From NCBI GenBank assembly GCA_040765725.1, contig JAXGRQ010000003.1, positions 81,363 through 145,362 on the forward strand: a stretch of 64,000 nt of DNA, given 5' to 3'. Below are positions 1-64,000 of this stretch, piece by piece (positions within the stretch are counted from its first letter, which is position 1; each line of letters begins with the position of its first letter). The translations under genes were made by a program, and so were the position numbers. The notes beneath the pieces are model-generated. The model saw only the letters and a program-made list of their open reading frames with translations, did no database searches and had not been told where the DNA came from. This stretch comes from Syntrophales bacterium (GTDB taxonomy: Bacteria > Desulfobacterota > Syntrophia > Syntrophales > UBA5619).

Positions 1-203
1 TTGATACGGGAATAGACCTTTGAACCGCCGGTCCCGGCATATTTCAGGTTTTCGCGGACGCACTCCCGGGCCCTCGCCTTTTCGGCGGGGGGAACCGAGT
101 CCTCCAAGTCCAAGGTAATGATGTCCGCCGGAAATTCGGGCGCCTTGCCGACCATCTTTTCGTTGTTCCCCGGCACATAAAATACGGATCTCATGACTGT
201 CAT
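1..203 (-). CDS. HpcH/HpaI aldolase / citrate lyase beta (CitE)-like acyl-CoA lyase, N-terminal part only (gene runs off the window start)
   Basis: Reverse translation from ATG at 203 gives MTVMRSVFYVPGNNEKMVGKAPEFPADIITLDLEDSVPPAEKARA. The VPGNN...DxxxLDLEDSV start is typical of CitE/malyl-CoA/citryl-CoA lyases. It lies about 70 nt downstream of the SucD-like gene on the same strand. Confidence 0.7.
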   Translation of the reverse strand, partial: MTVMRSVFYVPGNNEKMVGKAPEFPADIITLDLEDSVPPAEKARARECVRENLKYAGTGGSKVYSRI

Positions 204-270
204 AATTCTTTTTCTCCTTTCAAATTTGGGACGGACTGAAATCCATCCCTTGTATAGTATCATTTCACCC

Positions 271-1185
271 TTATTTCACCCTTAGTTTTCCCTGCTTCTT
301 AAATTCCCTGAGTTTTTCCGGAATTTCGTTGGGGCTGTCCACTACAATGATGCCTGCGTCCCTCAGGCGGGTAATCTTGTCCTGCGTGGAGCCGCTTCCG
401 CGTTCGACGATCGCGCTGGCATGCGAGAACTTCATCCCCGCGGGCGCCCATGCGCCGGACACATAAATGATGATCGGTTTGGTAAACTGGCCGGACTTCA
501 CCAGTTGCGCGGCCTCTTCTTCGTGCGAACCGCCCATCTCGCCGAAGATCGCCATCACGTCCGTATCGGGATCTTCCTGAAACATCGGGAGGACGTCCGA
601 AAAGGACATGCCGGTGACCGGCTCCGTCCCGACGTGCAGGACGGTGCTGATGCCGAAACCCGCCTGCGCGATCACATAGGGAAGCGTGCCCGACTGACCG
701 CCGCTGCGGGAGATGACGCCGACATGACCGGGAACGAAATGCTTGTTGGCGAATTCGACCGACCCGCCCAACCATCCCAGCGCGCCGATCCCCGGGGTAT
801 TGACCCCGATGGAGCCCGGTCCCAGGAGCTTGGCGCCCTTCATCTTGCCGTAGGCGACCATCTCGAGGATATCATACAGCGGAACTCGTTCCACCGGCAT
901 CACGATCCACTTGATGTCCGAATCCAACGCCTCCAGCACGGCGTCTTTCAGGGCCGTTCCGGGAATGAAGGTCACGGAAACATCAAAGAGCCCATGGTTT
1001 TTCACCGCATCCTTCACCGTGTTGTATACCGGGATTCCATCCACCTCTTCTCCGCCGCGCCCCGGCGTGACACCGGCGACCACATTGGTTCCGAGGCGCC
1101 GCATGAACTTGGCCCGCATGGACCCTTCCCTACCCGTGATCCCCTGGACCACGACTTTCGTTGATTTTGTCAACAGGATAGCCAT
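271..1185 (-). CDS. Succinyl-CoA synthetase alpha-subunit-like protein (CoA-binding subunit of an ADP-forming acyl-CoA synthetase; substrate not assignable)
   Basis: 304-aa ORF with VVVQGITGREGS near the N-terminus, SRSGGQSGTL, and FSHASAIV resembling the phosphohistidine loop (GHAGA) of the SucD/CcsB/MtkB family. Confidence 0.85.
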   Translation of the reverse strand: MAILLTKSTKVVVQGITGREGSMRAKFMRRLGTNVVAGVTPGRGGEEVDGIPVYNTVKDAVKNHGLFDVSVTFIPGTALKDAVLEALDSDIKWIVMPVERVPLYDILEMVAYGKMKGAKLLGPGSIGVNTPGIGALGWLGGSVEFANKHFVPGHVGVISRSGGQSGTLPYVIAQAGFGISTVLHVGTEPVTGMSFSDVLPMFQEDPDTDVMAIFGEMGGSHEEEAAQLVKSGQFTKPIIIYVSGAWAPAGMKFSHASAIVERGSGSTQDKITRLRDAGIIVVDSPNEIPEKLREFKKQGKLRVK

Positions 1186-1205
1186 ATTTTCACCACCTTT
1201 TCTGG

Positions 1206-1481
1206 TTAGGATATTCCGTGCTTCTTGCGGTACTCATCCAGCCCCGGGATAGGCGCCTCGATCTTGATGGCTCCTTTCCCCCTGAACCAGCACTCATATT
1301 CACAGGCCAGGCATTCCGTCCCCAGCCGCTTGGGATCTCCTTCCACCACGGGCTTGCCGTCCTTCAGGACCAAGATCCCCCGGGCGTAGGTCTTGCAGGC
1401 CGCGATGCAGGCCTTGGATTCGCATGTCTTGCATTTCTCGTCATCGATGATGACCTTGATCGTCTGTTCCTGAAACTCCAT
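1206..1481 (-). CDS. Small Cys-rich ferredoxin-like protein (putative Fe-S)
   Basis: 91-aa ORF wedged between the two synthetase subunits, with gaps of 12 and 20 nt. Cys clusters are CKTCESKACIAAC (Cx2Cx4Cx3C) and CLACEYEC (Cx2Cx3C). Confidence 0.6.
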   Translation of the reverse strand: MEFQEQTIKVIIDDEKCKTCESKACIAACKTYARGILVLKDGKPVVEGDPKRLGTECLACEYECWFRGKGAIKIEAPIPGLDEYRKKHGIS

Positions 1482-1493
1482 GGGTGGCCTCCT

Positions 1494-2747
1494 TTACCCT
1501 TTTCTTTCCTTCTTGTATTCGAGCACCATCTCCTTCATCTCCGCGGCAAGGCCCACCGTATCGTACACGCGGTCTCCTCCGTAGATCCGGATCCGGGCAT
1601 TGAGATCCTTCGTCCCCTCCCGGAGGATCTCCAGGGACTCCTTTTCCTTGTTGCCGGCAATGAGCAACAGGACGGGGAATCCGGGTCGCTTCGGAAGCTC
1701 TTCCCGCAGGGCCTTGACAACACCGTGCGCGTGGTGCCACTGCTCCTGGTTGGCCGCCATGAAGCCGCCCAACATGTAGCCGTCGATCCCGGGCTGCGAG
1801 AAGACAAGCTTCGCCGCGCGATACACCTTGGAAGCGGGCGGATTGCCGCTCGTATCGGCAAAATCCGGCACCCTCAGCCCTTGCTTGTTGAGACCGTCGA
1901 CGCCGAGCATCGCCCCTCCGCCGCCCATGCCGTGATAACCGATCGTCCCGAAACATTCGCCCTGGATCTGGTTGTTCATCTCGGCAAAATAGCAGGTGCC
2001 GCGCAGGTCCTTCTCCTCCACCCACCAGGCGATCTTGTCCAGCTCCGTGGGGGGCGTTCCCGACTCACGGGCCACTTCGATCCCGAGCTCCGGATGACGG
2101 ATGGCTGACGAGTCGTCGATGGAGATCCGGCAGTCGCTGGCCAGGACTTTCCCATCCTTCGTGACGACCATCGGGTTGATTTCAATCAGACGGGCACCGT
2201 AATTCCTGAAGGTGTCGTAGAGGCCGACCATCAGGCGGGCCACCTGGGCGATGTGCTTGCTGGGCACCTTCACCTGGTTCGCCAGGTTGAGGGCATCGTA
2301 GATCCTGAAGCCGCGTATCACATCAACATTCATCATCGCAATCTTCTCGGCGGGGACCGATTCGATGTCCATGCCGCCCTCCGTCGAGAACATCACGACC
2401 GGACAGCGCGCGTCAGCCTTTGCATTGACGATGATCCCGGCGTAGTATTCACGGTCGATGTCCAGCTTTTCCTCGACAAGCACCTTCTCCACCAGGTAGC
2501 CCTTGATCGTCGCGCCAAGCAGTTGGCCCGCCATTTTAACCGCCTCCGCCGGTGTATCGGCAAATTTGACGCCGCCCGCCTTTCCGCGGCCTCCGGACCA
2601 TATCTGAACCTTGATTACGACGGGTTTCCCGATTTTCTCCGCAATCTTTCCGGCTTCCGCCGGCGTTTCGGCGACATCCCCCTGGGGAATCGGCATTTTG
2701 GCGATCTTAAACAATGCCTTCCCCTCATGCTCATTCAATCGAGCCAT
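1494..2747 (-). CDS. Succinyl-CoA synthetase beta-subunit-like ATP-grasp protein (ADP-forming acyl-CoA synthetase, large subunit)
   Basis: 417-aa ORF. The N-terminus MARLNEHEGKALFKIAKMPIPQG and KPVVIKVQIWSGGRGKAGGVKF match the SucC/CcsA/MtkA ATP-grasp pattern. It is first in a co-directional cluster with the SucD-like and CitE-like genes. Confidence 0.85.
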   Translation of the reverse strand: MARLNEHEGKALFKIAKMPIPQGDVAETPAEAGKIAEKIGKPVVIKVQIWSGGRGKAGGVKFADTPAEAVKMAGQLLGATIKGYLVEKVLVEEKLDIDREYYAGIIVNAKADARCPVVMFSTEGGMDIESVPAEKIAMMNVDVIRGFRIYDALNLANQVKVPSKHIAQVARLMVGLYDTFRNYGARLIEINPMVVTKDGKVLASDCRISIDDSSAIRHPELGIEVARESGTPPTELDKIAWWVEEKDLRGTCYFAEMNNQIQGECFGTIGYHGMGGGGAMLGVDGLNKQGLRVPDFADTSGNPPASKVYRAAKLVFSQPGIDGYMLGGFMAANQEQWHHAHGVVKALREELPKRPGFPVLLLIAGNKEKESLEILREGTKDLNARIRIYGGDRVYDTVGLAAEMKEMVLEYKKERKG

Positions 2748-2908
2748 ACCTACCTCCTAAAGACATCCTTGATTTCGTTTTCCTTCCGGGTTTTCACTCC
2801 ATTTCCACGGATGATGCTCTTCCATGCCCTCTATTCAAATTTTCTTCGCTCCTCCCTTAACGGAGGTGTCGGGATATTGTTTTTAACAGACCAGTCAATC
2901 GATGTCAA

Positions 2909-2932
2909 TCCAAATCGACATCCAAATCGACA
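2909..2932. repeat. Perfect 12-bp tandem direct repeat TCCAAATCGACA x2; a third AATCGA core lies at 2897-2902
   Basis: Read directly as tcaatcgatgtcaa TCCAAATCGACA TCCAAATCGACA tggg. It lies 160-190 nt upstream of the SucC-like start codon at 2747, in a 325-nt intergenic gap. Confidence 0.8.
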
Positions 2933-3072
2933 TGGGAAAATATGATCCGATGGCAATTGGGTGGGATCCCGCTAATGGGGGTTGTATGGGATTGCTGCTC
3001 GGATGATTCAGGATCTTTTACAAAAGAATTTTTCTCGACATTTCCGACTGTCTCTCCATCCCGGTCGCCGTA

Positions 3073-3705
3073 TCACGTATCGGACAGCGTGTGCCGGGAC
3101 GCCGCAAGATAACCGCGGGCCAGACCCTTGTTCACATGCACGACCCCGCGGTTCATCTCCTTCATGGGGTATTCAGATGTAATTTCGGGCAGAGCATCGG
3201 CTTCTGTCTGCGTTTTCACGACCGATCCCGCCGGGACATAGCGGAGATCCGCGACCCGAACCCCCATCAGGATCACGCCGGGCTCGATGACACAATTTTT
3301 CCCCACAACGGATTTGAAAATAAGGCTCTTCATCCCGACGAAGGTGTCATCCCGGACAACGGCAGGCCCGTGGATCTGAACCTGATGGGCCAGGGAAACC
3401 CTGTTTCCGACATAAACGGCGTATGAACGGCCATCGACCTCGCATAGGTTTTTTGTCACGGGTTGGCCGTTCATTTCGGTCTCCAGCGCGTGGATCACGA
3501 CGCCGTCCTGAACGTTCGAATCGTCGCCGACAAAAAGCGGCTGGCCCTCGTCACCGCGGATGGAAGCCGTCGGAGAAACCATGATGTTTTTTCCGAGATG
3601 TACATTGCCGATTACCGACGCCAGCGGGTGGACATAGGTTGAAGGGTCAATATCCGGCTCCGATACCCGAGCCGAAAAATCCGTCACCACATTTTTCCCG
3701 ATCAT
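3073..3705 (-). CDS. Gamma-class carbonic anhydrase / left-handed beta-helix (hexapeptide) protein
   Basis: 210-aa ORF with repeating hexapeptide-like pattern (VIGNVHLGKNIMVSP, VGDDSNVQDGVVIHA, VGNRVSLAHQVQIHG). Histidines are placed as in Cam-type gamma-CAs. Confidence 0.75.
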   Translation of the reverse strand: MIGKNVVTDFSARVSEPDIDPSTYVHPLASVIGNVHLGKNIMVSPTASIRGDEGQPLFVGDDSNVQDGVVIHALETEMNGQPVTKNLCEVDGRSYAVYVGNRVSLAHQVQIHGPAVVRDDTFVGMKSLIFKSVVGKNCVIEPGVILMGVRVADLRYVPAGSVVKTQTEADALPEITSEYPMKEMNRGVVHVNKGLARGYLAASRHTLSDT

Positions 3706-3720
3706 GGATCCATTCCCCCT

Positions 3721-4329
3721 TTATTTTTTTATTTTCCTGCGCAACTCTTTCCAGATCCGTTCGACCTCGCGCGCTGTCTCTTCGATCGATCCCTCGTTGC
3801 GGATCACCCTGTCCGCCCGGGGGATTTTCTGCGCAATCGGCATCTGCGCGGAAACCCTCCGTTCCGCCTCCTCCCGCGATAAGCCGTTTCGAGCCATCAA
3901 CCTGCGGATCTGTTCGTCCGGCGGAATGTAGATGAGAAGAACCACATCCACCATCTTCTCCAGGCCGGCTTCGATCAAAAGCGGGATGTCGGACAGCACG
4001 ACGGCATCCGGCTGTCTTCGTTCGATCTCCGTTAGCCGCTTTCGCCACTCGTCGAAAACCGCCGGGTGCACGATGTCGTTGAGGAGCCTCCTTTTTACCG
4101 GATCCCCGAAGACGATCGCCCCCAGCTTGCCGCGGTCGATCCTCCGGTCCGGAAGCAGAACCGCCTCCCCGAAGTGACGGACGATTTCCCGCCACGCCGG
4201 CTTGTCGGGCTCTTCGACTTCACGGGTCAGTTCGTCAAAGTCGATCAGAACGGCGCCCTTCTCCACGAGCATCCGTGCAACCGTCGATTTCCCGCTGGCA
4301 ATGCCGCCCGTCAACCCCACATTCAGCAT
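3721..4329 (-). CDS. coaE: Dephospho-CoA kinase
   Basis: 202-aa ORF with N-terminal P-loop MLNVGLTGGIASGKSTV and typical CoaE length. Confidence 0.9.
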   Translation of the reverse strand: MLNVGLTGGIASGKSTVARMLVEKGAVLIDFDELTREVEEPDKPAWREIVRHFGEAVLLPDRRIDRGKLGAIVFGDPVKRRLLNDIVHPAVFDEWRKRLTEIERRQPDAVVLSDIPLLIEAGLEKMVDVVLLIYIPPDEQIRRLMARNGLSREEAERRVSAQMPIAQKIPRADRVIRNEGSIEETAREVERIWKELRRKIKK

Positions 4330-4406
4330 GGCTGTTTCCCGAATTTGTCTGCGGCAACCCTTTTCCCGATCACCGTTATGCGTGGAAATGCGGATGGCCG
4401 ATCTTG

Positions 4407-5195
4407 CTACTCCCCGTCGTGTCGCGCGTTTTTCCGGTTCCGCAGATAGATGATGCGCAGTCCCTCAAGGGTCAGCATCTCGTCGACGACATCGATCTGT
4501 TTCGCCTCGCTTGCAATGAGCTTCGCCAGTCCTCCGGTTGCAACGACGAGCGGCTCGGAAGCGGTTTCAGCCTTGATCCTCCGCACGATTCCGTCGACCA
4601 GGCCCGCATAGCCGAACATAATGCCCGCCTGCATGCCGCTCACCGTGTCTTTCGTGATCACGGCATGGGGCTTGCTTAGCTCCACCCTGGGCAGCTTCGA
4701 TGCGCGTTCGAAAAGCGCCTCGCTGGAAATCATGATCCCGGGAGCAATGCACCCTCCCATATATTCCCCTTTCGAAGAGATGTAGTCGAAGGTCGTCGCT
4801 GTTCCGAAATCGACGATAATCAGATCATGCCTGTATTTTTCATAGGCGGCCACCGCATTGACGATCCGGTCCGCCCCGACCTCTTTGGGATTGTCGTAGA
4901 AGATCGGCATCCCGGTCCGGACGCCCGGTCCGACAATCAGGGGCATCGTGTCGAAATACTTCAGGCACAGCGGTTCGAGAATATTGAGCATCGGCGGCAC
5001 GACACAGGAGATGATGATGTCCTTGATCGCCTTGGAACTGATCCGGCTGTTCTTGTACAGGTTGAGGATCAGCATCCCGTATTCGTCCACGGTATGATCG
5101 ATGACCGTTCGGATCCGCCAGTCGTGAACCAGTTCCTCCCCGTCGTACAGACCGAGGACCGTGTTCGTATTTCCCACATCGATGACCAGAAGCAT
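4407..5195 (-). CDS. coaX: Type III pantothenate kinase
   Basis: 262-aa ORF with [18 protein letters not shown]-terminal ASKHA motif and [11 protein letters not shown] motif. Confidence 0.9.
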
Positions 5196-5198
5196 CTC

Positions 5199-6119
5199 TC
5201 ACTCCTTCAGGATGGTCGCGTCTCCCGCCACAATGCGATGAATCTCCCCCCGCCCGTCGGCGAGAAGCAGCGCCCCGTCCCCGTCGATACCCTCCATCCT
5301 TCCTTCCCTTACCTCGTCCCGGAACAGAACCCGGACCGTTCTGCCGGCCATTGCCGATCGCGCGAGCCATCCATCCCGGATGGGCGTGAATCCTTTCTTC
5401 ATAAAGGTTTCATACCACTCTTCAAGACGCTCACAGAGCAAAACGACCATCCCCTCCCGGGAATGACCCCGACCTGTCTCCTCCCGGAGGGATGTGGCGG
5501 AATCCCGGTGACCCGGATCAAAGTCCTCCCCCCGGATGTTGACGTTCAAACCGATCCCCACGATCAGAGACGGTCCTCCGCCGTCCATGACCGCCTCTGC
5601 CAGGATACCGCAGACCTTCCGATCCCGAATCAAAACATCATTCGGCCATTTGATCGCAACGCCGTTGGGACACACCGCGGCGATTGCATCCGCAACCGCC
5701 ACTCCCGCAAGAAGCGTGATCTGTGTGAGACCCGGAGGGGCGAGTGCGGGACGGAAAATTACGGAGAGATGGAGATTGCAGCCCGGTGGCGACTGCCAGG
5801 TTCTCTGCAACCGGCCCCTTCCGGCGATTTGCCGGTCGGCAAGAACCATGGTTCCTTCAGGAGCTCCTTCCCGTGCGAGTTTCGCGGCCGCACGGTTCGT
5901 CGAATCCACCTCCGTAAGGCAGTGGAACGGAAACCCGATCTTTTTCCCGGTCATCCTCGACCGGAGGGTATCTACATCGAATTGCATTCTTATCGCAGAG
6001 GTTCCTTTCCGCCACCCCGCTTCCGCTTTCAGACGGTCATATTTGAAGATGCACTTTGGCCATATTGGATTGATGAGATTCCGCGATCGAAAGGCAAGAG
6101 GAAAGGCGGCAACATTCAT
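5199..6119 (-). CDS. birA: Biotin--[acetyl-CoA-carboxylase] ligase
   Basis: GRGRLQRTWQSPPG matches the BirA GRGRxGRxWxSPxG motif, and KWPNDVL is present. The start is uncertain; an internal ATG at 5987 (MQFDVDTL) would give a more typical length. Confidence 0.85.
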   Translation of the reverse strand: MNVAAFPLAFRSRNLINPIWPKCIFKYDRLKAEAGWRKGTSAIRMQFDVDTLRSRMTGKKIGFPFHCLTEVDSTNRAAAKLAREGAPEGTMVLADRQIAGRGRLQRTWQSPPGCNLHLSVIFRPALAPPGLTQITLLAGVAVADAIAAVCPNGVAIKWPNDVLIRDRKVCGILAEAVMDGGGPSLIVGIGLNVNIRGEDFDPGHRDSATSLREETGRGHSREGMVVLLCERLEEWYETFMKKGFTPIRDGWLARSAMAGRTVRVLFRDEVREGRMEGIDGDGALLLADGRGEIHRIVAGDATILKE

Positions 6120-6124
6120 TCAAT

Positions 6125-7009
6125 TTACGACGCGGATCTATGCCGTTCATCCCCTTTCTCCACCCTGGCCACATTGAGGGAGATGTCCGCGGCAACCACG
6201 GAATGGGTGAGGGCTCCCACCGAGATGAAATCCACGCCCGTATCCGCCACTTTCCCGACCCGCTCCAGCGTCATGTTTCCCGAGGCCTCGAGCGGGATCT
6301 TTCCGGCCACTCTTTTCACCGCTGCGTTCATCTCGGCAAGGTCCATGTTGTCCAACAGGATCGAGTCCGCGCCTGCGGCCAGCGCCTCCTCCAGATCCGC
6401 ACCGCTTTTGACCTCAACCTCAATCTTCAGCGTGTGGGGTATGCCGCTGCGAACCCGCCACACGGCCTCCCTGATGCCGCCTGCCGCCTCGATGTGGTTG
6501 TCCTTGATCAGCACACCGTCATAGAGTGCGAACCGATGGTTATACCCGCCGCCTACCCGGACGGCGTATTTATCGAGGATCCTGAGGCCAGGCGCCGTCT
6601 TTCGCGTATCGAGGATCCTCGCCTTCCTTCCCTCCACGGCCTCGACATATCTGCCGGTGAGGGTGGCAATCCCGCACATCCGCTGAAACAGGTTCAGCGC
6701 AACCCGCTCCGCGGTCAGAATCGAGGCCAGGTTCCCGGATATTTCCGCAACCACCTCCCCGGGCATCGCCTTTTCTCCATCGAGGCGAACGGATGAGAAG
6801 CTGAGTGAGGCGTCCCAGATCCGGAATACCTCGCCGAAGACGCCGCTTCCGGCGACCACCAACCCTGATTTTGCCACGGCCCTCGCGTGCCCCCGTTCAT
6901 CCCCGCGAAGGGCTGCTCCCGTCGTGATATCGCCAGCGCCTACATCCTCTGCAAGGGCCCGCCGGATCAGTTCCTCGACCACCGGGATCGACATCCGCAA
7001 CGACTGCAT
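6125..7009 (-). CDS. nadC: Nicotinate-nucleotide pyrophosphorylase (carboxylating), quinolinate phosphoribosyltransferase
   Basis: 294-aa ORF with ALAEDVGAGDITT near the N-terminus, ILDTRKTAPGLR, and MLDNM-like LLDNMDL motifs of QPRTase. Confidence 0.9.
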   Translation of the reverse strand: MQSLRMSIPVVEELIRRALAEDVGAGDITTGAALRGDERGHARAVAKSGLVVAGSGVFGEVFRIWDASLSFSSVRLDGEKAMPGEVVAEISGNLASILTAERVALNLFQRMCGIATLTGRYVEAVEGRKARILDTRKTAPGLRILDKYAVRVGGGYNHRFALYDGVLIKDNHIEAAGGIREAVWRVRSGIPHTLKIEVEVKSGADLEEALAAGADSILLDNMDLAEMNAAVKRVAGKIPLEASGNMTLERVGKVADTGVDFISVGALTHSVVAADISLNVARVEKGDERHRSAS

Positions 7010-7062
7010 GGATTCCTCTCCGGGATTCTGTTTATGGCTGAAACAGCCCTAATTATCCTGTG

Positions 7063-9714
<2,652 letters not shown>

Positions 9715-9798
9715 CCATCCTCTCCAGTCTAAAGTGAGATATTGTCGCGGCCTTTATTACGAAACAACGACAAAAAAATCAAGGATCCCTTTGAAAAT

Positions 9799-10737
9799 TC
9801 AGAACGATCGCCAAAATGCCTCGATCCGCCGGGATGCCTCTCCGAGATCCCGCGGATCGAACCAGACGATCTCCCGGTCCGCGGCAAACCAGGTCATCTG
9901 CCGTTTCGCGTAACGCCGGGTATCCTTTCGAATGTCATCCACCGTCCGCTCCAGGCTCTGCCGCCCGGCGATATGGGCCGTCATGTGCCTGTACCCGAGG
10001 GATTGCATCGGTTTGAGGGATTCCTTGTAACCCATATCGAGCAGTCTCCTCACCTCCGCTGCGAACCCATCCGCAACCATCCGTTCCGTCCGTCGGTCGA
10101 TCCGCTCGTTCAGGCGATCCCGGTCCAGACGGAGGCCGATTCGCAGCGTTTCATAGGGCGCCTCCCGGAAACGGTGGCCCTCCTGAAATTCCACGATCGA
10201 TTTCCCGGTATTCTCGATCACCTCCAGCGCGCGGATGATCCGGATGCCGTCACGGGGGTTGATCCGGTCGGCAGCCCGGGGATCCCTTGCCTTCAGCCTC
10301 TCGTACAGGTGGGCCTTCCCCCGGACCTTCATTTCCTGTTTCAATTCCCGTCTCAGCTCCTCGTCCGCCCCCGGTCCGTCGATCAGCCCCCCCAGGAGGG
10401 CCCGGATGTAGAGCCCGGTCCCGCCGACGATGAAAACCGGTTTCCCCTCACGGTGCAATGCCGAAACGACGCCGCGGGCCATCCCGATATAGCGTGCGAC
10501 GTCGAAAGGTTCATCCGGATCGGCCACATCGAGGAGGTGGTGGAAAACGCGACTCCGCTCTTCCGGCGTCGGTTTCGCCGTGCCGATATTCATGTACCTG
10601 TATACCTGCATGGAATCGGCACTGACGATTTCGCCGCCGTATCTTCCGGCCAGTTCCAGGGCCGCCTCCGTTTTTCCGACGGCAGTCGGTCCGAGAATGC
10701 AGACCACCCTCGGTTTGGGGACATCAAAACCGGCCAT
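9799..10737 (-). CDS. miaA: tRNA dimethylallyltransferase
   Basis: 312-aa ORF with P-loop ILGPTAVGKTEAAL, DSMQVYRYMNIGTAKP and typical MiaA length. Confidence 0.95.
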   Translation of the reverse strand: MAGFDVPKPRVVCILGPTAVGKTEAALELAGRYGGEIVSADSMQVYRYMNIGTAKPTPEERSRVFHHLLDVADPDEPFDVARYIGMARGVVSALHREGKPVFIVGGTGLYIRALLGGLIDGPGADEELRRELKQEMKVRGKAHLYERLKARDPRAADRINPRDGIRIIRALEVIENTGKSIVEFQEGHRFREAPYETLRIGLRLDRDRLNERIDRRTERMVADGFAAEVRRLLDMGYKESLKPMQSLGYRHMTAHIAGRQSLERTVDDIRKDTRRYAKRQMTWFAADREIVWFDPRDLGEASRRIEAFWRSF

Positions 10738-10743
10738 GCACGG

Positions 10744-12537
10744 CTATCTCCTCCTGAACATCTTCTCCAGCTCACCGACGGAGATGACGATCTTCAACGG
10801 TCTTCCGTGCGGGCAGGTAGCCGCTTGGGGAAGAGCATCCAGGTCGCGGCAGAGGGTTTCGACCTCCGGCCCGCTGAGATTTCGGTTTGCCTTTACGGCC
10901 GCGCGGCAGGCGAGTGCCGTAAAGATTTTTTCCCGCTTTTCCGCCAGCGGCAGACGGCAATCCCCTTCCACGCATTCGGCCAGCAGGTCGCTGATCAACG
11001 TCCGCGCCTCCGTGCCGGACAGGAAGACCGGAACGGCTTTGACGACGACGGAATCCCCGCCAAAGGCTTCCGCCTCTATTCCCGCCTCCTCAAGCACCGG
11101 GAGGGATTCCGTCAAAAATGAGAGTTCGCGGGGGGGAAGGCTGACCACTTCGGGCAGCAGCAGCCGCTGGCCGATCGTTTTTTTGTCCGTCCCCTCGGCA
11201 CCCCGCTTCAGACTTTCAAAAACGATTCGTTCATGGGCCGCATGCTGATCGACGAGGACCACCCCCCGCTCTCCGGCAAACACAAGGTAGGTCCCTGCGA
11301 CCTGACCAAGATATCGGAGATCGGAAAAGCGATCCTCCGTTTCCGGTTGCCCTTGTACAGGCTGAAATTCCCGAACCGCCGGCTCCGCTGCGATCGGTGC
11401 CGCCTGAAGTGACGGGGTGGAATGACCGAAGGAAAGCTTTTCCGGACCCGCAGAGATCCGGTACCGTTTCAGGGCCTCCTCGACACGCACGGCATAAGCG
11501 GACTTCTCCTCTTCATACGGTCCGGTTTTTCGCACCGCTTCCCTAGAGCCGGCGCCGATGGCGGCACACAGACTCTCGACGATAAGACCGTAGATCTCCC
11601 GCGGGTTTCGGAAGCGAACCTCCATTTTCGTGGGATGAACGTTCACGTCCACGTCCCCCTGCGGCACATTGAGGAACAGCACGGCGGCCGGATGGCGTCG
11701 GGGCTCAATGATCCGGCGGTAGGCCGTCATGACCGCATGGTTCAGCAGGTAATCCTTGACGAATCGGCCGTTCACGAAAAGATACATCTGATCGGTGCCG
11801 GAGCGCGTGAATTCCGGACGGGAAACAAATCCCCCAAGCTTCGTGCCGTCCCTCTCCCCCGTCACCCGGACAAGCTGATCCTGAAAATCCCTGCCCAGCG
11901 TAAGGGCGATCCGCTCCGCAAGATCCTTGGCGGCAGGGATATTCATCAGCGTACGACGCTCCGTGGAAACCAGCAGACGGATTCCCGGCTGGGCCAGGGC
12001 AAGACGGGTGATCCAATCCAGGCAGTATCCCTGCTCGGTCGTTTCGCTCTTCAGAAACTTCCGGCGAACCGGGACCATTTCAAAGATACGGCTGACGCGA
12101 ACGGACGTGCCTGCCGGACAGCCTGTATCGTTCTGCTCCCGGATGGTCCCTCCCTCGATGATCAATCGGGTGCCGACGTTCGACTCGGCCCGGCGGGTCA
12201 CCATTTCCACATGCGAAACCGACGCAATGCTGGGCAGGGCCTCGCCCCGGAAGCCGAAGGAACGGACCCGGTATAGGTCCTCGAATGCCGCAATCTTGCT
12301 GGTGGCGTGGCGGGCAAAGGCAAGCGGAACATCCTCCGGTCTGATTCCCTCTCCGTTGTCGGTTACGCGGATGGCCCGGCAGCCCCCCTTCTCGAGCTCC
12401 ACGGAGATCTCCGTAGCTCCCGCATCCAGCGCGTTTTCCATCAGCTCCTTGACAACGGACGCCGGTCGTTCGACCACCTCGCCCGCCGCGATCCTGTGGG
12501 CCAGCGTCTCCGGCAGAACGATGATTTTCCCCGGCAA
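10744..12537 (-). CDS. mutL: DNA mismatch repair protein MutL
   Basis: 597-aa ORF with IAAGEVVERPASVVKELMENALDAGA GHKL ATPase N-terminus and a C-terminal dimerisation region ending TCPHGRP. Confidence 0.95.
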   Translation of the reverse strand: MPGKIIVLPETLAHRIAAGEVVERPASVVKELMENALDAGATEISVELEKGGCRAIRVTDNGEGIRPEDVPLAFARHATSKIAAFEDLYRVRSFGFRGEALPSIASVSHVEMVTRRAESNVGTRLIIEGGTIREQNDTGCPAGTSVRVSRIFEMVPVRRKFLKSETTEQGYCLDWITRLALAQPGIRLLVSTERRTLMNIPAAKDLAERIALTLGRDFQDQLVRVTGERDGTKLGGFVSRPEFTRSGTDQMYLFVNGRFVKDYLLNHAVMTAYRRIIEPRRHPAAVLFLNVPQGDVDVNVHPTKMEVRFRNPREIYGLIVESLCAAIGAGSREAVRKTGPYEEEKSAYAVRVEEALKRYRISAGPEKLSFGHSTPSLQAAPIAAEPAVREFQPVQGQPETEDRFSDLRYLGQVAGTYLVFAGERGVVLVDQHAAHERIVFESLKRGAEGTDKKTIGQRLLLPEVVSLPPRELSFLTESLPVLEEAGIEAEAFGGDSVVVKAVPVFLSGTEARTLISDLLAECVEGDCRLPLAEKREKIFTALACRAAVKANRNLSGPEVETLCRDLDALPQAATCPHGRPLKIVISVGELEKMFRRR

Positions 12538-12556
12538 TTTCTCTCCCCTTCCGATC

Positions 12557-13408
12557 CTATTTGCGGCCGCCCGGCCTCGCCAGACAATCCTGAAGCGCGA
12601 TCTGCCAGAACCGCATGGTCCTGCCGGTCGTCTCGAAAAACTTACGGCAGCTCAAAACACTCCGGGCGGGAACGACCGCGGGCCGGCAAAGTTCCTCCAG
12701 CGGCACCGCCCGGACGGCCACGTCGGTCTTTCCCGCATATTGAAGCACTTTGCAGGCAAATTCATACCGGCTGCACCGGCCGCGGTTGGTCAGATGGTAA
12801 ATGCCCTGATCGCCTCTCTCGATCAGCAACTGCACGGCGCCGGCCAGATCCCAGGAGTAGGTCGGGGAACCGACCTGATCGCTCGCGACATCGATGGACT
12901 TGGCATGATCGGCCTCCGTCAGGAGGGTCTTCATGAAATTCCCGCCGTTTCGGCCGTAGAGCCAAGAGGTCCGGATCAGGAGCCAGCGGTCCGAAAAGGC
13001 CTGGAGAAATCGCTCTCCCTCCAACTTGGAGGCACCATACACATTCAGGGGTGCCGGTTCATCCTCCTCGATGTACGGGGAAGGCTTCCGGCCGTCAAAA
13101 ATGCAATCGGTGCTGAATTGGACGATCCGGATGCCTTCCCGCCCGCAGGCCAGCGTGACATTCTTCACGCCGACGGCATTGACGGCAAAACAGCGGTCGT
13201 GATCCGTCTCGCAGCCGTCCACATTCGTGCAGGCCGCAGCATTGATGACGACATCCGGCGAAGAATCCTCGATTACGCGCCGACACTCCTCCTCTACGGA
13301 GATGTCGAAATCATCGATATCCTTTCCCGTGATGTCGTGGGTGCCCCCCATCCGGAGCATCAGATCGCTTCCCAGGGTTCCGCGATGTCCCAGCACAAGA
13401 ATCTTCAT
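12557..13408 (-). CDS. rfbD: dTDP-4-dehydrorhamnose reductase
   Basis: 283-aa ORF with MKILVLGHRGTLGSDL Rossmann start, VINAAACTNVDGCE and STDCIFDG motifs of the RmlD family. Its ATG overlaps the truA stop (ATGA). Confidence 0.85.
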   Translation of the reverse strand: MKILVLGHRGTLGSDLMLRMGGTHDITGKDIDDFDISVEEECRRVIEDSSPDVVINAAACTNVDGCETDHDRCFAVNAVGVKNVTLACGREGIRIVQFSTDCIFDGRKPSPYIEEDEPAPLNVYGASKLEGERFLQAFSDRWLLIRTSWLYGRNGGNFMKTLLTEADHAKSIDVASDQVGSPTYSWDLAGAVQLLIERGDQGIYHLTNRGRCSRYEFACKVLQYAGKTDVAVRAVPLEELCRPAVVPARSVLSCRKFFETTGRTMRFWQIALQDCLARPGGRK

Positions 13409-14145
13409 TCGTATTTCACTTCCTGCAGAAAAAGGCCCTGCGGCGGCGCCGTCAGGCCGGCTCGTTTTCGATCTTTCGCCGCCAGGATCTCGTTCACTTC
13501 ATCGAGGCAGCGCTTTCCCCGACCGATCTCTACCAGAGTGCCGACGATCGTTCTTGCCATATACCGCAGGAAACCATCCGCCTCCATGGAAATCCGGATG
13601 GTATCCCTTCCCTGCTTCACGACGGCGATATCGAGAATGGTCCGCACGTGATCTTCACTGTCCGCGTGCGTGGAACAAAACGATGAAAAATCATGCGTTC
13701 CCCGGAAGAGATCCAGCGATTCGGCGATCTTCTCCAGATCGAGCGGTTCCCAGATGAACCAGGCAAAACGTCGTTCCAGGGCCGGCCGGACCGGACGGTT
13801 ACAGATCCGGTAGAGATACATCTTGCTTTTTGCGTCGAAGCGGGCGTGGAAAGAGGGATCGACCTCGCTCACGCCGCGAACCGCGATGTCCGGAGGCAGC
13901 AGGCTGTTGAGGCCCATCAGAAAGCTCCTCTCCTCCAGACGGGAGTCCGTGTGAAAGTTCGCCACCTGTCCGACGGCATGAACACCCGCATCCGTCCGGC
14001 CCGATCCGATGACCCGGCTCTCAACGCCGGTCATCCGGCCGATGGCCTCTTCGATCCGCTGCTGGATGGAGAGACCGTTTTCCTGACGCTGCCAGCCGCA
14101 ATATTCGGTGCCGTCATATTCGACGCACAATCGGATGTTTCGCAT
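13405..14145 (-). CDS. truA: tRNA pseudouridine(38-40) synthase
   Basis: 246-aa ORF. YDGTEYCGWQRQ and GSGRTDAGVHA contain the catalytic Asp motif of TruA. Confidence 0.9.
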   Translation of the reverse strand: MRNIRLCVEYDGTEYCGWQRQENGLSIQQRIEEAIGRMTGVESRVIGSGRTDAGVHAVGQVANFHTDSRLEERSFLMGLNSLLPPDIAVRGVSEVDPSFHARFDAKSKMYLYRICNRPVRPALERRFAWFIWEPLDLEKIAESLDLFRGTHDFSSFCSTHADSEDHVRTILDIAVVKQGRDTIRISMEADGFLRYMARTIVGTLVEIGRGKRCLDEVNEILAAKDRKRAGLTAPPQGLFLQEVKYE

Positions 14146-14187
14146 GATTCGTGGAAACCTTCCAATCAGTTGGAATACAAATCGATT

Positions 14188-15360
14188 TTACGGGTTGTTG
14201 TCCGTTTCGATGAGGGAAACGGCAAAGGCGGCGGCGCCCTCTCCGGCGCCCACGAGTCCCATCCCCTCGTTTGTCTTGGCCTTGACGCTGACCTGTGAGG
14301 CAGGAATCCGTAAAACGGAAGCGATGTTCTCTGCCATCTCTGAAAGATGGGCGCCCAGTTTCGGCTTTTCCAGAACGATCGAGGAATCCACGTTGCGGAT
14401 CCGGTAACCGTTCTCGGCGGTTAACGTCCGTACCCGGTCCAAGAGGACCAGGCTGGATATATCCCGGTAGGCGGGATCGGTATCCGGGAACTGCCGACCG
14501 ATATCGCCCAAACCGGAGGCTCCGAGGATCGCGTCACAGACCGCATGGATCAGCACATCCGCATCCGAGTGGCCCAGAAGCCCCTTTTCATGTGGAATAG
14601 GTACGCCGCCCAGAACCAGCTTTCGTACCGGCACCAAACGGTGGCTGTCATAGCCGAAACCGATTCTCATACCGGTCCCGCCGTTGAAAAATCTTCGAAC
14701 CCGCTCCAGATCCTCCGGTATCGTCACCTTGATGTTGTCACTGTGACCGGGGATCATCCTGACGGGAATTCCCATCCGTTCCGCCAGGGATGCGTCGTCG
14801 GTACCGTAAAATCCGTCGTCCGTCGCCTTTTTATACGCATCAACAATCACTTCTCGCCGGAAGGCTTGCGGCGTTTGCACGGACCACAAACCGTCTCGGG
14901 AAACGGTCCCGGTCACCGTTCCGGCCGGATCTGTCCTCTTGACCGTATCTTGGATCGGAACCCCTGTGGCCACGGCGCCGGATTCCTTCGCCCCGGCGAC
15001 GGCCCGTTCGATGATCTCCCCGCTCACGAAAGGCCGGACCCCGTCATGCACCAGAACGATGTCATGTTCCCGACGCACGTGCATCAGTGCGTTCCACACC
15101 GAGTCCTGACGCTCCCGTCCGCCGGCAAGAACCCGGCTGACCTTGGACAGATTGAACGTTACGACGACATCTCGTTGAATTTCCGTCAGATCCCCTTCCG
15201 GAACGACGAGGAATATTTCATCGATCATCGGGGAGCGTTGAAAGGGCTTGAGGGTATGAACAAGAATCGGGAATCCGGCCAGCGACAGGTATTGCTTGGG
15301 AAGTCGACTCCCCATGCGTTTTCCTGTTCCTCCCGCCGGAATGATTGCCACCGTCTTCAT
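14188..15360 (-). CDS. ispDF: Bifunctional 2-C-methyl-D-erythritol 4-phosphate cytidylyltransferase / MEcPP synthase
   Basis: N-terminal half has IIPAGGTGKRMG (IspD). C-terminal half has GFGYDSHRL and GHSDADVLIHA (IspF). Start taken at the ATG giving MKTVAII; the ORF extends to 15399. Confidence 0.9.
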   Translation of the reverse strand: MKTVAIIPAGGTGKRMGSRLPKQYLSLAGFPILVHTLKPFQRSPMIDEIFLVVPEGDLTEIQRDVVVTFNLSKVSRVLAGGRERQDSVWNALMHVRREHDIVLVHDGVRPFVSGEIIERAVAGAKESGAVATGVPIQDTVKRTDPAGTVTGTVSRDGLWSVQTPQAFRREVIVDAYKKATDDGFYGTDDASLAERMGIPVRMIPGHSDNIKVTIPEDLERVRRFFNGGTGMRIGFGYDSHRLVPVRKLVLGGVPIPHEKGLLGHSDADVLIHAVCDAILGASGLGDIGRQFPDTDPAYRDISSLVLLDRVRTLTAENGYRIRNVDSSIVLEKPKLGAHLSEMAENIASVLRIPASQVSVKAKTNEGMGLVGAGEGAAAFAVSLIETDNNP

Positions 15361-15417
15361 GATGCAGACCTGCGGAAAATGGGTCCGGGGATTGTTCATC
15401 CCCGGCCCCGTGGACCG

Positions 15418-16440
15418 TTACGCCTTTACATTGCCCCCGGACGACTTCCTATCCGACAGGACCGCTTTGAGCTCAGAAAAGATCATCCGTCCGGCAGTGG
15501 TTTGCAGAACGCTTGTAACCATTGCCTCGACCGTCATCCCCTGATATTTCTGTGCGTTGTCCACGATGATCATCGTGCCGTCATCCAGATAGGCCACTCC
15601 CTGCCCGGGTTCCTTCCCTTCCTTGATGATCTTGACGGTCATCTGTTCCCCCGGGAGAACCACCGGTTTCAGCGCGTTGGCCAGTTCATTGACATTGAGA
15701 ATCTTGATTCCCTGCAACTCGGCCACCTTGTTCAGATTGAAATCATTCGTGATGATCTTCCCGTTGGTCTTTTTTGCCAGCGCGACCAGTTTGGCATCCA
15801 CCCCCTTGATCTTGGGAAAATCATGGTCTACCACATCGATGAAAATACCGCTGCTCCGCTGCATCCGGTTGAGAATATCCAGACCCCGTCGGCCGCGGGC
15901 CCTTTTCATCGAGTCTGAAGAATCGGCAATATACTGAAGCTCATCCAAAACAAAGCGGGGAACGATCAGATTCCCTTCAACGAATCCGGTATCGCAAATA
16001 TCGGCGATTCGACCGTCAATAATCACACTGGTGTCGAGAATCCGGTAATCGGTGATCTCTTTGACCGGCCCCCAGCCGAACAGACTGGCCTCTTCCACCT
16101 TTTTCGACCCGAGAACAAGTCCCAGATAACCCATAATCCCGGTGAGCAGTGCATAGATCCAGGGGACGACCTGCCTTTTTTCCATGATATTGCTGACAAA
16201 ACTCAAGCCGTATGCAAGTAAGAAGGCAATCAGCAGGCCGACGATCATCCCGACCACGCCTCCCAGGATCACCCGGAGGGAGATCTTTCGGACGGCCTGT
16301 TCGATCCTGATGACAAACAGGGCCATCAACAATCCTAAAATCAGTCCAACCGACCATTGCCACCACTGACCGTAACTGTGGTAGGCAATCGCATAACCGC
16401 TCAATGAACAAGCCAGAATTAAAATAGCCTTCACAATCAA
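15418..16440 (-). CDS. Membrane-anchored PIN-domain / TRAM-domain protein (YacL-like)
   Basis: 340-aa ORF with about 4 N-terminal hydrophobic helices, then a PIN-like region (ILDTSVIIDGRI) and a C-terminal TRAM-like beta region (GEQMTVKIIKEGKEPGQGVAYLDDGTMIIV). Confidence 0.7.
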   Translation of the reverse strand: MIVKAILILACSLSGYAIAYHSYGQWWQWSVGLILGLLMALFVIRIEQAVRKISLRVILGGVVGMIVGLLIAFLLAYGLSFVSNIMEKRQVVPWIYALLTGIMGYLGLVLGSKKVEEASLFGWGPVKEITDYRILDTSVIIDGRIADICDTGFVEGNLIVPRFVLDELQYIADSSDSMKRARGRRGLDILNRMQRSSGIFIDVVDHDFPKIKGVDAKLVALAKKTNGKIITNDFNLNKVAELQGIKILNVNELANALKPVVLPGEQMTVKIIKEGKEPGQGVAYLDDGTMIIVDNAQKYQGMTVEAMVTSVLQTTAGRMIFSELKAVLSDRKSSGGNVKA

Positions 16441-16613
16441 ATCTTTTCACCTCCTTTCCTCATTCCGTTTGAGACGGAATTGATTTTTAAACAATTGTGC
16501 ACCGTCATTTTATGCAGACACTTCCGCTGATGATCATAAAAATTCGAATGAATCCCGGCGCGGTTCTTTATGTTACCTGCGGATAAATTTCTGAAACGTG
16601 CAACGGATGGCTG

Positions 16614-17099
16614 TCATTGAACGGTGAAAATGATCCGAAGATCCTCCTCAATCTTGGTCTCCTCGGCATTGCTCGCCACCGAGATCTCTTTGATGAGCAG
16701 GTTCTTCGCCGTATCCATCATTTTTCTCTCCCCGAAGGATAGGTTCTTGTCGCTTTTCAGTATGAAGAGATCCCGCAGTACGCGGGCGATTTCGAAAACC
16801 GAACCGGTCTTGATCTTCTCCAGGTAATCCCTGTATCGCTTGTTCCATGTCTGTTTGTCGATCGTGACATCCTTGTTCCGTAGGATCGCATAAACCTTGG
16901 GAATTTCTTTTTTCATAATCACTTCACGCAATCCGACCGATTTCGCGCTATTCATCGGAATCATGATTTTCATTCCGTTTCCCATGATTTTCATGACATA
17001 GAAAAGCTGTTTTTTCCCCCCGACTTCCCGGTTTTCGATCGCCTCGATCACCCCGACTCCCTGCGCCGGATACACCGCCAAATCACCCACCTTGAACAT
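16614..17099 (-). CDS. carD: CarD-family transcriptional regulator (RNA polymerase-binding)
   Basis: MFKVGDLAVYPAQGVGVIEAIE matches the CarD/TRCF RID N-terminal domain. Start taken at the internal ATG; the ORF extends to 17129. Confidence 0.85.
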   Translation of the reverse strand: MFKVGDLAVYPAQGVGVIEAIENREVGGKKQLFYVMKIMGNGMKIMIPMNSAKSVGLREVIMKKEIPKVYAILRNKDVTIDKQTWNKRYRDYLEKIKTGSVFEIARVLRDLFILKSDKNLSFGERKMMDTAKNLLIKEISVASNAEETKIEEDLRIIFTVQ

Positions 17100-17245
17100 G
17101 ATCACACCTGAAATATTTATTTGGAACAAGTATATATATCAAATATCCCGCGAAGAGTCAATAGGATTCGCCGGATGGGATTCGTTCTCATATACGGCCT
17201 GCATGCATCTTCCCGGATACGTGAAGACAAGGCCTTTCCTGCCTG

Positions 17246-18211
17246 TCAGGGGAGAAAGAAAAGTGGGTTTCGGGCTTTGTTCCTGTGCCGAATTTCGAAA
17301 TGCAAATAGGGCTCGCCCTGCGCATTCGGTTGACCGACAAACGCAATCCGGTCCCCCTTTTTGACACGGCTCTCCCCTTGGACAATTCTGAGCCCCAGGT
17401 TCGTATAGACGGTCGCGTACTGCTCCTCATGCTGGATGATGATGGTCTCTCCATAATCTTTAAGGGGGGCGGAAAAGATCACCATTCCGTCGGCTGCCGC
17501 CTGCACGGCCGTTCCCGCACCCGCTTCAATCCGGATGCCGTTGTAATACATCCGGTTGGGTTGGATTCCGAAATGAGACAAGACTTTTCCCCTGACCGGC
17601 CATATAAAACGCTTCTTTTCAAATCGGAGCTGTTCTTCCTCTTTTCCCGTTTGCCTCGGTTTGGGCAGCGGATCGGGAACTTTCTTCTTTTCCGGTTTAT
17701 CGATGGCCCGGGGCGGAACCGGCTCCCCTTTTTCTGCCCGGGGCCTTTCGATGCGATCCTTCGTCGTCGGGTCAATCGGAGACGGTTCTCTGCGGCGATC
17801 CGAGGGTTTTGGTTCTTCTTTTTTCCCGAGCGTTTCCACCTTTAGAACGACCTCCGGCACTGTCCCGGGCTCCTGTTTTCCGGCGGGGGTCACCGCGGGC
17901 AAGACCGGCCCTGCCGCCGTCATCACATCGTCCAGAATCTGATTCGCCTCGGGAACAAAAATGACGCTGCCCGTCTCAATCCGGTCGGGGTCGCCGACAT
18001 TGTTGATCTCCGCCAGCTCCTGCAGATCGACTCTATAGGCCCGGGCAATGCTGTAAAGGGTCTCTCCTTTCTTGACAAGATGATAGATGCCCCGGGGATG
18101 GTCACTTCGGACAGGATAACCTGAACAGGAGAGAATCAACAAACCGGCCAGAATCCATCCGGGGAGTTTTCGATAAGAGGTGAGGCATGATTCAGCCGTG
18201 GAGTCGAGCAT
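17246..18211 (-). CDS. LysM-domain M23 metallopeptidase lipoprotein (NlpD-like)
   Basis: Signal/lipobox-like GLLILSCSG, LysM (YHLVKKGETLYSIARAYRVDLQELAEINNV) and C-terminal M23 motif (HLHFEIRHRNKARNP). Lies immediately downstream of pcm, as in many bacteria. Start uncertain (ORF extends to 18265). Confidence 0.85.
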   Translation of the reverse strand: MLDSTAESCLTSYRKLPGWILAGLLILSCSGYPVRSDHPRGIYHLVKKGETLYSIARAYRVDLQELAEINNVGDPDRIETGSVIFVPEANQILDDVMTAAGPVLPAVTPAGKQEPGTVPEVVLKVETLGKKEEPKPSDRRREPSPIDPTTKDRIERPRAEKGEPVPPRAIDKPEKKKVPDPLPKPRQTGKEEEQLRFEKKRFIWPVRGKVLSHFGIQPNRMYYNGIRIEAGAGTAVQAAADGMVIFSAPLKDYGETIIIQHEEQYATVYTNLGLRIVQGESRVKKGDRIAFVGQPNAQGEPYLHFEIRHRNKARNPLFFLP

Positions 18212-18219
18212 TGTGCGAA

Positions 18220-18930
18220 TCAATTTCCCCATCCGTACTCCCCGATCAGATCCACAAAACGGCACCCGCCGAGATCCGTTTGTTCCAGATCTTCCGGATC
18301 TTTCGAAAGGCGGGTCACTTTCAGAAGGGCCTGGGAGTGACGGCTTCCCACAGGGATGACGAGACGACCTCCGACGGTGAGCTGATCGATCAATGTTTTG
18401 GGAACCTGAGGGGCGCCGGCCGTCACCAGGATCGCATCAAACGGGGACTCTTCTCGCCAACCGTACGTCCCGTCTCCCACCCGAATGGCCACATTGTAAT
18501 GGTTCAGCGCATCGAGAATCCGTCTTGCGCCGGCCGCCAGCATGGCAATGCGTTCAATAGAATAGACCCTCTCGGCCAGCTCGGCCAGAAGGGCCGTCTG
18601 ATAACCGGAACCCGTTCCGATTTCGAGTACCTTTTCCTTTCCGGTGAGTTCCATCGCCTCGGTCATCAACGCAACGATGTAGGGTTGTGAGATGGTCTGT
18701 TGACGGTCAATCGGAAGAGGGTTGTCGTTGTAAGCTTGATCAATCAGACCTTCATCAACGAAGAGATGACGCGGGACTTTCTCCATTGCCCTCAGGACCC
18801 TCTGGTCGATGATCCCCCTCGCCCGGATCTGGGCATGAACCATTCTCATCCTCTGTTTATGAAACCGATCCGACACGTTATCGTCCCAATGATTGCTGTC
18901 CCGTCCGCTCGCAGCCGGCATGGACGCCAA
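18220..18930 (-). CDS. pcm: Protein-L-isoaspartate O-methyltransferase
   Basis: [13 protein letters not shown] and the SAM-binding motif [18 protein letters not shown]. The start may be the downstream ATG near 18849. Confidence 0.9.
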
Positions 18931-19187
18931 GGCCCTGCCAAAACGGATCCGTCATTCTTCGCTGTTTACCGTATCTGCCCGTCCGATAAAACAAATCCAC
19001 GGGAAACGATGATGGAATCTACCATGTAACTTTTGATTTTACAAGCATCGGCACGGAGTCGATGATGAGCCTTCCGGCAGCGGACGGGAGGCCTCGAACC
19101 CGCAAGCAGGCGGTTTCGTATGCAATACGACCTTCCGTCATACCCCATGGAGTGCGATCACGGGCGGACAGACGAAGTTCAACGCAT

Positions 19188-20119
<932 letters not shown>

Positions 20120-20854
20120 AGATCTCCGTCATCTCCCTGGTGTATCCGCCCGTCTCTTCATGGATTACCAGCGGGGGCAGGATCTGCAACCCCTCCCGTC
20201 CCCCCTTTGCCCCCTCCGCAAGCACGAAGGCCGCCGAATCGCCGGGACGCGAATGGACCAGACGCAGCCGTTTGGGTTCGATCCGGCAAGACCTCATCCC
20301 CGCGAGCAGTTGGACCGCACGTGACGCCGGGTAGATCACCCGGAGCCTCCCCTCCGGTCGAAGGGCATGGGCGGCGGCAGTTAGAAAATCAGCCAGCGTT
20401 CCCGTAATCTCATGCCGGGCGACGGCCTTCTCAGGGTCTGGATTCGTGCGGCCTGAATGGAGACGGCGATAGGGGGGATTGCAGACGGCTGCTGAAAAGG
20501 ATTGAGGGTCACAAAGCAACGTGGGATGGCGGACATCCCCCTGCCGGATTTCGATCTTCCCTTCCAGTCCGTTCAGCAGGACATTCCGTTTGGCCGCCTC
20601 CGCAAGACCCTTCTGGATTTCAATCCCGAGGATTTGGCCGCATCGAAAACGTTGAGCCAGAATCAGCGCGATGATCCCGCTGCCTGTCCCCAGGTCAATC
20701 AGATCACTCCCTTCCGGAAGCTCGGTAAAATGGGCAAGGATGAGCGCGTCGATCGAAAATCGATAGCCGCCCCTTTTCTGGATGATCCGAAGGCGGCCGC
20801 CCAAGGCCTGATCGACCGTTTCCCCCCGGCAGGGACCGATAGTATCGTCCATTT

Positions 20855-22096
20855 TCACTCCAGCCGGTGGACGAACAGGCCGCTGCGCAGCTTCGGCTCG
20901 AACCAAGTCGATTTTGGCGGCATGACCCGGCCGGTGTCCGCAACCGCCATCATTTCTCCGACGGATGGCGGATAGAAGGAAAAGGCGACTGCGAAACCGG
21001 AACGGTCCACGAGTCGCTCCAGCTCGCCCATCCCGCGAATCCCTCCCACAAACTCGATTCTGGAATCTGTCCGAGGGTCTGAGACGCCGAGGATGGGCAT
21101 CAGCAGGTTTTCCTGAAGGACAGTCACGTCAAGACGGGCGATGGGATCGTCGTTGCGGATGATCCGTGGTCGGGCGATCAGACGTCGCCAGCGCCCGCCG
21201 AGATACATCCCGAATTCGTGCCTTTGCCGCGGTGATTTTTCATGGAAACGATCCACAACATCGAACCCCTCGCCGACCCTCTCCAGAAACATCGCTTCAG
21301 AAAGACCGTTCAGGTCCCGCACGGCACGGTTGTAATCCATGATCCGAAGCTGATCGTGGGGATACAAAACGGCCAGCATGAAATGGTACGGCTCATTCCC
21401 CTGGTCATTCGGATTCCTCTCCCGGCGGAGACGCGCCACCGCGGCGGCCGCGGCAGCGCGGTGATGCCCATCCGCGATGTATAGCGCCTCGACAGGAGCA
21501 AATTCCTCCCGAAACTTTAGGATCTCTGCAGAATCACGCAGGACCCAGACTGTATGGGCGATATCGTCATCGGCGGTAAAATCGAACTCGGGGGTTCGTT
21601 CTACCACACCCCTGACCAGTCGATCGATCTCCTCCCGCTTGCGGTAGGTCATCAAAATCGGCCCGGTCTGCGCCCCGACCGTATCGATGTGGAGCGTTCT
21701 CTCACGCTCCTTGTCCGAGCGCGTGAATTCGTGCTTTCTGATCCGGCCCCTTTCGTATTCTTCAATCGCAACGCAGGCAACGAGTCCAGTCTGAACATGC
21801 TCGCCCATTCGTTGCCTGTAAAGATAAAAAGCTGCTCCATCTTCCGCAACCAGGATGCGCTGCCGAACCAGCCCTTCCAGATTTTCTTTCGCCCGTTCGT
21901 AGACGCGGGAATCTTCCACACCGTTTGTGGAGGGGAAATCGATTTCCGACTTCTCCACATGGAGAAAATTCAGCGGTTTGTCCCACACCCGTTCCTTCGC
22001 CTCTTCCACATTCATCACATCATAGGGCAAAGAGGCCACCTGATCCGCAAACAACGCCGTGGGTCTCAAGGCCCTGAAGGGGAATACATTGGACAT
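20855..22096 (-). CDS. DUF1015 family protein
   Basis: MSNVFPFRALRPT...ASLPYDVMNVEEA N-terminus and IADGHHRAAAA motif are typical of DUF1015. The ORF extends to 22129. Confidence 0.8.
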   Translation of the reverse strand: MSNVFPFRALRPTALFADQVASLPYDVMNVEEAKERVWDKPLNFLHVEKSEIDFPSTNGVEDSRVYERAKENLEGLVRQRILVAEDGAAFYLYRQRMGEHVQTGLVACVAIEEYERGRIRKHEFTRSDKERERTLHIDTVGAQTGPILMTYRKREEIDRLVRGVVERTPEFDFTADDDIAHTVWVLRDSAEILKFREEFAPVEALYIADGHHRAAAAAAVARLRRERNPNDQGNEPYHFMLAVLYPHDQLRIMDYNRAVRDLNGLSEAMFLERVGEGFDVVDRFHEKSPRQRHEFGMYLGGRWRRLIARPRIIRNDDPIARLDVTVLQENLLMPILGVSDPRTDSRIEFVGGIRGMGELERLVDRSGFAVAFSFYPPSVGEMMAVADTGRVMPPKSTWFEPKLRSGLFVHRLE

Positions 22097-22303
22097 GCCT
22101 GCTCGCTTTCTGAAACGGTGCGGCGGCATTTTTAAACGGCCTCAAGAGAATGACGGGCGCCGCCCGCTCCACATTTTGTTTGCAAATTTCTAACACACCG
22201 GGATATGGAAAGCAACGCGAAAGGATCGGGTTCTCAGGTCCCGGGACACGGGTGCTGAAATCGGAGCGCATCTTCAACCAACGTATCAAGAAAGATATCA
22301 TAG

Positions 22304-22792
22304 ATGGCTGAATTCACGAGAGCATTCATTCACGGTTTGGACAGCAGCAGCAGAGGAACAAAAGGGAGTTATTTCCGTAAGAGATACCCGGGAATGATCA
22401 TGGAGGACTATGCCGGTTCTCTGGAGGAAAGAATGGAAAAACTCAACGCGGACCTTGCCGGGAAGAAAAACCTGATCCTGGTCGGCTCGAGTTACGGGGG
22501 TCTGATGGCGGCGATGTTCGCCTGCAGTCAGGAACCCCTCGTCCGCCGTCTCATCCTTCTGGCCCCGGCCCTCATCCACGGTGATTTCAGTGCCAGCTTT
22601 GGACGACCGGTAAGGATTCCCGTTGTTCTATACCACGGTCGGCTGGACGATGTTGTCCAGCCGGAACCGACTCTACACATCGCCGAGCGCCTGTTTTCCC
22701 GTCTCGACCATCACCTTGTAGAAGACGACCACAACCTTCACCGGATCTTCCCGCTGTTGGATTGGAACGCTCTTCTGGAGATCGAGGGATAA
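22304..22792 (+). CDS. Small alpha/beta hydrolase (YqiA/UPF0227-like esterase)
   Basis: 162-aa ORF with FIHGLDSS, nucleophile elbow LVGSSYGG (GxSxG) and a late HH/D region. Confidence 0.6.
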   Translation: MAEFTRAFIHGLDSSSRGTKGSYFRKRYPGMIMEDYAGSLEERMEKLNADLAGKKNLILVGSSYGGLMAAMFACSQEPLVRRLILLAPALIHGDFSASFGRPVRIPVVLYHGRLDDVVQPEPTLHIAERLFSRLDHHLVEDDHNLHRIFPLLDWNALLEIEG

Positions 22793-22867
22793 GGATGAAG
22801 AACAAGGATTTGCTTGACAAGGCGGAGGGCATCCTTTAGCATCGCTTGCATTTCCGGAGAGGTTTTC

Positions 22868-23278
22868 ATGTACTCACGTAAAGTGGTCATCCGCTACCCG
22901 GCCGATTTCGCGGATAAACCGATCATCTACGAGCTGGTCAAACGCTACGACCTTCTGCTGAATATTCTCAAGGCAAGGATTTTCCCCCGAAGGGAAGGCG
23001 TCCTGGTTCTTGAATTGAGTGGCGAAAGGGAAAATTTCGACAACGGCATTCGCTACCTCAAGGGACTGGGACTCAACGTGGAACCGCTTTCCAAGAGCGT
23101 GAGCCAGAATGTCGACAAGTGCGTCCATTGCGGCGCCTGCACAGCCTTCTGCCCGACCTCCTCCCTCTATTTCGACCGAGAAACCTGGAAGGTGCTTTTC
23201 GAACCGGAGCGTTGCAACGGTTGTGAGCTCTGCGTCTCGGCATGCCCCGCCCGGGCGATGGAAGTCAACCTCTTTTAA
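22868..23278 (+). CDS. NIL-domain / 2x[4Fe-4S] ferredoxin-domain fusion protein
   Basis: N-terminal PIIYELVKRYDLLLNILKARI (NIL domain), then CVHCGACTAFCP and CNGCELCVSACP ferredoxin motifs. ATG at 22868; the ORF extends to 22814. Confidence 0.75.
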   Translation: MYSRKVVIRYPADFADKPIIYELVKRYDLLLNILKARIFPRREGVLVLELSGERENFDNGIRYLKGLGLNVEPLSKSVSQNVDKCVHCGACTAFCPTSSLYFDRETWKVLFEPERCNGCELCVSACPARAMEVNLF

Positions 23279-23338
23279 CACCCATACGCCGCCTTTCAGA
23301 TTTGGACGACTCTGCACAAATCGACGCGTCCGGAACCG

Positions 23339-23758
23339 TCAATGTCTTCGAGTGACATCGGTCTTGGAATCCGCCTTCAGAGTCTTTCCGGTATCATGGT
23401 CCTTCCCCTCAGCAGCTTTGCCCCGGTCGGCTCCATTGCTGAAAAACGTCTTCGCTTCATCGATCAGTTCCCTTCCCTTGTGGACCATCTCCCTGCCCTT
23501 CCGGAACGCCTCTTGCCCCCGATCCAGGGTACGGGTCATGTGCGTTCGGGTGCTCTCCAAGCCATCCTTCAGGCTGGCCGGCCGGCTTTCCGGATCTTTG
23601 ATGTAATAGATGCCGCCGGCAACAATGGCGATCAGAACCCCTATGAAAAGCAGCTTGACAAGGCTTTTGAGGAAAAAATAAAGGAGCAGCAGGAATGCGG
23701 AACAGATCAATAGTGCAACAAGAGGCTGCTCGTTCACGGTTCGAACGATACCTTCCAT
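23339..23758 (-). CDS. Hypothetical membrane protein
   Basis: 139-aa ORF with two predicted TM helices (LVALLICSAFLLLLYFF, LLFIGVLIAIVAGGIYY) and a charged helical tail. No family recognised. Confidence 0.45.
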   Translation of the reverse strand: MEGIVRTVNEQPLVALLICSAFLLLLYFFLKSLVKLLFIGVLIAIVAGGIYYIKDPESRPASLKDGLESTRTHMTRTLDRGQEAFRKGREMVHKGRELIDEAKTFFSNGADRGKAAEGKDHDTGKTLKADSKTDVTRRH

Positions 23759-23916
23759 GACTCACCTTCCCCCAAATGTGTTTTCATACTACAGGAAATC
23801 CGGATGAAAGGCCAGAAATCCTTTGCTCTTGACAGAAATCCTTTGCCTTGACAAAGACGCTGACCGTCGATTAGAGATGTGGAAATTTAACGATCAAGAC
23901 GTGAGACTTGGAGAAA

Positions 23917-25266
23917 ATGGAGGCTTTCACAGCAGGAAGGGATCATCAGGAGAAATCAAAGCCGATCCGGGTCGCGGTCGCCACGCTGGGCTGCAAGGTA
24001 AATCAATGCGAATCGGCCGGGATTGCCGAGGAGCTCACCCTGCATGGCATGACCCTGGTCCCTTTCGACGAAACGGCGGATTTCTATATCATCAACACCT
24101 GCAGCGTCACGTGCAGGACGGATTACCAATCGCGTCAACTCATCCGCCGGGCCACCCGGAGGAATCCGGCGGCAGCCATACTCGTCACGGGCTGTTACGC
24201 CCAGAGGGCGCCGGAGGAGATCGCCCGGATTCCCGGCGTACGCTTCATTGTCGGAAACGCTGAAAAAGATCGGATTCCCGATATCCTCCGGGAAATGACC
24301 TCCGTCGATCCGCAAACCCAGGTCGGTGAAATCCGCAAGGAACGAAGAATCTCCCGCCTGGGAGCCACTGTCTTCCCTGAACATACCAGGACGTTTCTGA
24401 AAATCCAGGACGGCTGCGACGCCTTCTGCAGCTATTGCATCATCCCCCATGTCAGGGGAAAATGCCGGAGTCTTCCCCGCGAAGAGGTTGAGGAGCGAAT
24501 CAAGGCTCTTGTCCTAAACGGCTACCGTGAGGTTGTCCTCACCGGAATCCACCTCGGCGCCTGGGGCTGCGATCTTAGGCCCCAGACAAACCTTGCGAGC
24601 CTCGTTCAACGGATCATCCAAGGACGAACCGTGGAACGCCTCCGTCTGAGTTCGGTGGAACCGCAAGAGGTCAGCGGCACCCTCATTTCCCTGTTGGGTT
24701 CCTCCCACACGATCTGCCGCCACCTTCATATCCCCCTCCAGAGCGGCAATGACGGGATCCTGGCCGCGATGCGCCGGAACTATACCGCGGCCTTCTTTTG
24801 TGACCTCTTGCGGAGGATGGACCAGGCTGTCCCCGGCATCGCCGTCGGAGTCGATGTGATGGCGGGCTTCCCCGGCGAAACGGAGAGCGCCTTTTCCGAC
24901 ACGCTGCATTTGATTGAAGAGAGCCCTATCGCATATCTCCACGTCTTTCCCTACTCCCGTCGCCCGGGAACGCCCGCGGCGGCGATGTCGGAACAGGTTC
25001 CCGAGGAAGTGAAAAGGCGGCGTGCGGAGCGACTCCGGGCGGTCGGCGCGGAAAAGCGGCGGGGATTTGCCGAACGGTTCATCGGATCGCCGCTGAACGT
25101 TCTCGTCGAGCGCAGGACTGATCCGGCAACCGGCTTCCCCATCGGTTTTTCCGACAACTACATTCCCGTAGCCGTCCGGGGAAACGTCACCACCAATACG
25201 ATCGTTCGGGCTATGCCTTTCCGGTATCATGAAGGCCTACTGATGGCTGATGTGATCCCCGAATGA
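23917..25266 (+). CDS. mtaB: tRNA t6A37 methylthiotransferase (MtaB-type radical SAM MTTase)
   Basis: UPF0004 N-domain (VATLGCKVNQCES), radical-SAM CDAFCSYC (Cx3Cx2C) and C-terminal TRAM. ATG at 23917; an upstream TTG at 23908 is possible. Confidence 0.85.
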   Translation: MEAFTAGRDHQEKSKPIRVAVATLGCKVNQCESAGIAEELTLHGMTLVPFDETADFYIINTCSVTCRTDYQSRQLIRRATRRNPAAAILVTGCYAQRAPEEIARIPGVRFIVGNAEKDRIPDILREMTSVDPQTQVGEIRKERRISRLGATVFPEHTRTFLKIQDGCDAFCSYCIIPHVRGKCRSLPREEVEERIKALVLNGYREVVLTGIHLGAWGCDLRPQTNLASLVQRIIQGRTVERLRLSSVEPQEVSGTLISLLGSSHTICRHLHIPLQSGNDGILAAMRRNYTAAFFCDLLRRMDQAVPGIAVGVDVMAGFPGETESAFSDTLHLIEESPIAYLHVFPYSRRPGTPAAAMSEQVPEEVKRRRAERLRAVGAEKRRGFAERFIGSPLNVLVERRTDPATGFPIGFSDNYIPVAVRGNVTTNTIVRAMPFRYHEGLLMADVIPE

Positions 25267-25296
25267 TCGGAACGAAGAATTGACGGGATATCGGAA

Positions 25297-26013
25297 ATGA
25301 CCCTGCAGGAGAAAAGACATCGCGCGTTGATCGCGCTGGAAAAGAACCTCGGCTGGCACTTCTCGGACATCCGTCTGCTGGACAATGCCCTGACACACCG
25401 TTCCTTTGTCAACGAAACCGACACCCCCTCCTGCAGAGACAACGAACGGCTTGAGTTTCTGGGAGATGCGGTACTGGAACTGACCATCAGCGACATGCTG
25501 ATCCGGAAATTTCCCGATCATACCGAAGGACAGCTTTCCAAATTGAGGGCCTCCGTCGTCAACGAACAGCCGCTCGCAGAACTGGCTCGCCGTTTCAAAA
25601 TTGGGGAATATCTGCTGCTCGGAAAAGGCGAAGCGGATTCGGGCGGACGGGCGAAACCATCGCTGCTGGCGGATGCATTCGAATCGATCATCGCCGCGAT
25701 GTACCTCGACGGGGGATATGACCGAACTGCCGAATTTGTCGATCGGCTCTTCGGACCGCTCATCGATGGGGACAATCTCCCCGAGGTCTATCGGGATTAT
25801 AAAACCGCCGTTCAGGAGGCAAGTCAGCTCCTCTACCGGGAGATGCCCCGCTACGTGATCATCTCTGAAACCGGACCGGATCACGATAAGCGTTTCGAAA
25901 CGAATCTGATGATCGGTGAAAACGTTATCGCATCGGGGGTTGGTAAAAGCAAAAAAGAGGCTGAACAGCAGGCAGCCAGGATCGCGTTGGATAAGCTCCG
26001 GAAGGCCACATGA
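25297..26013 (+). CDS. rnc: Ribonuclease III
   Basis: RNase III signature NERLEFLGDAVLEL, and C-terminal dsRBD with GVGKSKKEAEQQAARIAL. Confidence 0.95.
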   Translation: MTLQEKRHRALIALEKNLGWHFSDIRLLDNALTHRSFVNETDTPSCRDNERLEFLGDAVLELTISDMLIRKFPDHTEGQLSKLRASVVNEQPLAELARRFKIGEYLLLGKGEADSGGRAKPSLLADAFESIIAAMYLDGGYDRTAEFVDRLFGPLIDGDNLPEVYRDYKTAVQEASQLLYREMPRYVIISETGPDHDKRFETNLMIGENVIASGVGKSKKEAEQQAARIALDKLRKAT

Positions 26014-27143
26014 TCATCCCCTTTTTCCTGATGAACCGAGGCTGCCCCCAGCGCTGTATTTTCTGCAATGAACGCCTGACGGCAGGAAGCCGGTCGGGTC
26101 GGATCACGGGGGAGGCTTTTTCAGCGAACGTCCGCGCACACCTGGAAAAGGCAGGCAGAAGCCGCGGCTCAGGACAACGCCCCCCTCAGATCGCCTTCTA
26201 CGGCGGAACCTTTACCGGCATGGAACGACGGGTACAGCAGCGTCTGCTGAACCTGTCCGGACCCTTTCTCCAAGACGGAAGGGTGGACGGCATCCGGATT
26301 TCGACGCGCCCGGGTGGAATCGACGCTGAATACCTCGATGACCTGAAGGCAAGCGGCGTCAAGACGGTTGAGGTGGGGGCGCAGTCGCTGGACGACAGGG
26401 TCCTTCTCTGCACGCGGCGCGGTCACACGGAGGCCGACGTTTCCCGGACCATCCGTCTTCTGAAAGAGAAAAATCTGGAGACGGGAATCCATCTGATGGC
26501 CGGCTTGCCCGGAGACAGCCCCAAACGTTTTGCCGCAACCGTAAGAAAAACGATCGATCTTCGGCCCGATATGGTCCGGATTCACCCGACCCTCGTTCTG
26601 AAGGATACCCCCCTCGCCGAAAAATTCCAACGGGGAGAGTACAGCCCTCTCAGCCTTCCGGAGGCGATTGATCTTTGCAAGGATGCACTCAAGACATTTG
26701 CCGGCGCCGGGATCCCGGTCATTCGCCTCGGTCTCCAGACAACCCGGGAAATGGAAGAGCCGGGAGCCGTGGTCGGAGGACCTTTTCACCCGGCTTTTCG
26801 TTCACTGGTTGAAGCCTCCCTCTTTCTGGAGATGGCCGTCGCACTTCTCTCCTATGTCGGAGGAAATGACGGCAACCCGGAATTTCCCCTTCTTCGAAAC
26901 GGCTCTGCTGTTCCCCGCTTTACAGTTTCCCCGTCCGATATCTCGAGTTTCCGCGGACAGAAAAACGAAAACATGGTTTCTTTGAAGAAACGCTTTCATT
27001 TCCAGCAGATCGACATCCAATCGGACGCTCACCTGCCGCGGCATACCCTCGTTTTGACGGCAAATGGGAAACAGCTGCGCACCGATTTTACCGGGAAGAT
27101 CGACATCTGCCGGGCAGACTCTATGAACCCTTGGCGGCGGTAA
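26010..27143 (+). CDS. Radical SAM protein, ELP3-like catalytic domain without GNAT domain
   Basis: CPQRCIFC (Cx3Cx2C) at residues 12-19. FYGGTFTG, VEVGAQSLDD and HLMAGLPGDS are typical of the ELP3/HemN-like radical SAM core. ATG overlaps the rnc stop (ATGA). Confidence 0.8.
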   Translation: MIIPFFLMNRGCPQRCIFCNERLTAGSRSGRITGEAFSANVRAHLEKAGRSRGSGQRPPQIAFYGGTFTGMERRVQQRLLNLSGPFLQDGRVDGIRISTRPGGIDAEYLDDLKASGVKTVEVGAQSLDDRVLLCTRRGHTEADVSRTIRLLKEKNLETGIHLMAGLPGDSPKRFAATVRKTIDLRPDMVRIHPTLVLKDTPLAEKFQRGEYSPLSLPEAIDLCKDALKTFAGAGIPVIRLGLQTTREMEEPGAVVGGPFHPAFRSLVEASLFLEMAVALLSYVGGNDGNPEFPLLRNGSAVPRFTVSPSDISSFRGQKNENMVSLKKRFHFQQIDIQSDAHLPRHTLVLTANGKQLRTDFTGKIDICRADSMNPWRR

Positions 27144-27804
27144 CCAGCAGTTTTTGCCCCGGGTGAATGGGTTGATCCGGACTCATCCGGTTCAGATTTC
27201 GAAGGGCATCCACGGTAAGTCCATACTTCATGGCGATTCGATAGAGCGTCTCGCCTCGAGCCACCACATGATATTTGGGGCTGTTTTCCTCAACACGCTG
27301 TGCCGCGGCGGTTCTGTCGGCCCGGGGTTCTTTCACTGCCGAATCCGTCTTCTGCTGCAGCAGTTCCACTTTCTTCGTCAGCAAATCGAGTTTTTGCGAT
27401 GTTGTTTTATCCGCATCCGTGGTGGCTGCGAGATCCTTGCCGACGGTATTTTTCTGCGCCCGGACCTCGGCGGTCATTCTCTCCTGCATTCCTTCCAGAT
27501 CATGAAGCCGCGCTTCAATACGATCCAGACGGTTCATCACTGTATTGAAATCGGCCTTCGAAGGATCCTTTTTCCCCGATGATAAAAAGGCCACCATGAA
27601 AAGGACGATGAGAATGATTACCCATACGATAAAACCGGGCTTTTTTATAAAATTCCAAAACTGAAAACGATCGTGGCGCCTGTGATCGATGTCGCTCTCG
27701 TCCGGTTCGGGCTTTTCCAGTTTTATGGCGTCGGCATATTCGATCTTATCGATCATCGGCTCTTCTCGCATCATTCGTTCCTTTCGGTGAACAGATCTCG
27801 TCAT
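27121..27804 (-). CDS. Membrane-anchored coiled-coil protein with C-terminal LysM domain
   Basis: One TM helix (FIVWVIILIVLFMVAFL), a heptad-like middle and LysM (YHVVARGETLYRIAMKYGLTVDALRNLN). Its 3' end overlaps the convergent radical SAM gene by 23 nt. Confidence 0.7.
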   Translation of the reverse strand: MTRSVHRKERMMREEPMIDKIEYADAIKLEKPEPDESDIDHRRHDRFQFWNFIKKPGFIVWVIILIVLFMVAFLSSGKKDPSKADFNTVMNRLDRIEARLHDLEGMQERMTAEVRAQKNTVGKDLAATTDADKTTSQKLDLLTKKVELLQQKTDSAVKEPRADRTAAAQRVEENSPKYHVVARGETLYRIAMKYGLTVDALRNLNRMSPDQPIHPGQKLLVTAAKGS

Positions 27805-27878
27805 TGATTATAGGCGGGAAGACGCTTCGGGTCAACCTTGGAGTTGACACCTTGGAGTTGATGCCTTAGAGATGACAC

Positions 27879-28409
27879 CTATGAGATTTGATTGACTTTG
27901 AAATCCTTGCCTTTCAAGTACCATTCCATGAAATATCCGATCGCGATAAACAGCGGCAACGATACCGCCGTTCGGGCCAACGTAAATTGAATCCCCAGAT
28001 AGCCGATTTCCATTCCCAGCATGGGAATTTTTAAGGAGGAAAACGCCCCCAGGTAAATGAAGATATTCTTAATGCTGGCACCTTTCTTAAAGAGGATATA
28101 GGCAACCGGGAATGCCCCGTACAGAGGACCGGCCTGCAGCATGGCCATGACGATCACGATCAGCATCCCCTTGATCCCCGATTCCTGGCCGATGTGTTTT
28201 TCAACCTGCTCCTTGGGGAACCACGCATCGAACAGCCCGACAATGATGAACAAAAAGGGTATGAACGTGACCATTTCGATGAAGAATTGGGTGAAATTTC
28301 GGAAAATTTCCTTCCCCGGTTTGAAACCAAACGCAAAGGAGGCCAGTGTGAAGACCAGGTAAACGAAAAGCCAAACGTACCGTTTTTTCTTCCGGAGAAT
28401 TCGAATCAT
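27879..28409 (-). CDS. Permease subunit, second half of a split ArsP/DUF318-type two-component permease
   Basis: 177 aa from MIRILRKKKRYVWLF, with about 5 TM helices. ATG overlaps the stop of the upstream half (ATGA at 28406-28409). The N-terminal 126 codons of the tracked ORF are Arg/Gly-rich and overlap the upstream gene. Confidence 0.7.
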   Translation of the reverse strand: MIRILRKKKRYVWLFVYLVFTLASFAFGFKPGKEIFRNFTQFFIEMVTFIPFLFIIVGLFDAWFPKEQVEKHIGQESGIKGMLIVIVMAMLQAGPLYGAFPVAYILFKKGASIKNIFIYLGAFSSLKIPMLGMEIGYLGIQFTLARTAVSLPLFIAIGYFMEWYLKGKDFKVNQIS

Positions 28410-28888
28410 AGCACCAGCCCCACGAATGTACCGATTACGACCGCGGCGATGAAACTCAGCACATTCCTCACGACGGCAACCGACTTGCCGAAAAACGCGA
28501 TCTCCAGAGGCAGGGTCACCACCCCGACCATCATCAGGGTCGTCATGAAGGTGGCCACGACGGTATAAGACGCCCCCTCCTGGATCAAAACGGAGGCAAC
28601 CGGGTAGGAAATAAATCCGGGAATTAAGGTCACGGAGCCGACAACGGCTGCAATCGCTTGCCCTCCGCAACCGGATTCCGGGCCTAAATATTTCAAGATC
28701 AGCACGGGTGGCACAAGATACAATGCCATACCGATCAAGATCAGGATGTTCAGGAAGGGAAAGGCAATGTTTTGGAACATCCTCCACCCCTTTTTCAGTC
28801 CCATCATCGTCTTCTTCCGGTCCAGCAAAAAAGAGAGCAGCGTCAGCAGCAGGGAAACGATAATAAAATAATACGCGTTATTGATCAT
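28406..28888 (-). CDS. Permease subunit, first half of a split ArsP/DUF318-type two-component permease
   Basis: 160 aa from MINNAYYFIIVSLLL, with about 5 TM helices and a GPESGCGGQ motif. The ORF extends to 28987. Confidence 0.7.
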   Translation of the reverse strand: MINNAYYFIIVSLLLTLLSFLLDRKKTMMGLKKGWRMFQNIAFPFLNILILIGMALYLVPPVLILKYLGPESGCGGQAIAAVVGSVTLIPGFISYPVASVLIQEGASYTVVATFMTTLMMVGVVTLPLEIAFFGKSVAVVRNVLSFIAAVVIGTFVGLVL

Positions 28889-29023
28889 AAGGACCTCGAG
28901 TTGACGGGAGCGAATCCCGGTTTGAAGGGGAAAATGAGACATCCATGCCGTATCTGTCCCCGGTGTTGACGGTTCCCCCTTCGACATTTCCGACCGGCAT
29001 CATCGTCCCGTTCCTTCTCCTTT

Positions 29024-29425
29024 TTAAAATTTTTTTGTTGGTTTTCTGCAACGCGGGCATGTGGTTCTGCTTTTCGAATCCGGAAAATCGACGGCACAAT
29101 GACAGCGGGGACATCGTGCCGCTTCACCGGCCTTGATGGAAACCGGACCTCCTTCGATCCGAAGGATTTTCCCGTTGACGAGGACGTCTGCCACCTTCCG
29201 GCGCGCCGCTCCGACAATTCTGCCGAATGTTTGACGCGAAATCGTCATCCGGGAAGCGGCCTCTTCCTGATACAACCCTTGAAGGTCCGCCAGCCGCAGA
29301 GCCTCATATTCGTCCAGGCTCAAAAGGACCTCCTCGGGGCACGACGATGAAGTGACCCCTTCCGGCCGGAAACGGGTTTTGTAGGGCATAACACCCACCT
29401 GTCTGCAACATTTCGGCCTGGGCAT
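29024..29425 (-). CDS. DUF134 (UPF0251) putative DNA-binding protein with C-terminal zinc ribbon
   Basis: MPRPKCCRQV...LSLDEYEALRLADLQGLYQEEAASRMTISRQTFGRIVGAARRKVADVLVNGK is the DUF134 core. The tail carries CPRC-x15-CPRC. Confidence 0.75.
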   Translation of the reverse strand: MPRPKCCRQVGVMPYKTRFRPEGVTSSSCPEEVLLSLDEYEALRLADLQGLYQEEAASRMTISRQTFGRIVGAARRKVADVLVNGKILRIEGGPVSIKAGEAARCPRCHCAVDFPDSKSRTTCPRCRKPTKKF

Positions 29426-29613
29426 AACCGTTCTCCGTCTCTTTCCTTATAAGCATATGCTCATAATGTGTCAAGCGGGGGCATTCTCGATCTTGAGTTT
29501 CGGATATTGAGTTTCGGATTGACATCTTCACCGTATTCGACCACTATGTCGTCCAAACAGCCGCGCCCCATAGATCTTGCGCGTCGCATCCGCCGATTCA
29601 TCGGGAGTGAAAG

Positions 29614-30519
29614 ATGTTCAAATCGGGTTTTATCAGCATCATCGGCCGGCCCAACGTGGGAAAATCGACACTTCTCAACGCGATCGTCGGGGAGCGGATC
29701 GCCATCACCACCCACAAGCCCCAGACGACGCGGAACAAGATCGTAGGAATTCGAAATCTCACAGAACCGCAGGCGGCCCAGATGATCTTTCTGGATACGC
29801 CGGGCATCCACCGGGCGGAGACCCCCCTCAACCGGGCGATGGTCGAGACGGCAACGGCTACTTTCCGAAGCGTCGACCTGCTGCTGATGCTGACCGAGGC
29901 CTCCGCCGCTGCTCATTCGGAAGACCGTATGATCCTCGGATTTCTCCGTGAAACCGTCATCCCGGTCTTTCTGGTCATCAACAAGATCGATCTTGTGGAC
30001 GCGCCGCGTCTGCTGCCGATGATCGAAAGGTACCGGAAGCTTTTCCCCTTCCGGGAAATCCTGCCGGTTTCCGCCCTGAAGATCCGGGGCATCGACATCT
30101 TGATCGGGGAAATCCTGAAACTCCTCCCCGAAGGGCCGAGGTACTTTCCCGAGGAGATCATGACGGACCGTTCCGAACGGTTCATTGCCGCCGAAATCAT
30201 CCGGGAAAAGATCACCCTGCGCACCCGTCAGGAAATCCCCTATGCGACCGCCGTCGTCATCGACGCCTTCAAGGAGGATGAATCGAAAAATCTGATCCGG
30301 ATTTCGGCAACGATCCATGTTGAAAAAGATTCACAAAAGGGGATCATCATCGGCAAGAACGGATCCATGCTCAAAGAAATCGGCACCAGGGCCCGTCTTG
30401 ACCTGGAGAGTTTCTTCGCCGCGAAGGTTTTCCTGGAGCTTTACGTTCGCGTCGCCAAGGACTGGACCCATGACCCCAGACTGCTTCACGAGTTCGGTTA
30501 CGGGGAGCGGAAACCATGA
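29614..30519 (+). CDS. era: GTPase Era
   Basis: G1 GRPNVGKSTLLN, G3 DTPG, G4 NKID and a C-terminal KH domain (KGIIIGKNGSMLKEIG). Confidence 0.95.
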   Translation: MFKSGFISIIGRPNVGKSTLLNAIVGERIAITTHKPQTTRNKIVGIRNLTEPQAAQMIFLDTPGIHRAETPLNRAMVETATATFRSVDLLLMLTEASAAAHSEDRMILGFLRETVIPVFLVINKIDLVDAPRLLPMIERYRKLFPFREILPVSALKIRGIDILIGEILKLLPEGPRYFPEEIMTDRSERFIAAEIIREKITLRTRQEIPYATAVVIDAFKEDESKNLIRISATIHVEKDSQKGIIIGKNGSMLKEIGTRARLDLESFFAAKVFLELYVRVAKDWTHDPRLLHEFGYGERKP

Positions 30520-30532
30520 TTCTGCGGGGCTA

Positions 30533-31855
30533 ATGTTCATGAAACCCGTCATCGCAATCATCGGCCGACCCAACGTCGGCAAATCCACGTTGTTCAACCG
30601 CCTTTCGAGCCGGAGCAAGGCCATCGTCATCGATGAACCGGGCGCCACAAGGGACCGCAACTATTCGGACTGCGAATGGAACGATCGTCCGTTTACGCTG
30701 ATCGACACGGGCGGCTTCGAACCGACATCGGTCGTGGAGATCCTCGTCCAGATGCGCGAACAGACCAAGCTGGCGGTCGAGGAAGCGGATTTCATCCTTT
30801 TTGTCATGGACGGCCGCGACGGTCTGACGCCCTCCGATCAGCAGATCGCCCGTATGTTGCGGATGACGGACAAGAGAGTCTTTTTCGTGGTGAACAAGAT
30901 TGACGGCCCCCGCCACGAATCGCTGATTTCCGAATTCTACCGCCTCGGGATCGAAAAACTCTATGCCATCTCAGCGAAGCACGGAGAAGGTCTCGACGAC
31001 CTGATGGATGAGTTGGCGGAAAACCTCCCGGCCGACGGACCGGGGCAGGAAACGGAGGATGACCGGATCCGGATCGCCGTGGTCGGCCGGCCCAATGTGG
31101 GCAAGTCTTCGCTGGTCAACCGGATCCTCGGCTACGAGCGCACGATCGCAAACCCCGTGCCGGGAACCACACGGGATGCCATCGACACCCCGTTTACCCG
31201 CGACGGGCAGAATTTTCTGCTGATCGATACCGCCGGAATCCGTCGGAAGAGCCGGATCAGCCTTACGCTCGAGAGATACACCATTGTTCAGGCCATCCGG
31301 GCGATTGACCATGCCGATATTGCGCTGCTGCTTCTTGACGCCCGAGAGGGAATGAGCGACCAGGACACCAAGATTGCCGGTCTCACCGTGGAAAGGGGAA
31401 CCGCCTGCATCTTTGTCGTGAACAAGTGGGATCTGATCGAAAAAGACAACCGCACTTTCGGCGAATACATCGAGAAGATCCGCTACCAATCGAGGTTCAT
31501 CGAGTATGCACCGATCCTTTTCGTCTCTGCCATGTCCGGACAGAGGGTCACAAAGATCTTCGCCCTGGTCAAACGGGTTTATGCCCAGTATACCAGGCGC
31601 ATCGAAACCGGTGATCTGAACCGGAAGATCCGTGACATCATCGAGCGGAATCCGCCGCCCGGACGCCGCAGCCGACCGCATCTCTTCAATTACATCACGC
31701 AAGTCGCCGTCAAGCCGCCGACCTTTGTGCTGTTCGTCAGCGACCCCGGCGCCGTTCATTTCTCGTACGAACGATATCTGGCCAACCGGATCCGGGAGGC
31801 CTTCGGGTTTGAAGAGGTCCCGATCCGCCTCTTTTTCAGGAAAAAGGGAGGCTGA
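30533..31855 (+). CDS. der: Ribosome-associated GTPase Der (EngA)
   Basis: Two tandem GTPase domains (GRPNVGKSTLFN and GRPNVGKSSLVN, each with DTGG/DTAG and NKxD) plus a KH-like C-terminus. ATG at 30533; the ORF extends upstream into era. Confidence 0.95.
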   Translation: MFMKPVIAIIGRPNVGKSTLFNRLSSRSKAIVIDEPGATRDRNYSDCEWNDRPFTLIDTGGFEPTSVVEILVQMREQTKLAVEEADFILFVMDGRDGLTPSDQQIARMLRMTDKRVFFVVNKIDGPRHESLISEFYRLGIEKLYAISAKHGEGLDDLMDELAENLPADGPGQETEDDRIRIAVVGRPNVGKSSLVNRILGYERTIANPVPGTTRDAIDTPFTRDGQNFLLIDTAGIRRKSRISLTLERYTIVQAIRAIDHADIALLLLDAREGMSDQDTKIAGLTVERGTACIFVVNKWDLIEKDNRTFGEYIEKIRYQSRFIEYAPILFVSAMSGQRVTKIFALVKRVYAQYTRRIETGDLNRKIRDIIERNPPPGRRSRPHLFNYITQVAVKPPTFVLFVSDPGAVHFSYERYLANRIREAFGFEEVPIRLFFRKKGG

Positions 31856-32031
31856 ACGCAGTGCGGTTATCGAAATCTCCTTGATCATCCCAACCCAAAA
31901 AGGATATAAGCCCCTGTCCCTATCGACCGTTCGGGGTTTTGGCCCGAACGCCTTCCCCGAGCGGACGGATGGGCTCCTTCAGAATTTTTGACGGCTGAGC
32001 AACCGCCGGTCAAACAAAAGCAGAGGCATTT

Positions 32032-32922
32032 ATGACCGTGGAGAAGACCCGAACGACAAGCATCCTTCTGAGATGCGGACAGTGCGTCCCGCTCTGTGTC
32101 CGGAAACTCTTCTTCAAATCCCTGTTCGGGCTTTTCTACCACGTATCCCTGAAGCATCGGCTGATCGCTTTGCACAACCTGAGGCGCGCCTTTCCGGAAA
32201 AGAAGATGGAAGAGCTGATGGCGATCGCCAAGGGAGTCTACCGCAGCGAAGCCATCACGATAGCGGAATTCTTCAGCCTGCCGTCCATCACACCGCGAAA
32301 CCTCCATGAATGGGTCGATGTGGAAGGGTTGGAACATTACCGGGAGGCGATTTCGCGCGGCAAAGGGGTTCTCTCGATCGTTGCCCACTTCGGCAACTGG
32401 GAGCTGATGACCATCGCCGTCCCATTTCTGTTGAAACCCATGCATATCGTCTACCGCCCGCTGGACAATCCCCTCCTGGACAACCTATTCGAACATGTTC
32501 GGACGATGCACGGCAATACGCTGATCCCGAAGGGGGGATCCGGCAAACGGGTTGTGGAACTTCTCCAAGAGAACCACATCATCGGAATCCTGAGCGACCA
32601 AAATGTATCCGTCCGGGAAGGGGTTTTTGTCGATTTCTTCGGCCGTCCGGCCTGCTCGGGGGTCGGGTTGGCGGTTATGGCCCTGCGTTCCGGTGCGCCG
32701 ATCATCCCGGCCTTCATGGCAAGGCAGAAGTCCGGGAAATACAAGCTGATCCTGAAACCCGTCGTGGAGGTCTCCCGAACCGGGGATTACGAACGGGATC
32801 TGCTGGAGAACACCCAGCGATTTACCCGAATCGTCGAAGAGGTCGTCCGGGAGTACCCCGACCAGTGGTTCTGGATCCACCAGCGTTGGAAAACGCAGAA
32901 GTGTCAAATCGGGACGGAATAG
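32032..32922 (+). CDS. LpxL/HtrB-family lysophospholipid / lipid A acyltransferase
   Basis: 296-aa ORF with N-terminal hydrophobic segment. HFGNWE (HX4-type acyltransferase motif) and DQWFWIHQRWK C-terminus are typical of the family. Confidence 0.8.
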   Translation: MTVEKTRTTSILLRCGQCVPLCVRKLFFKSLFGLFYHVSLKHRLIALHNLRRAFPEKKMEELMAIAKGVYRSEAITIAEFFSLPSITPRNLHEWVDVEGLEHYREAISRGKGVLSIVAHFGNWELMTIAVPFLLKPMHIVYRPLDNPLLDNLFEHVRTMHGNTLIPKGGSGKRVVELLQENHIIGILSDQNVSVREGVFVDFFGRPACSGVGLAVMALRSGAPIIPAFMARQKSGKYKLILKPVVEVSRTGDYERDLLENTQRFTRIVEEVVREYPDQWFWIHQRWKTQKCQIGTE

Positions 32923-32962
32923 CAATCGATGCGCCCGGAAAAGAGGACCCTTTCATGAGGTT

Positions 32963-35035
32963 TTGCCGATCTTGATTTACCTGAGGGACATCAGCCTTTC
33001 CTTCTCTGACCGAAAGATCTTTGACAGGATCAACTGGACGATCACCGACCGCGGACGCGTCGGTCTGGTCGGCGACAACGGGACCGGCAAGACGACGATG
33101 CTGCGGGCCATCCTCGGAACCGTCGACCTGGATGGAGGGACCATCGAGATCCCCGACCGCAAGCGGGTCTCGATCGGCTACCTTCCCCAGGATTTGGTCG
33201 AGCTGGACCCTCTGCCGCTTCTGGATTACCTGCGGCGGAAAAGCGGCATCGCCGCACTGGAGAGGCAACTCAGGCGCTGCGAGGAGTCCCTGTCAACCTC
33301 TTGCGCCGATGATGTCGAACACGAAAAAATGCTGAAGGATTACGAAACCGCCCTCGCCCGATTCCAGGCAAGGGACGGCTATGCCTTCGAGTCACAGGCC
33401 AAGCAGATGCTCGCCGGTTTCGGATTTCGCCAGAGCGACTTCACGAAGAACTGCGCGGAGTTCTCCGGCGGTTGGAAGATGCGGATCATGCTTTCCGTCA
33501 TTCTCCTCTCCCGGCCGGACATCATGCTCCTCGACGAGCCGACCAATCACCTCGACACGGAAAGCCTCGAATGGCTGGAGAGCTGGCTGAAGGACTACCC
33601 CGGGACGATCGTCGCGATCGCCCATGACCGCGTCTTCCTCGACAAGATCGTCACCGTGATTGCCGAACTGGCGAACCGGCAGATCACGCTTTACAAGGGA
33701 AACTACTCCCATTACCTCGCCGAGAAGGAGCGCCGCCGCGAGGCCCTCCGGAAAGAGATGGAGCTGCAGAGAGCCGAGATCAAGCGGATCAAAGGGTTTA
33801 TCGAAAGGTTCCGCTACAAGGCCACCAAGGCCAGCCAGGTTCAAAGCCGTGTGAAGCAGTTGGAGAAGTTCGAAATGCTCCGGGAGGAGGGAAACGGCCG
33901 GGCCGTGAAAATACGCTTCCCGGAGAGTCCCCGCAGTGGAAAGGAGGTCCTTTCGGTGCGCCGTCTGGCAAAATCCTACGGGGATCTCAGCGTTTTCCAT
34001 GACGTGAATTTCACGCTCTACCGGGGCGAAAAGGCGGCTGTCGTCGGCGTGAACGGAGCGGGAAAATCCACCCTTTCACGGATCCTCAGCGGCGTCGAAA
34101 CGCAGACGGCCGGCGAAGTCTCCACGGGATTGAACGTGAAGATGGCTTTTTTCTCGCAGGAGAGCGCACAGAACCTGGATTATCGGCGAACGATCTGGGA
34201 TGAGGTCAACGCCGCCGGGACGCGGAGCAACGACCAGGAGCGGCGGAATCTGCTGGGCGCCTTCCTCTTCTCCGGGGACGACATCCACAAGGAAATTTCG
34301 ATCCTCTCCGGGGGCGAGAAGTCCCGGCTGGCTCTGTTGAAAATCCTGCTGACCGACACAAACCTGCTGATCCTCGACGAACCCACGAATCACCTCGACA
34401 TCAAGACCAGAGAGATTTTTCAGAATGCACTTCTCCGCTACCAGGGCACGATCCTGATCGTTTCGCATGACCGCTACTTCCTGGACTGCCTCGTCAGCCG
34501 GGTTTTCGAACTCCGGAACGGCGTCTGCCGTGAATATCGCGGCAACTACTCCTACTTCATCGAAAAGCGACGGGAAGAGCAGATCCCGCCGTCGGCGACA
34601 GCGGCAGTTGCGCCTTTGACAAAAGTCGCTGCCGGGTCACATCAGCCCATCACGGCGACACAGTCCGCTGCGGGGCAGGGAAACGCTCCGGAGCCGAAGT
34701 CTCAAGAGGAACGGAGCCGCAAGAGCAAGGAAGAAAAAAGGCGGGAAGCCGAGGAACGAAACCGGATCTCCCGGGCGACGGCTTCGCTGAGACGCGATCT
34801 GGAAAAAACCGAGCAGCAAATCGGCTTGTTTGAGGCGAAAAAAAAAGAGGCCGAAGGCGTCCTTTGCGAACCGGACACCTACAAAGATCCGGAACGGATC
34901 AGGATTCTCAACCAGGAGGTCAGGGCAGCCGACGCACAACTCGAAGACCTCTACTACCGCTGGAACAACCTGAGTCTTCGGCTGGAGTCGATCGAGGAGT
35001 CTCTGAGGGCCGGAAAGCGGGAGAGGTTGTCCTGA
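32963..35035 (+). CDS. ABC-F family ATPase (Uup-like, long C-terminal coiled coil)
   Basis: Two ABC cassettes: Walker A GDNGTGKTT and GVNGAGKST, signatures FSGGWKMR and LSGGEKSR. No TM domain, Lys/Glu/Arg-rich C-terminal tail. Apparent TTG start. Confidence 0.9.
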   Translation: MPILIYLRDISLSFSDRKIFDRINWTITDRGRVGLVGDNGTGKTTMLRAILGTVDLDGGTIEIPDRKRVSIGYLPQDLVELDPLPLLDYLRRKSGIAALERQLRRCEESLSTSCADDVEHEKMLKDYETALARFQARDGYAFESQAKQMLAGFGFRQSDFTKNCAEFSGGWKMRIMLSVILLSRPDIMLLDEPTNHLDTESLEWLESWLKDYPGTIVAIAHDRVFLDKIVTVIAELANRQITLYKGNYSHYLAEKERRREALRKEMELQRAEIKRIKGFIERFRYKATKASQVQSRVKQLEKFEMLREEGNGRAVKIRFPESPRSGKEVLSVRRLAKSYGDLSVFHDVNFTLYRGEKAAVVGVNGAGKSTLSRILSGVETQTAGEVSTGLNVKMAFFSQESAQNLDYRRTIWDEVNAAGTRSNDQERRNLLGAFLFSGDDIHKEISILSGGEKSRLALLKILLTDTNLLILDEPTNHLDIKTREIFQNALLRYQGTILIVSHDRYFLDCLVSRVFELRNGVCREYRGNYSYFIEKRREEQIPPSATAAVAPLTKVAAGSHQPITATQSAAGQGNAPEPKSQEERSRKSKEEKRREAEERNRISRATASLRRDLEKTEQQIGLFEAKKKEAEGVLCEPDTYKDPERIRILNQEVRAADAQLEDLYYRWNNLSLRLESIEESLRAGKRERLS

Positions 35036-35124
35036 AGATTTCGGCAGCGCATCCGGACAAGTTGGGGATCACGCATCCCTTCTTTATCGTGCGGCTCCGT
35101 ATACGGCATGCCGAACGTAAAAAC

Positions 35125-35158
35125 ACGGGCCGGCTTTGAGCCGGCCCGTTTTCCTTTT
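35125..35158. terminator. Bidirectional intrinsic terminator between convergent genes
   Basis: Perfect 10-bp stem ACGGGCCGGC / GCCGGCCCGT with TTTGA loop. Followed by TTTTCCTTTT and preceded by AAAAAC. Confidence 0.8.
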
Positions 35159-35177
35159 GTCCGAACAACCGCAGTCG

Positions 35178-35693
35178 CTATACCCCGTCCAGACTCGTGC
35201 TTTCATGTTTTCGATACCAGGCGCCCGGATCGATGAAATACTCCTCCGTATCTTTCAGGGAGGCGTAATGCTCCTGTTCGATGCCGGAGAGCAGCCCGAA
35301 GAACGCCTTCTCCTTCGGATCGGTCGATTTGTCCCGGAGCTCCGCATAAAACTGCGCCCCCTTGGCCTCAAAATCGATCGCTTTGCGGACCGCCGCCAGA
35401 TCATCGGCATCCCCGCCCTGAGTCTCCCCGCCCCGAGCCGCCTTTCCGAATACCGACCGAACCGCGGTGTCCGCAACTTTCAACGGGACGGTTTCCGGCC
35501 ATTTCCGATCCTTCTTCCAGTTTTCGGCCAGCTGTTTCAGGCGTTCATGGTGTTCCAGCTCCTCGCCTGCAATCTGCGCGAACATGGCCTTGCCGACCGG
35601 ATTCGAGGTTCTTTCGGCATTTTTCAGGTAGAAATGGTGCTCGTTCATCTCATTCTTCAACGCGATTTCCAGTGCATTCAAACGTGGTTCCAT
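35178..35693 (-). CDS. Ferritin-like diiron four-helix-bundle protein (rubrerythrin-family domain only)
   Basis: 171-aa ORF with paired E...ExxH-type motifs: NEMNEHH, GEELEHHERL, FEAKGAQFY, GIEQEHYASL. Confidence 0.65.
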   Translation of the reverse strand: MEPRLNALEIALKNEMNEHHFYLKNAERTSNPVGKAMFAQIAGEELEHHERLKQLAENWKKDRKWPETVPLKVADTAVRSVFGKAARGGETQGGDADDLAAVRKAIDFEAKGAQFYAELRDKSTDPKEKAFFGLLSGIEQEHYASLKDTEEYFIDPGAWYRKHESTSLDGV

Positions 35694-35822
35694 GGATATC
35701 TCCTTTTCATTCCTGCGTCCGGTGTCTTGGACGTGACATGTTTAACTTATTTTAAGAACAACCCCGGTTGTTTGGTTTCCTCAGGACGGCGGATCATTCC
35801 CGGAAACGGGAGTCTCCGCCGC

Positions 35823-36320
35823 CTATTCAATCTTCCGGAACAGTTTTCCCTTCGCCCCGCAGACCGGGCAGGTCTCGGGAGCCTCCCTCTCTGAGGTGTA
35901 TCCGCAGACAGGGCATACATAGTAGGGGTAAGTCTCTCCGCTTTCTCCCAGACTCTTCAACAACTTTTGATAGAGCGCGGCGTGGACCTTTTCCACCTCA
36001 TTGGCAAAATGGAAGGAGCGTTCCGCCTCCTTGTTCCCCTCAGTCCGGGCCGATTCGATCATCCCGGGATACATGGACTTGAATTCATGAGTCTCGCCGG
36101 CCACGGCCGCTTCAAGATTTTCCCGGGTGGAACGGACCTCCTTCAGCGCGCGCAAATGGCTGTGCGCGTGGATCGTTTCCGCATCCGCCGCCGCCCTGAA
36201 CAGCCGGGCGGCCTGGGGAAACCCCTCCTGGTCCGCCTTGGCGGCAAAGGCCAGATACTTCCGGTTGGCTTGGGATTCGCCGGCGAAGGCCTCCCTCAAT
36301 GCATCTTCCGTTTTGGACAT
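35823..36320 (-). CDS. rbr: Rubrerythrin
   Basis: LREAFAGESQANRKYLAFA and ETIHAHSH / THEFKSMYP diiron motifs, plus C-terminal rubredoxin-like CPVCGY...CPVCGA. ATG at 36320; the ORF extends to 36431. Confidence 0.9.
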   Translation of the reverse strand: MSKTEDALREAFAGESQANRKYLAFAAKADQEGFPQAARLFRAAADAETIHAHSHLRALKEVRSTRENLEAAVAGETHEFKSMYPGMIESARTEGNKEAERSFHFANEVEKVHAALYQKLLKSLGESGETYPYYVCPVCGYTSEREAPETCPVCGAKGKLFRKIE

Positions 36321-36351
36321 CCCTGTTTCTCCTTTCCGTTCCATTTTCAAT

Positions 36352-37161
36352 TCAGGTATAGGTTCCCGGGAAATTGGGTTTTCGCTTCTCCTTTTGCGCG
36401 CGAATCCCCTCTCGGGCGTCGGCGCTGGCAAAGATGGGCAGCCCGATCTCCAATTCCTTCTGGAACGCGGCGCTGAATCCCATCTCCATGCTTTCCCGGA
36501 AACAGCGGATGATCCCTTGTACGGCGAGCGGCCCGTTTCCGGCGATCCTCTCCGACAATTCCATGGCCGCCGCCATCAAGTCGCCCACCGGAACGACGCG
36601 ATTGAGGAATCCCCATTCCAGCAGGGTCTGAGCCTTGAAATTACCAGCAGTGAGCAAAATTTCCATGGCCCGGCAAGGCGTCAGGATCCTTGGCAGATAG
36701 ACGTTCGATCCGCCGGTCGGCATGATGCCCAGGCTCGCCTCTCGCATCTGAAAAACGGCATCCTCCGATGCGATGCGCAGGTCCGCCCCCATGATCATCT
36801 CAAATCCCCCGGTGAGGCAGTAACCGTTCACGGCGGCAATGACCGGCTTTTTGACGATGTTCGGTTTCAGCATCGCCTCCGCCACATGCGGCCCCACCCG
36901 GGAAAGCCACCGTTCCGCATCGGTCTCCGGCTCACGCATCTTGGTCAGGATCGGAATCGCCGTCCGGAGGTCCATCCCGGAGCAGAAAATATCCGGAAGG
37001 CAGGAATGGAGGATCACGACGCGGATTTGATCATCCGCGTTGACATTTTTCCAGGCCTCATGCAAATCCATCAGAATCTGGGGATCGAGCGCATTTTTTT
37101 CCTTCGGGCGGTTCAGGCCCACCTTCGCGATATGCCCTTCCTTTTCAAAATTCAAGCCCAT
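36352..37161 (-). CDS. Enoyl-CoA hydratase/isomerase (crotonase) family protein
   Basis: KVGLNRPKEKNAL, FCSGMDL and VIAAVNGYCLTGGFEMIMGADLRIA oxyanion-hole motifs. Confidence 0.85.
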   Translation of the reverse strand: MGLNFEKEGHIAKVGLNRPKEKNALDPQILMDLHEAWKNVNADDQIRVVILHSCLPDIFCSGMDLRTAIPILTKMREPETDAERWLSRVGPHVAEAMLKPNIVKKPVIAAVNGYCLTGGFEMIMGADLRIASEDAVFQMREASLGIMPTGGSNVYLPRILTPCRAMEILLTAGNFKAQTLLEWGFLNRVVPVGDLMAAAMELSERIAGNGPLAVQGIIRCFRESMEMGFSAAFQKELEIGLPIFASADAREGIRAQKEKRKPNFPGTYT

Positions 37162-37232
37162 GGATGCCTCCATTCGTTTGCATTTTTAGCAAATTTCGAT
37201 TTTGACCACAAGCCGAAAATCAGACCCCTTCT

Positions 37233-38288
37233 CTACCCTTCGCCATACTGCTCCCGGATCCAGGACTGATAGGCGCCGCTCCGGACCCGCTCGTTCCATT
37301 CTTTGTGTTCAAGATACCAGAGCACGGTCTTCCGCAGACCGGATGCAAAGGATTCAGCGGGTCTCCAGCCCAGCTCCCCGCTCAACTTGGAAAAATCGAT
37401 CGCGTATCGACGGTCGTGACCGGGCCGATCCTTCACGAACGTGATCAGACGCCGTCGGGGCGCTCCCGCAGGCTCGATTTCGTCCACGAGGTCGCAGATC
37501 ATCTCCACGATGGTGATGTTCTCCATCTCCGCATGACCGCCGATGTTGTACGTTTCTCCGCGTGCCCCTTTTTCCATGATCGTCCGGATCGCCTCGCAAT
37601 GGTCGGTGACATAAAGCCAGTCCCGGACATTCCTTCCGTCTCCGTATACCGGAAGAGGTTTCCCGTCCCGCGCGTTGAGGACGATCAGCGGAATCAACTT
37701 TTCAGGGAACTGATAGGGGCCGTAATTGTTCGAACAGTTGGAGATCGTGGTCGGCAAGCCGTAGGTTTCATGGTAGGCCCGGACAAGATGATCGGAGGAT
37801 GCCTTGGACGCGGAATAGGGACTGTTCGGACGGTAAGGCGTTTCCTCGGTGAAATACCCCTCCCGGCCAAGACTTCCGTACACCTCGTCGGTGCTGATGT
37901 GGTGGAAAATACGGAAGCGGCTGCCGGCGCCCCTCGCCGCTTCAAGGAGGTTGAACGTTCCGATGATGTTGGTCTGTACAAAGCTGTCCGGCTTTTTGAT
38001 GGAACGGTCCACATGGGACTCCGCCGCGAAATGACAGACGGCATCGATCCGATGGCGGTCAAAAATGTCCCTGAGCGCGTTCATGTCGCAGATATCCGCT
38101 TTCTCGAAGAAATAACGTTCGGGATGTGCTTCTTTGACGCCTTTGAGGTTGTCGGGATTACCGGCATAGGTTAGGCAGTCCGTGTTGATGATCCGGCCCT
38201 GGAAATGCCCGTCCGCAAGCAGATGACGGATAAAGTTGCTCCCGATAAAACCGCACCCCCCCGTGACCAATAAATTTTCGCTGTTCAT
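37233..38288 (-). CDS. rfbB: dTDP-glucose 4,6-dehydratase
   Basis: [20 protein letters not shown] and [11 protein letters not shown] (YxxxK). ATG at 38288; the 105 upstream codons of the tracked ORF are not protein-like. Confidence 0.95.
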
Positions 38289-38448
38289 GGATCTCCTTTC
38301 ATCATTGGCCTCTCCCGCTCGGCACGTGAGCTTCCGGAACATGCGACGAACCGTCTTTGTGAAGCCAATAAGACCTCGCCTTTTCCCGACGCCGTTCGGC
38401 GGGCCCCATCTTATGGAAATCGGTCCGCTTGTCAACCGATAATTGGCG

Positions 38449-39252
38449 CTACAGGTAGGATCGGGCCCCTGCAAAGGTCCGCTTGAAAGGGTCCACGGCA
38501 AGGGAATCCGCGCGAATCCGCTTCCCCCGGCCCGGGGCATGGATGAACCAACCATCGCCGGCATAGATACCGACATGGGAAACCTCGGCGCCCCCGTCCG
38601 CAAAGAAAAGGATATCCCCTCTCCCCGGCGCCGAGCGATCCACGGGGATCCCTGCCGTGAACTGATCCCGCGATGTCCGGGGAAGATCGAGTCCGTTCAA
38701 ATGATAGACGGTCATCGTCAATCCGCTGCAGTCGAAACCGGTTTCGGCCGAGCTTCCTCCCCAGAGATATGGAACACCGATAAAGCTCCGGGCGGTCCGT
38801 ACCAGTTCATCGCGCAGGTAAGCCTCGCCGCGTGCATCCCTCTGTGCGGCGGTGTATTCCTCGGGTGCGACAATATAGAACTCTTCGATAATACCCCTTG
38901 CCCTGAGATCCTCGGCCCGCTCCCTGGCCTGTTCCCGGCTTGGAAAATTGCCAAAACGGACCTTATACAAACCCTGAGCGGCAACAAAATAGGTGGCATT
39001 GAGACCTTTCTGCTGAAGGGACCGGGTGAGATGTGCGGCATTTTCCACCCGCGTAAACGCCCCGGCCTGGATGCTATAAGCGAGCCGGGAAAGCGTCTTC
39101 ATTCCCACAAACGGCACCGACGGGGCGGTCGGCTTGATATCGGGATGAACGGTCAAACGGCCACACCCCCCGACCACAAGGATCAGGAGAATTCCGCCCA
39201 GCAGCAGAGACCCCCTGCGGCGCTTCCTCTCCATCCTGTATTTCCCCATCAT
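38449..39252 (-). CDS. SPOR-domain / NlpC-P60 cell-wall hydrolase lipoprotein
   Basis: Lipobox-like LVVGGCG, SPOR-like [14 protein letters not shown]...[14 protein letters not shown] and NlpC/P60 (YLWGGSS..GFDCSGL, SHVGIY...FIHAP). Confidence 0.8.
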
Positions 39253-39404
39253 CGTCGTCCGTACGGCGTCATTTTTGCGGGACACTTTCAGCAATCCTTG
39301 CAGAAAAAGCAAGCGCTCTCTCCGGGATCGGCATGACGGGTTTTGTTTGACATGCCCATGCGTCTTGACTATAGTTCTTCCAGTTTTCGAAAAGGGGGCA
39401 AGGG

Positions 39405-39953
39405 ATGTTTCAGAAGGCCAAATGGGCTGCGGCCAGGATTGTCTTTATCCTGTTCGCGCTGGCGGGTGCGATTTCAGGCAATTTGCTCACCTACCTTCTG
39501 GGTCCCCTCTATTCCTGGTATTTTTTCAATGATTTTCATTTTTTAAAGTACCATCGTTATAGCTTTCCGGTCACCGTCAGCGCTTGGAGGCTGCTCAAAG
39601 AATGGATCCACAATCCGGCGTACCGCAGCATGTTCGCCATCCCGCTGACGGCGCCTCCGATGATCGGACCGGACCGGTCGCGCGTTCGGGTTCGGGGCTC
39701 CTGGCACGAACACGACGGGGCCTGCAATGGTTGCACCCGCTGCTGCACGATGAGGCACTGCCCGATGCTGGACACGGAGCGAAACCGGTGCAGAAGCTAC
39801 GGGTCATTTTTCTGGCGCTATTTCAACTGCGGCCGGTATCCAGAAAACAGCGAGCAGATCCGGTTTTACGAATGCAACAAGTGGGAAGTCATCAACGAAA
39901 CGGGCACTGAAACGATCCACGGCCCGATGCCCGATCAAGTCCCCCCGTTTTGA
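39405..39953 (+). CDS. Cys-rich membrane-associated protein with CxxCxxCC (YkgJ/UPF0153-like) motif
   Basis: 182-aa ORF with an N-terminal TM helix, then CNGCTRCC, HCPML, RCRSYG and FNCGRYP. Its 3' end overlaps the convergent cca gene by 19 nt. Confidence 0.5.
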   Translation: MFQKAKWAAARIVFILFALAGAISGNLLTYLLGPLYSWYFFNDFHFLKYHRYSFPVTVSAWRLLKEWIHNPAYRSMFAIPLTAPPMIGPDRSRVRVRGSWHEHDGACNGCTRCCTMRHCPMLDTERNRCRSYGSFFWRYFNCGRYPENSEQIRFYECNKWEVINETGTETIHGPMPDQVPPF

Positions 39954-41299
39954 CATTTCAGGCAACCCCAATGCCGGCACACAAGATCGCGAGCGCCGTC
40001 GGTATCGACGATCCGTCCGTCCAGTTGGGCATCCTCGACCGCTCGTAGAATCTCTTTGAACACCGGTCCCGGCGAAAAGCCCATCCCGATCAGGTCCCTG
40101 CCGGTGAGCAGACGGGGCGGCCGGAGCGTCTCCAAGGGAAACTCCATGCGCTTCTGCCTGCAGAACTCATAATGGTCCAGCAATCCATGACTCGCAAGAC
40201 AATCGAGCCGGTGGAGCTCCAGATGCAGACCGAAATCAGGCACCCGCAGGAATCGTTTCAGGCGGTTCGGCCTCATCTTCTTTACATTCATGAAGAGCAT
40301 GTGTCCTCGAACGAGTGCCAGGATCGCCTCCATCTCCTCCCGAGAAAAACGGAGCCGCCGAAGGATAGCGGAGGAGATCCGCTCCCCCTGCTGAACATGG
40401 CCGTAAAAATGGGTCCCGCTTTCGTCCTCGGAACGGGTAACCCCCTTTCCGACATCATGGAGCAGAGCGGCCCACGCCAGACGCGGGTCGGCCACCCCAT
40501 CCCGCCTGGGAAGCAGCGAAAGCATCCGCAGCGTATGTTCCCAGACATCCCCTTCGGGATGAAAGGCCGGGGGTTGAATGACCCCCCGAAGGATGTGAAC
40601 CTCCGGCAGAATTTCCGCCAGCAAACCGCTCTGAAATAGAAGCTCCATGCCGCGGCGGGCCGCCTGACCGGTCAGCAGCCGCGACAGCTCGTCACGGATT
40701 CTTTCGGCGCTGATCTTTCGGATGCCGGCCGCATGATCGCGGATCCCCGCAAAGGTGAAAGGTTCAATCGTGAAATCAAGCGTCGATGCGAAGCGAACCG
40801 CCCGGAGCATCCGGAGGTGATCCTCCATGAAACGCTTCGCCGGATCACCGATCGCACGGATGATCCCATCTTCGATGTCGCGCCGCCCCTCGATGTGATC
40901 GACGATCCGTCCGGTCACCGGGTCCATCAGCAGGCCGTTGATCGTGAAATCCCTCCGGCGGACATCCTCTGCCGCCGTCGTGTATGTGATACGGGAGGGG
41001 CGGCGGCCGTCATTGTAATCCGCCTCTGCGCGAAATGTGGCCACTTCATAAGCCGTTCCCTCCACGACGACAAGGCAAACGCCGAAACGATCGCCGATGG
41101 GAATGGTTTTCGAAAAGATCTCCCGGACCTTTTCCGGCAGAGCTGCCGTAACGATATCGTAATCCGTTGGGGATTTACCTCGGAGAAGGTCGCGGACGCA
41201 TCCGCCCACCCAGAAGGTCTCGTAACCGGCATCCCGCAGCCGGCGGACAATATCGGTGGCATTATCCTTTTGTCGATCCGCCCGGTCCTGGATCATCAC
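39935..41299 (-). CDS. cca: CCA tRNA nucleotidyltransferase (class II, with HD domain)
   Basis: WVGGCVRDLLRGKSPTDYDIVT and RFGVCLV head-domain motifs, then an HD region LLHDVGK...HFYGH. Confidence 0.85.
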   Translation of the reverse strand: MMIQDRADRQKDNATDIVRRLRDAGYETFWVGGCVRDLLRGKSPTDYDIVTAALPEKVREIFSKTIPIGDRFGVCLVVVEGTAYEVATFRAEADYNDGRRPSRITYTTAAEDVRRRDFTINGLLMDPVTGRIVDHIEGRRDIEDGIIRAIGDPAKRFMEDHLRMLRAVRFASTLDFTIEPFTFAGIRDHAAGIRKISAERIRDELSRLLTGQAARRGMELLFQSGLLAEILPEVHILRGVIQPPAFHPEGDVWEHTLRMLSLLPRRDGVADPRLAWAALLHDVGKGVTRSEDESGTHFYGHVQQGERISSAILRRLRFSREEMEAILALVRGHMLFMNVKKMRPNRLKRFLRVPDFGLHLELHRLDCLASHGLLDHYEFCRQKRMEFPLETLRPPRLLTGRDLIGMGFSPGPVFKEILRAVEDAQLDGRIVDTDGARDLVCRHWGCLKCQNGGT

Positions 41300-41338
41300 G
41301 ATATCCTCGATGGATGCTGCAATGGATGAACGGGGACA

Positions 41339-42519
41339 TCACCGTTTCCACCTCCGCAGGCCACAGTGAAGCGCCGTGGTGAAAATGATGGTGGTAAGTG
41401 TGGATCCGATCGGCAATTCCCAGGGTTTGATCAGGTAGTAAAAGACTATTCCTGTGACGAGCGAAACGGTGGCAAGGCCGTCCGCCCGGCACTCGCGGCG
41501 ATCTCTTTTCAGAATGAAGTAATCGCTGAGGAGGATGGCGATGAGGGGAGAGAACACCGACCCGAGCAGGCAGAGGAAATCCGTGTATCGTTCGATCGGA
41601 AAAACCAGCGCGATGGCTGTGCCGATCACGGTAAAACCCACCGCCGCGATCCGGTCATTGACCCTGGGGAAAATATTGATCAGTGAAATCCCCGCCGAAT
41701 AGACGTCGAGGAAGGTGGTCGTCACGGTCGAGAGTCCGAGAACGGCCAGCGCCGTCAATCCCATATTGGCGGCAAGCATGATTTTCGTCGGATCGGGCGA
41801 TCCGGACAAAAGGCCGCCGGACATTCCGATCAAATACATCCAGCAGCTCCCGATAAAATATCCGAAGAATGGGGCGATCAGGGCGCCCCTCTTGGTTCTC
41901 GCGAGGGAGGTATAATCGGAAATCAGCGGGAACCAGCTCAACGGCATGATGATCGAGAGTTCGAATCCCATGCCGAAGGCCCCTTTTGTGCTCACCGCGG
42001 TCGCCGAGGCGGGCGGTTGAATGAAAATGACCCAGCTCATCAGGATCGTGAGGAGAAGCAGGAATCCGGCGGCCAATGTGTTGATCCGTTTGAACCCCTT
42101 CACCCCCCAGAAGACCCAGAGGCCGACCAGCAGACCGACCAGACAGGACATCCACCGCGGGTGATCGAAATGCCACAGGGAAACGGCGATGGCGTTCATC
42201 GCCGTTCCTCCCTCGATCACCATGATCGCCGTCCAGCCGACGAGCTGGAGGATGTTGACGATCGAGATCAGGTAGGACCCTGCTTCCCGAAGGAGATCCT
42301 CGTAGACATGATCGCGGGGACCTTCTCCCGGAAGCCGATGAAGCCGGCCAGCACCAGCAAAAGGGTCCCCGCAAGATGACCGAGCAGAATCGCGGAGATC
42401 CCCCTCGCCGCTCCCAGCTCCGCCAGGTATCCCCCCGTCAGAATTTCGGCAACGGAAACGGCTGCGCCGAACCAGAGAAAAAAGAGGTTGATCCCGTTCA
42501 GGCTTGTTTTTTCTTTCAT
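41339..42519 (-). pseudogene. cytX: CytX-like hydroxymethylpyrimidine / cytosine-purine permease family transporter, split by an apparent 1-nt frameshift near 42270-42285
   Basis: The N-terminal 83 aa (42268-42519, MKEKTSLNGINLFFLWFGAAVS...STRISFGKQGPT*) continue as ...GSYLISIVNILQLVGWTAIMV in the frame of ORF 41339-42532. One extra base in CAGGGTCC would fuse them. It is the last gene of the TPP-riboswitch operon. Confidence 0.75.
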
Positions 42520-42653
42520 CGGCGCGCCTCATCGCCCGTTTCCGTTTTTCCCTTTTTCCCGTTCAATAAACCCCCGGATCCTCGTCGGAACAGGTTTCGA
42601 ATCTTTTCCCCGTCATCCAACCGGCAGCCACGCCTCAAGTTCCCCACATCTGT

Positions 42654-43466
42654 TTACTTCCCCGAACCGCCATCGGTCTTGAAAAGCGGTGCGAGATGGT
42701 TTGTCGGCCCATGGCCGCCGCCGATGCGCCAGGCTTGCCGAATCGCCGCGGTGATGTAGCGCTTGGCCTCCTCGACGGCCTCGCCGACGTCCATCCCGCG
42801 GCCCAACAGGGTGGCGATCGCCGCGGAGTAAGTGCATCCAGTTCCATGCGTGTCCGACGTTTCGATCCGCGGCGAGTCGAAGGTCCGGAAATTCACGCCG
42901 TCATACAGCAGATCCACGGCATCCCCGGCGAGGTGTCCCCCTTTCAGGACGACATTCCTGGCCCCCAGATTCCGGATGATCCGCGCCGCCGCCTTCATAT
43001 CGGCAAGGGTTGAGATCGGCATTCCCGAGAGAACTTCGCCCTCGGGGAGATTCGGCGTGAGGACAAAGGCCAGTGGAATGAGCTCCGCAATCATGGTTTT
43101 CTTGGCTTCTTCCCGGATCAGCGATGTCCCCCCTTTCGCCACCATCACCGGGTCTACGACAAGCCTTTCGATCCCGTAATCGCGAATCTTCCCGGCGACG
43201 ACGCGGATCACCTCGGAGGTGGCCAGCATCCCCGTCTTCGCCGCATCGATCCCGATGTCGGCTGCAACCGCGTCAAACTGCGCAGCGACAAATGCCGGCG
43301 GAACATCATGGATGCCGTGCACCCCGAGCGTGTTTTGGGCGGTCAGCGCGGTGATGACGCTCATTCCGAACCCGCCGAGAACCGTGATCGTTTTCAGATC
43401 CGCCTGGATGCCCGCCCCGCCTCCGGAATCGGAACCGGCGATCGTCAATATCCGGACCGGTTTCAT
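42654..43466 (-). CDS. thiD: Hydroxymethylpyrimidine / phosphomethylpyrimidine kinase
   Basis: ILTIAGSDSGGGAGIQADLKT N-terminus and the GTGCTYSAAIA anion-hole motif. Confidence 0.9.
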   Translation of the reverse strand: MKPVRILTIAGSDSGGGAGIQADLKTITVLGGFGMSVITALTAQNTLGVHGIHDVPPAFVAAQFDAVAADIGIDAAKTGMLATSEVIRVVAGKIRDYGIERLVVDPVMVAKGGTSLIREEAKKTMIAELIPLAFVLTPNLPEGEVLSGMPISTLADMKAAARIIRNLGARNVVLKGGHLAGDAVDLLYDGVNFRTFDSPRIETSDTHGTGCTYSAAIATLLGRGMDVGEAVEEAKRYITAAIRQAWRIGGGHGPTNHLAPLFKTDGGSGK

Positions 43467-44140
43467 TCTTCACCCTCCCCCGGGAAAACTCCCGGTCGAA
43501 AATACCTCACCACGAGAAGAAGGCCCGAATCCATTTCGATGATCCCCTTCTTCGAGATCAGGCGGTTGCTGATCCCATAGGGTCTGCCGACTTCCATCGT
43601 GGCCGCCTTCAATGGATACTCAAATCCTGTCAGTGTAACCCCTGTCACCGGCCCCGCAAAGGGGAACAGGGAGACGGTCTGGCCGGTATCGCCTTCAAGA
43701 ACCCACCTTTTTTCAGCCAGAAACAGATCGCACCACCGGTCGATCAGCTTGACCCGGATCCCCTTCTCCTTTCCCTGTAACAAGAGCGAGATGTTCGCCA
43801 GCGTATGATCCACACGGTGGCCGAGGGCGCCCCAAATCCAAACCTCGGTCGGGGCCATTCGGAATGCCTCTCGAAGTGCCAGTTCCGTATCCGTTTCATC
43901 CTTGCGCCGGGCATGACGGACGATCCGACACCCTTTTGCCTCATAGCGACGCTGCGCTACGGTATCCAGGGAATCCATGTCGCCCACGATCAGGTCGGGG
44001 ATCCTACCCACCGCATCGAGCTGTTGGGCGCCGCCGTCCGCACAGATGATCGCCGCGGGCCTCTTCTTAGCCGCCTGCCGTCGGAAAAACGCCGGCTCGA
44101 CAACTGCGCCGCCGGATACAATAAAAATCACCTTTCCCAT
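43463..44140 (-). CDS. thiN: Thiamine pyrophosphokinase
   Basis: ICADGGA, VGDMDS, KDETDTELAL and a C-terminal thiamine-binding beta domain. Its stop overlaps the thiD start. Confidence 0.85.
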   Translation of the reverse strand: MGKVIFIVSGGAVVEPAFFRRQAAKKRPAAIICADGGAQQLDAVGRIPDLIVGDMDSLDTVAQRRYEAKGCRIVRHARRKDETDTELALREAFRMAPTEVWIWGALGHRVDHTLANISLLLQGKEKGIRVKLIDRWCDLFLAEKRWVLEGDTGQTVSLFPFAGPVTGVTLTGFEYPLKAATMEVGRPYGISNRLISKKGIIEMDSGLLLVVRYFRPGVFPGEGEE

Positions 44141-44175
44141 GGTCCTTCAACCGCACCGCCATCAGGCGGCCGTCC

Positions 44176-44209
44176 CAAAACAAAAAAACCATACCCGGAT
44201 AGGATATGG
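44176..44209 (-). terminator. Intrinsic terminator forming the expression platform of the TPP riboswitch
   Basis: Minus-strand RNA CCAUAUCC-UAUCC-GGGUAUGG (8 bp including one G-U) followed by UUUUUUUGUUUU. It lies between the aptamer and the thiN start codon. Confidence 0.7.
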
Positions 44210-44235
44210 CCCCGAAACAGAAGTATGGACAACAT

Positions 44236-44320
44236 AACCGCTGCCATTCCCTACGCTGGCATTACCCAGGTCAGGTTCAAAGGGTATCTTCTCAGCCTGT
44301 CCGGCACCCCTTGCATAGGT
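44236..44320 (-). promoter_or_regulatory. TPP (THI-box) riboswitch aptamer
   Basis: Minus strand reads GGGGUGCCGGACAGGCUGAGAAGAUACCCUUUGAACCUGACCUGGGUAAUGCCAGCGUAGGGAAUGG. This matches the conserved GGGGUGC..GCUGAGA..ACCC..GAACCUGAUCUGGAUAAUGCCAGCGUAGGGAA core almost base for base. Confidence 0.9.
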
Positions 44321-44339
44321 TTTTTACATCCATCTTCGC

Positions 44340-45081
44340 GGTGGCCTGCCGATTTCCTGCCCCAGTTGTTGTCCGAGGCGAAAAGTTTCCGCGGGTGCTC
44401 TCCTGCAAACGTCAACTCTCTGATCGTCTCCTCTGATTTGAGTTGCAGGTTACCACGACGGCTTGCTCAGCGAAGCCCCCGCGCCGTTGCCGGGAGTAGG
44501 CGTCCGCCCCGAGCGAGGAGCTGCTTCTCGGCGGAATCCGGTAGTTGTCAAGAGCCAGCCCTGGCCTGTAGAGCCGGCCTGGACCAAGCCACAGTGCGTC
44601 CTGCTGTCTCATTCCCGCCGCGGTTGGCAACCCCGCAGCGCAGCGGGATTCTCGGAGGCGAATGCCGTGCTCAGGTGATGGAACAGCTGCGCGGCCTCGC
44701 GGTCGGCGGAGGTTCCGCCGCGCGTTGAGCTCTTCGGCAGTGCTCGCTGTCGGTGGCCGCCGCACCGAGCCCTGCGGGAGAGCTCGCGGAAAAATCAAGG
44801 CCGATCTCCCCGATGGCGACCACTTTGTCTTCCCGCGCGATTCGCCGGAGGGTGGAATACGTTCCGGCGCCGATCTCCTTCGCCTCGTGCGGATGGATGC
44901 CGACCGCCGCATAAACGACTGGGTAAAGAGCGGCCAGCAAAACCGCCTTTTCGCAGTCGGGAATCGTCGTTCCGACGGTGATGATCGCCGTCACACCGGC
45001 GGCTTCCGCCCGCGCGATAACCGCTTCTCGGTCATTGTCGAATTCCTTCATCTCCAGATGCGCATGGCTGTCGATCGCCAT
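44340..45081 (-). pseudogene. TatD-family metal-dependent hydrolase, conserved only in the first ~95 codons; the remainder is degenerate with in-frame stops
   Basis: MAIDSHAHLEMKEF...VGIHPHEA...VVAIGEIGLDF is a canonical TatD N-half. After 44797 the family motifs (HxR, HCFxG, ETDxP) are absent. In-frame TGA occur at 44671, 44548 and 44467. A C-terminal-like SEETIRELTFAGEHPRKLF reappears in the same frame. Confidence 0.6.
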
Positions 45082-45180
45082 GACCCTTCACCTCCGGTAA
45101 AACCCGTCGCAACCCCCCGCCGGGAAAGACAGCCCGGCTTCTATCCCATGAATCGTCATCCGAGATCCCCGAGATTCTTC

Positions 45181-46175
45181 TCAGATCGAGCCGGTCAGGC
45201 GGCAGGCCCTCTTCAGATGTTCAACCGCTTCTGCAGCCATCCGTTCGATCAGTTCCCGGCAGGTTGGAATGTCCCGGATCAGTCCGATAGACTGGCCGAC
45301 CATCATCGGGGCGTAATCCACATCGCCCTTTTCCCAGGCCTCCCGGATCCTCGGCCCGGCCAGGAGCGGGATCAATTCCTCCAGTCCGCCGCCCCGCGCC
45401 TCGATCGCGAGAACCTCCTCGAGGACACGGTTCTTGAGTGCACGCCCCTGCAGACCGATCGACTTCCCGAAGATCACCGTCTCATGTTCCTGCCTCCGGA
45501 GCAGTTCCTGCTTGACATTTTCATGGACCTCGCATTCCTTTGTTGCCACAAAACGGCTTGCCATCATCACACCCTGCGCCCCCAGGATCAGGCCGCTGCA
45601 AGTGAACGCCCGTCGGCAATTCCCCCCACGGTCACGACCGGGATCTTCACCGATTCCACAATCCGGGGCGTCAGAACCATGGTCGTCACATCATCGTTGA
45701 GCGGATGGCCCCCCTCCTCGATTCCGGCTGCGTAGATGCCGTCATAACCCGCTTTTTCTGCGTGGAGCGCATGACGGACCGCGCCGACCTTGTGGAAAAG
45801 TTTGACACCGGCTTTTTTCAGCATCTCCACCGTCTGCATACCGCAGGCCTTGTCGACCGGCGTTCCGGAGAATTCGATCCCGCTCACCCGCTCCTCGGCG
45901 CAGACACGGCAGTAGATCTTGTGATGCTCCGGCGTGATCCGGATGGACGGCAGCAGCGTAATGTTCACCATGAAGGGCCGCTCCGTCAGCCTCCGGGTTT
46001 CACGAATCGCCTCCCGAAAGGCCTCTTCCGACTCGTAGTTTCCCGCGGTCAGGTTGCCCATGCCGCCCGCATTGGACACGGCGGCGCAGAGCCCGGGCTT
46101 GCAGATCCACATCATGGCCCCGCAGAGAATGGGGTAGCGGATCCCGAACATCTCCGTAATGGCCGTCTTGAACAT
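45181..46175 (-). pseudogene. Nitronate monooxygenase / FabK-like FMN oxidoreductase (NMO family), split by an apparent 1-nt frameshift near 45585-45590
   Basis: ORF 45588-46250 ends ...VTVGGIADGRSLAAA*. ORF 45181-45570 continues in another frame, where the preceding codons read LILGAQGVMMASRFVATKEC. One extra C in GCGGCCTGATC restores the family motif GGIADGRxLAAALxLGAxGVxMGxRF. ATG at 46175 has an AAAGGAG RBS. Confidence 0.8.
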
Positions 46176-46464
46176 GTCTCCACTCCTTTCTGCGTCAGGG
46201 AGGTCCGTGAGGTCACGGACACGATTGGGGCCGGTTTCGGAATGAAACACCGACCGGCTTCGGAAACGAACTTTGCCCTAACACATACAGTCTTATGCTG
46301 CAACAGAATCCTTTCGGCGCTTGCCAACGCAATGCAAATGGGGTATGTCCGTAGCCGATCCGTCCGGGCGAATGGTTTTTCATGAGCGCCGAGGGATCTA
46401 TCTGAATGAATCGAATCCCTTTCGTTTCTTTTGTGGAGACGGAAGGGACGAAAGGAGAAACCCC

Positions 46465-47820
46465 ATGGCCGGTATCGACGGAGGAGTCCTCTTTTCCCCG
46501 GACCGGCTGCGCCTCTGGACGCAGCAGATCTTCCGGAAACTCGGGGTCGGCGAGGAGGATGCCCTCCTGCTGACCGACTCGCTGATCGAGGCAAACCTGC
46601 GGGGGGTGGACACTCACGGGATCACCCGCGTGCTGTGCGTATACGCGGAAAGAATCCGCAGGGGGGTCGTGAACCCGGAAAGCCGTTTCACGGTTCTGCG
46701 GGAAAAAGCCTCCACCGCGTTGATCGACTGCCACAACAGCATCGGCCAGATCGGCGCGGCAAAGGCGATGCGGATGGCGATCGAAAAGGCCCGGCGGACC
46801 GGCGTCGCCTTCACGGCGGTGACGCACTCCAATCATTACGGGATGGCCGCATACTGGGCGATGATGGCCCTCCCGCAGGGCATGATCGGCTTCAGTTCCA
46901 CCAACGCCCCGGCCGCCGCGGCCCCGACGGGCGGGCGGACGGCGATGTTCGGCACCAATCCGTTCGCCGTCGCCGTTCCCGCGGGGCGGGAGCTTCCGGT
47001 GGTCCTGGATCTGGCGACGACCGTGGTGGCCCGCGGCCGAATCATTCTTCACGCCAAAGAGGACAGGCCCCTGGAGCCGGGTTGGGCATTCGACGAACGG
47101 GGCAATCCCACCACGGATCCGCACGCCGCGTTGAGAGGGCTTCTCGCTCCGATCGGGGGATACAAGGGATACGGAATCATGCTGGCGGTCGACCTGCTCT
47201 GCGGCGTGTTGACCGGCTCCAATTACGGGGCCCACTTTCCCGGCTTTCTGGCGGACAACATGGTCGACCCGGCGGATGTCGGGAGCGTCTTTGCCGCCGT
47301 CTGCGTCGAAAGCTTCATGGACCTGAGCGAATTTACGGAGGCCGTGGACAGGGCCATTCAGGAGATCCGAACTTCGGAAAGGGCCGATGGAGTCCGGCGC
47401 ATTTACATCCCCGGCGAGATCGAATTCGAAAAGAGGGCCGAACGTCTCGCCCGGGGCATCCCGATCCCCGAGCCGGTGGTCCGGGATTTCATCGCCCTCG
47501 AAATGAACTGGCCGTTCCCTTCCCCAAGGCATGACCAAGGAAAACCTTATCCTCTGATCAGTAAAGATGCGCCGGAGATCGTCGAATCGATCCTCCTCGA
47601 TGTCCGGGAGGTCGACAAGGCGACCTGGGAAGCAGCCTCGGCGAGCGCAGGATCTACAAACCTCGGTAGGTCCTTAGTGCAAAAGATGAACTCTTGGCAG
47701 GCATCTCTCGGACCAGCTCTCAAGAACGAAGCCGCATGGAGGGCGGGGCCTGTTCTGATCATTATTCCGTTATGCGCTCTTCATCTTTCAATACCGCAAG
47801 AAAGGCCCTCTATAAAATGA
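46465..47820 (+). CDS. Ldh2-family malate/L-lactate/sulfolactate-type dehydrogenase with an unrelated ~100-codon 3' extension
   Basis: RGVDTHGI, THSNHYGMAAYWA, FGTNPFAVAVP and GGYKGYGIML are Ldh_2 family motifs. ATG at 46465 is preceded by AAAGGAG. Family-like sequence ends near 47510, but the frame stays open into the lower-GC tract. Confidence 0.8.
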   Translation: MAGIDGGVLFSPDRLRLWTQQIFRKLGVGEEDALLLTDSLIEANLRGVDTHGITRVLCVYAERIRRGVVNPESRFTVLREKASTALIDCHNSIGQIGAAKAMRMAIEKARRTGVAFTAVTHSNHYGMAAYWAMMALPQGMIGFSSTNAPAAAAPTGGRTAMFGTNPFAVAVPAGRELPVVLDLATTVVARGRIILHAKEDRPLEPGWAFDERGNPTTDPHAALRGLLAPIGGYKGYGIMLAVDLLCGVLTGSNYGAHFPGFLADNMVDPADVGSVFAAVCVESFMDLSEFTEAVDRAIQEIRTSERADGVRRIYIPGEIEFEKRAERLARGIPIPEPVVRDFIALEMNWPFPSPRHDQGKPYPLISKDAPEIVESILLDVREVDKATWEAASASAGSTNLGRSLVQKMNSWQASLGPALKNEAAWRAGPVLIIIPLCALHLSIPQERPSIK

Positions 47821-47967
47821 ATACATGAAACGGTCAGACACCTTCATTTCGCGAGTATCGAAAATACCGCATAATATGTTCGTCTTTCATTGACATGCGA
47901 TGATACCCCTTTTATAGTCCGGCACGACGTAAATAACATCTCTTCAAAAAATAGAGGGGATATCGGC

Positions 47968-49120
47968 GTGACAAAGCAGACCATATTGGAAGTTGAGGGC
48001 AGTGCCGCTGCGATTGGCCTTGAAAACCACCATCCGTCATAACGCGGCTACCAGGAACGAAGGAGAAAGCATTTGGGTTCAGGCAAAAAGGCGGCACAAT
48101 ACGGGATATGGCGAGGGTTGTCCGAGAGTCTACTCAGCCGGCGACAACATAGAGTCCGGCGTCAAATGGGTTAAGGAAAAATTTTTCCGATGGCCATGAA
48201 TTTTACAACGCTGGATGAGCCAGGGCAGTGGGTATACCGTCATGAAAAAGTCATCGATCGTTATCCGTCGGCATGGTAAAGTGCCGTTGAAAATGGCGAT
48301 AAGCCTGACCTGCTTGCCCGGGAAAATAGCCGTTCCGTTGAAAACTGCTGCGTGATTGAATGGTTGCACGGGTTATGGTCATTACACGGCCGTTCTGGGT
48401 GATGATAAGGTCTGGAAATATACCACCCTGCCGATCAATATCTGATTCGCGCACTTCGGGATTTCAAAGTCAAGCTAAACGGCAATCTGGAACGTGATAC
48501 GGAGAAGATCGATTTGCTGGAATCATTGTCTGCGTAACATCACGCGCCACTCACACGCATTCGTCTTGACGCCAATAATTTATGGAAGGATCGCTGTGAT
48601 GAAGCCATAGACTATACCCGGGCGTTGGGAATCGGTCGGATATTCGCCATGGAAGAATCTGTGGAAGCACGGCATGTCGAAGACATAAGCACCAGTATGG
48701 GCACGGGTCTTCCGTCATTTTGGATGAGAGTTTGTGTACCCTGGATGACCTGGGCATGTTTGAAACTGCGTCCGGTCAATTCATCGCCAATATCAAGATA
48801 TCGCGTTTGGGCGGTCTGATTCGAGCGTTAAGAATGATCAACGAGATTAAAAAACTGGGATGGCCGATTATTGTCGGTTGGTCATGTCGGTGAGACTCTT
48901 TGTTGACCAGGGCTGCTCTTGTGGCCTCCTCTGCCGCCGGAGAGAGCCTGATAGCCCATGAAGGAGCCTTCGGCGACTATCTGGTGGAACGGAGCCAGCA
49001 GAAACCGATGCTGAAGTTCGGACGAAACGGATGCTGGATTTGCGGACCCCCTACTATCTGAAACTGCCAGGGGACTGAAGGTCATCCTGGTCGAAAACTG
49101 GGATACCGGATTCGGCATGC
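47968..49120 (+). pseudogene. Enolase-superfamily enzyme (dipeptide epimerase / o-succinylbenzoate synthase-like) relic with multiple frameshifts and stops
   Basis: Across shifting frames: VPLRLALKTTIRHNAATRNEGESIWVQ...GYGEGCP, FKVKLNGNLERDTEKI, RIRLDANNLW (about 48555), VILDESLCTLDD (about 48714), ANIKISRLGG (about 48785), GWPIIVG. Order and spacing match the family. Possible GTG start at 47968 with AGAGGGGA upstream. Confidence 0.7.
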
Positions 49121-49121
49121 A

Positions 49122-49995
49122 GTGCCGTATGCTCTATACCCTGACGACGGTGCGCCTGACATCTGTTTTCTCGAAATACCTGATCAGTATAAGATTCATT
49201 ATCGACGCGCTGGGGCCATTCCGGAGGGTGAAGATGTGGTGCTGATTTTACACGGAGGTGTCAGAGTCATTCAGGGCTGGCAAGGCCCCGCTGGCAAATC
49301 AATTGCGGTCCATGTCGCCAAACTTAACCGTTATCGCCGCCGACCGGCGGGGCTGCGGATTAAACGAGCAGAGGGGCGACTTGGTCTCGTGCAGGCGGTT
49401 ATTGAAGATGTCATCCAACACGTCGAATTTCTCAAAAGATCGTTCAAACAGGTCCATCTTGCCGGCTGGTGCCAGGGGGCGTAACACGCTGCCGTTGCCG
49501 GGGCTTGAGCGAGCGCCGCTGCCCCCAGTCTGATACTGCTGGATTCCGGGTTTTTTTGGAATGAACGCTTCCGGTCTGTTTTAAGTATTACCGAGAAAAT
49601 CGTCCTGAAGATGATTGCCGAATTCAAACTGAAACCTGAGCGCAATCATGCTCGTATTCTATCCGGCGGAGGCAACTGATTTCACGCCGGTGGATGAATG
49701 GCTTGATTTCTCGTCGAAAAGGATCATCTGAAAACCACCTTAGTCACCTTAAAATCCAGAGTATCATGGATGAAATTCAGAGCCGTGGCTCCGCCATGCT
49801 CCAAAACCGTCTTCCCATACTCGTGATGATGGGGGAACAGGATCGCATCGTGGACAACCGGAAGGTCCTGCATTTCATCGGCCATCTTTTTCCGGGCAAT
49901 AACCATAACCGGTCGGTCACATTGGAAAGCGGCTGCTGCCATACATTTTGAAAAGACGGGAGAGGTCGCTTTCCGAAATCGTAAATTTTATCAGA
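49122..49995 (+). pseudogene. Alpha/beta hydrolase (lysophospholipase-like) relic with frameshifts
   Basis: VVLILHGG (about 49234), VIAADRRGCGLN (about 49329), HLAGWCQGA in place of GxSxG, LPILVMMGEQDRIVD (about 49810) and a C-terminal HFEKTGEVA-like stretch, each in a different frame. Confidence 0.65.
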
Positions 49996-50029
49996 ATCGC
50001 AAGATCAGAATCCATAATCCGGAGCACTG

Positions 50030-52130
50030 GATGGACCAAGACAGTCAGCCAATATGCCGGCAGGGCAATGACCACTCCCGGCTTGCTCCCCGTAGCGACC
50101 CCATTGTGTTTCCACCATGCGGATAGTGATCCGGAATCCCAATCCCGACAAGACCATCAAGCGAAGCAAACTGATCAACCTGTGGAACCATCTTCACTTT
50201 ATGGAGGACATGGTATACGTCCACCTTCATCACCCTCACTATAAAGAGGACCTCCTCATCCAAGCCCATCCGGCTCCCTGCGTCATCGGCTCGATGATTT
50301 GCCGTGCCAGCCGTACGGAAGCGGCCGGCTTGCGGAAATGCGGTTATACTGAACGTTATCTTCTCGGACGGGCTCACGTTGTTTCTCGTACCGACCGAAC
50401 GCAAGGATGTCCAAAAAGATTCGCCTTACCTTCCAGGCGCCCGATCAGGGGTACATCCTGGTCAGCGTCCGGCAAGGCGCTATCGTTGCCAAGGCATCCA
50501 TGCCGAGGTGGTGCAGAATGGATTTCGTGCCAGGGGACAGGTGACGGATTTCAGCGCCTTGGCCTTGCCGTCCAGGTCACCCCTACGGCACCCGGTCTCT
50601 TCGCTGGTTCAACGCCGACAGCCAATCGACAGTCAATCTGAATCGGGGTGAACAGATTGTTTTTTCGGCAGCTCGTCGCTGTATCCGGCAAGCATCGGAT
50701 CAAGTGCACGGGATATCGTCTTTGCCCCCATGATCAGCCAGATGAACCGGTCCCCGAAGAAAAATGGCGCAATCCCCGTGTTCGTCACACCTTTTCCGAA
50801 TATTACCTTTTTAACCATCCGACCATAAATAAGATGGTTCAACTGGATATTCATGATCTTCTGTATCAGGCTTTGCCGCTTATGTTTCGACTGACGAAGA
50901 TGTCCTCATGGTGGGGATGCCGCTGACTATCCCTGACCTGACGATGAATTATGCCGGCGCTTTGAAAATAAAAATGCAAGGCCCAGATTCTCTATCGCCG
51001 TAAAGAAAAAGAAAAAAATTCGCTACGGTTTTGTCATCCTGGATATGGATGTTGTCAACTATGACCGATTGAGTCATATTGTCATGAACGTTATCGATCC
51101 CAGAACTCCATGTTGCCGACAAATATGCGAACCAACTATGGGAATTTCTTTTCGAAAGCGGGTTCATTTTACTCCCAAGAAATATAATTTGGTTCAGGCT
51201 TACCGGAGCCCTATGAAAGAAATCCTTACCGGCGGTTGTATCGTGATAACTCCGGAAATCATCACCCAAATAACTTATCACGAAGCGAAACGGCCGGATC
51301 TTACGGGCACGCCTCCATGGTCCGATCCCACAAACGGACTTGGATGGTTCATCATCTGGCCGCAAGACCCCCTGAACAAAAGAACTGGCTTCAAGTCCTT
51401 AAACAGGTTATGCATTATTTCAATGGTCTCTATCGTCTCCCAACGGTCGGGATGGATTACATGATGTTCTATTTTCGACCAGAGAACCGTTTCCCCGATC
51501 ATTTTTTCGGTGGCTTCGCCAGGCATTTCAAGAACCCCCGCGCCTGTTCCCTCGATCTCTTTTCATACCTTAATTTTCCGACTTCCGATGAGAAAAATAC
51601 TCCCGGAGGGGTGGCTGCTCGAGCCGCACAGGCGAAGACTCTGAAGAGTTAAGCCGTTTTTATCGGAAGGTATCCGACGGCCTTCTGCTGGATGTTTCAC
51701 TTGACAAGGAGAAGTGAGGATGGGAATCTCTGTCGCAGCCGTATGCCTGGCATGGGTTCATCAGAGCTGCCAAGGACATTCCCTTAAACAAAACGGGAGA
51801 TTAAAGGCTGCGCTTATTGTGAACCGATCGGATCCGTCCGCCTGTCGGACTTTCTGAACGGGATCAAGATTCTGGTTAATGACGCAGCTGGCCACCCGGA
51901 AGTCCTTGTCAGCGGCCGTTTCTCAATGGTCCGGTTTTTATAAGATTGACAAGATACCGCTCCTCGTTTATCCATCGCATTATTTGGAAGATAAAGGCGT
52001 TCCCTTGGAAAACGATACAATCTCTGGATCATTCATGGTCATTATGCTCCGGGAATATAGTGAATACATGATGGAAAATCGAAGCAGCGAATCAGATTTC
52101 ATCCGTTTTCTCATCAAGAGATACCTGAAA
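50030..52130 (+). pseudogene. Unassigned relic(s); coherent protein-like reading on the plus strand, family not recognised (weak PilZ-like and GNAT-like impressions only)
   Basis: Protein-like stretches in changing frames: INLWNHLHFMEDMVYVHLHHPHYKEDLLIQAHPAPC, GQVTDFSALAL, WLQVLKQVMHYFNGLYRLPTVGMDYMMFYFRPENRFPDHFFGGFARHFKNP (about 51386-51540), EELSRFYRKVSDGLLLDVSL, LKAALIVNRSD, IPLLVYPSHYLEDKGVPLE. Confidence 0.3.
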
Positions 52131-52800
52131 CTACGACGGACGATACCTACCTATATAATAGCCATTATCAAAAGCTATGTGGAGTACCTGAAGAGGTATC
52201 TTCCGGAGGTCGATATCGATCCTTTGCTGAAATATGCGGATATTTGCGACCTTACTCAACGAACGACGAGGGTCACTGGCTGACCAGACCAGAGCGATCG
52301 CTTTCACGATATCCTCGTGAGAACGACTCCAGATCACATATATCGCACAAAGTTGGGCGCTTTTCTCGTTACCTTGCGCCTCCGGCGCCTTGGGACAATA
52401 TATGCTGGACCACAATTCCGGCGACGGCGTATGGCGTTCTTGTAGGAAGATCGATTGCTCGCCTCAGCCGGAGCGATCCTGAAGACCCAAAGCCATCGAG
52501 AAAAACAAGATCTATGGGCGAAGGCCACGATGGCCAGGGGTGGCTGAAAAGCCCTATCAGTGTCGTTATCGGCTCGGTGCAATCTCGGCCTTGGCGAAAC
52601 TTTCCACCCAGAAATTGCTGGTCACTTCGACCATTCCGTTCGTGACCCAAGGGCGGTGATTGTTGCCTTTATACAATCACCTGGGGAAAAACCCGCACCT
52701 TTTTCTTGAAACGTATCCGCAATTATTATTTTTGAATGTTCTCATACCTGCGCCATCTTGTTCAGTTTCATACAACAAGCTTATTGGGGCATCCTGACCT
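52130..52800 (-). pseudogene. Acyl-CoA dehydrogenase internal fragment (both ends missing, frameshifted)
   Basis: Minus-strand reading gives IIIADTFQEKGAGFSPGDCIKAT (52676-52699 encodes GAGFSPGD; compare TEPxAGSD...T.A). WVTNG lies at 52635-52649. FLDGFGSSGSLRL...ILSQGAGG and RRSLSKVANIRIFQQRIDIDLRKIPLQVLHIAFDNG resemble eRxqFGkpiaxfQxiqxxlAdm. Confidence 0.5.
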
Positions 52801-52836
52801 TATCGTGTGTGCTTATCGGGATGGGTTTAACGCTGT

Positions 52837-54450
52837 ATGCCGAAAATTTGGAAGAACGACCTGCTCACCAACATCTACAACCAGGGGGATGCGGCGGAAC
52901 GTCTCCTGGATCAGATCAACAAACGGTACGATTTGAAGCCCTGCTGATCCAGGAGATCGGTCAGGCATCTTCCACCATGCCCCAGGTTGATCAGCTCTCC
53001 GGTATATTATGGAGTCGTTGGTCGGCGAGACTCAATTTGACCGGGGCATGATCATGCTGACCAACAAGCAAAAAGACCGCCTCGTTTATTCGGTCAGCTA
53101 CGGATATAATCCAGGCCGATGAAGATTGGCCTGAAGAATATTCAATTTCATCTGGATAATCCTCACTCAAAGGGCACAGCGGTCGCTGCCTTTAGAAATC
53201 AGAAACCAGTTTTGGTCAACGATCTCTTCACGACATCGAGAATGACCGTCGCCGAGGAGTCTTGATTTGTTCGCACCATGGGGAGTCAGTCTTTCATCTG
53301 CGTTCCCATCGTATATGCGGGGGAATCCCCGTGGGAGTCCCGTTGTGGATAATGTTCAATCCAAGAAACCGCTCGATCAGACGGAGATGAGTCTGCCGGA
53401 TGGGGGATCGGTTCTACAGATCGGGATCAGCATCAAGAACGCCGTTTCCCATCAAAGAATCAGGGAAAGGAAGAGCGCTTCCGATCACCAGCGAAAACGC
53501 ACCGGACATCATTTATACCCTCGGCATCAATGGGGAATTTACCTATATCAACTCCTGCGATTGAAACGATCCTGGGATACCGTCCGGAGGACATCATCGG
53601 CAAATATTTTATCGATATTGTAGGAAAGAAAGACATGTACAGAAGCATCAGCTGCCTTCAAGCAGGTCAGATCGCAAGCAAACCATCAAGGGAGAAACGC
53701 ATCCGCTGCATATGGATGGTTCGGCGTTTTGGTATTTTCAGCTCGTTGTGCGCTTAACTTTGATTCCGAAGGCAATTTTATCGGAGTGCTTCGGTATTCA
53801 ATCCGACCGACATCAGAACATCGGAAATGGAGCTGAAAAAGGAGCCTGATAAACTGCAATCGGCCATGAAAGGAAAACATTGACGCGATTTCATCATCGT
53901 TGAATCCAGAGATCCTTATACAGCAGGTCACTAAAGACGTGGCACAGCCGGGCTACCGCCATTGCCGGCGAATCGGGTTTATCGGAAGAAAGAATCGACT
54001 TTTCATCCGAAGGGCAGTCTGATTCACGACATCGGGAAAATATATATTCCCGCCGAAATTTTGACAAAACCGGCGAAATTAAACGAACTAGAAAACTGCC
54101 AAGATGAGATCTCATCCGGCGGTGGTTTTGAAAATACAAACAAAGTCGACTTTATTCCAGTGATTGTGAACACGGTTTATGAACACCACGAAAGAATGGA
54201 TGGGTCGGGCTTATCCATTGGGAATAACCGGCGAGAGAATCTCTTGTGAATCAAGAATTATCGCGGTTGCAGACATGGTTGAAGCATGATCAGCTACCGT
54301 CCACTGGCTGCGCGGGCACGACGGCAGCGATCGAAGAAATAAAAACAACGGGAATTGCAGCGACACCATGCGGTGGATGCCTGGGTTCAGTTTTGGTTAT
54401 ACCAGTTTTAAGTTCAAGCAGCCTGATGTGTTCCCCAGCATCGACATGTA
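52837..54450 (+). pseudogene. GAF-PAS-HD-GYP signalling protein (c-di-GMP phosphodiesterase type) relic with many frameshifts and stops
   Basis: GAF: IMESLVGETQFDRGMIMLTNKQKDRLVYSVSYGYN, HSKGTAVAAFRNQKPVLVNDL, SFICVPIVYAG. PAS: ISTPAIETILGYRPEDIIGKYFIDIV. HD-GYP: ESRDPYTAGH (53902-53931), LIHDIGKIYIPAEILTKPAKLNELE (HDIGK at 54026-54040), YEHHERMDGSG (54184-54210). All are in domain order but in different frames. Confidence 0.7.
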
Positions 54451-54706
54451 GTGCCTGTCTTTGCCGTCTTTGTTCCTTACCCTTCCCCATCCGAAAAATT
54501 TAGAGCTGTCGGCCATCACCGGGCCCATCATCTTTAGGCTCTCTTGGTCAACACACAAAGTTGCTCTTTTATTCTCCATTGGCGTTTTTTTATGTCCTTA
54601 AATCCGCTTTGGTGAAAATGATACCGCAGCACCCGGCATTCCCTTTGTCTTTCACGAAGCCCCGTCTGCACTGGAAAACAGCCTTTGAATTTGTGACAAA
54701 GGTGCA

Positions 54707-55936
54707 TCAATCTCTATATCGGGAATTTCGCGAAAGCAGCGCGACGACCTCGATATGAGCGGTCTGGGGAAACATATCCAGCGGCTGGAGCTTTCTGAGG
54801 ACGTAACCGCAACCTGTCAGAAACCGGACATCCCGCGCCTGCGTTGCGGGATTGCAGGAGACGTAGACGATCCGATCCGGATGAAGGGATGCCGCCGCGT
54901 CCAAGGCTCCATTGCTGCAGCCCTCCCGCGGCGGATCGAACAGGATTACGTTCGCGGTGCGACGGCGGTCCAAGAATTCATTCCGAAGGAGAACGTTCAC
55001 ATCCCCGTGTAAAAATCCGGCCTGCGGAATCCTTTCGCGATTCAGATTGATCCTGGCGCAGCGAACGGCCTCCCGATCCCCTTCGATCCCCGTCAATGCA
55101 GCGGCCTTCGGCCCGAGAAACAGGGAAAAGAGGCCTGAACCCGCGAACGCATCGATGACCGTCTCGCGCCCGGTGAGCCCGCACATGTCGACGACCTGAT
55201 CGACGAGTTCCCCGACCAGTGCGACGTTGGCCTGGAAGAAACCCCTTCCGGGAACCGTCAAGCGACGGCCGCGGACTACACGGATCACGTCCGGCGGTGC
55301 TCCGGGGCCCGTAAAAACCGCCGTCGGGGACTCGGACGGTTCATCGGACCAGATGACCTGACGTTTCCCGGACGGCCGGACCTGCCTTGACCGGAGTGCC
55401 TTCCGGAAATCGTCATACTTCACGTTCACCGATGCCTCGACTACTCCGCAGGATTCGATTTCGATGAGCTCATGGCTTTTGCCGCCCATCAGACCGGCAC
55501 GATAATGTCCTTTTCGGCCGCCGGCCAGATGGAACTCCGCCTTTCCGCGCCAGCCGAAAGGACGCGGAGAGGGGATGATTTCCGCAATGGGGATCCGGGA
55601 CAGGCCGGCAATCCGCCGGAAGGTCTCCTCGACCTGCCTCTGCTTGAGCGCCAACTGATGGGGATACGCGATATGCTGCATCCCGCAGCCGCCGCAGCGG
55701 GTGTACACGGGGCAGAGCGGCCGGACCCGATGGCGTGACGGGACCGGAATCCCGATCGGTTTTGCCCGCGCATACCGTTTCCGGACCTCGGTGATCTCGA
55801 CCTCCGCTTCGTCCCCGTCCACCGTGAACGGGACAAAGAGGACCCGATCGGAAACCCGCCCCACGCCGTCGCCGCCAAAGGCCACATCCCCGATCCGGAC
55901 ACGAATGCAATCCCCGGTTTTGAACTCTTCTTCCAT
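54707..55936 (-). CDS. 23S rRNA (uracil-C5)-methyltransferase, RlmD/RumA family (TRAM + Fe-S + SAM MTase)
   Basis: N-terminal TRAM (IRVRIGDVAFGGDGVGRV), Cys cluster CPVYTRCGGCGMQH, SAM motif DAFAGSGLFSL, and DPPREG with a catalytic-Cys region YVSCNPAT. Confidence 0.85.
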   Translation of the reverse strand: MEEEFKTGDCIRVRIGDVAFGGDGVGRVSDRVLFVPFTVDGDEAEVEITEVRKRYARAKPIGIPVPSRHRVRPLCPVYTRCGGCGMQHIAYPHQLALKQRQVEETFRRIAGLSRIPIAEIIPSPRPFGWRGKAEFHLAGGRKGHYRAGLMGGKSHELIEIESCGVVEASVNVKYDDFRKALRSRQVRPSGKRQVIWSDEPSESPTAVFTGPGAPPDVIRVVRGRRLTVPGRGFFQANVALVGELVDQVVDMCGLTGRETVIDAFAGSGLFSLFLGPKAAALTGIEGDREAVRCARINLNRERIPQAGFLHGDVNVLLRNEFLDRRRTANVILFDPPREGCSNGALDAAASLHPDRIVYVSCNPATQARDVRFLTGCGYVLRKLQPLDMFPQTAHIEVVALLSRNSRYRD

Positions 55937-56130
55937 GATTCACCACCCCGGAACGCCCATCCGCGTACAAAAGCGGAACCGGCCCCTCCGTTTATTTTTC
56001 AATCTTCTTAACATCTTCCGTGAAATCCGTAAACCATTTCCCTTTACAAACCGTGCAAATGCTGCTAATGGCCTCCCCGAAAAGCCGAAAGGAACCCTGA
56101 TCCTTGGAACACGAAAACGTTCACCGAATC

Positions 56131-57261
56131 ATGCGGGACAACCGGGAGATCATCCTGATCGGGACGGCCCACGTTTCGCGCGAAAGCGCCGATCTCGTCG
56201 AGCAGGTCATCGCAGAGGAAAAGCCGGACACGGTCTGTGTCGAGCTCTGCCGGCCCCGATACGAGGCCATCCGAAAAAGGGACCAATGGCAGCAGACCGA
56301 CATCGTCAAGGTGATCCGTGAAAAGCGGACAAGCCTCCTGCTCTCCCAGCTCATCATGGCCTCCCTGCAGCGAAAGATCGCCCGGAAATTCAACATCACG
56401 CCGGGCGAGGAAATGCTCCGGGCAATCGATCAGGCCGAGGCGATCGGCGCGGAAATTGTTCTCGCGGACCGCGAGATCCGCATTACGCTGCTGAGGACCT
56501 GGCGGACAATGGGTTTCTGGGGCAGGATGAAGTTCCTTCCCGAGGTCCTGGTTTCGCTGTTCGCCACCGAGGAAATCACCGAAGAGGAGATCGAAAAACT
56601 CAAAAAAAGCGACGTCCTTGAGCTGGCGCTGCAGAGCGTCGGCGAAAAGCTCCCCGGCCTGAAAACGACGCTGATCGACGAACGGGATCTATACCTTGCG
56701 CACGCCATCGGCCATGCGCAGGGGAATCGGATTGTGGCCGTGGTCGGCGCCGGGCATGTACCGGGCATCCTGGAACATATCGGGGAAGAGATCGATGTCG
56801 AGCCCCTGACCCGAATCCCGGGAAAGGGCCCCTGGGGAAAATTCGCCGGCTGGCTGTTCCCGCTGGTGGTCGTCGGGCTGTTCATCGCCGGCTTTTTCTA
56901 TTCCGGATCCCAGGCCAGTCTGAAAATGATCAGTTGGTGGTCGGCGATTACAGCCTCCTTTGCCGCATTCGGCGCGTTGATCCTGCTGGCCCATCCGCTG
57001 ACCATCGCTGCCTCTGCCGCCTCCGCACCAATCACAACCCTCCACCCCCTGATCGCCGCCGGGTGGATTGCGGGTCTCACGGAAGCGACTCTCCGGAAGC
57101 CCCAGGTCAGGGATTTTCTCGCCCTCCAGGAGGACATCGTCTCGGTCCGGGGCTTCTTCCGGAACAAAATCACTCGCCTGCTGCTGCTGGTGGCCATCGT
57201 CAATCTGACCACATCGATCGGAACCTTTGTGGCCATTCCGGTGATCATGAGATTTATCTGA
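56131..57261 (+). CDS. TraB/GumN-family protein with C-terminal membrane domain
   Basis: IILIGTAHVSRESADLV and VCVELC motifs of the TraB (pheromone shutdown) family, GAGHVPGI, then about 4 TM helices. ATG at 56131; an upstream TTG at 56104 is possible. Confidence 0.8.
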   Translation: MRDNREIILIGTAHVSRESADLVEQVIAEEKPDTVCVELCRPRYEAIRKRDQWQQTDIVKVIREKRTSLLLSQLIMASLQRKIARKFNITPGEEMLRAIDQAEAIGAEIVLADREIRITLLRTWRTMGFWGRMKFLPEVLVSLFATEEITEEEIEKLKKSDVLELALQSVGEKLPGLKTTLIDERDLYLAHAIGHAQGNRIVAVVGAGHVPGILEHIGEEIDVEPLTRIPGKGPWGKFAGWLFPLVVVGLFIAGFFYSGSQASLKMISWWSAITASFAAFGALILLAHPLTIAASAASAPITTLHPLIAAGWIAGLTEATLRKPQVRDFLALQEDIVSVRGFFRNKITRLLLLVAIVNLTTSIGTFVAIPVIMRFI

Positions 57262-57274
57262 ACGGAACAAAGCC

Positions 57275-58114
57275 ATGATCGAAAAGAAATCGATGCTTTG
57301 CCCGAATTGCCGAAAACTGATCAGCAAGGATGAACCCTCCTGCCCCTATTGCGGCATGGCCCGACCGGGCGTCTTGTGGAAAAGAAATTGGGCCGGAATC
57401 TTCGCCACCGACCATTTTGACCCGACGGTGATGATTCTGTCCGTCAATGTCGTTTTCTACCTCTTTTCGCTTTTGATCAATCCGTCGGCGCTCGGTCTCT
57501 CGGCCAATCCGATGACCTTTCTCTCCCCTTCGGACGCAAGCCTTTTTCTGATCGGCGCCACGGGGACCCTCCCGATCGCCTACGGCCGCTGGTGGACCCT
57601 GGTTTCGGCCTCGTTCCTCCACGGGGGAATTCTTCATCTGTTCTTCAACATGATGGCGCTGCGGCAGCTGGCCCCTTTCGTCCTCGATGCGTTCGGCCTG
57701 CACCGCTTTTTGATTCTCTACCTCTGGACGGGTATTGCAGGTTTTTCACTTTCCTGTTTCGCTGGGATCCCGTTCACCATCGGGGCCTCAGCCTCCATTT
57801 GCGGCCTGATCGGCGCCATCCTGTACTATGGAAAGAGCCGCGGCGGGTACTACGGCGGGGCAATCTACCGTCAGGCGATGGGATGGGTTTTGGGGTTGGC
57901 GCTTTTCGGCCTTTTCCTGCCGGGCATCAACAATTGGGCGCACGGGGGAGGCATCGTGTCCGGCCTCTTGCTGGCCTTTTGGATCGGATATCACGAACAA
58001 AAAACAGAAACCGCGCTCCACCGGATTGTGGGCACCGGAAGCGTTCTCATCACGGCGGCCATCCTGCTCTGGGCGCTGGTCCAGACCGGCTACCACCTGA
58101 CGGTTTCACCATGA
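57275..58114 (+). CDS. Rhomboid-family intramembrane serine protease with N-terminal zinc ribbon
   Basis: CPNC...CPYC ribbon, FLHGGILHLFFNM, catalytic GASASICGLIGA (GxSx) and NWAHGGG (His). Confidence 0.85.
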   Translation: MIEKKSMLCPNCRKLISKDEPSCPYCGMARPGVLWKRNWAGIFATDHFDPTVMILSVNVVFYLFSLLINPSALGLSANPMTFLSPSDASLFLIGATGTLPIAYGRWWTLVSASFLHGGILHLFFNMMALRQLAPFVLDAFGLHRFLILYLWTGIAGFSLSCFAGIPFTIGASASICGLIGAILYYGKSRGGYYGGAIYRQAMGWVLGLALFGLFLPGINNWAHGGGIVSGLLLAFWIGYHEQKTETALHRIVGTGSVLITAAILLWALVQTGYHLTVSP

Positions 58115-58131
58115 ATGTCGGAGGAGGAAAC

Positions 58132-58536
58132 ATGAAAAGAACTTTTTGTCGTTTGATCTGCCTGATTTTAACGCTGCTATGGATCATGGGTTGCGATACC
58201 GCGCTCACCGTCGGCTCAAAAACGATGGGCTTCCGTTCGGGAGAGTTCATCTATACGGACGGTTATCTGCGGGCCACCTACACCGTGCCGTTCGATCCAA
58301 TGTGGACGGTATGCGAAAGGACGCTGACCGAGATGAATGCGGTCGATGTCGAACCGGCCCGGAAAATCGCGACCGGCACCTTCACCGCGATGATCCAGGA
58401 CGAAAAGGTCCGGATCGAGATCGAGTACGTGGAAAGGGGCATCACGGCCGTTTCGATCCGGGTGGGCTTGTCGGGAAACAATCTGGCCTCCCAGCTTCTG
58501 CACGATCGGATTGCAGGCAACCTGAAGACACGTTGA
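58132..58536 (+). CDS. Small lipoprotein (DUF3568-like)
   Basis: MKRTFCRLICLILTLLWIMGC lipobox, GGAGGAGG RBS at 58120-58127, 134 aa. Its frame is embedded in a longer GC-artefact ORF. Confidence 0.6.
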   Translation: MKRTFCRLICLILTLLWIMGCDTALTVGSKTMGFRSGEFIYTDGYLRATYTVPFDPMWTVCERTLTEMNAVDVEPARKIATGTFTAMIQDEKVRIEIEYVERGITAVSIRVGLSGNNLASQLLHDRIAGNLKTR

Positions 58537-58589
58537 AACCCGGTCTCGAAGCGCAACTCGGCTCGGAATCGATCGCCGCATCCGAACGG

Positions 58590-59771
58590 TTATTCCGCAC
58601 CGACGCAGAGGAGAAGTCCCTTCAGGTAGCGTCCCTCCGGATGGGCGAGGTTCACGGGGTGGTCCGGACCGGCTCCGAGGGTGAAAAGAAGTTGCGCCGT
58701 CTTTCCCGCGTCCCGGACGGCGCCGAGGACCATTTTTGTGAACATCGTCTCGTCGATGGGATTGGAGCAGGAGAACGTCGCCAGCATTCCCCCCTTCGTC
58801 AGGCGCCTTGCCGCGCGAAGATTGATCTCCCGGTATCCCCGCACCGCGCGTGCAATGTCCCCGCGGGATTTGGCAAAAGCGGGGGGATCGAGAACGATCC
58901 GATCGAAAGTCTCTTCCGTTTCCCGCAGATATTCGAAACAGTTGGCCGTCAAAACAGGATGATTTTCCGCCGAAAGTCCGTTTCGGGATAGGTTCCGGCA
59001 GGCGATCCGGTTCGCCTCCGCCGAGGCCTCGACGGAGACGACCCGTCTGGCCCCGCCTCGGCCAGCATAGACGGAAAAGGCCCCGGTGTAGGAGAAGCAA
59101 TTCAGAACGGTCGTTCCCCGGCTGAGAGCACCGACCATCTCCCGATTCCCACGCTGATCGAGGAAAAATCCCGTCTTCTGTCCGGTGAGCAGATCGACCT
59201 CAAAGCGCAATCCGTTCTCCAGGATCGTCACCATCGGCGGAATTTCTCCCGCCACCAGGCCGATCCGTTCGGACAGCCCCTCCTGCGAACGGGAGCTTCC
59301 CCCGCTCCGCTCGTAAATCCCGGCCGGTTCGAGAAGTTCGGACAGCAGATCCGTCAGGGTTCCTCGCCATTGCTCCATCCCCGCCGTTCCGATCGAATAA
59401 ACAAGATACCCGCCATAGCGATCACAGACAAGACCGGGCATCCCGTCGCCCTCGGCATTGATCAGCCGATAGGCGTCCGTTCCCGCCGGAATGACCTGTT
59501 GCCGAAGGGAGACGGCGCGTGCGATGCGCCTCCGCCAAAAACCGCCGTCGATTTTCGCTGTGGGATCTTCGGTCAGCAGGCGAAAAGCGATGTTGCCCCT
59601 GTTGTAGAAACCGAGGCCGAGGGGTTTCCCCCCGGCATCGACCGCAAGGACCACCTGCCCGGGCACGGGCTCTCCCTCCACCCTCGCCAGCGCCCCGGAA
59701 AAGACCCAAGGGTGCCCGCGGCGGAGCGCCGCCTCGCGGCCTTTCCTGAGAACGATCCGCGGATGGCTCAT
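58590..59771 (-). CDS. rlmI: 23S rRNA m5C1962 methyltransferase RlmI-like (PUA + SAM MTase)
   Basis: RIVLRKGREAALRRGHPWVFSGAL N-terminus, SAM motif VLNCFSYTGAFS and DPPAFAKS motif. ATG at 59771; the ORF extends to 59804. Confidence 0.85.
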   Translation of the reverse strand: MSHPRIVLRKGREAALRRGHPWVFSGALARVEGEPVPGQVVLAVDAGGKPLGLGFYNRGNIAFRLLTEDPTAKIDGGFWRRRIARAVSLRQQVIPAGTDAYRLINAEGDGMPGLVCDRYGGYLVYSIGTAGMEQWRGTLTDLLSELLEPAGIYERSGGSSRSQEGLSERIGLVAGEIPPMVTILENGLRFEVDLLTGQKTGFFLDQRGNREMVGALSRGTTVLNCFSYTGAFSVYAGRGGARRVVSVEASAEANRIACRNLSRNGLSAENHPVLTANCFEYLRETEETFDRIVLDPPAFAKSRGDIARAVRGYREINLRAARRLTKGGMLATFSCSNPIDETMFTKMVLGAVRDAGKTAQLLFTLGAGPDHPVNLAHPEGRYLKGLLLCVGAE

Positions 59772-59864
59772 GACCTTCTCCCCTGAAAGCAACGGGCGGG
59801 ACACGAAATTCGTCTCCCGCCCGGGTTGAGTGTCTCAATGGATCATAAGGAGTCTCGCTTCCGG

Positions 59865-61280
59865 CTATTCGCCGGACAGGTAGCCATGAATCGCCTTTGC
59901 CGCCTGCCTCCCGGCGCCCATGGCCAGAATGACCGTGGCCGAGCCGGTGACAATGTCGCCGCCGGCGTAAACCCCCTTGCGGCTCGTCTCCCCGGAATCT
60001 CCCTTCGTGACGATGTAGCCCCAGCGGTTCGTCTCCAATCCGGGCGTTGTCGCCGGGACAATCGGGTTGGCCATCGTTCCGACGGCGACCACCACCGTAT
60101 CCACCGGGATCACAAACTCCGACCCCCGGATCGGCACGGGGCGGCGCCTCCCCGAATCATCCGGTTCACCCAGCTCCATCTGCTGGCAACGCATGCCCGT
60201 CACCCAGCCCTCCTGGTTTCCGATGTACTCCACGGGATTGGTCAGGAGCTTGAACTGAACCCCCTCTTCCTTTGCGTGATGCACCTCCTCGATCCGGGCG
60301 GGCATCTCCACCTCCGTCCGTCGGTAGACGATCGTTGCGTTGTCCGCTCCGAGGCGCAGCGCGGTCCGGACCGAGTCCATCGCCACGTTCCCGCCGCCGA
60401 TCACGGCGACATTCTTGCCGCGGGCGATCGGGGTGTCGTATTCCGGAAAACGGTATGCCTTCATCAGGTTGGAACGGGTCAGATACTCGTTCGCCGAGTA
60501 GATCCCGCTGAGATTTTCCCCGGGGATGTTCATGAAAACCGGTGCACCGGCGCCGACGCCGAGGAAGATCGCGTCGAATCCCTCGGCAAAGAGCTCGTCC
60601 ACCGTCTGGATCCTGCCGATGACGGCGTTCGTGACGATTTTGACCCCCAATTTCTTCAGGTAGTCCACTTCCGCCTCGACGATCGCCTTCGGCAGACGAA
60701 ATTCCGGGATCCCGTAAACCAGGACGCCGCCCGCCTTGTGCAGGGCCTCGAAGACCGTCACATCATAGCCGAGTTTCACCAGGTCGCCCGCGATCGTCAG
60801 ACCCGCGGGTCCGGCACCGACCACCGCCACCCGTTTCCCGTTGGGCTGCGTCCTCGGGGGTACGGCAACCTTTCCCGACCGGCGCTCGTAATCCGCGGCG
60901 AACCGCTCCAATCGGCCGATCGCGACCGGCTCCCCCTTTTTCCCGAGGATGCAGACCTTCTCGCACTGATCCTCCTGCGGGCAGACACGGCCGCAGACGG
61001 CAGGAAGCGCATTGGTTTCCTTCAGCTTGAGTGCCGCCTCCATGAATTTTCCTTCGGCGATGAGCGCAATAAATCCCGGGATGTTCACATCCACCGGGCA
61101 GCCGGCAATACAGCCCGGCTTCTTACACTGGATGCAGCGCTTCGCCTCGGCGATCGCAAGCTCCTCGGTATAACCCGTGGGAACCTCGTTGAAATTGCGG
61201 ATCCGAATCTTCGGATCCTGCTCGGGCATCTTGTGTCGGGGAACTTTTTCCTTCTTGGGTTTGATTTCGTTATTTTCCAT
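59865..61280 (-). CDS. nfnB: NADPH-dependent glutamate-synthase-beta-like oxidoreductase, NfnB/SudA/GltD type
   Basis: N-terminal Fe-S motifs CIQCKKPGCIAGCP and CGRVCPQEDQCE, and FAD/NAD motifs VAVVGAGPAGLT and VAVIGGGNVAMD. Overlaps the nfnA 3' end by 11 nt. Confidence 0.8.
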   Translation of the reverse strand: MENNEIKPKKEKVPRHKMPEQDPKIRIRNFNEVPTGYTEELAIAEAKRCIQCKKPGCIAGCPVDVNIPGFIALIAEGKFMEAALKLKETNALPAVCGRVCPQEDQCEKVCILGKKGEPVAIGRLERFAADYERRSGKVAVPPRTQPNGKRVAVVGAGPAGLTIAGDLVKLGYDVTVFEALHKAGGVLVYGIPEFRLPKAIVEAEVDYLKKLGVKIVTNAVIGRIQTVDELFAEGFDAIFLGVGAGAPVFMNIPGENLSGIYSANEYLTRSNLMKAYRFPEYDTPIARGKNVAVIGGGNVAMDSVRTALRLGADNATIVYRRTEVEMPARIEEVHHAKEEGVQFKLLTNPVEYIGNQEGWVTGMRCQQMELGEPDDSGRRRPVPIRGSEFVIPVDTVVVAVGTMANPIVPATTPGLETNRWGYIVTKGDSGETSRKGVYAGGDIVTGSATVILAMGAGRQAAKAIHGYLSGE

Positions 61281-62106
61281 GGCATTTGCACCTATAGGCT
61301 TCCATCGATTGTTTTTCCTGGGGCTGATACATCCTGAGACGGCTGGTCAAAAGGGCAAAATCGACCTGATGGCCGTCGAACTCGGGGCCGTCCACGCAGG
61401 TAAATTTTGTTTTTCCGGCGACCGCGACCCGGCAGGCTCCGCACATTCCGGTCGCGTCCACCATGACCGGATTGAGGGAAACAACCGTCGGGATCCCGTG
61501 CGGCCTCGTCACGTCGCAAAGGACGCGCATCATCGGCACGGGACCGATCGCAAAGACCCGATCGATCCTTTCCTTCGCATCGATCAGGTTCTGGAGGACC
61601 GCACTCACGAAACCGTGAAAGCCGTAGCTGCCGTCGTCCGTCGCGACAATCAGCCTGTCGCTGACCTTTCTCATTTCCTCTTCGAGGATGAGAAGGGTTT
61701 GGGTCCGCGCCCCGATAATGGAGGTCACCCGGTTCCCGGCTTTCTTGAGGGCAGCCGCAAGCGGATAAACGACACCCACGCCCACACCCCCGCCAATGCA
61801 GACGACGTGACCGAAGTTTTCGATCTCCGTCGGGTTGCCGAGCGGACCCTGAACATCGCTGATCTCATCACCCGCTTTCATATCGGCGAGCGCCGCTGTC
61901 GTCTTCCCGACCACCTGAAAAATGATGGTGATCGTCCCGTCTTCCGCATCCGAATCCACGATGGTCAGCGGAATTCTCTCCCCCGGTTCATCGATCTTCA
62001 GGATGATGAACTGGCCGGCGCGTCGTTTTCGCGCAATTTCCGGGGCCGCAAGGACCATCCGGACCACGTTTTCCGACAAATCCTGTTTTTCAATAATTGG
62101 GTTCAC
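61270..62106 (-). CDS. nfnA: Ferredoxin-NADP+ reductase-like FAD/NAD and [2Fe-2S] subunit, NfnA/SudB type
   Basis: AGQFIILKIDEPGERIPLTI (FNR-like barrel), CIGGGVGVG and C-terminal CGACRV...FTCVDGPEF. Apparent GTG start with GAAGAGGAGAAG upstream. Confidence 0.8.
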   Translation of the reverse strand: MNPIIEKQDLSENVVRMVLAAPEIARKRRAGQFIILKIDEPGERIPLTIVDSDAEDGTITIIFQVVGKTTAALADMKAGDEISDVQGPLGNPTEIENFGHVVCIGGGVGVGVVYPLAAALKKAGNRVTSIIGARTQTLLILEEEMRKVSDRLIVATDDGSYGFHGFVSAVLQNLIDAKERIDRVFAIGPVPMMRVLCDVTRPHGIPTVVSLNPVMVDATGMCGACRVAVAGKTKFTCVDGPEFDGHQVDFALLTSRLRMYQPQEKQSMEAYRCKCHGK

Positions 62107-62198
62107 CGATCTCTTCTCCTCTTCACGAATCTTGGCTGCGGTCTTCCTGCGGGGAAGTCCGGGATCCGGTCTGATTCGTCAGCAGCCCGGTCCCGAAC

Positions 62199-62222
62199 AA
62201 AAAAAGGAGCCTCCAGGCTCCC
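62199..62222 (-). terminator. Intrinsic terminator-like hairpin plus U7
   Basis: Minus-strand RNA GGGAGCC-UGGA-GGCUCCU followed by UUUUUU GUU. Lies 170 nt downstream of the orphan gene stop and 93 nt upstream of the nfnA start. Confidence 0.6.
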
Positions 62223-62276
62223 TTCTTCCCTTTACGTAATCTTCCGCGAGAAGCAGGACCTTCTCAAGCGGAACGG

Positions 62277-62305
62277 ACCATAGTATTCTTTATTTTATTT
62301 GTCAA
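62277..62305 (-). promoter_or_regulatory. Sigma70-like promoter candidate (TTGACA-17 nt-TATGGT)
   Basis: Minus strand reads TTGACA AATAAAATAAAGAATAC TATGGT, inside the only AT-rich patch of this intergenic region. Confidence 0.4.
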
Positions 62306-62392
62306 GTTCAGATGGAATCAAAAAATGAACTGTTGATTCGGCCGGGTTTCTGCCCCGTTCACGCCGATTCGGCACGATCCATCATGAATGGT

Positions 62393-62917
62393 CTAATGCG
62401 GCCTGAGAGACAGGAAGTAGGTGTGGGTCGGGCAGAGGACGTGGGGACGACGGGATGTGCTGCGGGTGGTCGTACAACGGTTACGGTTGAAACGACGGAG
62501 CTTGTGCGAGTCGAAAAAGCGGATCTGCCGGGCCGTGATCTCATGGACAATGGACCAGTGGTCCCACATGGGCCCCCCCAGACCGATGAGGATGGTTCTT
62601 TCACCGTCCGTTTCGAGAAAGCGACTCATCTCATTCCAGAATTGGTCAAGCGGCGTGTTGGGTAAAGTCTTGAAAGGCATGCTGCGATACGGAATCAAAT
62701 CTTTCACAACCGTACGAAAAATTCCACCGATGGTCACCAAGCCGATTCCTTCGGTCAGCATCCTGCTCAGATCGTGGGTTTGTTCGAGATACTCCAGGAT
62801 CCGCTGGAACAGATTTTTGGCCTCATCGTCGCTGACGGAGGAAACGATCCGTGCAGCATTGACGATGCTGTATATCGCGCACAAACCATCCAGACCGCCC
62901 TGTTCGTAAGGTTTCAT
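62393..62917 (-). CDS. Hypothetical protein with papain/C39-like Gln...Cys...His arrangement
   Basis: 174 aa from MKPYEQGGLDGLCAIYSIVNAARIV. A later GLGGPMWDHWSIVHEI supplies the candidate His. Visibly lower GC than its neighbours. The tracked ORF extends to 63082 but overlaps the upstream gene there. Confidence 0.45.
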   Translation of the reverse strand: MKPYEQGGLDGLCAIYSIVNAARIVSSVSDDEAKNLFQRILEYLEQTHDLSRMLTEGIGLVTIGGIFRTVVKDLIPYRSMPFKTLPNTPLDQFWNEMSRFLETDGERTILIGLGGPMWDHWSIVHEITARQIRFFDSHKLRRFNRNRCTTTRSTSRRPHVLCPTHTYFLSLRPH

Positions 62918-62973
62918 TGCCTCATCCGTGTTGCTTTCAGAAGCAGAGATCCGCAGACGGGAAACCGCTTGCG

Positions 62974-63867
62974 TCAGTACTCGCGGGTCAGCTTGTCGAG
63001 CTCCGCCACCGAAAAGATGGGACCGTCCTTGCAGACGTATTTCTCTCCGACATTGCACCGGCCGCACTTGCCGATGCCGCACTTCATCCTCATTTCCAGG
63101 GAGGTGATGATGTTTTCCTTGGAAAAACCCAGTTCAAAGAACACGGGCAGCGTGTAGCGGATCATGATCGGCGGACCGCAGATCACGGCCACGGCGTTCT
63201 CGGCGCTCGGCGTGAATTCGGAACAGGTCGGACCGTCCGCGCCCGGTGCGACCTCGCGGCAGACGGCCGGGACGAAACCCGTCCGCCCCTTCCAGGCGTC
63301 ATCCCCCTTATCCACGGTCACAAACATCCGAAGGTCCTTACGGCATTCCCAGGCCGTCAGTTCGTTCTTATAGCAGAGAAGTCCCGGTGTTCTCGCCCCG
63401 TAGATCACGCTGATATCCCCAAAGCGGGAACGGTTCTTCTCGTGGAGCATGTAATGGATCAGCGAGCGCAGGGTCGTAAAGGCAAAACCTCCGCCCACCA
63501 CGACAACGTCCTTCCCTTCCAGGTATTCAAGCGGCCAGGCGTTTCCCAGGGGGCCCCGAACACCGATACGGGCGCCCACATCCAGATCATGAAGCGCCGT
63601 GGTGACCATGCCCGCGACCAGCGTCCCGGCCCGCTGAACGGTGAATTCGATATAGCCGGTCTCGGTCGGTGAGGAGGCGATGCCGATCGGGCACTCCCCT
63701 TTTCCCAGGATCGACAGTTCTGCAAACTGCCCCGGCAGGTACCGGAACCGCTCTTCGTCCTCCTTGTTCACGAAAGCCAACCGGAAGGTTTTGATGTCCT
63801 TGCTGTCCACCTCCGTGACGATCTTGACCACCTCAACCGGCATGGGGATATAGGGATTCTGCATCAT
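62974..63867 (-). CDS. FAD/NAD(P)-binding [2Fe-2S] oxidoreductase subunit, AsrB / sulfhydrogenase-gamma (HydG) type
   Basis: FNR-like LPGQFAELSI, VVVGGGFAFTTLRS and C-terminal CGIGKCGRCNVG [2Fe-2S] motif. Confidence 0.8.
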   Translation of the reverse strand: MMQNPYIPMPVEVVKIVTEVDSKDIKTFRLAFVNKEDEERFRYLPGQFAELSILGKGECPIGIASSPTETGYIEFTVQRAGTLVAGMVTTALHDLDVGARIGVRGPLGNAWPLEYLEGKDVVVVGGGFAFTTLRSLIHYMLHEKNRSRFGDISVIYGARTPGLLCYKNELTAWECRKDLRMFVTVDKGDDAWKGRTGFVPAVCREVAPGADGPTCSEFTPSAENAVAVICGPPIMIRYTLPVFFELGFSKENIITSLEMRMKCGIGKCGRCNVGEKYVCKDGPIFSVAELDKLTREY

Positions 63868-63899
63868 TGCTCCTCAAATGGGTCTGACTGGAATTTCAT

Positions 63900-64000
63900 T
63901 CACCGTTTCAATGCCTTTTCGATGACCGAGAAGATATCGATGTTCACCGGGCAGGCGCGGGTGCAGCGTCCGCAGCCCACGCAGGAGATGCACCCGTACT
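63900..64000 (-). CDS. 4Fe-4S cluster protein, C-terminal end only (AsrA / HydB-like partner?), gene runs off the window end
   Basis: Reverse translation gives ...YGCISCVGCGRCTRACPVNIDIFSVIEKALKR*, containing a CxxCxxCxxxCP ferredoxin motif. Stop at 63900-63902, 33 nt upstream of the AsrB-like start. Confidence 0.6.
   Translation of the reverse strand, partial: YGCISCVGCGRCTRACPVNIDIFSVIEKALKR

Follow-up and report, generated by a model that had tools for sequence, protein, structure and literature searches.

A lower-G+C tract of apparent pseudogenes in a Syntrophales contig is very probably an intact, strain-variable operon at consensus-artefact accuracy

Tracts of adjacent genes without intact open reading frames (ORFs) occur in reductive genomes, such as those of Mycobacterium leprae and Sodalis, in which the genes are still recognisable by homology. 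Natural decay of this kind is dominated by substitutions, biased towards deletions over a wide range of sizes, usually genome-wide and slow enough for the flanks to diverge. Long-read sequencing introduces indel errors that yield false pseudogenes, and low coverage makes this worse (PMC8103633, PMC6487183, PMC12007338). Indel mutation rates in bacteria lie about 10-fold under substitution rates, as given in PMC8009600 with reference to Sung 2016. Here, we analyse a disrupted tract between an Ldh2-family gene and an rlmD-like gene, located in a window of 64,000 nucleotides (the whole stretch of DNA that was analysed). Comparison with related genomes makes it very probable that the tract represents a genuine operon of three genes, native to the locus and most likely intact, which varies among strains and is recorded at consensus-artefact accuracy.

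Disrupted frames and the genes behind them

The preliminary description of the locus pointed to a lower-GC tract without an intact gene, and both observations were borne out. The longest ORF between 47.5/47.6 and 54.7 kb spans 174 aa (50117-50641); outside the tract, open frames of 167-584 aa occur in each 2-kb bin of the window. The G+C content is 0.47-0.53 per kb (about 0.50) in the tract versus 0.56-0.64 around it (0.58-0.62 in the flanks), with sharp shifts near 47.55 and 54.6-54.75 kb. Frames are disrupted as had been described, albeit more densely, with one switch per ~65 nt rather than a frame change or stop every 100-250 nt. The reported lack of mobility-related features was likewise confirmed for tRNA genes throughout the 64-kb window and for integrases and transposases in a Pfam search of all tract frames. 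The remainder of the window appears clean. The locus comprises the following parts:

46465-47534, plus strand: Ldh2-family gene (malate/L-lactate dehydrogenase type 2; Pfam Ldh_2, E=7e-119)
47501-54734, no strand: polymorphic segment of 7,234 nt, with 173 nt instead in the closest operon-less relatives (blastn)
47554-47670, plus strand: apparent short remnant of a class III nucleotidyl cyclase gene (3' end), lying between Ldh2 and g1 (blastn to L040)
47968-50014, plus strand: g1, fusion of an enolase-superfamily protein (MR_MLE C-terminal domain) and an alpha/beta-hydrolase (stitched query versus intact proteins, E=1e-136)
50031-52133, plus strand: g2, 704-aa PilZ-domain protein, colinear with L081 11294-13408, L084 6723-8837 and L095 5830-7944
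52133-54451, plus strand: g3, GAF-PAS-HD-GYP protein (PDB HD-GYP matches 5z7c, E=3e-7, and 4mcw; alignments to L081, L084, L090 and L095)
54452-54706, no strand: g3-rlmD spacer between convergent genes, colinear with L092
54707-55936, minus strand: rlmD-like 23S rRNA (uracil-C5) methyltransferase gene (P0121, 99% aa identical)

The rlmD-like gene is intact and of high quality, and the Ldh2 gene is intact except for a 1-nt deletion at 47500-47503. Frameshift-aware alignment to the Ldh2 gene of L089 matched 355 codons with one frameshift, within the last 11 codons, after ...DFIAL and before NELAVPFPKA and the stop. The true stop lies at 47532-47534; the gene end near 47530 given previously is thus right after correction of the frameshift, whereas the ORF as read falsely reaches 47820. 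The cyclase remnant (~115 nt), which also carries indels in the window, is an old, genuine relic common to L095 and the window: tblastn recovered it from the L095 spacer (55% over 47 aa, E=5e-13), with the window match split across two frames. Its family was assigned by reading the L040 ORF at 9239-9526, which looks like a cyclase C-terminus.

Single-frame Pfam and PDB matches for the enolase-superfamily, alpha/beta-hydrolase and GAF/PAS/HD-GYP regions are weak, but frameshift-aware alignment raises identity to 64-88% aa, and these previously suggested similarities are real. The g1 gene carries at least 23 frameshifts and in-frame stops at 48277, 48535, 49482 and 49506, is 88-89% identical to its L095 counterpart at the aa level in frameshift-aware alignment and has homologs with the same fusion (P0102, P0108 and P0118). 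Its MR_MLE C-terminal barrel scores 17 bits in a single frame and is clear through the homologs (PF13378; 69 bits in P0108), with all scores against NCBIfam equivalogs far under the cutoff. In g2, 31-32 frameshifts accompany 0-1 in-frame stops, and the length is kept (2,103 versus 2,112 nt). Intact homologs of g2 match Pfam PilZ at ~25 bits (25.6; cutoff 22.5), no NCBIfam family and no curated family other than PilZ; the motifs of PilZ c-di-GMP receptors are RxxxR and D/NxSxxG, the window reads RPARRYRCQG...DFSALA by eye, and g2 is a candidate receptor. The g3 gene, with 41-44 frameshifts, one in-frame stop (52733) and a TAG stop codon at 54449-54451, encodes a predicted c-di-GMP phosphodiesterase; its HHERMDGSG/YPLG motif was recovered across one frameshift, and the intact homolog P0241 matches HD_5 at 119 bits.

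An acyl-CoA dehydrogenase relic proposed for the minus strand is spurious: Pfam gave no match at E<=1 in any of the minus frames. The two motifs quoted for it overlap on one stretch of DNA, each in its own frame, and stand in an order that is wrong for the family; this DNA corresponds to the N-terminus of the plus-strand gene g3.

A three-gene operon present or absent in close relatives

Comparison of the ldh2-to-rlmD interval among relatives, as proposed in the preliminary description, revealed an intact operon in the same slot. In L095 (NCBI GCA_002424545.1), Ldh2, g1, g2 and g3 follow one another in one direction, convergent on rlmD, beyond which lies TraB; over 18 kb, this order is colinear with that of the window. 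The g2-g3 pair is convergent on rlmD in L090/L091 and in L092-L094, and L081 and L084 carry the same operon at another location. In L095, L090 and L092, the operon occupies the Ldh2-rlmD slot, and the flanks are 80-99% identical to those of the window. By these alignments, the tract is one colinear plus-strand signalling operon of three genes (g1, g2 and g3), conserved in order and location among relatives. Consequently, the earlier view of a mosaic assembled from the relics of five or more unrelated genes does not stand: apart from the cyclase remnant, the tract consists of three neighbouring genes belonging to a single conserved operon.

The operon is absent from L088 (98.7% nt identity) and L089 (92-94% nt identity), with blastn breakpoints in both at 47500/47501 and 54734/54735. 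Genome comparison shows a presence/absence polymorphism of the operon among very close relatives, and its breakpoints are exactly defined in a Syntrophales-like species. All the lesions lie inside the polymorphic segment, the first at ~47500 and the last, relative to L092, at 54644, and the limits of the lesioned stretch match those of this segment.

Absence from L088 and L089 is also what a decaying foreign island would show, that is, a mosaic of unrelated gene fragments horizontally acquired from a donor of lower G+C content. The composition of the tract, including a GC3 of 0.56 versus 0.67-0.81 in the flanking genes, accords with this possibility. Nevertheless, the intact, orthologous operon of L095 is equally low in G+C (0.47-0.53, GC3 0.57-0.60; flanks 0.62-0.65, GC3 0.76-0.78), which argues that the offset is old or intrinsic rather than recent. 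The same drop (0.49-0.53 versus 0.62-0.65) is where the foreign-island part of the earlier interpretation fails. After frame correction, codons of the window have GC1/2/3 of 0.51-0.57/0.37-0.43/0.56, a normal coding pattern. Furthermore, the operon lies in the same slot in L095, L090 and L092, its genes are colinear and functionally linked rather than mosaic, the acyl-CoA dehydrogenase fragment is spurious, and the non-synteny in distant relatives and the integrase, transposase, tRNA or direct repeats expected of a genomic island were not found. We assign a foreign origin an almost negligible probability.

The sharp boundaries could instead suggest a chimeric misjoin, whereby the assembler spliced DNA of another organism between Ldh2 and rlmD. 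Operon-less genomes of the same species indeed exist (L088), and third-position divergence from L090 is 19% in g3 versus 40% in rlmD. Yet, L092 and L093 are colinear with the window from g3 across the spacer into rlmD, including a ~170-nt spacer segment missing in more distant relatives; L092, L093 and L094 are independent short-read assemblies from three ENA samples, with g3 intact and identical between L092 and L093. In addition, the rlmD gene of the window, next to the junction, has L092-type rather than L088-type alleles, and L095 spans both junctions. The architecture is therefore genuine, and a misjoin is highly improbable.

Lesion spectrum against intact copies

Frameshift-aware alignment of the three genes together revealed ~96-98 frameshifts and only 5-7 in-frame stops; the same aligner called 0-1 frameshifts on intact operons. 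Gene lengths are preserved within a few codons, +1 and -1 shifts are balanced, and the enolase part retains 80 of the 82 columns conserved at >=97% among 91 homologs, which is within the range of intact homologs.

The closest relative, L092, is a short-read contig. Over 54707-55313 of rlmD, it is identical to the window at 602 of 607 nt (5 substitutions, 0 gaps), whereas over ~3.0 kb of the tract it differs by 110 substitutions and 106 gap events. All but two of the gaps (104/106) are of 1-2 nt, with 66 deletions versus 40 insertions and no homopolymer enrichment. The corresponding rates are ~3.5% small indels and ~3.7% substitutions (~7.3% in total), as opposed to 0.8% and 0 gaps in the flank. 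Lesion density amounts to 14-32 per 300 nt and falls abruptly to 0 past 54644; accordingly, 13 substitutions and 7 small indels in the g3-rlmD spacer precede this position, and the spacer is clean beyond it. Between g3 and its intact L092 counterpart, 87 substitutions are distributed over codon positions 1/2/3 as 20/36/31, along with 86 gap events. In a multiple alignment of g3, out-of-frame gaps are private to the window, and 122 of the 216 mismatches between the window and L092 fall at nucleotides invariant in five intact relatives, compared with only 20 of 269 for the natural pair L090-L092. The comparison with L092 covers 51.4-54.7 kb because neither g1 nor the 5' half of g2 has a reference of >90% nt identity; for the remainder, the argument rests on L095 (81-83% nt identity) and on the frameshift-to-stop counts.

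These data bear on genuine pseudogenisation, in which a native operon, recently inactivated in this strain, would be decaying neutrally towards the complete loss seen in L088 and L089. The operon is evidently dispensable, as close relatives lack it altogether, an old and genuine cyclase remnant adjoins it, reading frames that are open in intact orthologs are broken here, a few nonsense codons occur, and the substitutions relative to L092 have no codon-position bias, as neutral evolution predicts. The substitution rate in the tract (3.7%) exceeds that at third positions in the flank (~1.5%, on only 3 changes), but neutral decay could accommodate this excess taken by itself. It is the indels that speak against decay: at 106 to 110 substitutions, they depart from the ~1 per 10 substitutions of bacterial mutation (PMC8009600), and they lack the varied sizes of natural decay, being nearly all of 1-2 nt and not associated with homopolymers, with gene lengths kept and no larger deletions or IS insertions. 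Moreover, with a flank 99.2% identical to that of L092, ~7% change would have had too little time to accumulate, ~96 frameshifts are accompanied by only 5 stops, and conserved residues are retained. The lesions also affect the spacer and the final codons of the functional Ldh2 gene, and they stop at the polymorphism breakpoints rather than at gene ends. Genuine decay is thus unlikely, and quite markedly so.

Were the lesions nevertheless real, they would imply localised, indel-rich hypermutation of a dispensable 7.2-kb c-di-GMP operon, producing nearly equal numbers of 1-2-nt indels and substitutions between sharp limits, in a genome that elsewhere shares 99% identity with strains carrying the operon intact. 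We know of no such targeted hypermutation process in bacteria and consider this possibility very improbable indeed.

Probable consensus error and comparison with known systems

Sequencing or consensus error, the other option put forward in the preliminary description, is almost certainly the cause, as indicated by intact, near-identical copies in L092-L094 and by indel-dominated lesions that are blind to codon position and confined to the tract. Since the rest of the window is clean, a local cause must be assumed. The 7.2-kb operon segment would be represented at roughly raw-read accuracy between polished flanks, most likely having been covered by only a few long reads or by a poorly polished or collapsed read set, so that the consensus would never have been corrected; the apparent pseudogenes would then be artefacts of this uncorrected consensus. 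With nearly one indel per substitution, the lesions match raw long-read error rather than bacterial mutation (~1:10), and the lack of homopolymer enrichment argues against 454, Ion Torrent or residual polished-nanopore errors and calls either for long-read error close to the raw level or for a consensus that was badly collapsed. Intact copies in the relatives restore the frames by proxy, which, by the reasoning of the preliminary description, would make the tract a mis-assembled but intact accessory island.

Gene decay is thus almost certainly not a real feature of the tract, judging from its intact relatives. More generally, a lower-G+C block of apparent pseudogenes in a clean contig can mimic a decaying island, and its annotation as pseudogenes would wrongly drop a c-di-GMP module from the inferred physiology and inflate the pseudogene count. 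The module, consisting of an enolase-superfamily enzyme (with or without the fused hydrolase), a 704-aa PilZ protein and a GAF-PAS-HD-GYP protein, is uncharacterised and widely conserved in metagenomes of Syntrophales/Smithellaceae; to our knowledge, no member has been studied. After frame correction, g3 resembles the sensory HD-GYP phosphodiesterases (5z7c, 4mcw and 4r8z) in its GAF, PAS and HD_5/HD-GYP domains and its HDIGK and HHERMDGSGYP motifs, but differs from the solved examples in its uncharacterised architecture of 770-780 aa and its position downstream of an enolase-superfamily enzyme and a 704-aa PilZ protein.

Like the pseudogene tracts of Mycobacterium leprae and Sodalis, the tract consists of adjacent genes without intact ORFs that are recognisable by homology; unlike them, it has about as many indels as substitutions, indel sizes of 1-2 nt, preserved gene lengths and flanks that share 99% identity with a genome in which the copy is intact. 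The closer parallel is with false pseudogenes arising from uncorrected nanopore or PacBio errors in assemblies and MAGs, in which dense 1-2-nt indels likewise fragment the ORFs, errors are blind to codon position and conservation, deletions outnumber insertions, low coverage aggravates the problem (PMC8103633) and detection is possible against intact homologs (PMC12007338); the total difference of ~7% lies within the 5-10% quoted for raw long reads (PMC6487183). The tract departs from polished nanopore assemblies, where residual errors concentrate in homopolymers, and from typical long-read false pseudogenes in forming one 7.2-kb block in an otherwise clean contig that coincides exactly with a strain-variable segment.

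Gene content of the low-G+C tract

Re-reading of the open frames and base composition bore out the bare observation of the preliminary description, namely a lower-G+C stretch without long genes. At ~47.6–54.7 kb, no frame holds an ORF of more than 174 aa (the longest at 50117–50641), open frames of 167–584 aa being present in each of the remaining 2-kb bins of the window, and the G+C content per kb is 0.47–0.53 versus 0.56–0.64 in the surroundings, with sharp transitions near 47.55 kb and at 54.6–54.75 kb. The accompanying interpretation, a mosaic of decaying foreign relics, is rejected below. No tRNA was found anywhere in the 64-kb window, and the sole Rfam match is a TPP riboswitch (RF00059, 44229–44321, minus strand, 67 bits, above the gathering score). 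Elsewhere, a 162-aa ORF (22304–22792, plus strand) matches only the central positions ~36–135 of the 245 in alpha/beta-hydrolase profiles; it lies in a stretch of slightly lower G+C (0.53) and is possibly a truncated gene.

Pfam searches with stop-masked six-frame translations of the tract yielded only weak plus-strand matches (MR_MLE_C, Abhydrolase, GAF and HD_5), too weak to decide gene identities, and no minus-strand match even at E ≤ 1; a PDB sequence search produced a significant HD-GYP match (5z7c, E = 3e-7). Because the minus strand was empty in the Pfam search, the acyl-CoA dehydrogenase relic previously placed there was dropped as nonexistent; its two motifs fall on one piece of DNA read in two different frames, their order is wrong, and this DNA encodes the N-terminal part of the HD-GYP gene on the plus strand. 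The other families named, enolase superfamily, alpha/beta hydrolase and GAF-PAS-HD-GYP, were upheld. A hand-stitched enolase-like translation matched intact proteins of ~400 aa from Syntrophales/Smithella-type metagenomes at 65%–67% identity, and several homologs of this type are fused to an alpha/beta hydrolase. On the contigs that encode these proteins (L081, L084, L086 and L087), an enolase-superfamily gene, fused to the hydrolase or not, is followed by genes for a 704-aa PilZ protein and a 767–779-aa GAF-PAS-HD-GYP protein. Given this conserved order and the colinear mapping of the L081 proteins onto the window (tblastn), the tract represents a single plus-strand operon of three neighbouring genes, not at least five unrelated relics.

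Genes of the operon in the window
g1: 47968–50014, plus strand, enolase superfamily fused to alpha/beta hydrolase
g2: 50031–52133, plus strand, 704-aa protein with PilZ domain
g3: 52133–54451, plus strand, GAF-PAS-HD-GYP

The functional assignments of g1–g3 derive from their domains. g3 is predicted to be a GAF/PAS-regulated HD-GYP c-di-GMP phosphodiesterase; the predicted PilZ domain of g2 scores 25 bits (cutoff 22.5) in a protein that fits no curated family and no NCBIfam model; and g1 probably falls within the muconate-lactonising/OSBS-like branch of the enolase superfamily, every equivalog score being far below its cutoff, and has an alpha/beta hydrolase fused to it. According to protein searches, the module is widespread among Syntrophales/Smithellaceae-type metagenome contigs (for instance, L081 10001–15711, L084 5406–11173 and L095 3781–10277), with no characterised member in the searched libraries. 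Judging from its domains, the operon may couple c-di-GMP signalling to the conversion of some small molecule.

The locus in related genomes

A GTDB genome scan with rlmD recovered a best relative only 47% identical and hence gave no synteny information; members of the same species and close relatives were found by protein search with the flanking rlmD. Comparison of the ldh2-to-rlmD interval, proposed in the preliminary description, revealed an intact operon in L095 (GCA_002424545.1) and its absence from L088 and L089, which are, respectively, 98.7% and 92%–94% identical to the window at the nucleotide level. In both of the latter, Ldh2 and rlmD are adjacent and convergent, and homology to the window stops exactly at 47500/47501 and 54734/54735, so that 173 nt stand where the window has 7,234 nt.

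GC-rich 173-nt replacement: L088 1433–1605; L089 1974–2146; stands in for window 47501–54734

The replacement alters both neighbours, with a different 30-aa C-terminal tail of rlmD (TPAGTGGAAV...FRVP) and different final 11 codons of Ldh2. The breakpoints are the same in operon-less genomes 92%–99% identical to the window; within this species-level group, the operon is polymorphic for presence or absence. In the more distant L090 and L091 (rlmD 76% identical in amino acids), g2 and g3 are intact and occupy the same slot, convergent on rlmD, and L095 is colinear with the window over 18 kb, from TatD, NMO and Ldh2 through g1, g2, g3 and rlmD to TraB and onward. A run of N at ~5441–5465 of L095, a scaffold gap rather than a natural break, cuts its g1 into calls of 564 and 84 aa.

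The intact L095 operon has a G+C content of 0.47–0.53 and GC3 of 0.57–0.60, versus 0.62–0.65 and 0.76–0.78 in its flanks. The operon has therefore long been low in G+C at this locus, and AT-biased decay is rejected as the source of the low G+C, the intact ortholog having equal composition. With an intact operon of the same low G+C in the same slot, the foreign-island reading is likewise rejected; low G+C is probably no sign of recent foreign arrival, and the operon is native and strain-variable.

The only genuine old gene relic within the tract lies at window 47554–47670 (plus strand; L095 3350–3490), in the Ldh2–g1 spacer. It consists of ~40–47 codons left from the 3′ part of a class III nucleotidyl cyclase gene and was recognised via L040, a contig supplied by the GTDB scan. 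In L095 it is unbroken, with 55% identity to the C-terminus of the L040 cyclase (E = 5e-13), and in the window it is split over two frames. L040 itself (MFD00709.bin.2.122 contig_167021) looks like a noisy long-read assembly, its GAF-cyclase gene downstream of rlmD being split over several frames.

On the right, a spacer segment of ~170 nt (window ~54545–54717) is common to the window and the contigs L092–L094, absent from L090, L091 and L095, and without further copies in the window or the fetched loci; it replaces the last few rlmD codons (SRNSRYRD* vs SRNSRSRERS*). A chimeric join between Ldh2 and rlmD could also bring an operon into this position, but is unlikely because both L092 and L093 run across the right junction and through this segment, L095 spans both junctions, and the window rlmD beside the junction carries L092-type rather than L088-type alleles.

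Cause of the lesions

A custom protein-to-DNA aligner that allows frameshifts, run with several references, counted about 96–98 frameshifts (g1, at least 23; g2, 31–32; g3, 41–44), with only 5–7 in-frame stops; the identical aligner finds 0–1 frameshifts in intact operons. As a positive control, L083 (ENA ERZ25039602 contig_84700) showed 2–5 frameshifts per operon gene, but is weakly informative, its middle gene being non-homologous; this contig, with fragmented ABC-transporter genes, looks like a noisy long-read assembly. In the window, +1 and −1 shifts occur in balance, and no gene differs in length from its intact counterparts by more than a few codons. After frame correction, amino acid identity is 64%–69% to distant homologs and 76%–89% to L095, the codons show normal coding composition (GC1/2/3 = 0.51–0.57/0.37–0.43/0.56), and 80 of the 82 columns conserved at ≥97% among 91 enolase homologs are kept, inside the range of intact homologs. 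The lesions also cross the spacer and the last codons of the functional neighbour Ldh2, where alignment to the L089 protein requires one frameshift at 47500–47503 before the correct C-terminus NELAVPFPKA* (ending at 47534); they end at the polymorphism boundaries, not at gene ends.

The corrected g3 translation, used as a query, retrieved a protein (P0241) 84% identical to this error-laden sequence. The contigs that encode it, L092–L094, are short-read assemblies of three independent ENA samples and contain an intact g3 and rlmD with a spacer of 262 nt; g3 of L092 and L093 is identical. L092 aligns in one piece to window 51690–55313, to which the nucleotide comparison is confined, a close reference being available neither for g1 nor for g2 in its 5′ half. 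Within rlmD, 602 of 607 nt are identical, without gaps. The ~3.0 kb of tract differ by 110 substitutions and 106 gap events, comprising 1-base deletions (44) and insertions (29), 2-base deletions (21) and insertions (10) and two longer ones. Lesion density is 14–32 per 300 nt as far as 54644, and zero thereafter. At the five single-base rlmD differences (54818, 55162, 55169, 55197 and 55238), L092 agrees with L088 and the window differs; these could be strain-private SNPs, or consensus errors left over in the flank regarded as ‘clean’.

The g3 substitutions fall at codon positions 1/2/3 as 20/36/31, so that a third-position excess is absent; the natural comparison of rlmD with L090 gives 84/52/175. 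In the g3 multiple alignment, 122 of the 216 window mismatches to L092 affect nucleotides invariant in five intact relatives, as against 20 of 269 for the natural pair L090 and L092, and private out-of-frame gaps occur only in the window. The indels are nearly all of 1–2 nt, without large deletions, and the lesions are indifferent to codon position and conservation. The indel to substitution ratio in the tract is ~1:1 against L092; the bacterial indel mutation rate is given as ~10-fold below the substitution rate in a passage of PMC8009600 citing Sung et al. (2016). With a flank 99.2% identical to that of an intact-operon genome, ~3.5% indels cannot have accumulated naturally.

No homopolymer enrichment of deleted bases or indels was found in the tract, so slippage or 454-type error is rejected, although raw-read error cannot be told apart from other causes in this way. 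The near-identical intact L092 and the indel-heavy lesion spectrum favour the alternative already raised in the preliminary description, a locally bad consensus: the tract is very probably an artefact of assembly quality, and the operon beneath it is real and strain-variable. The region at 47.5–54.65 kb would have been covered by few reads with the operon allele, or by an unpolished or collapsed consensus, between flanks presumably well supported by reads. False pseudogenes are a known result of indel errors, above all where coverage is low, and the ~7% difference of the tract, with its deletion bias, matches the 5%–10% error of raw long reads (PMC6487183, PMC8103633, PMC12007338).
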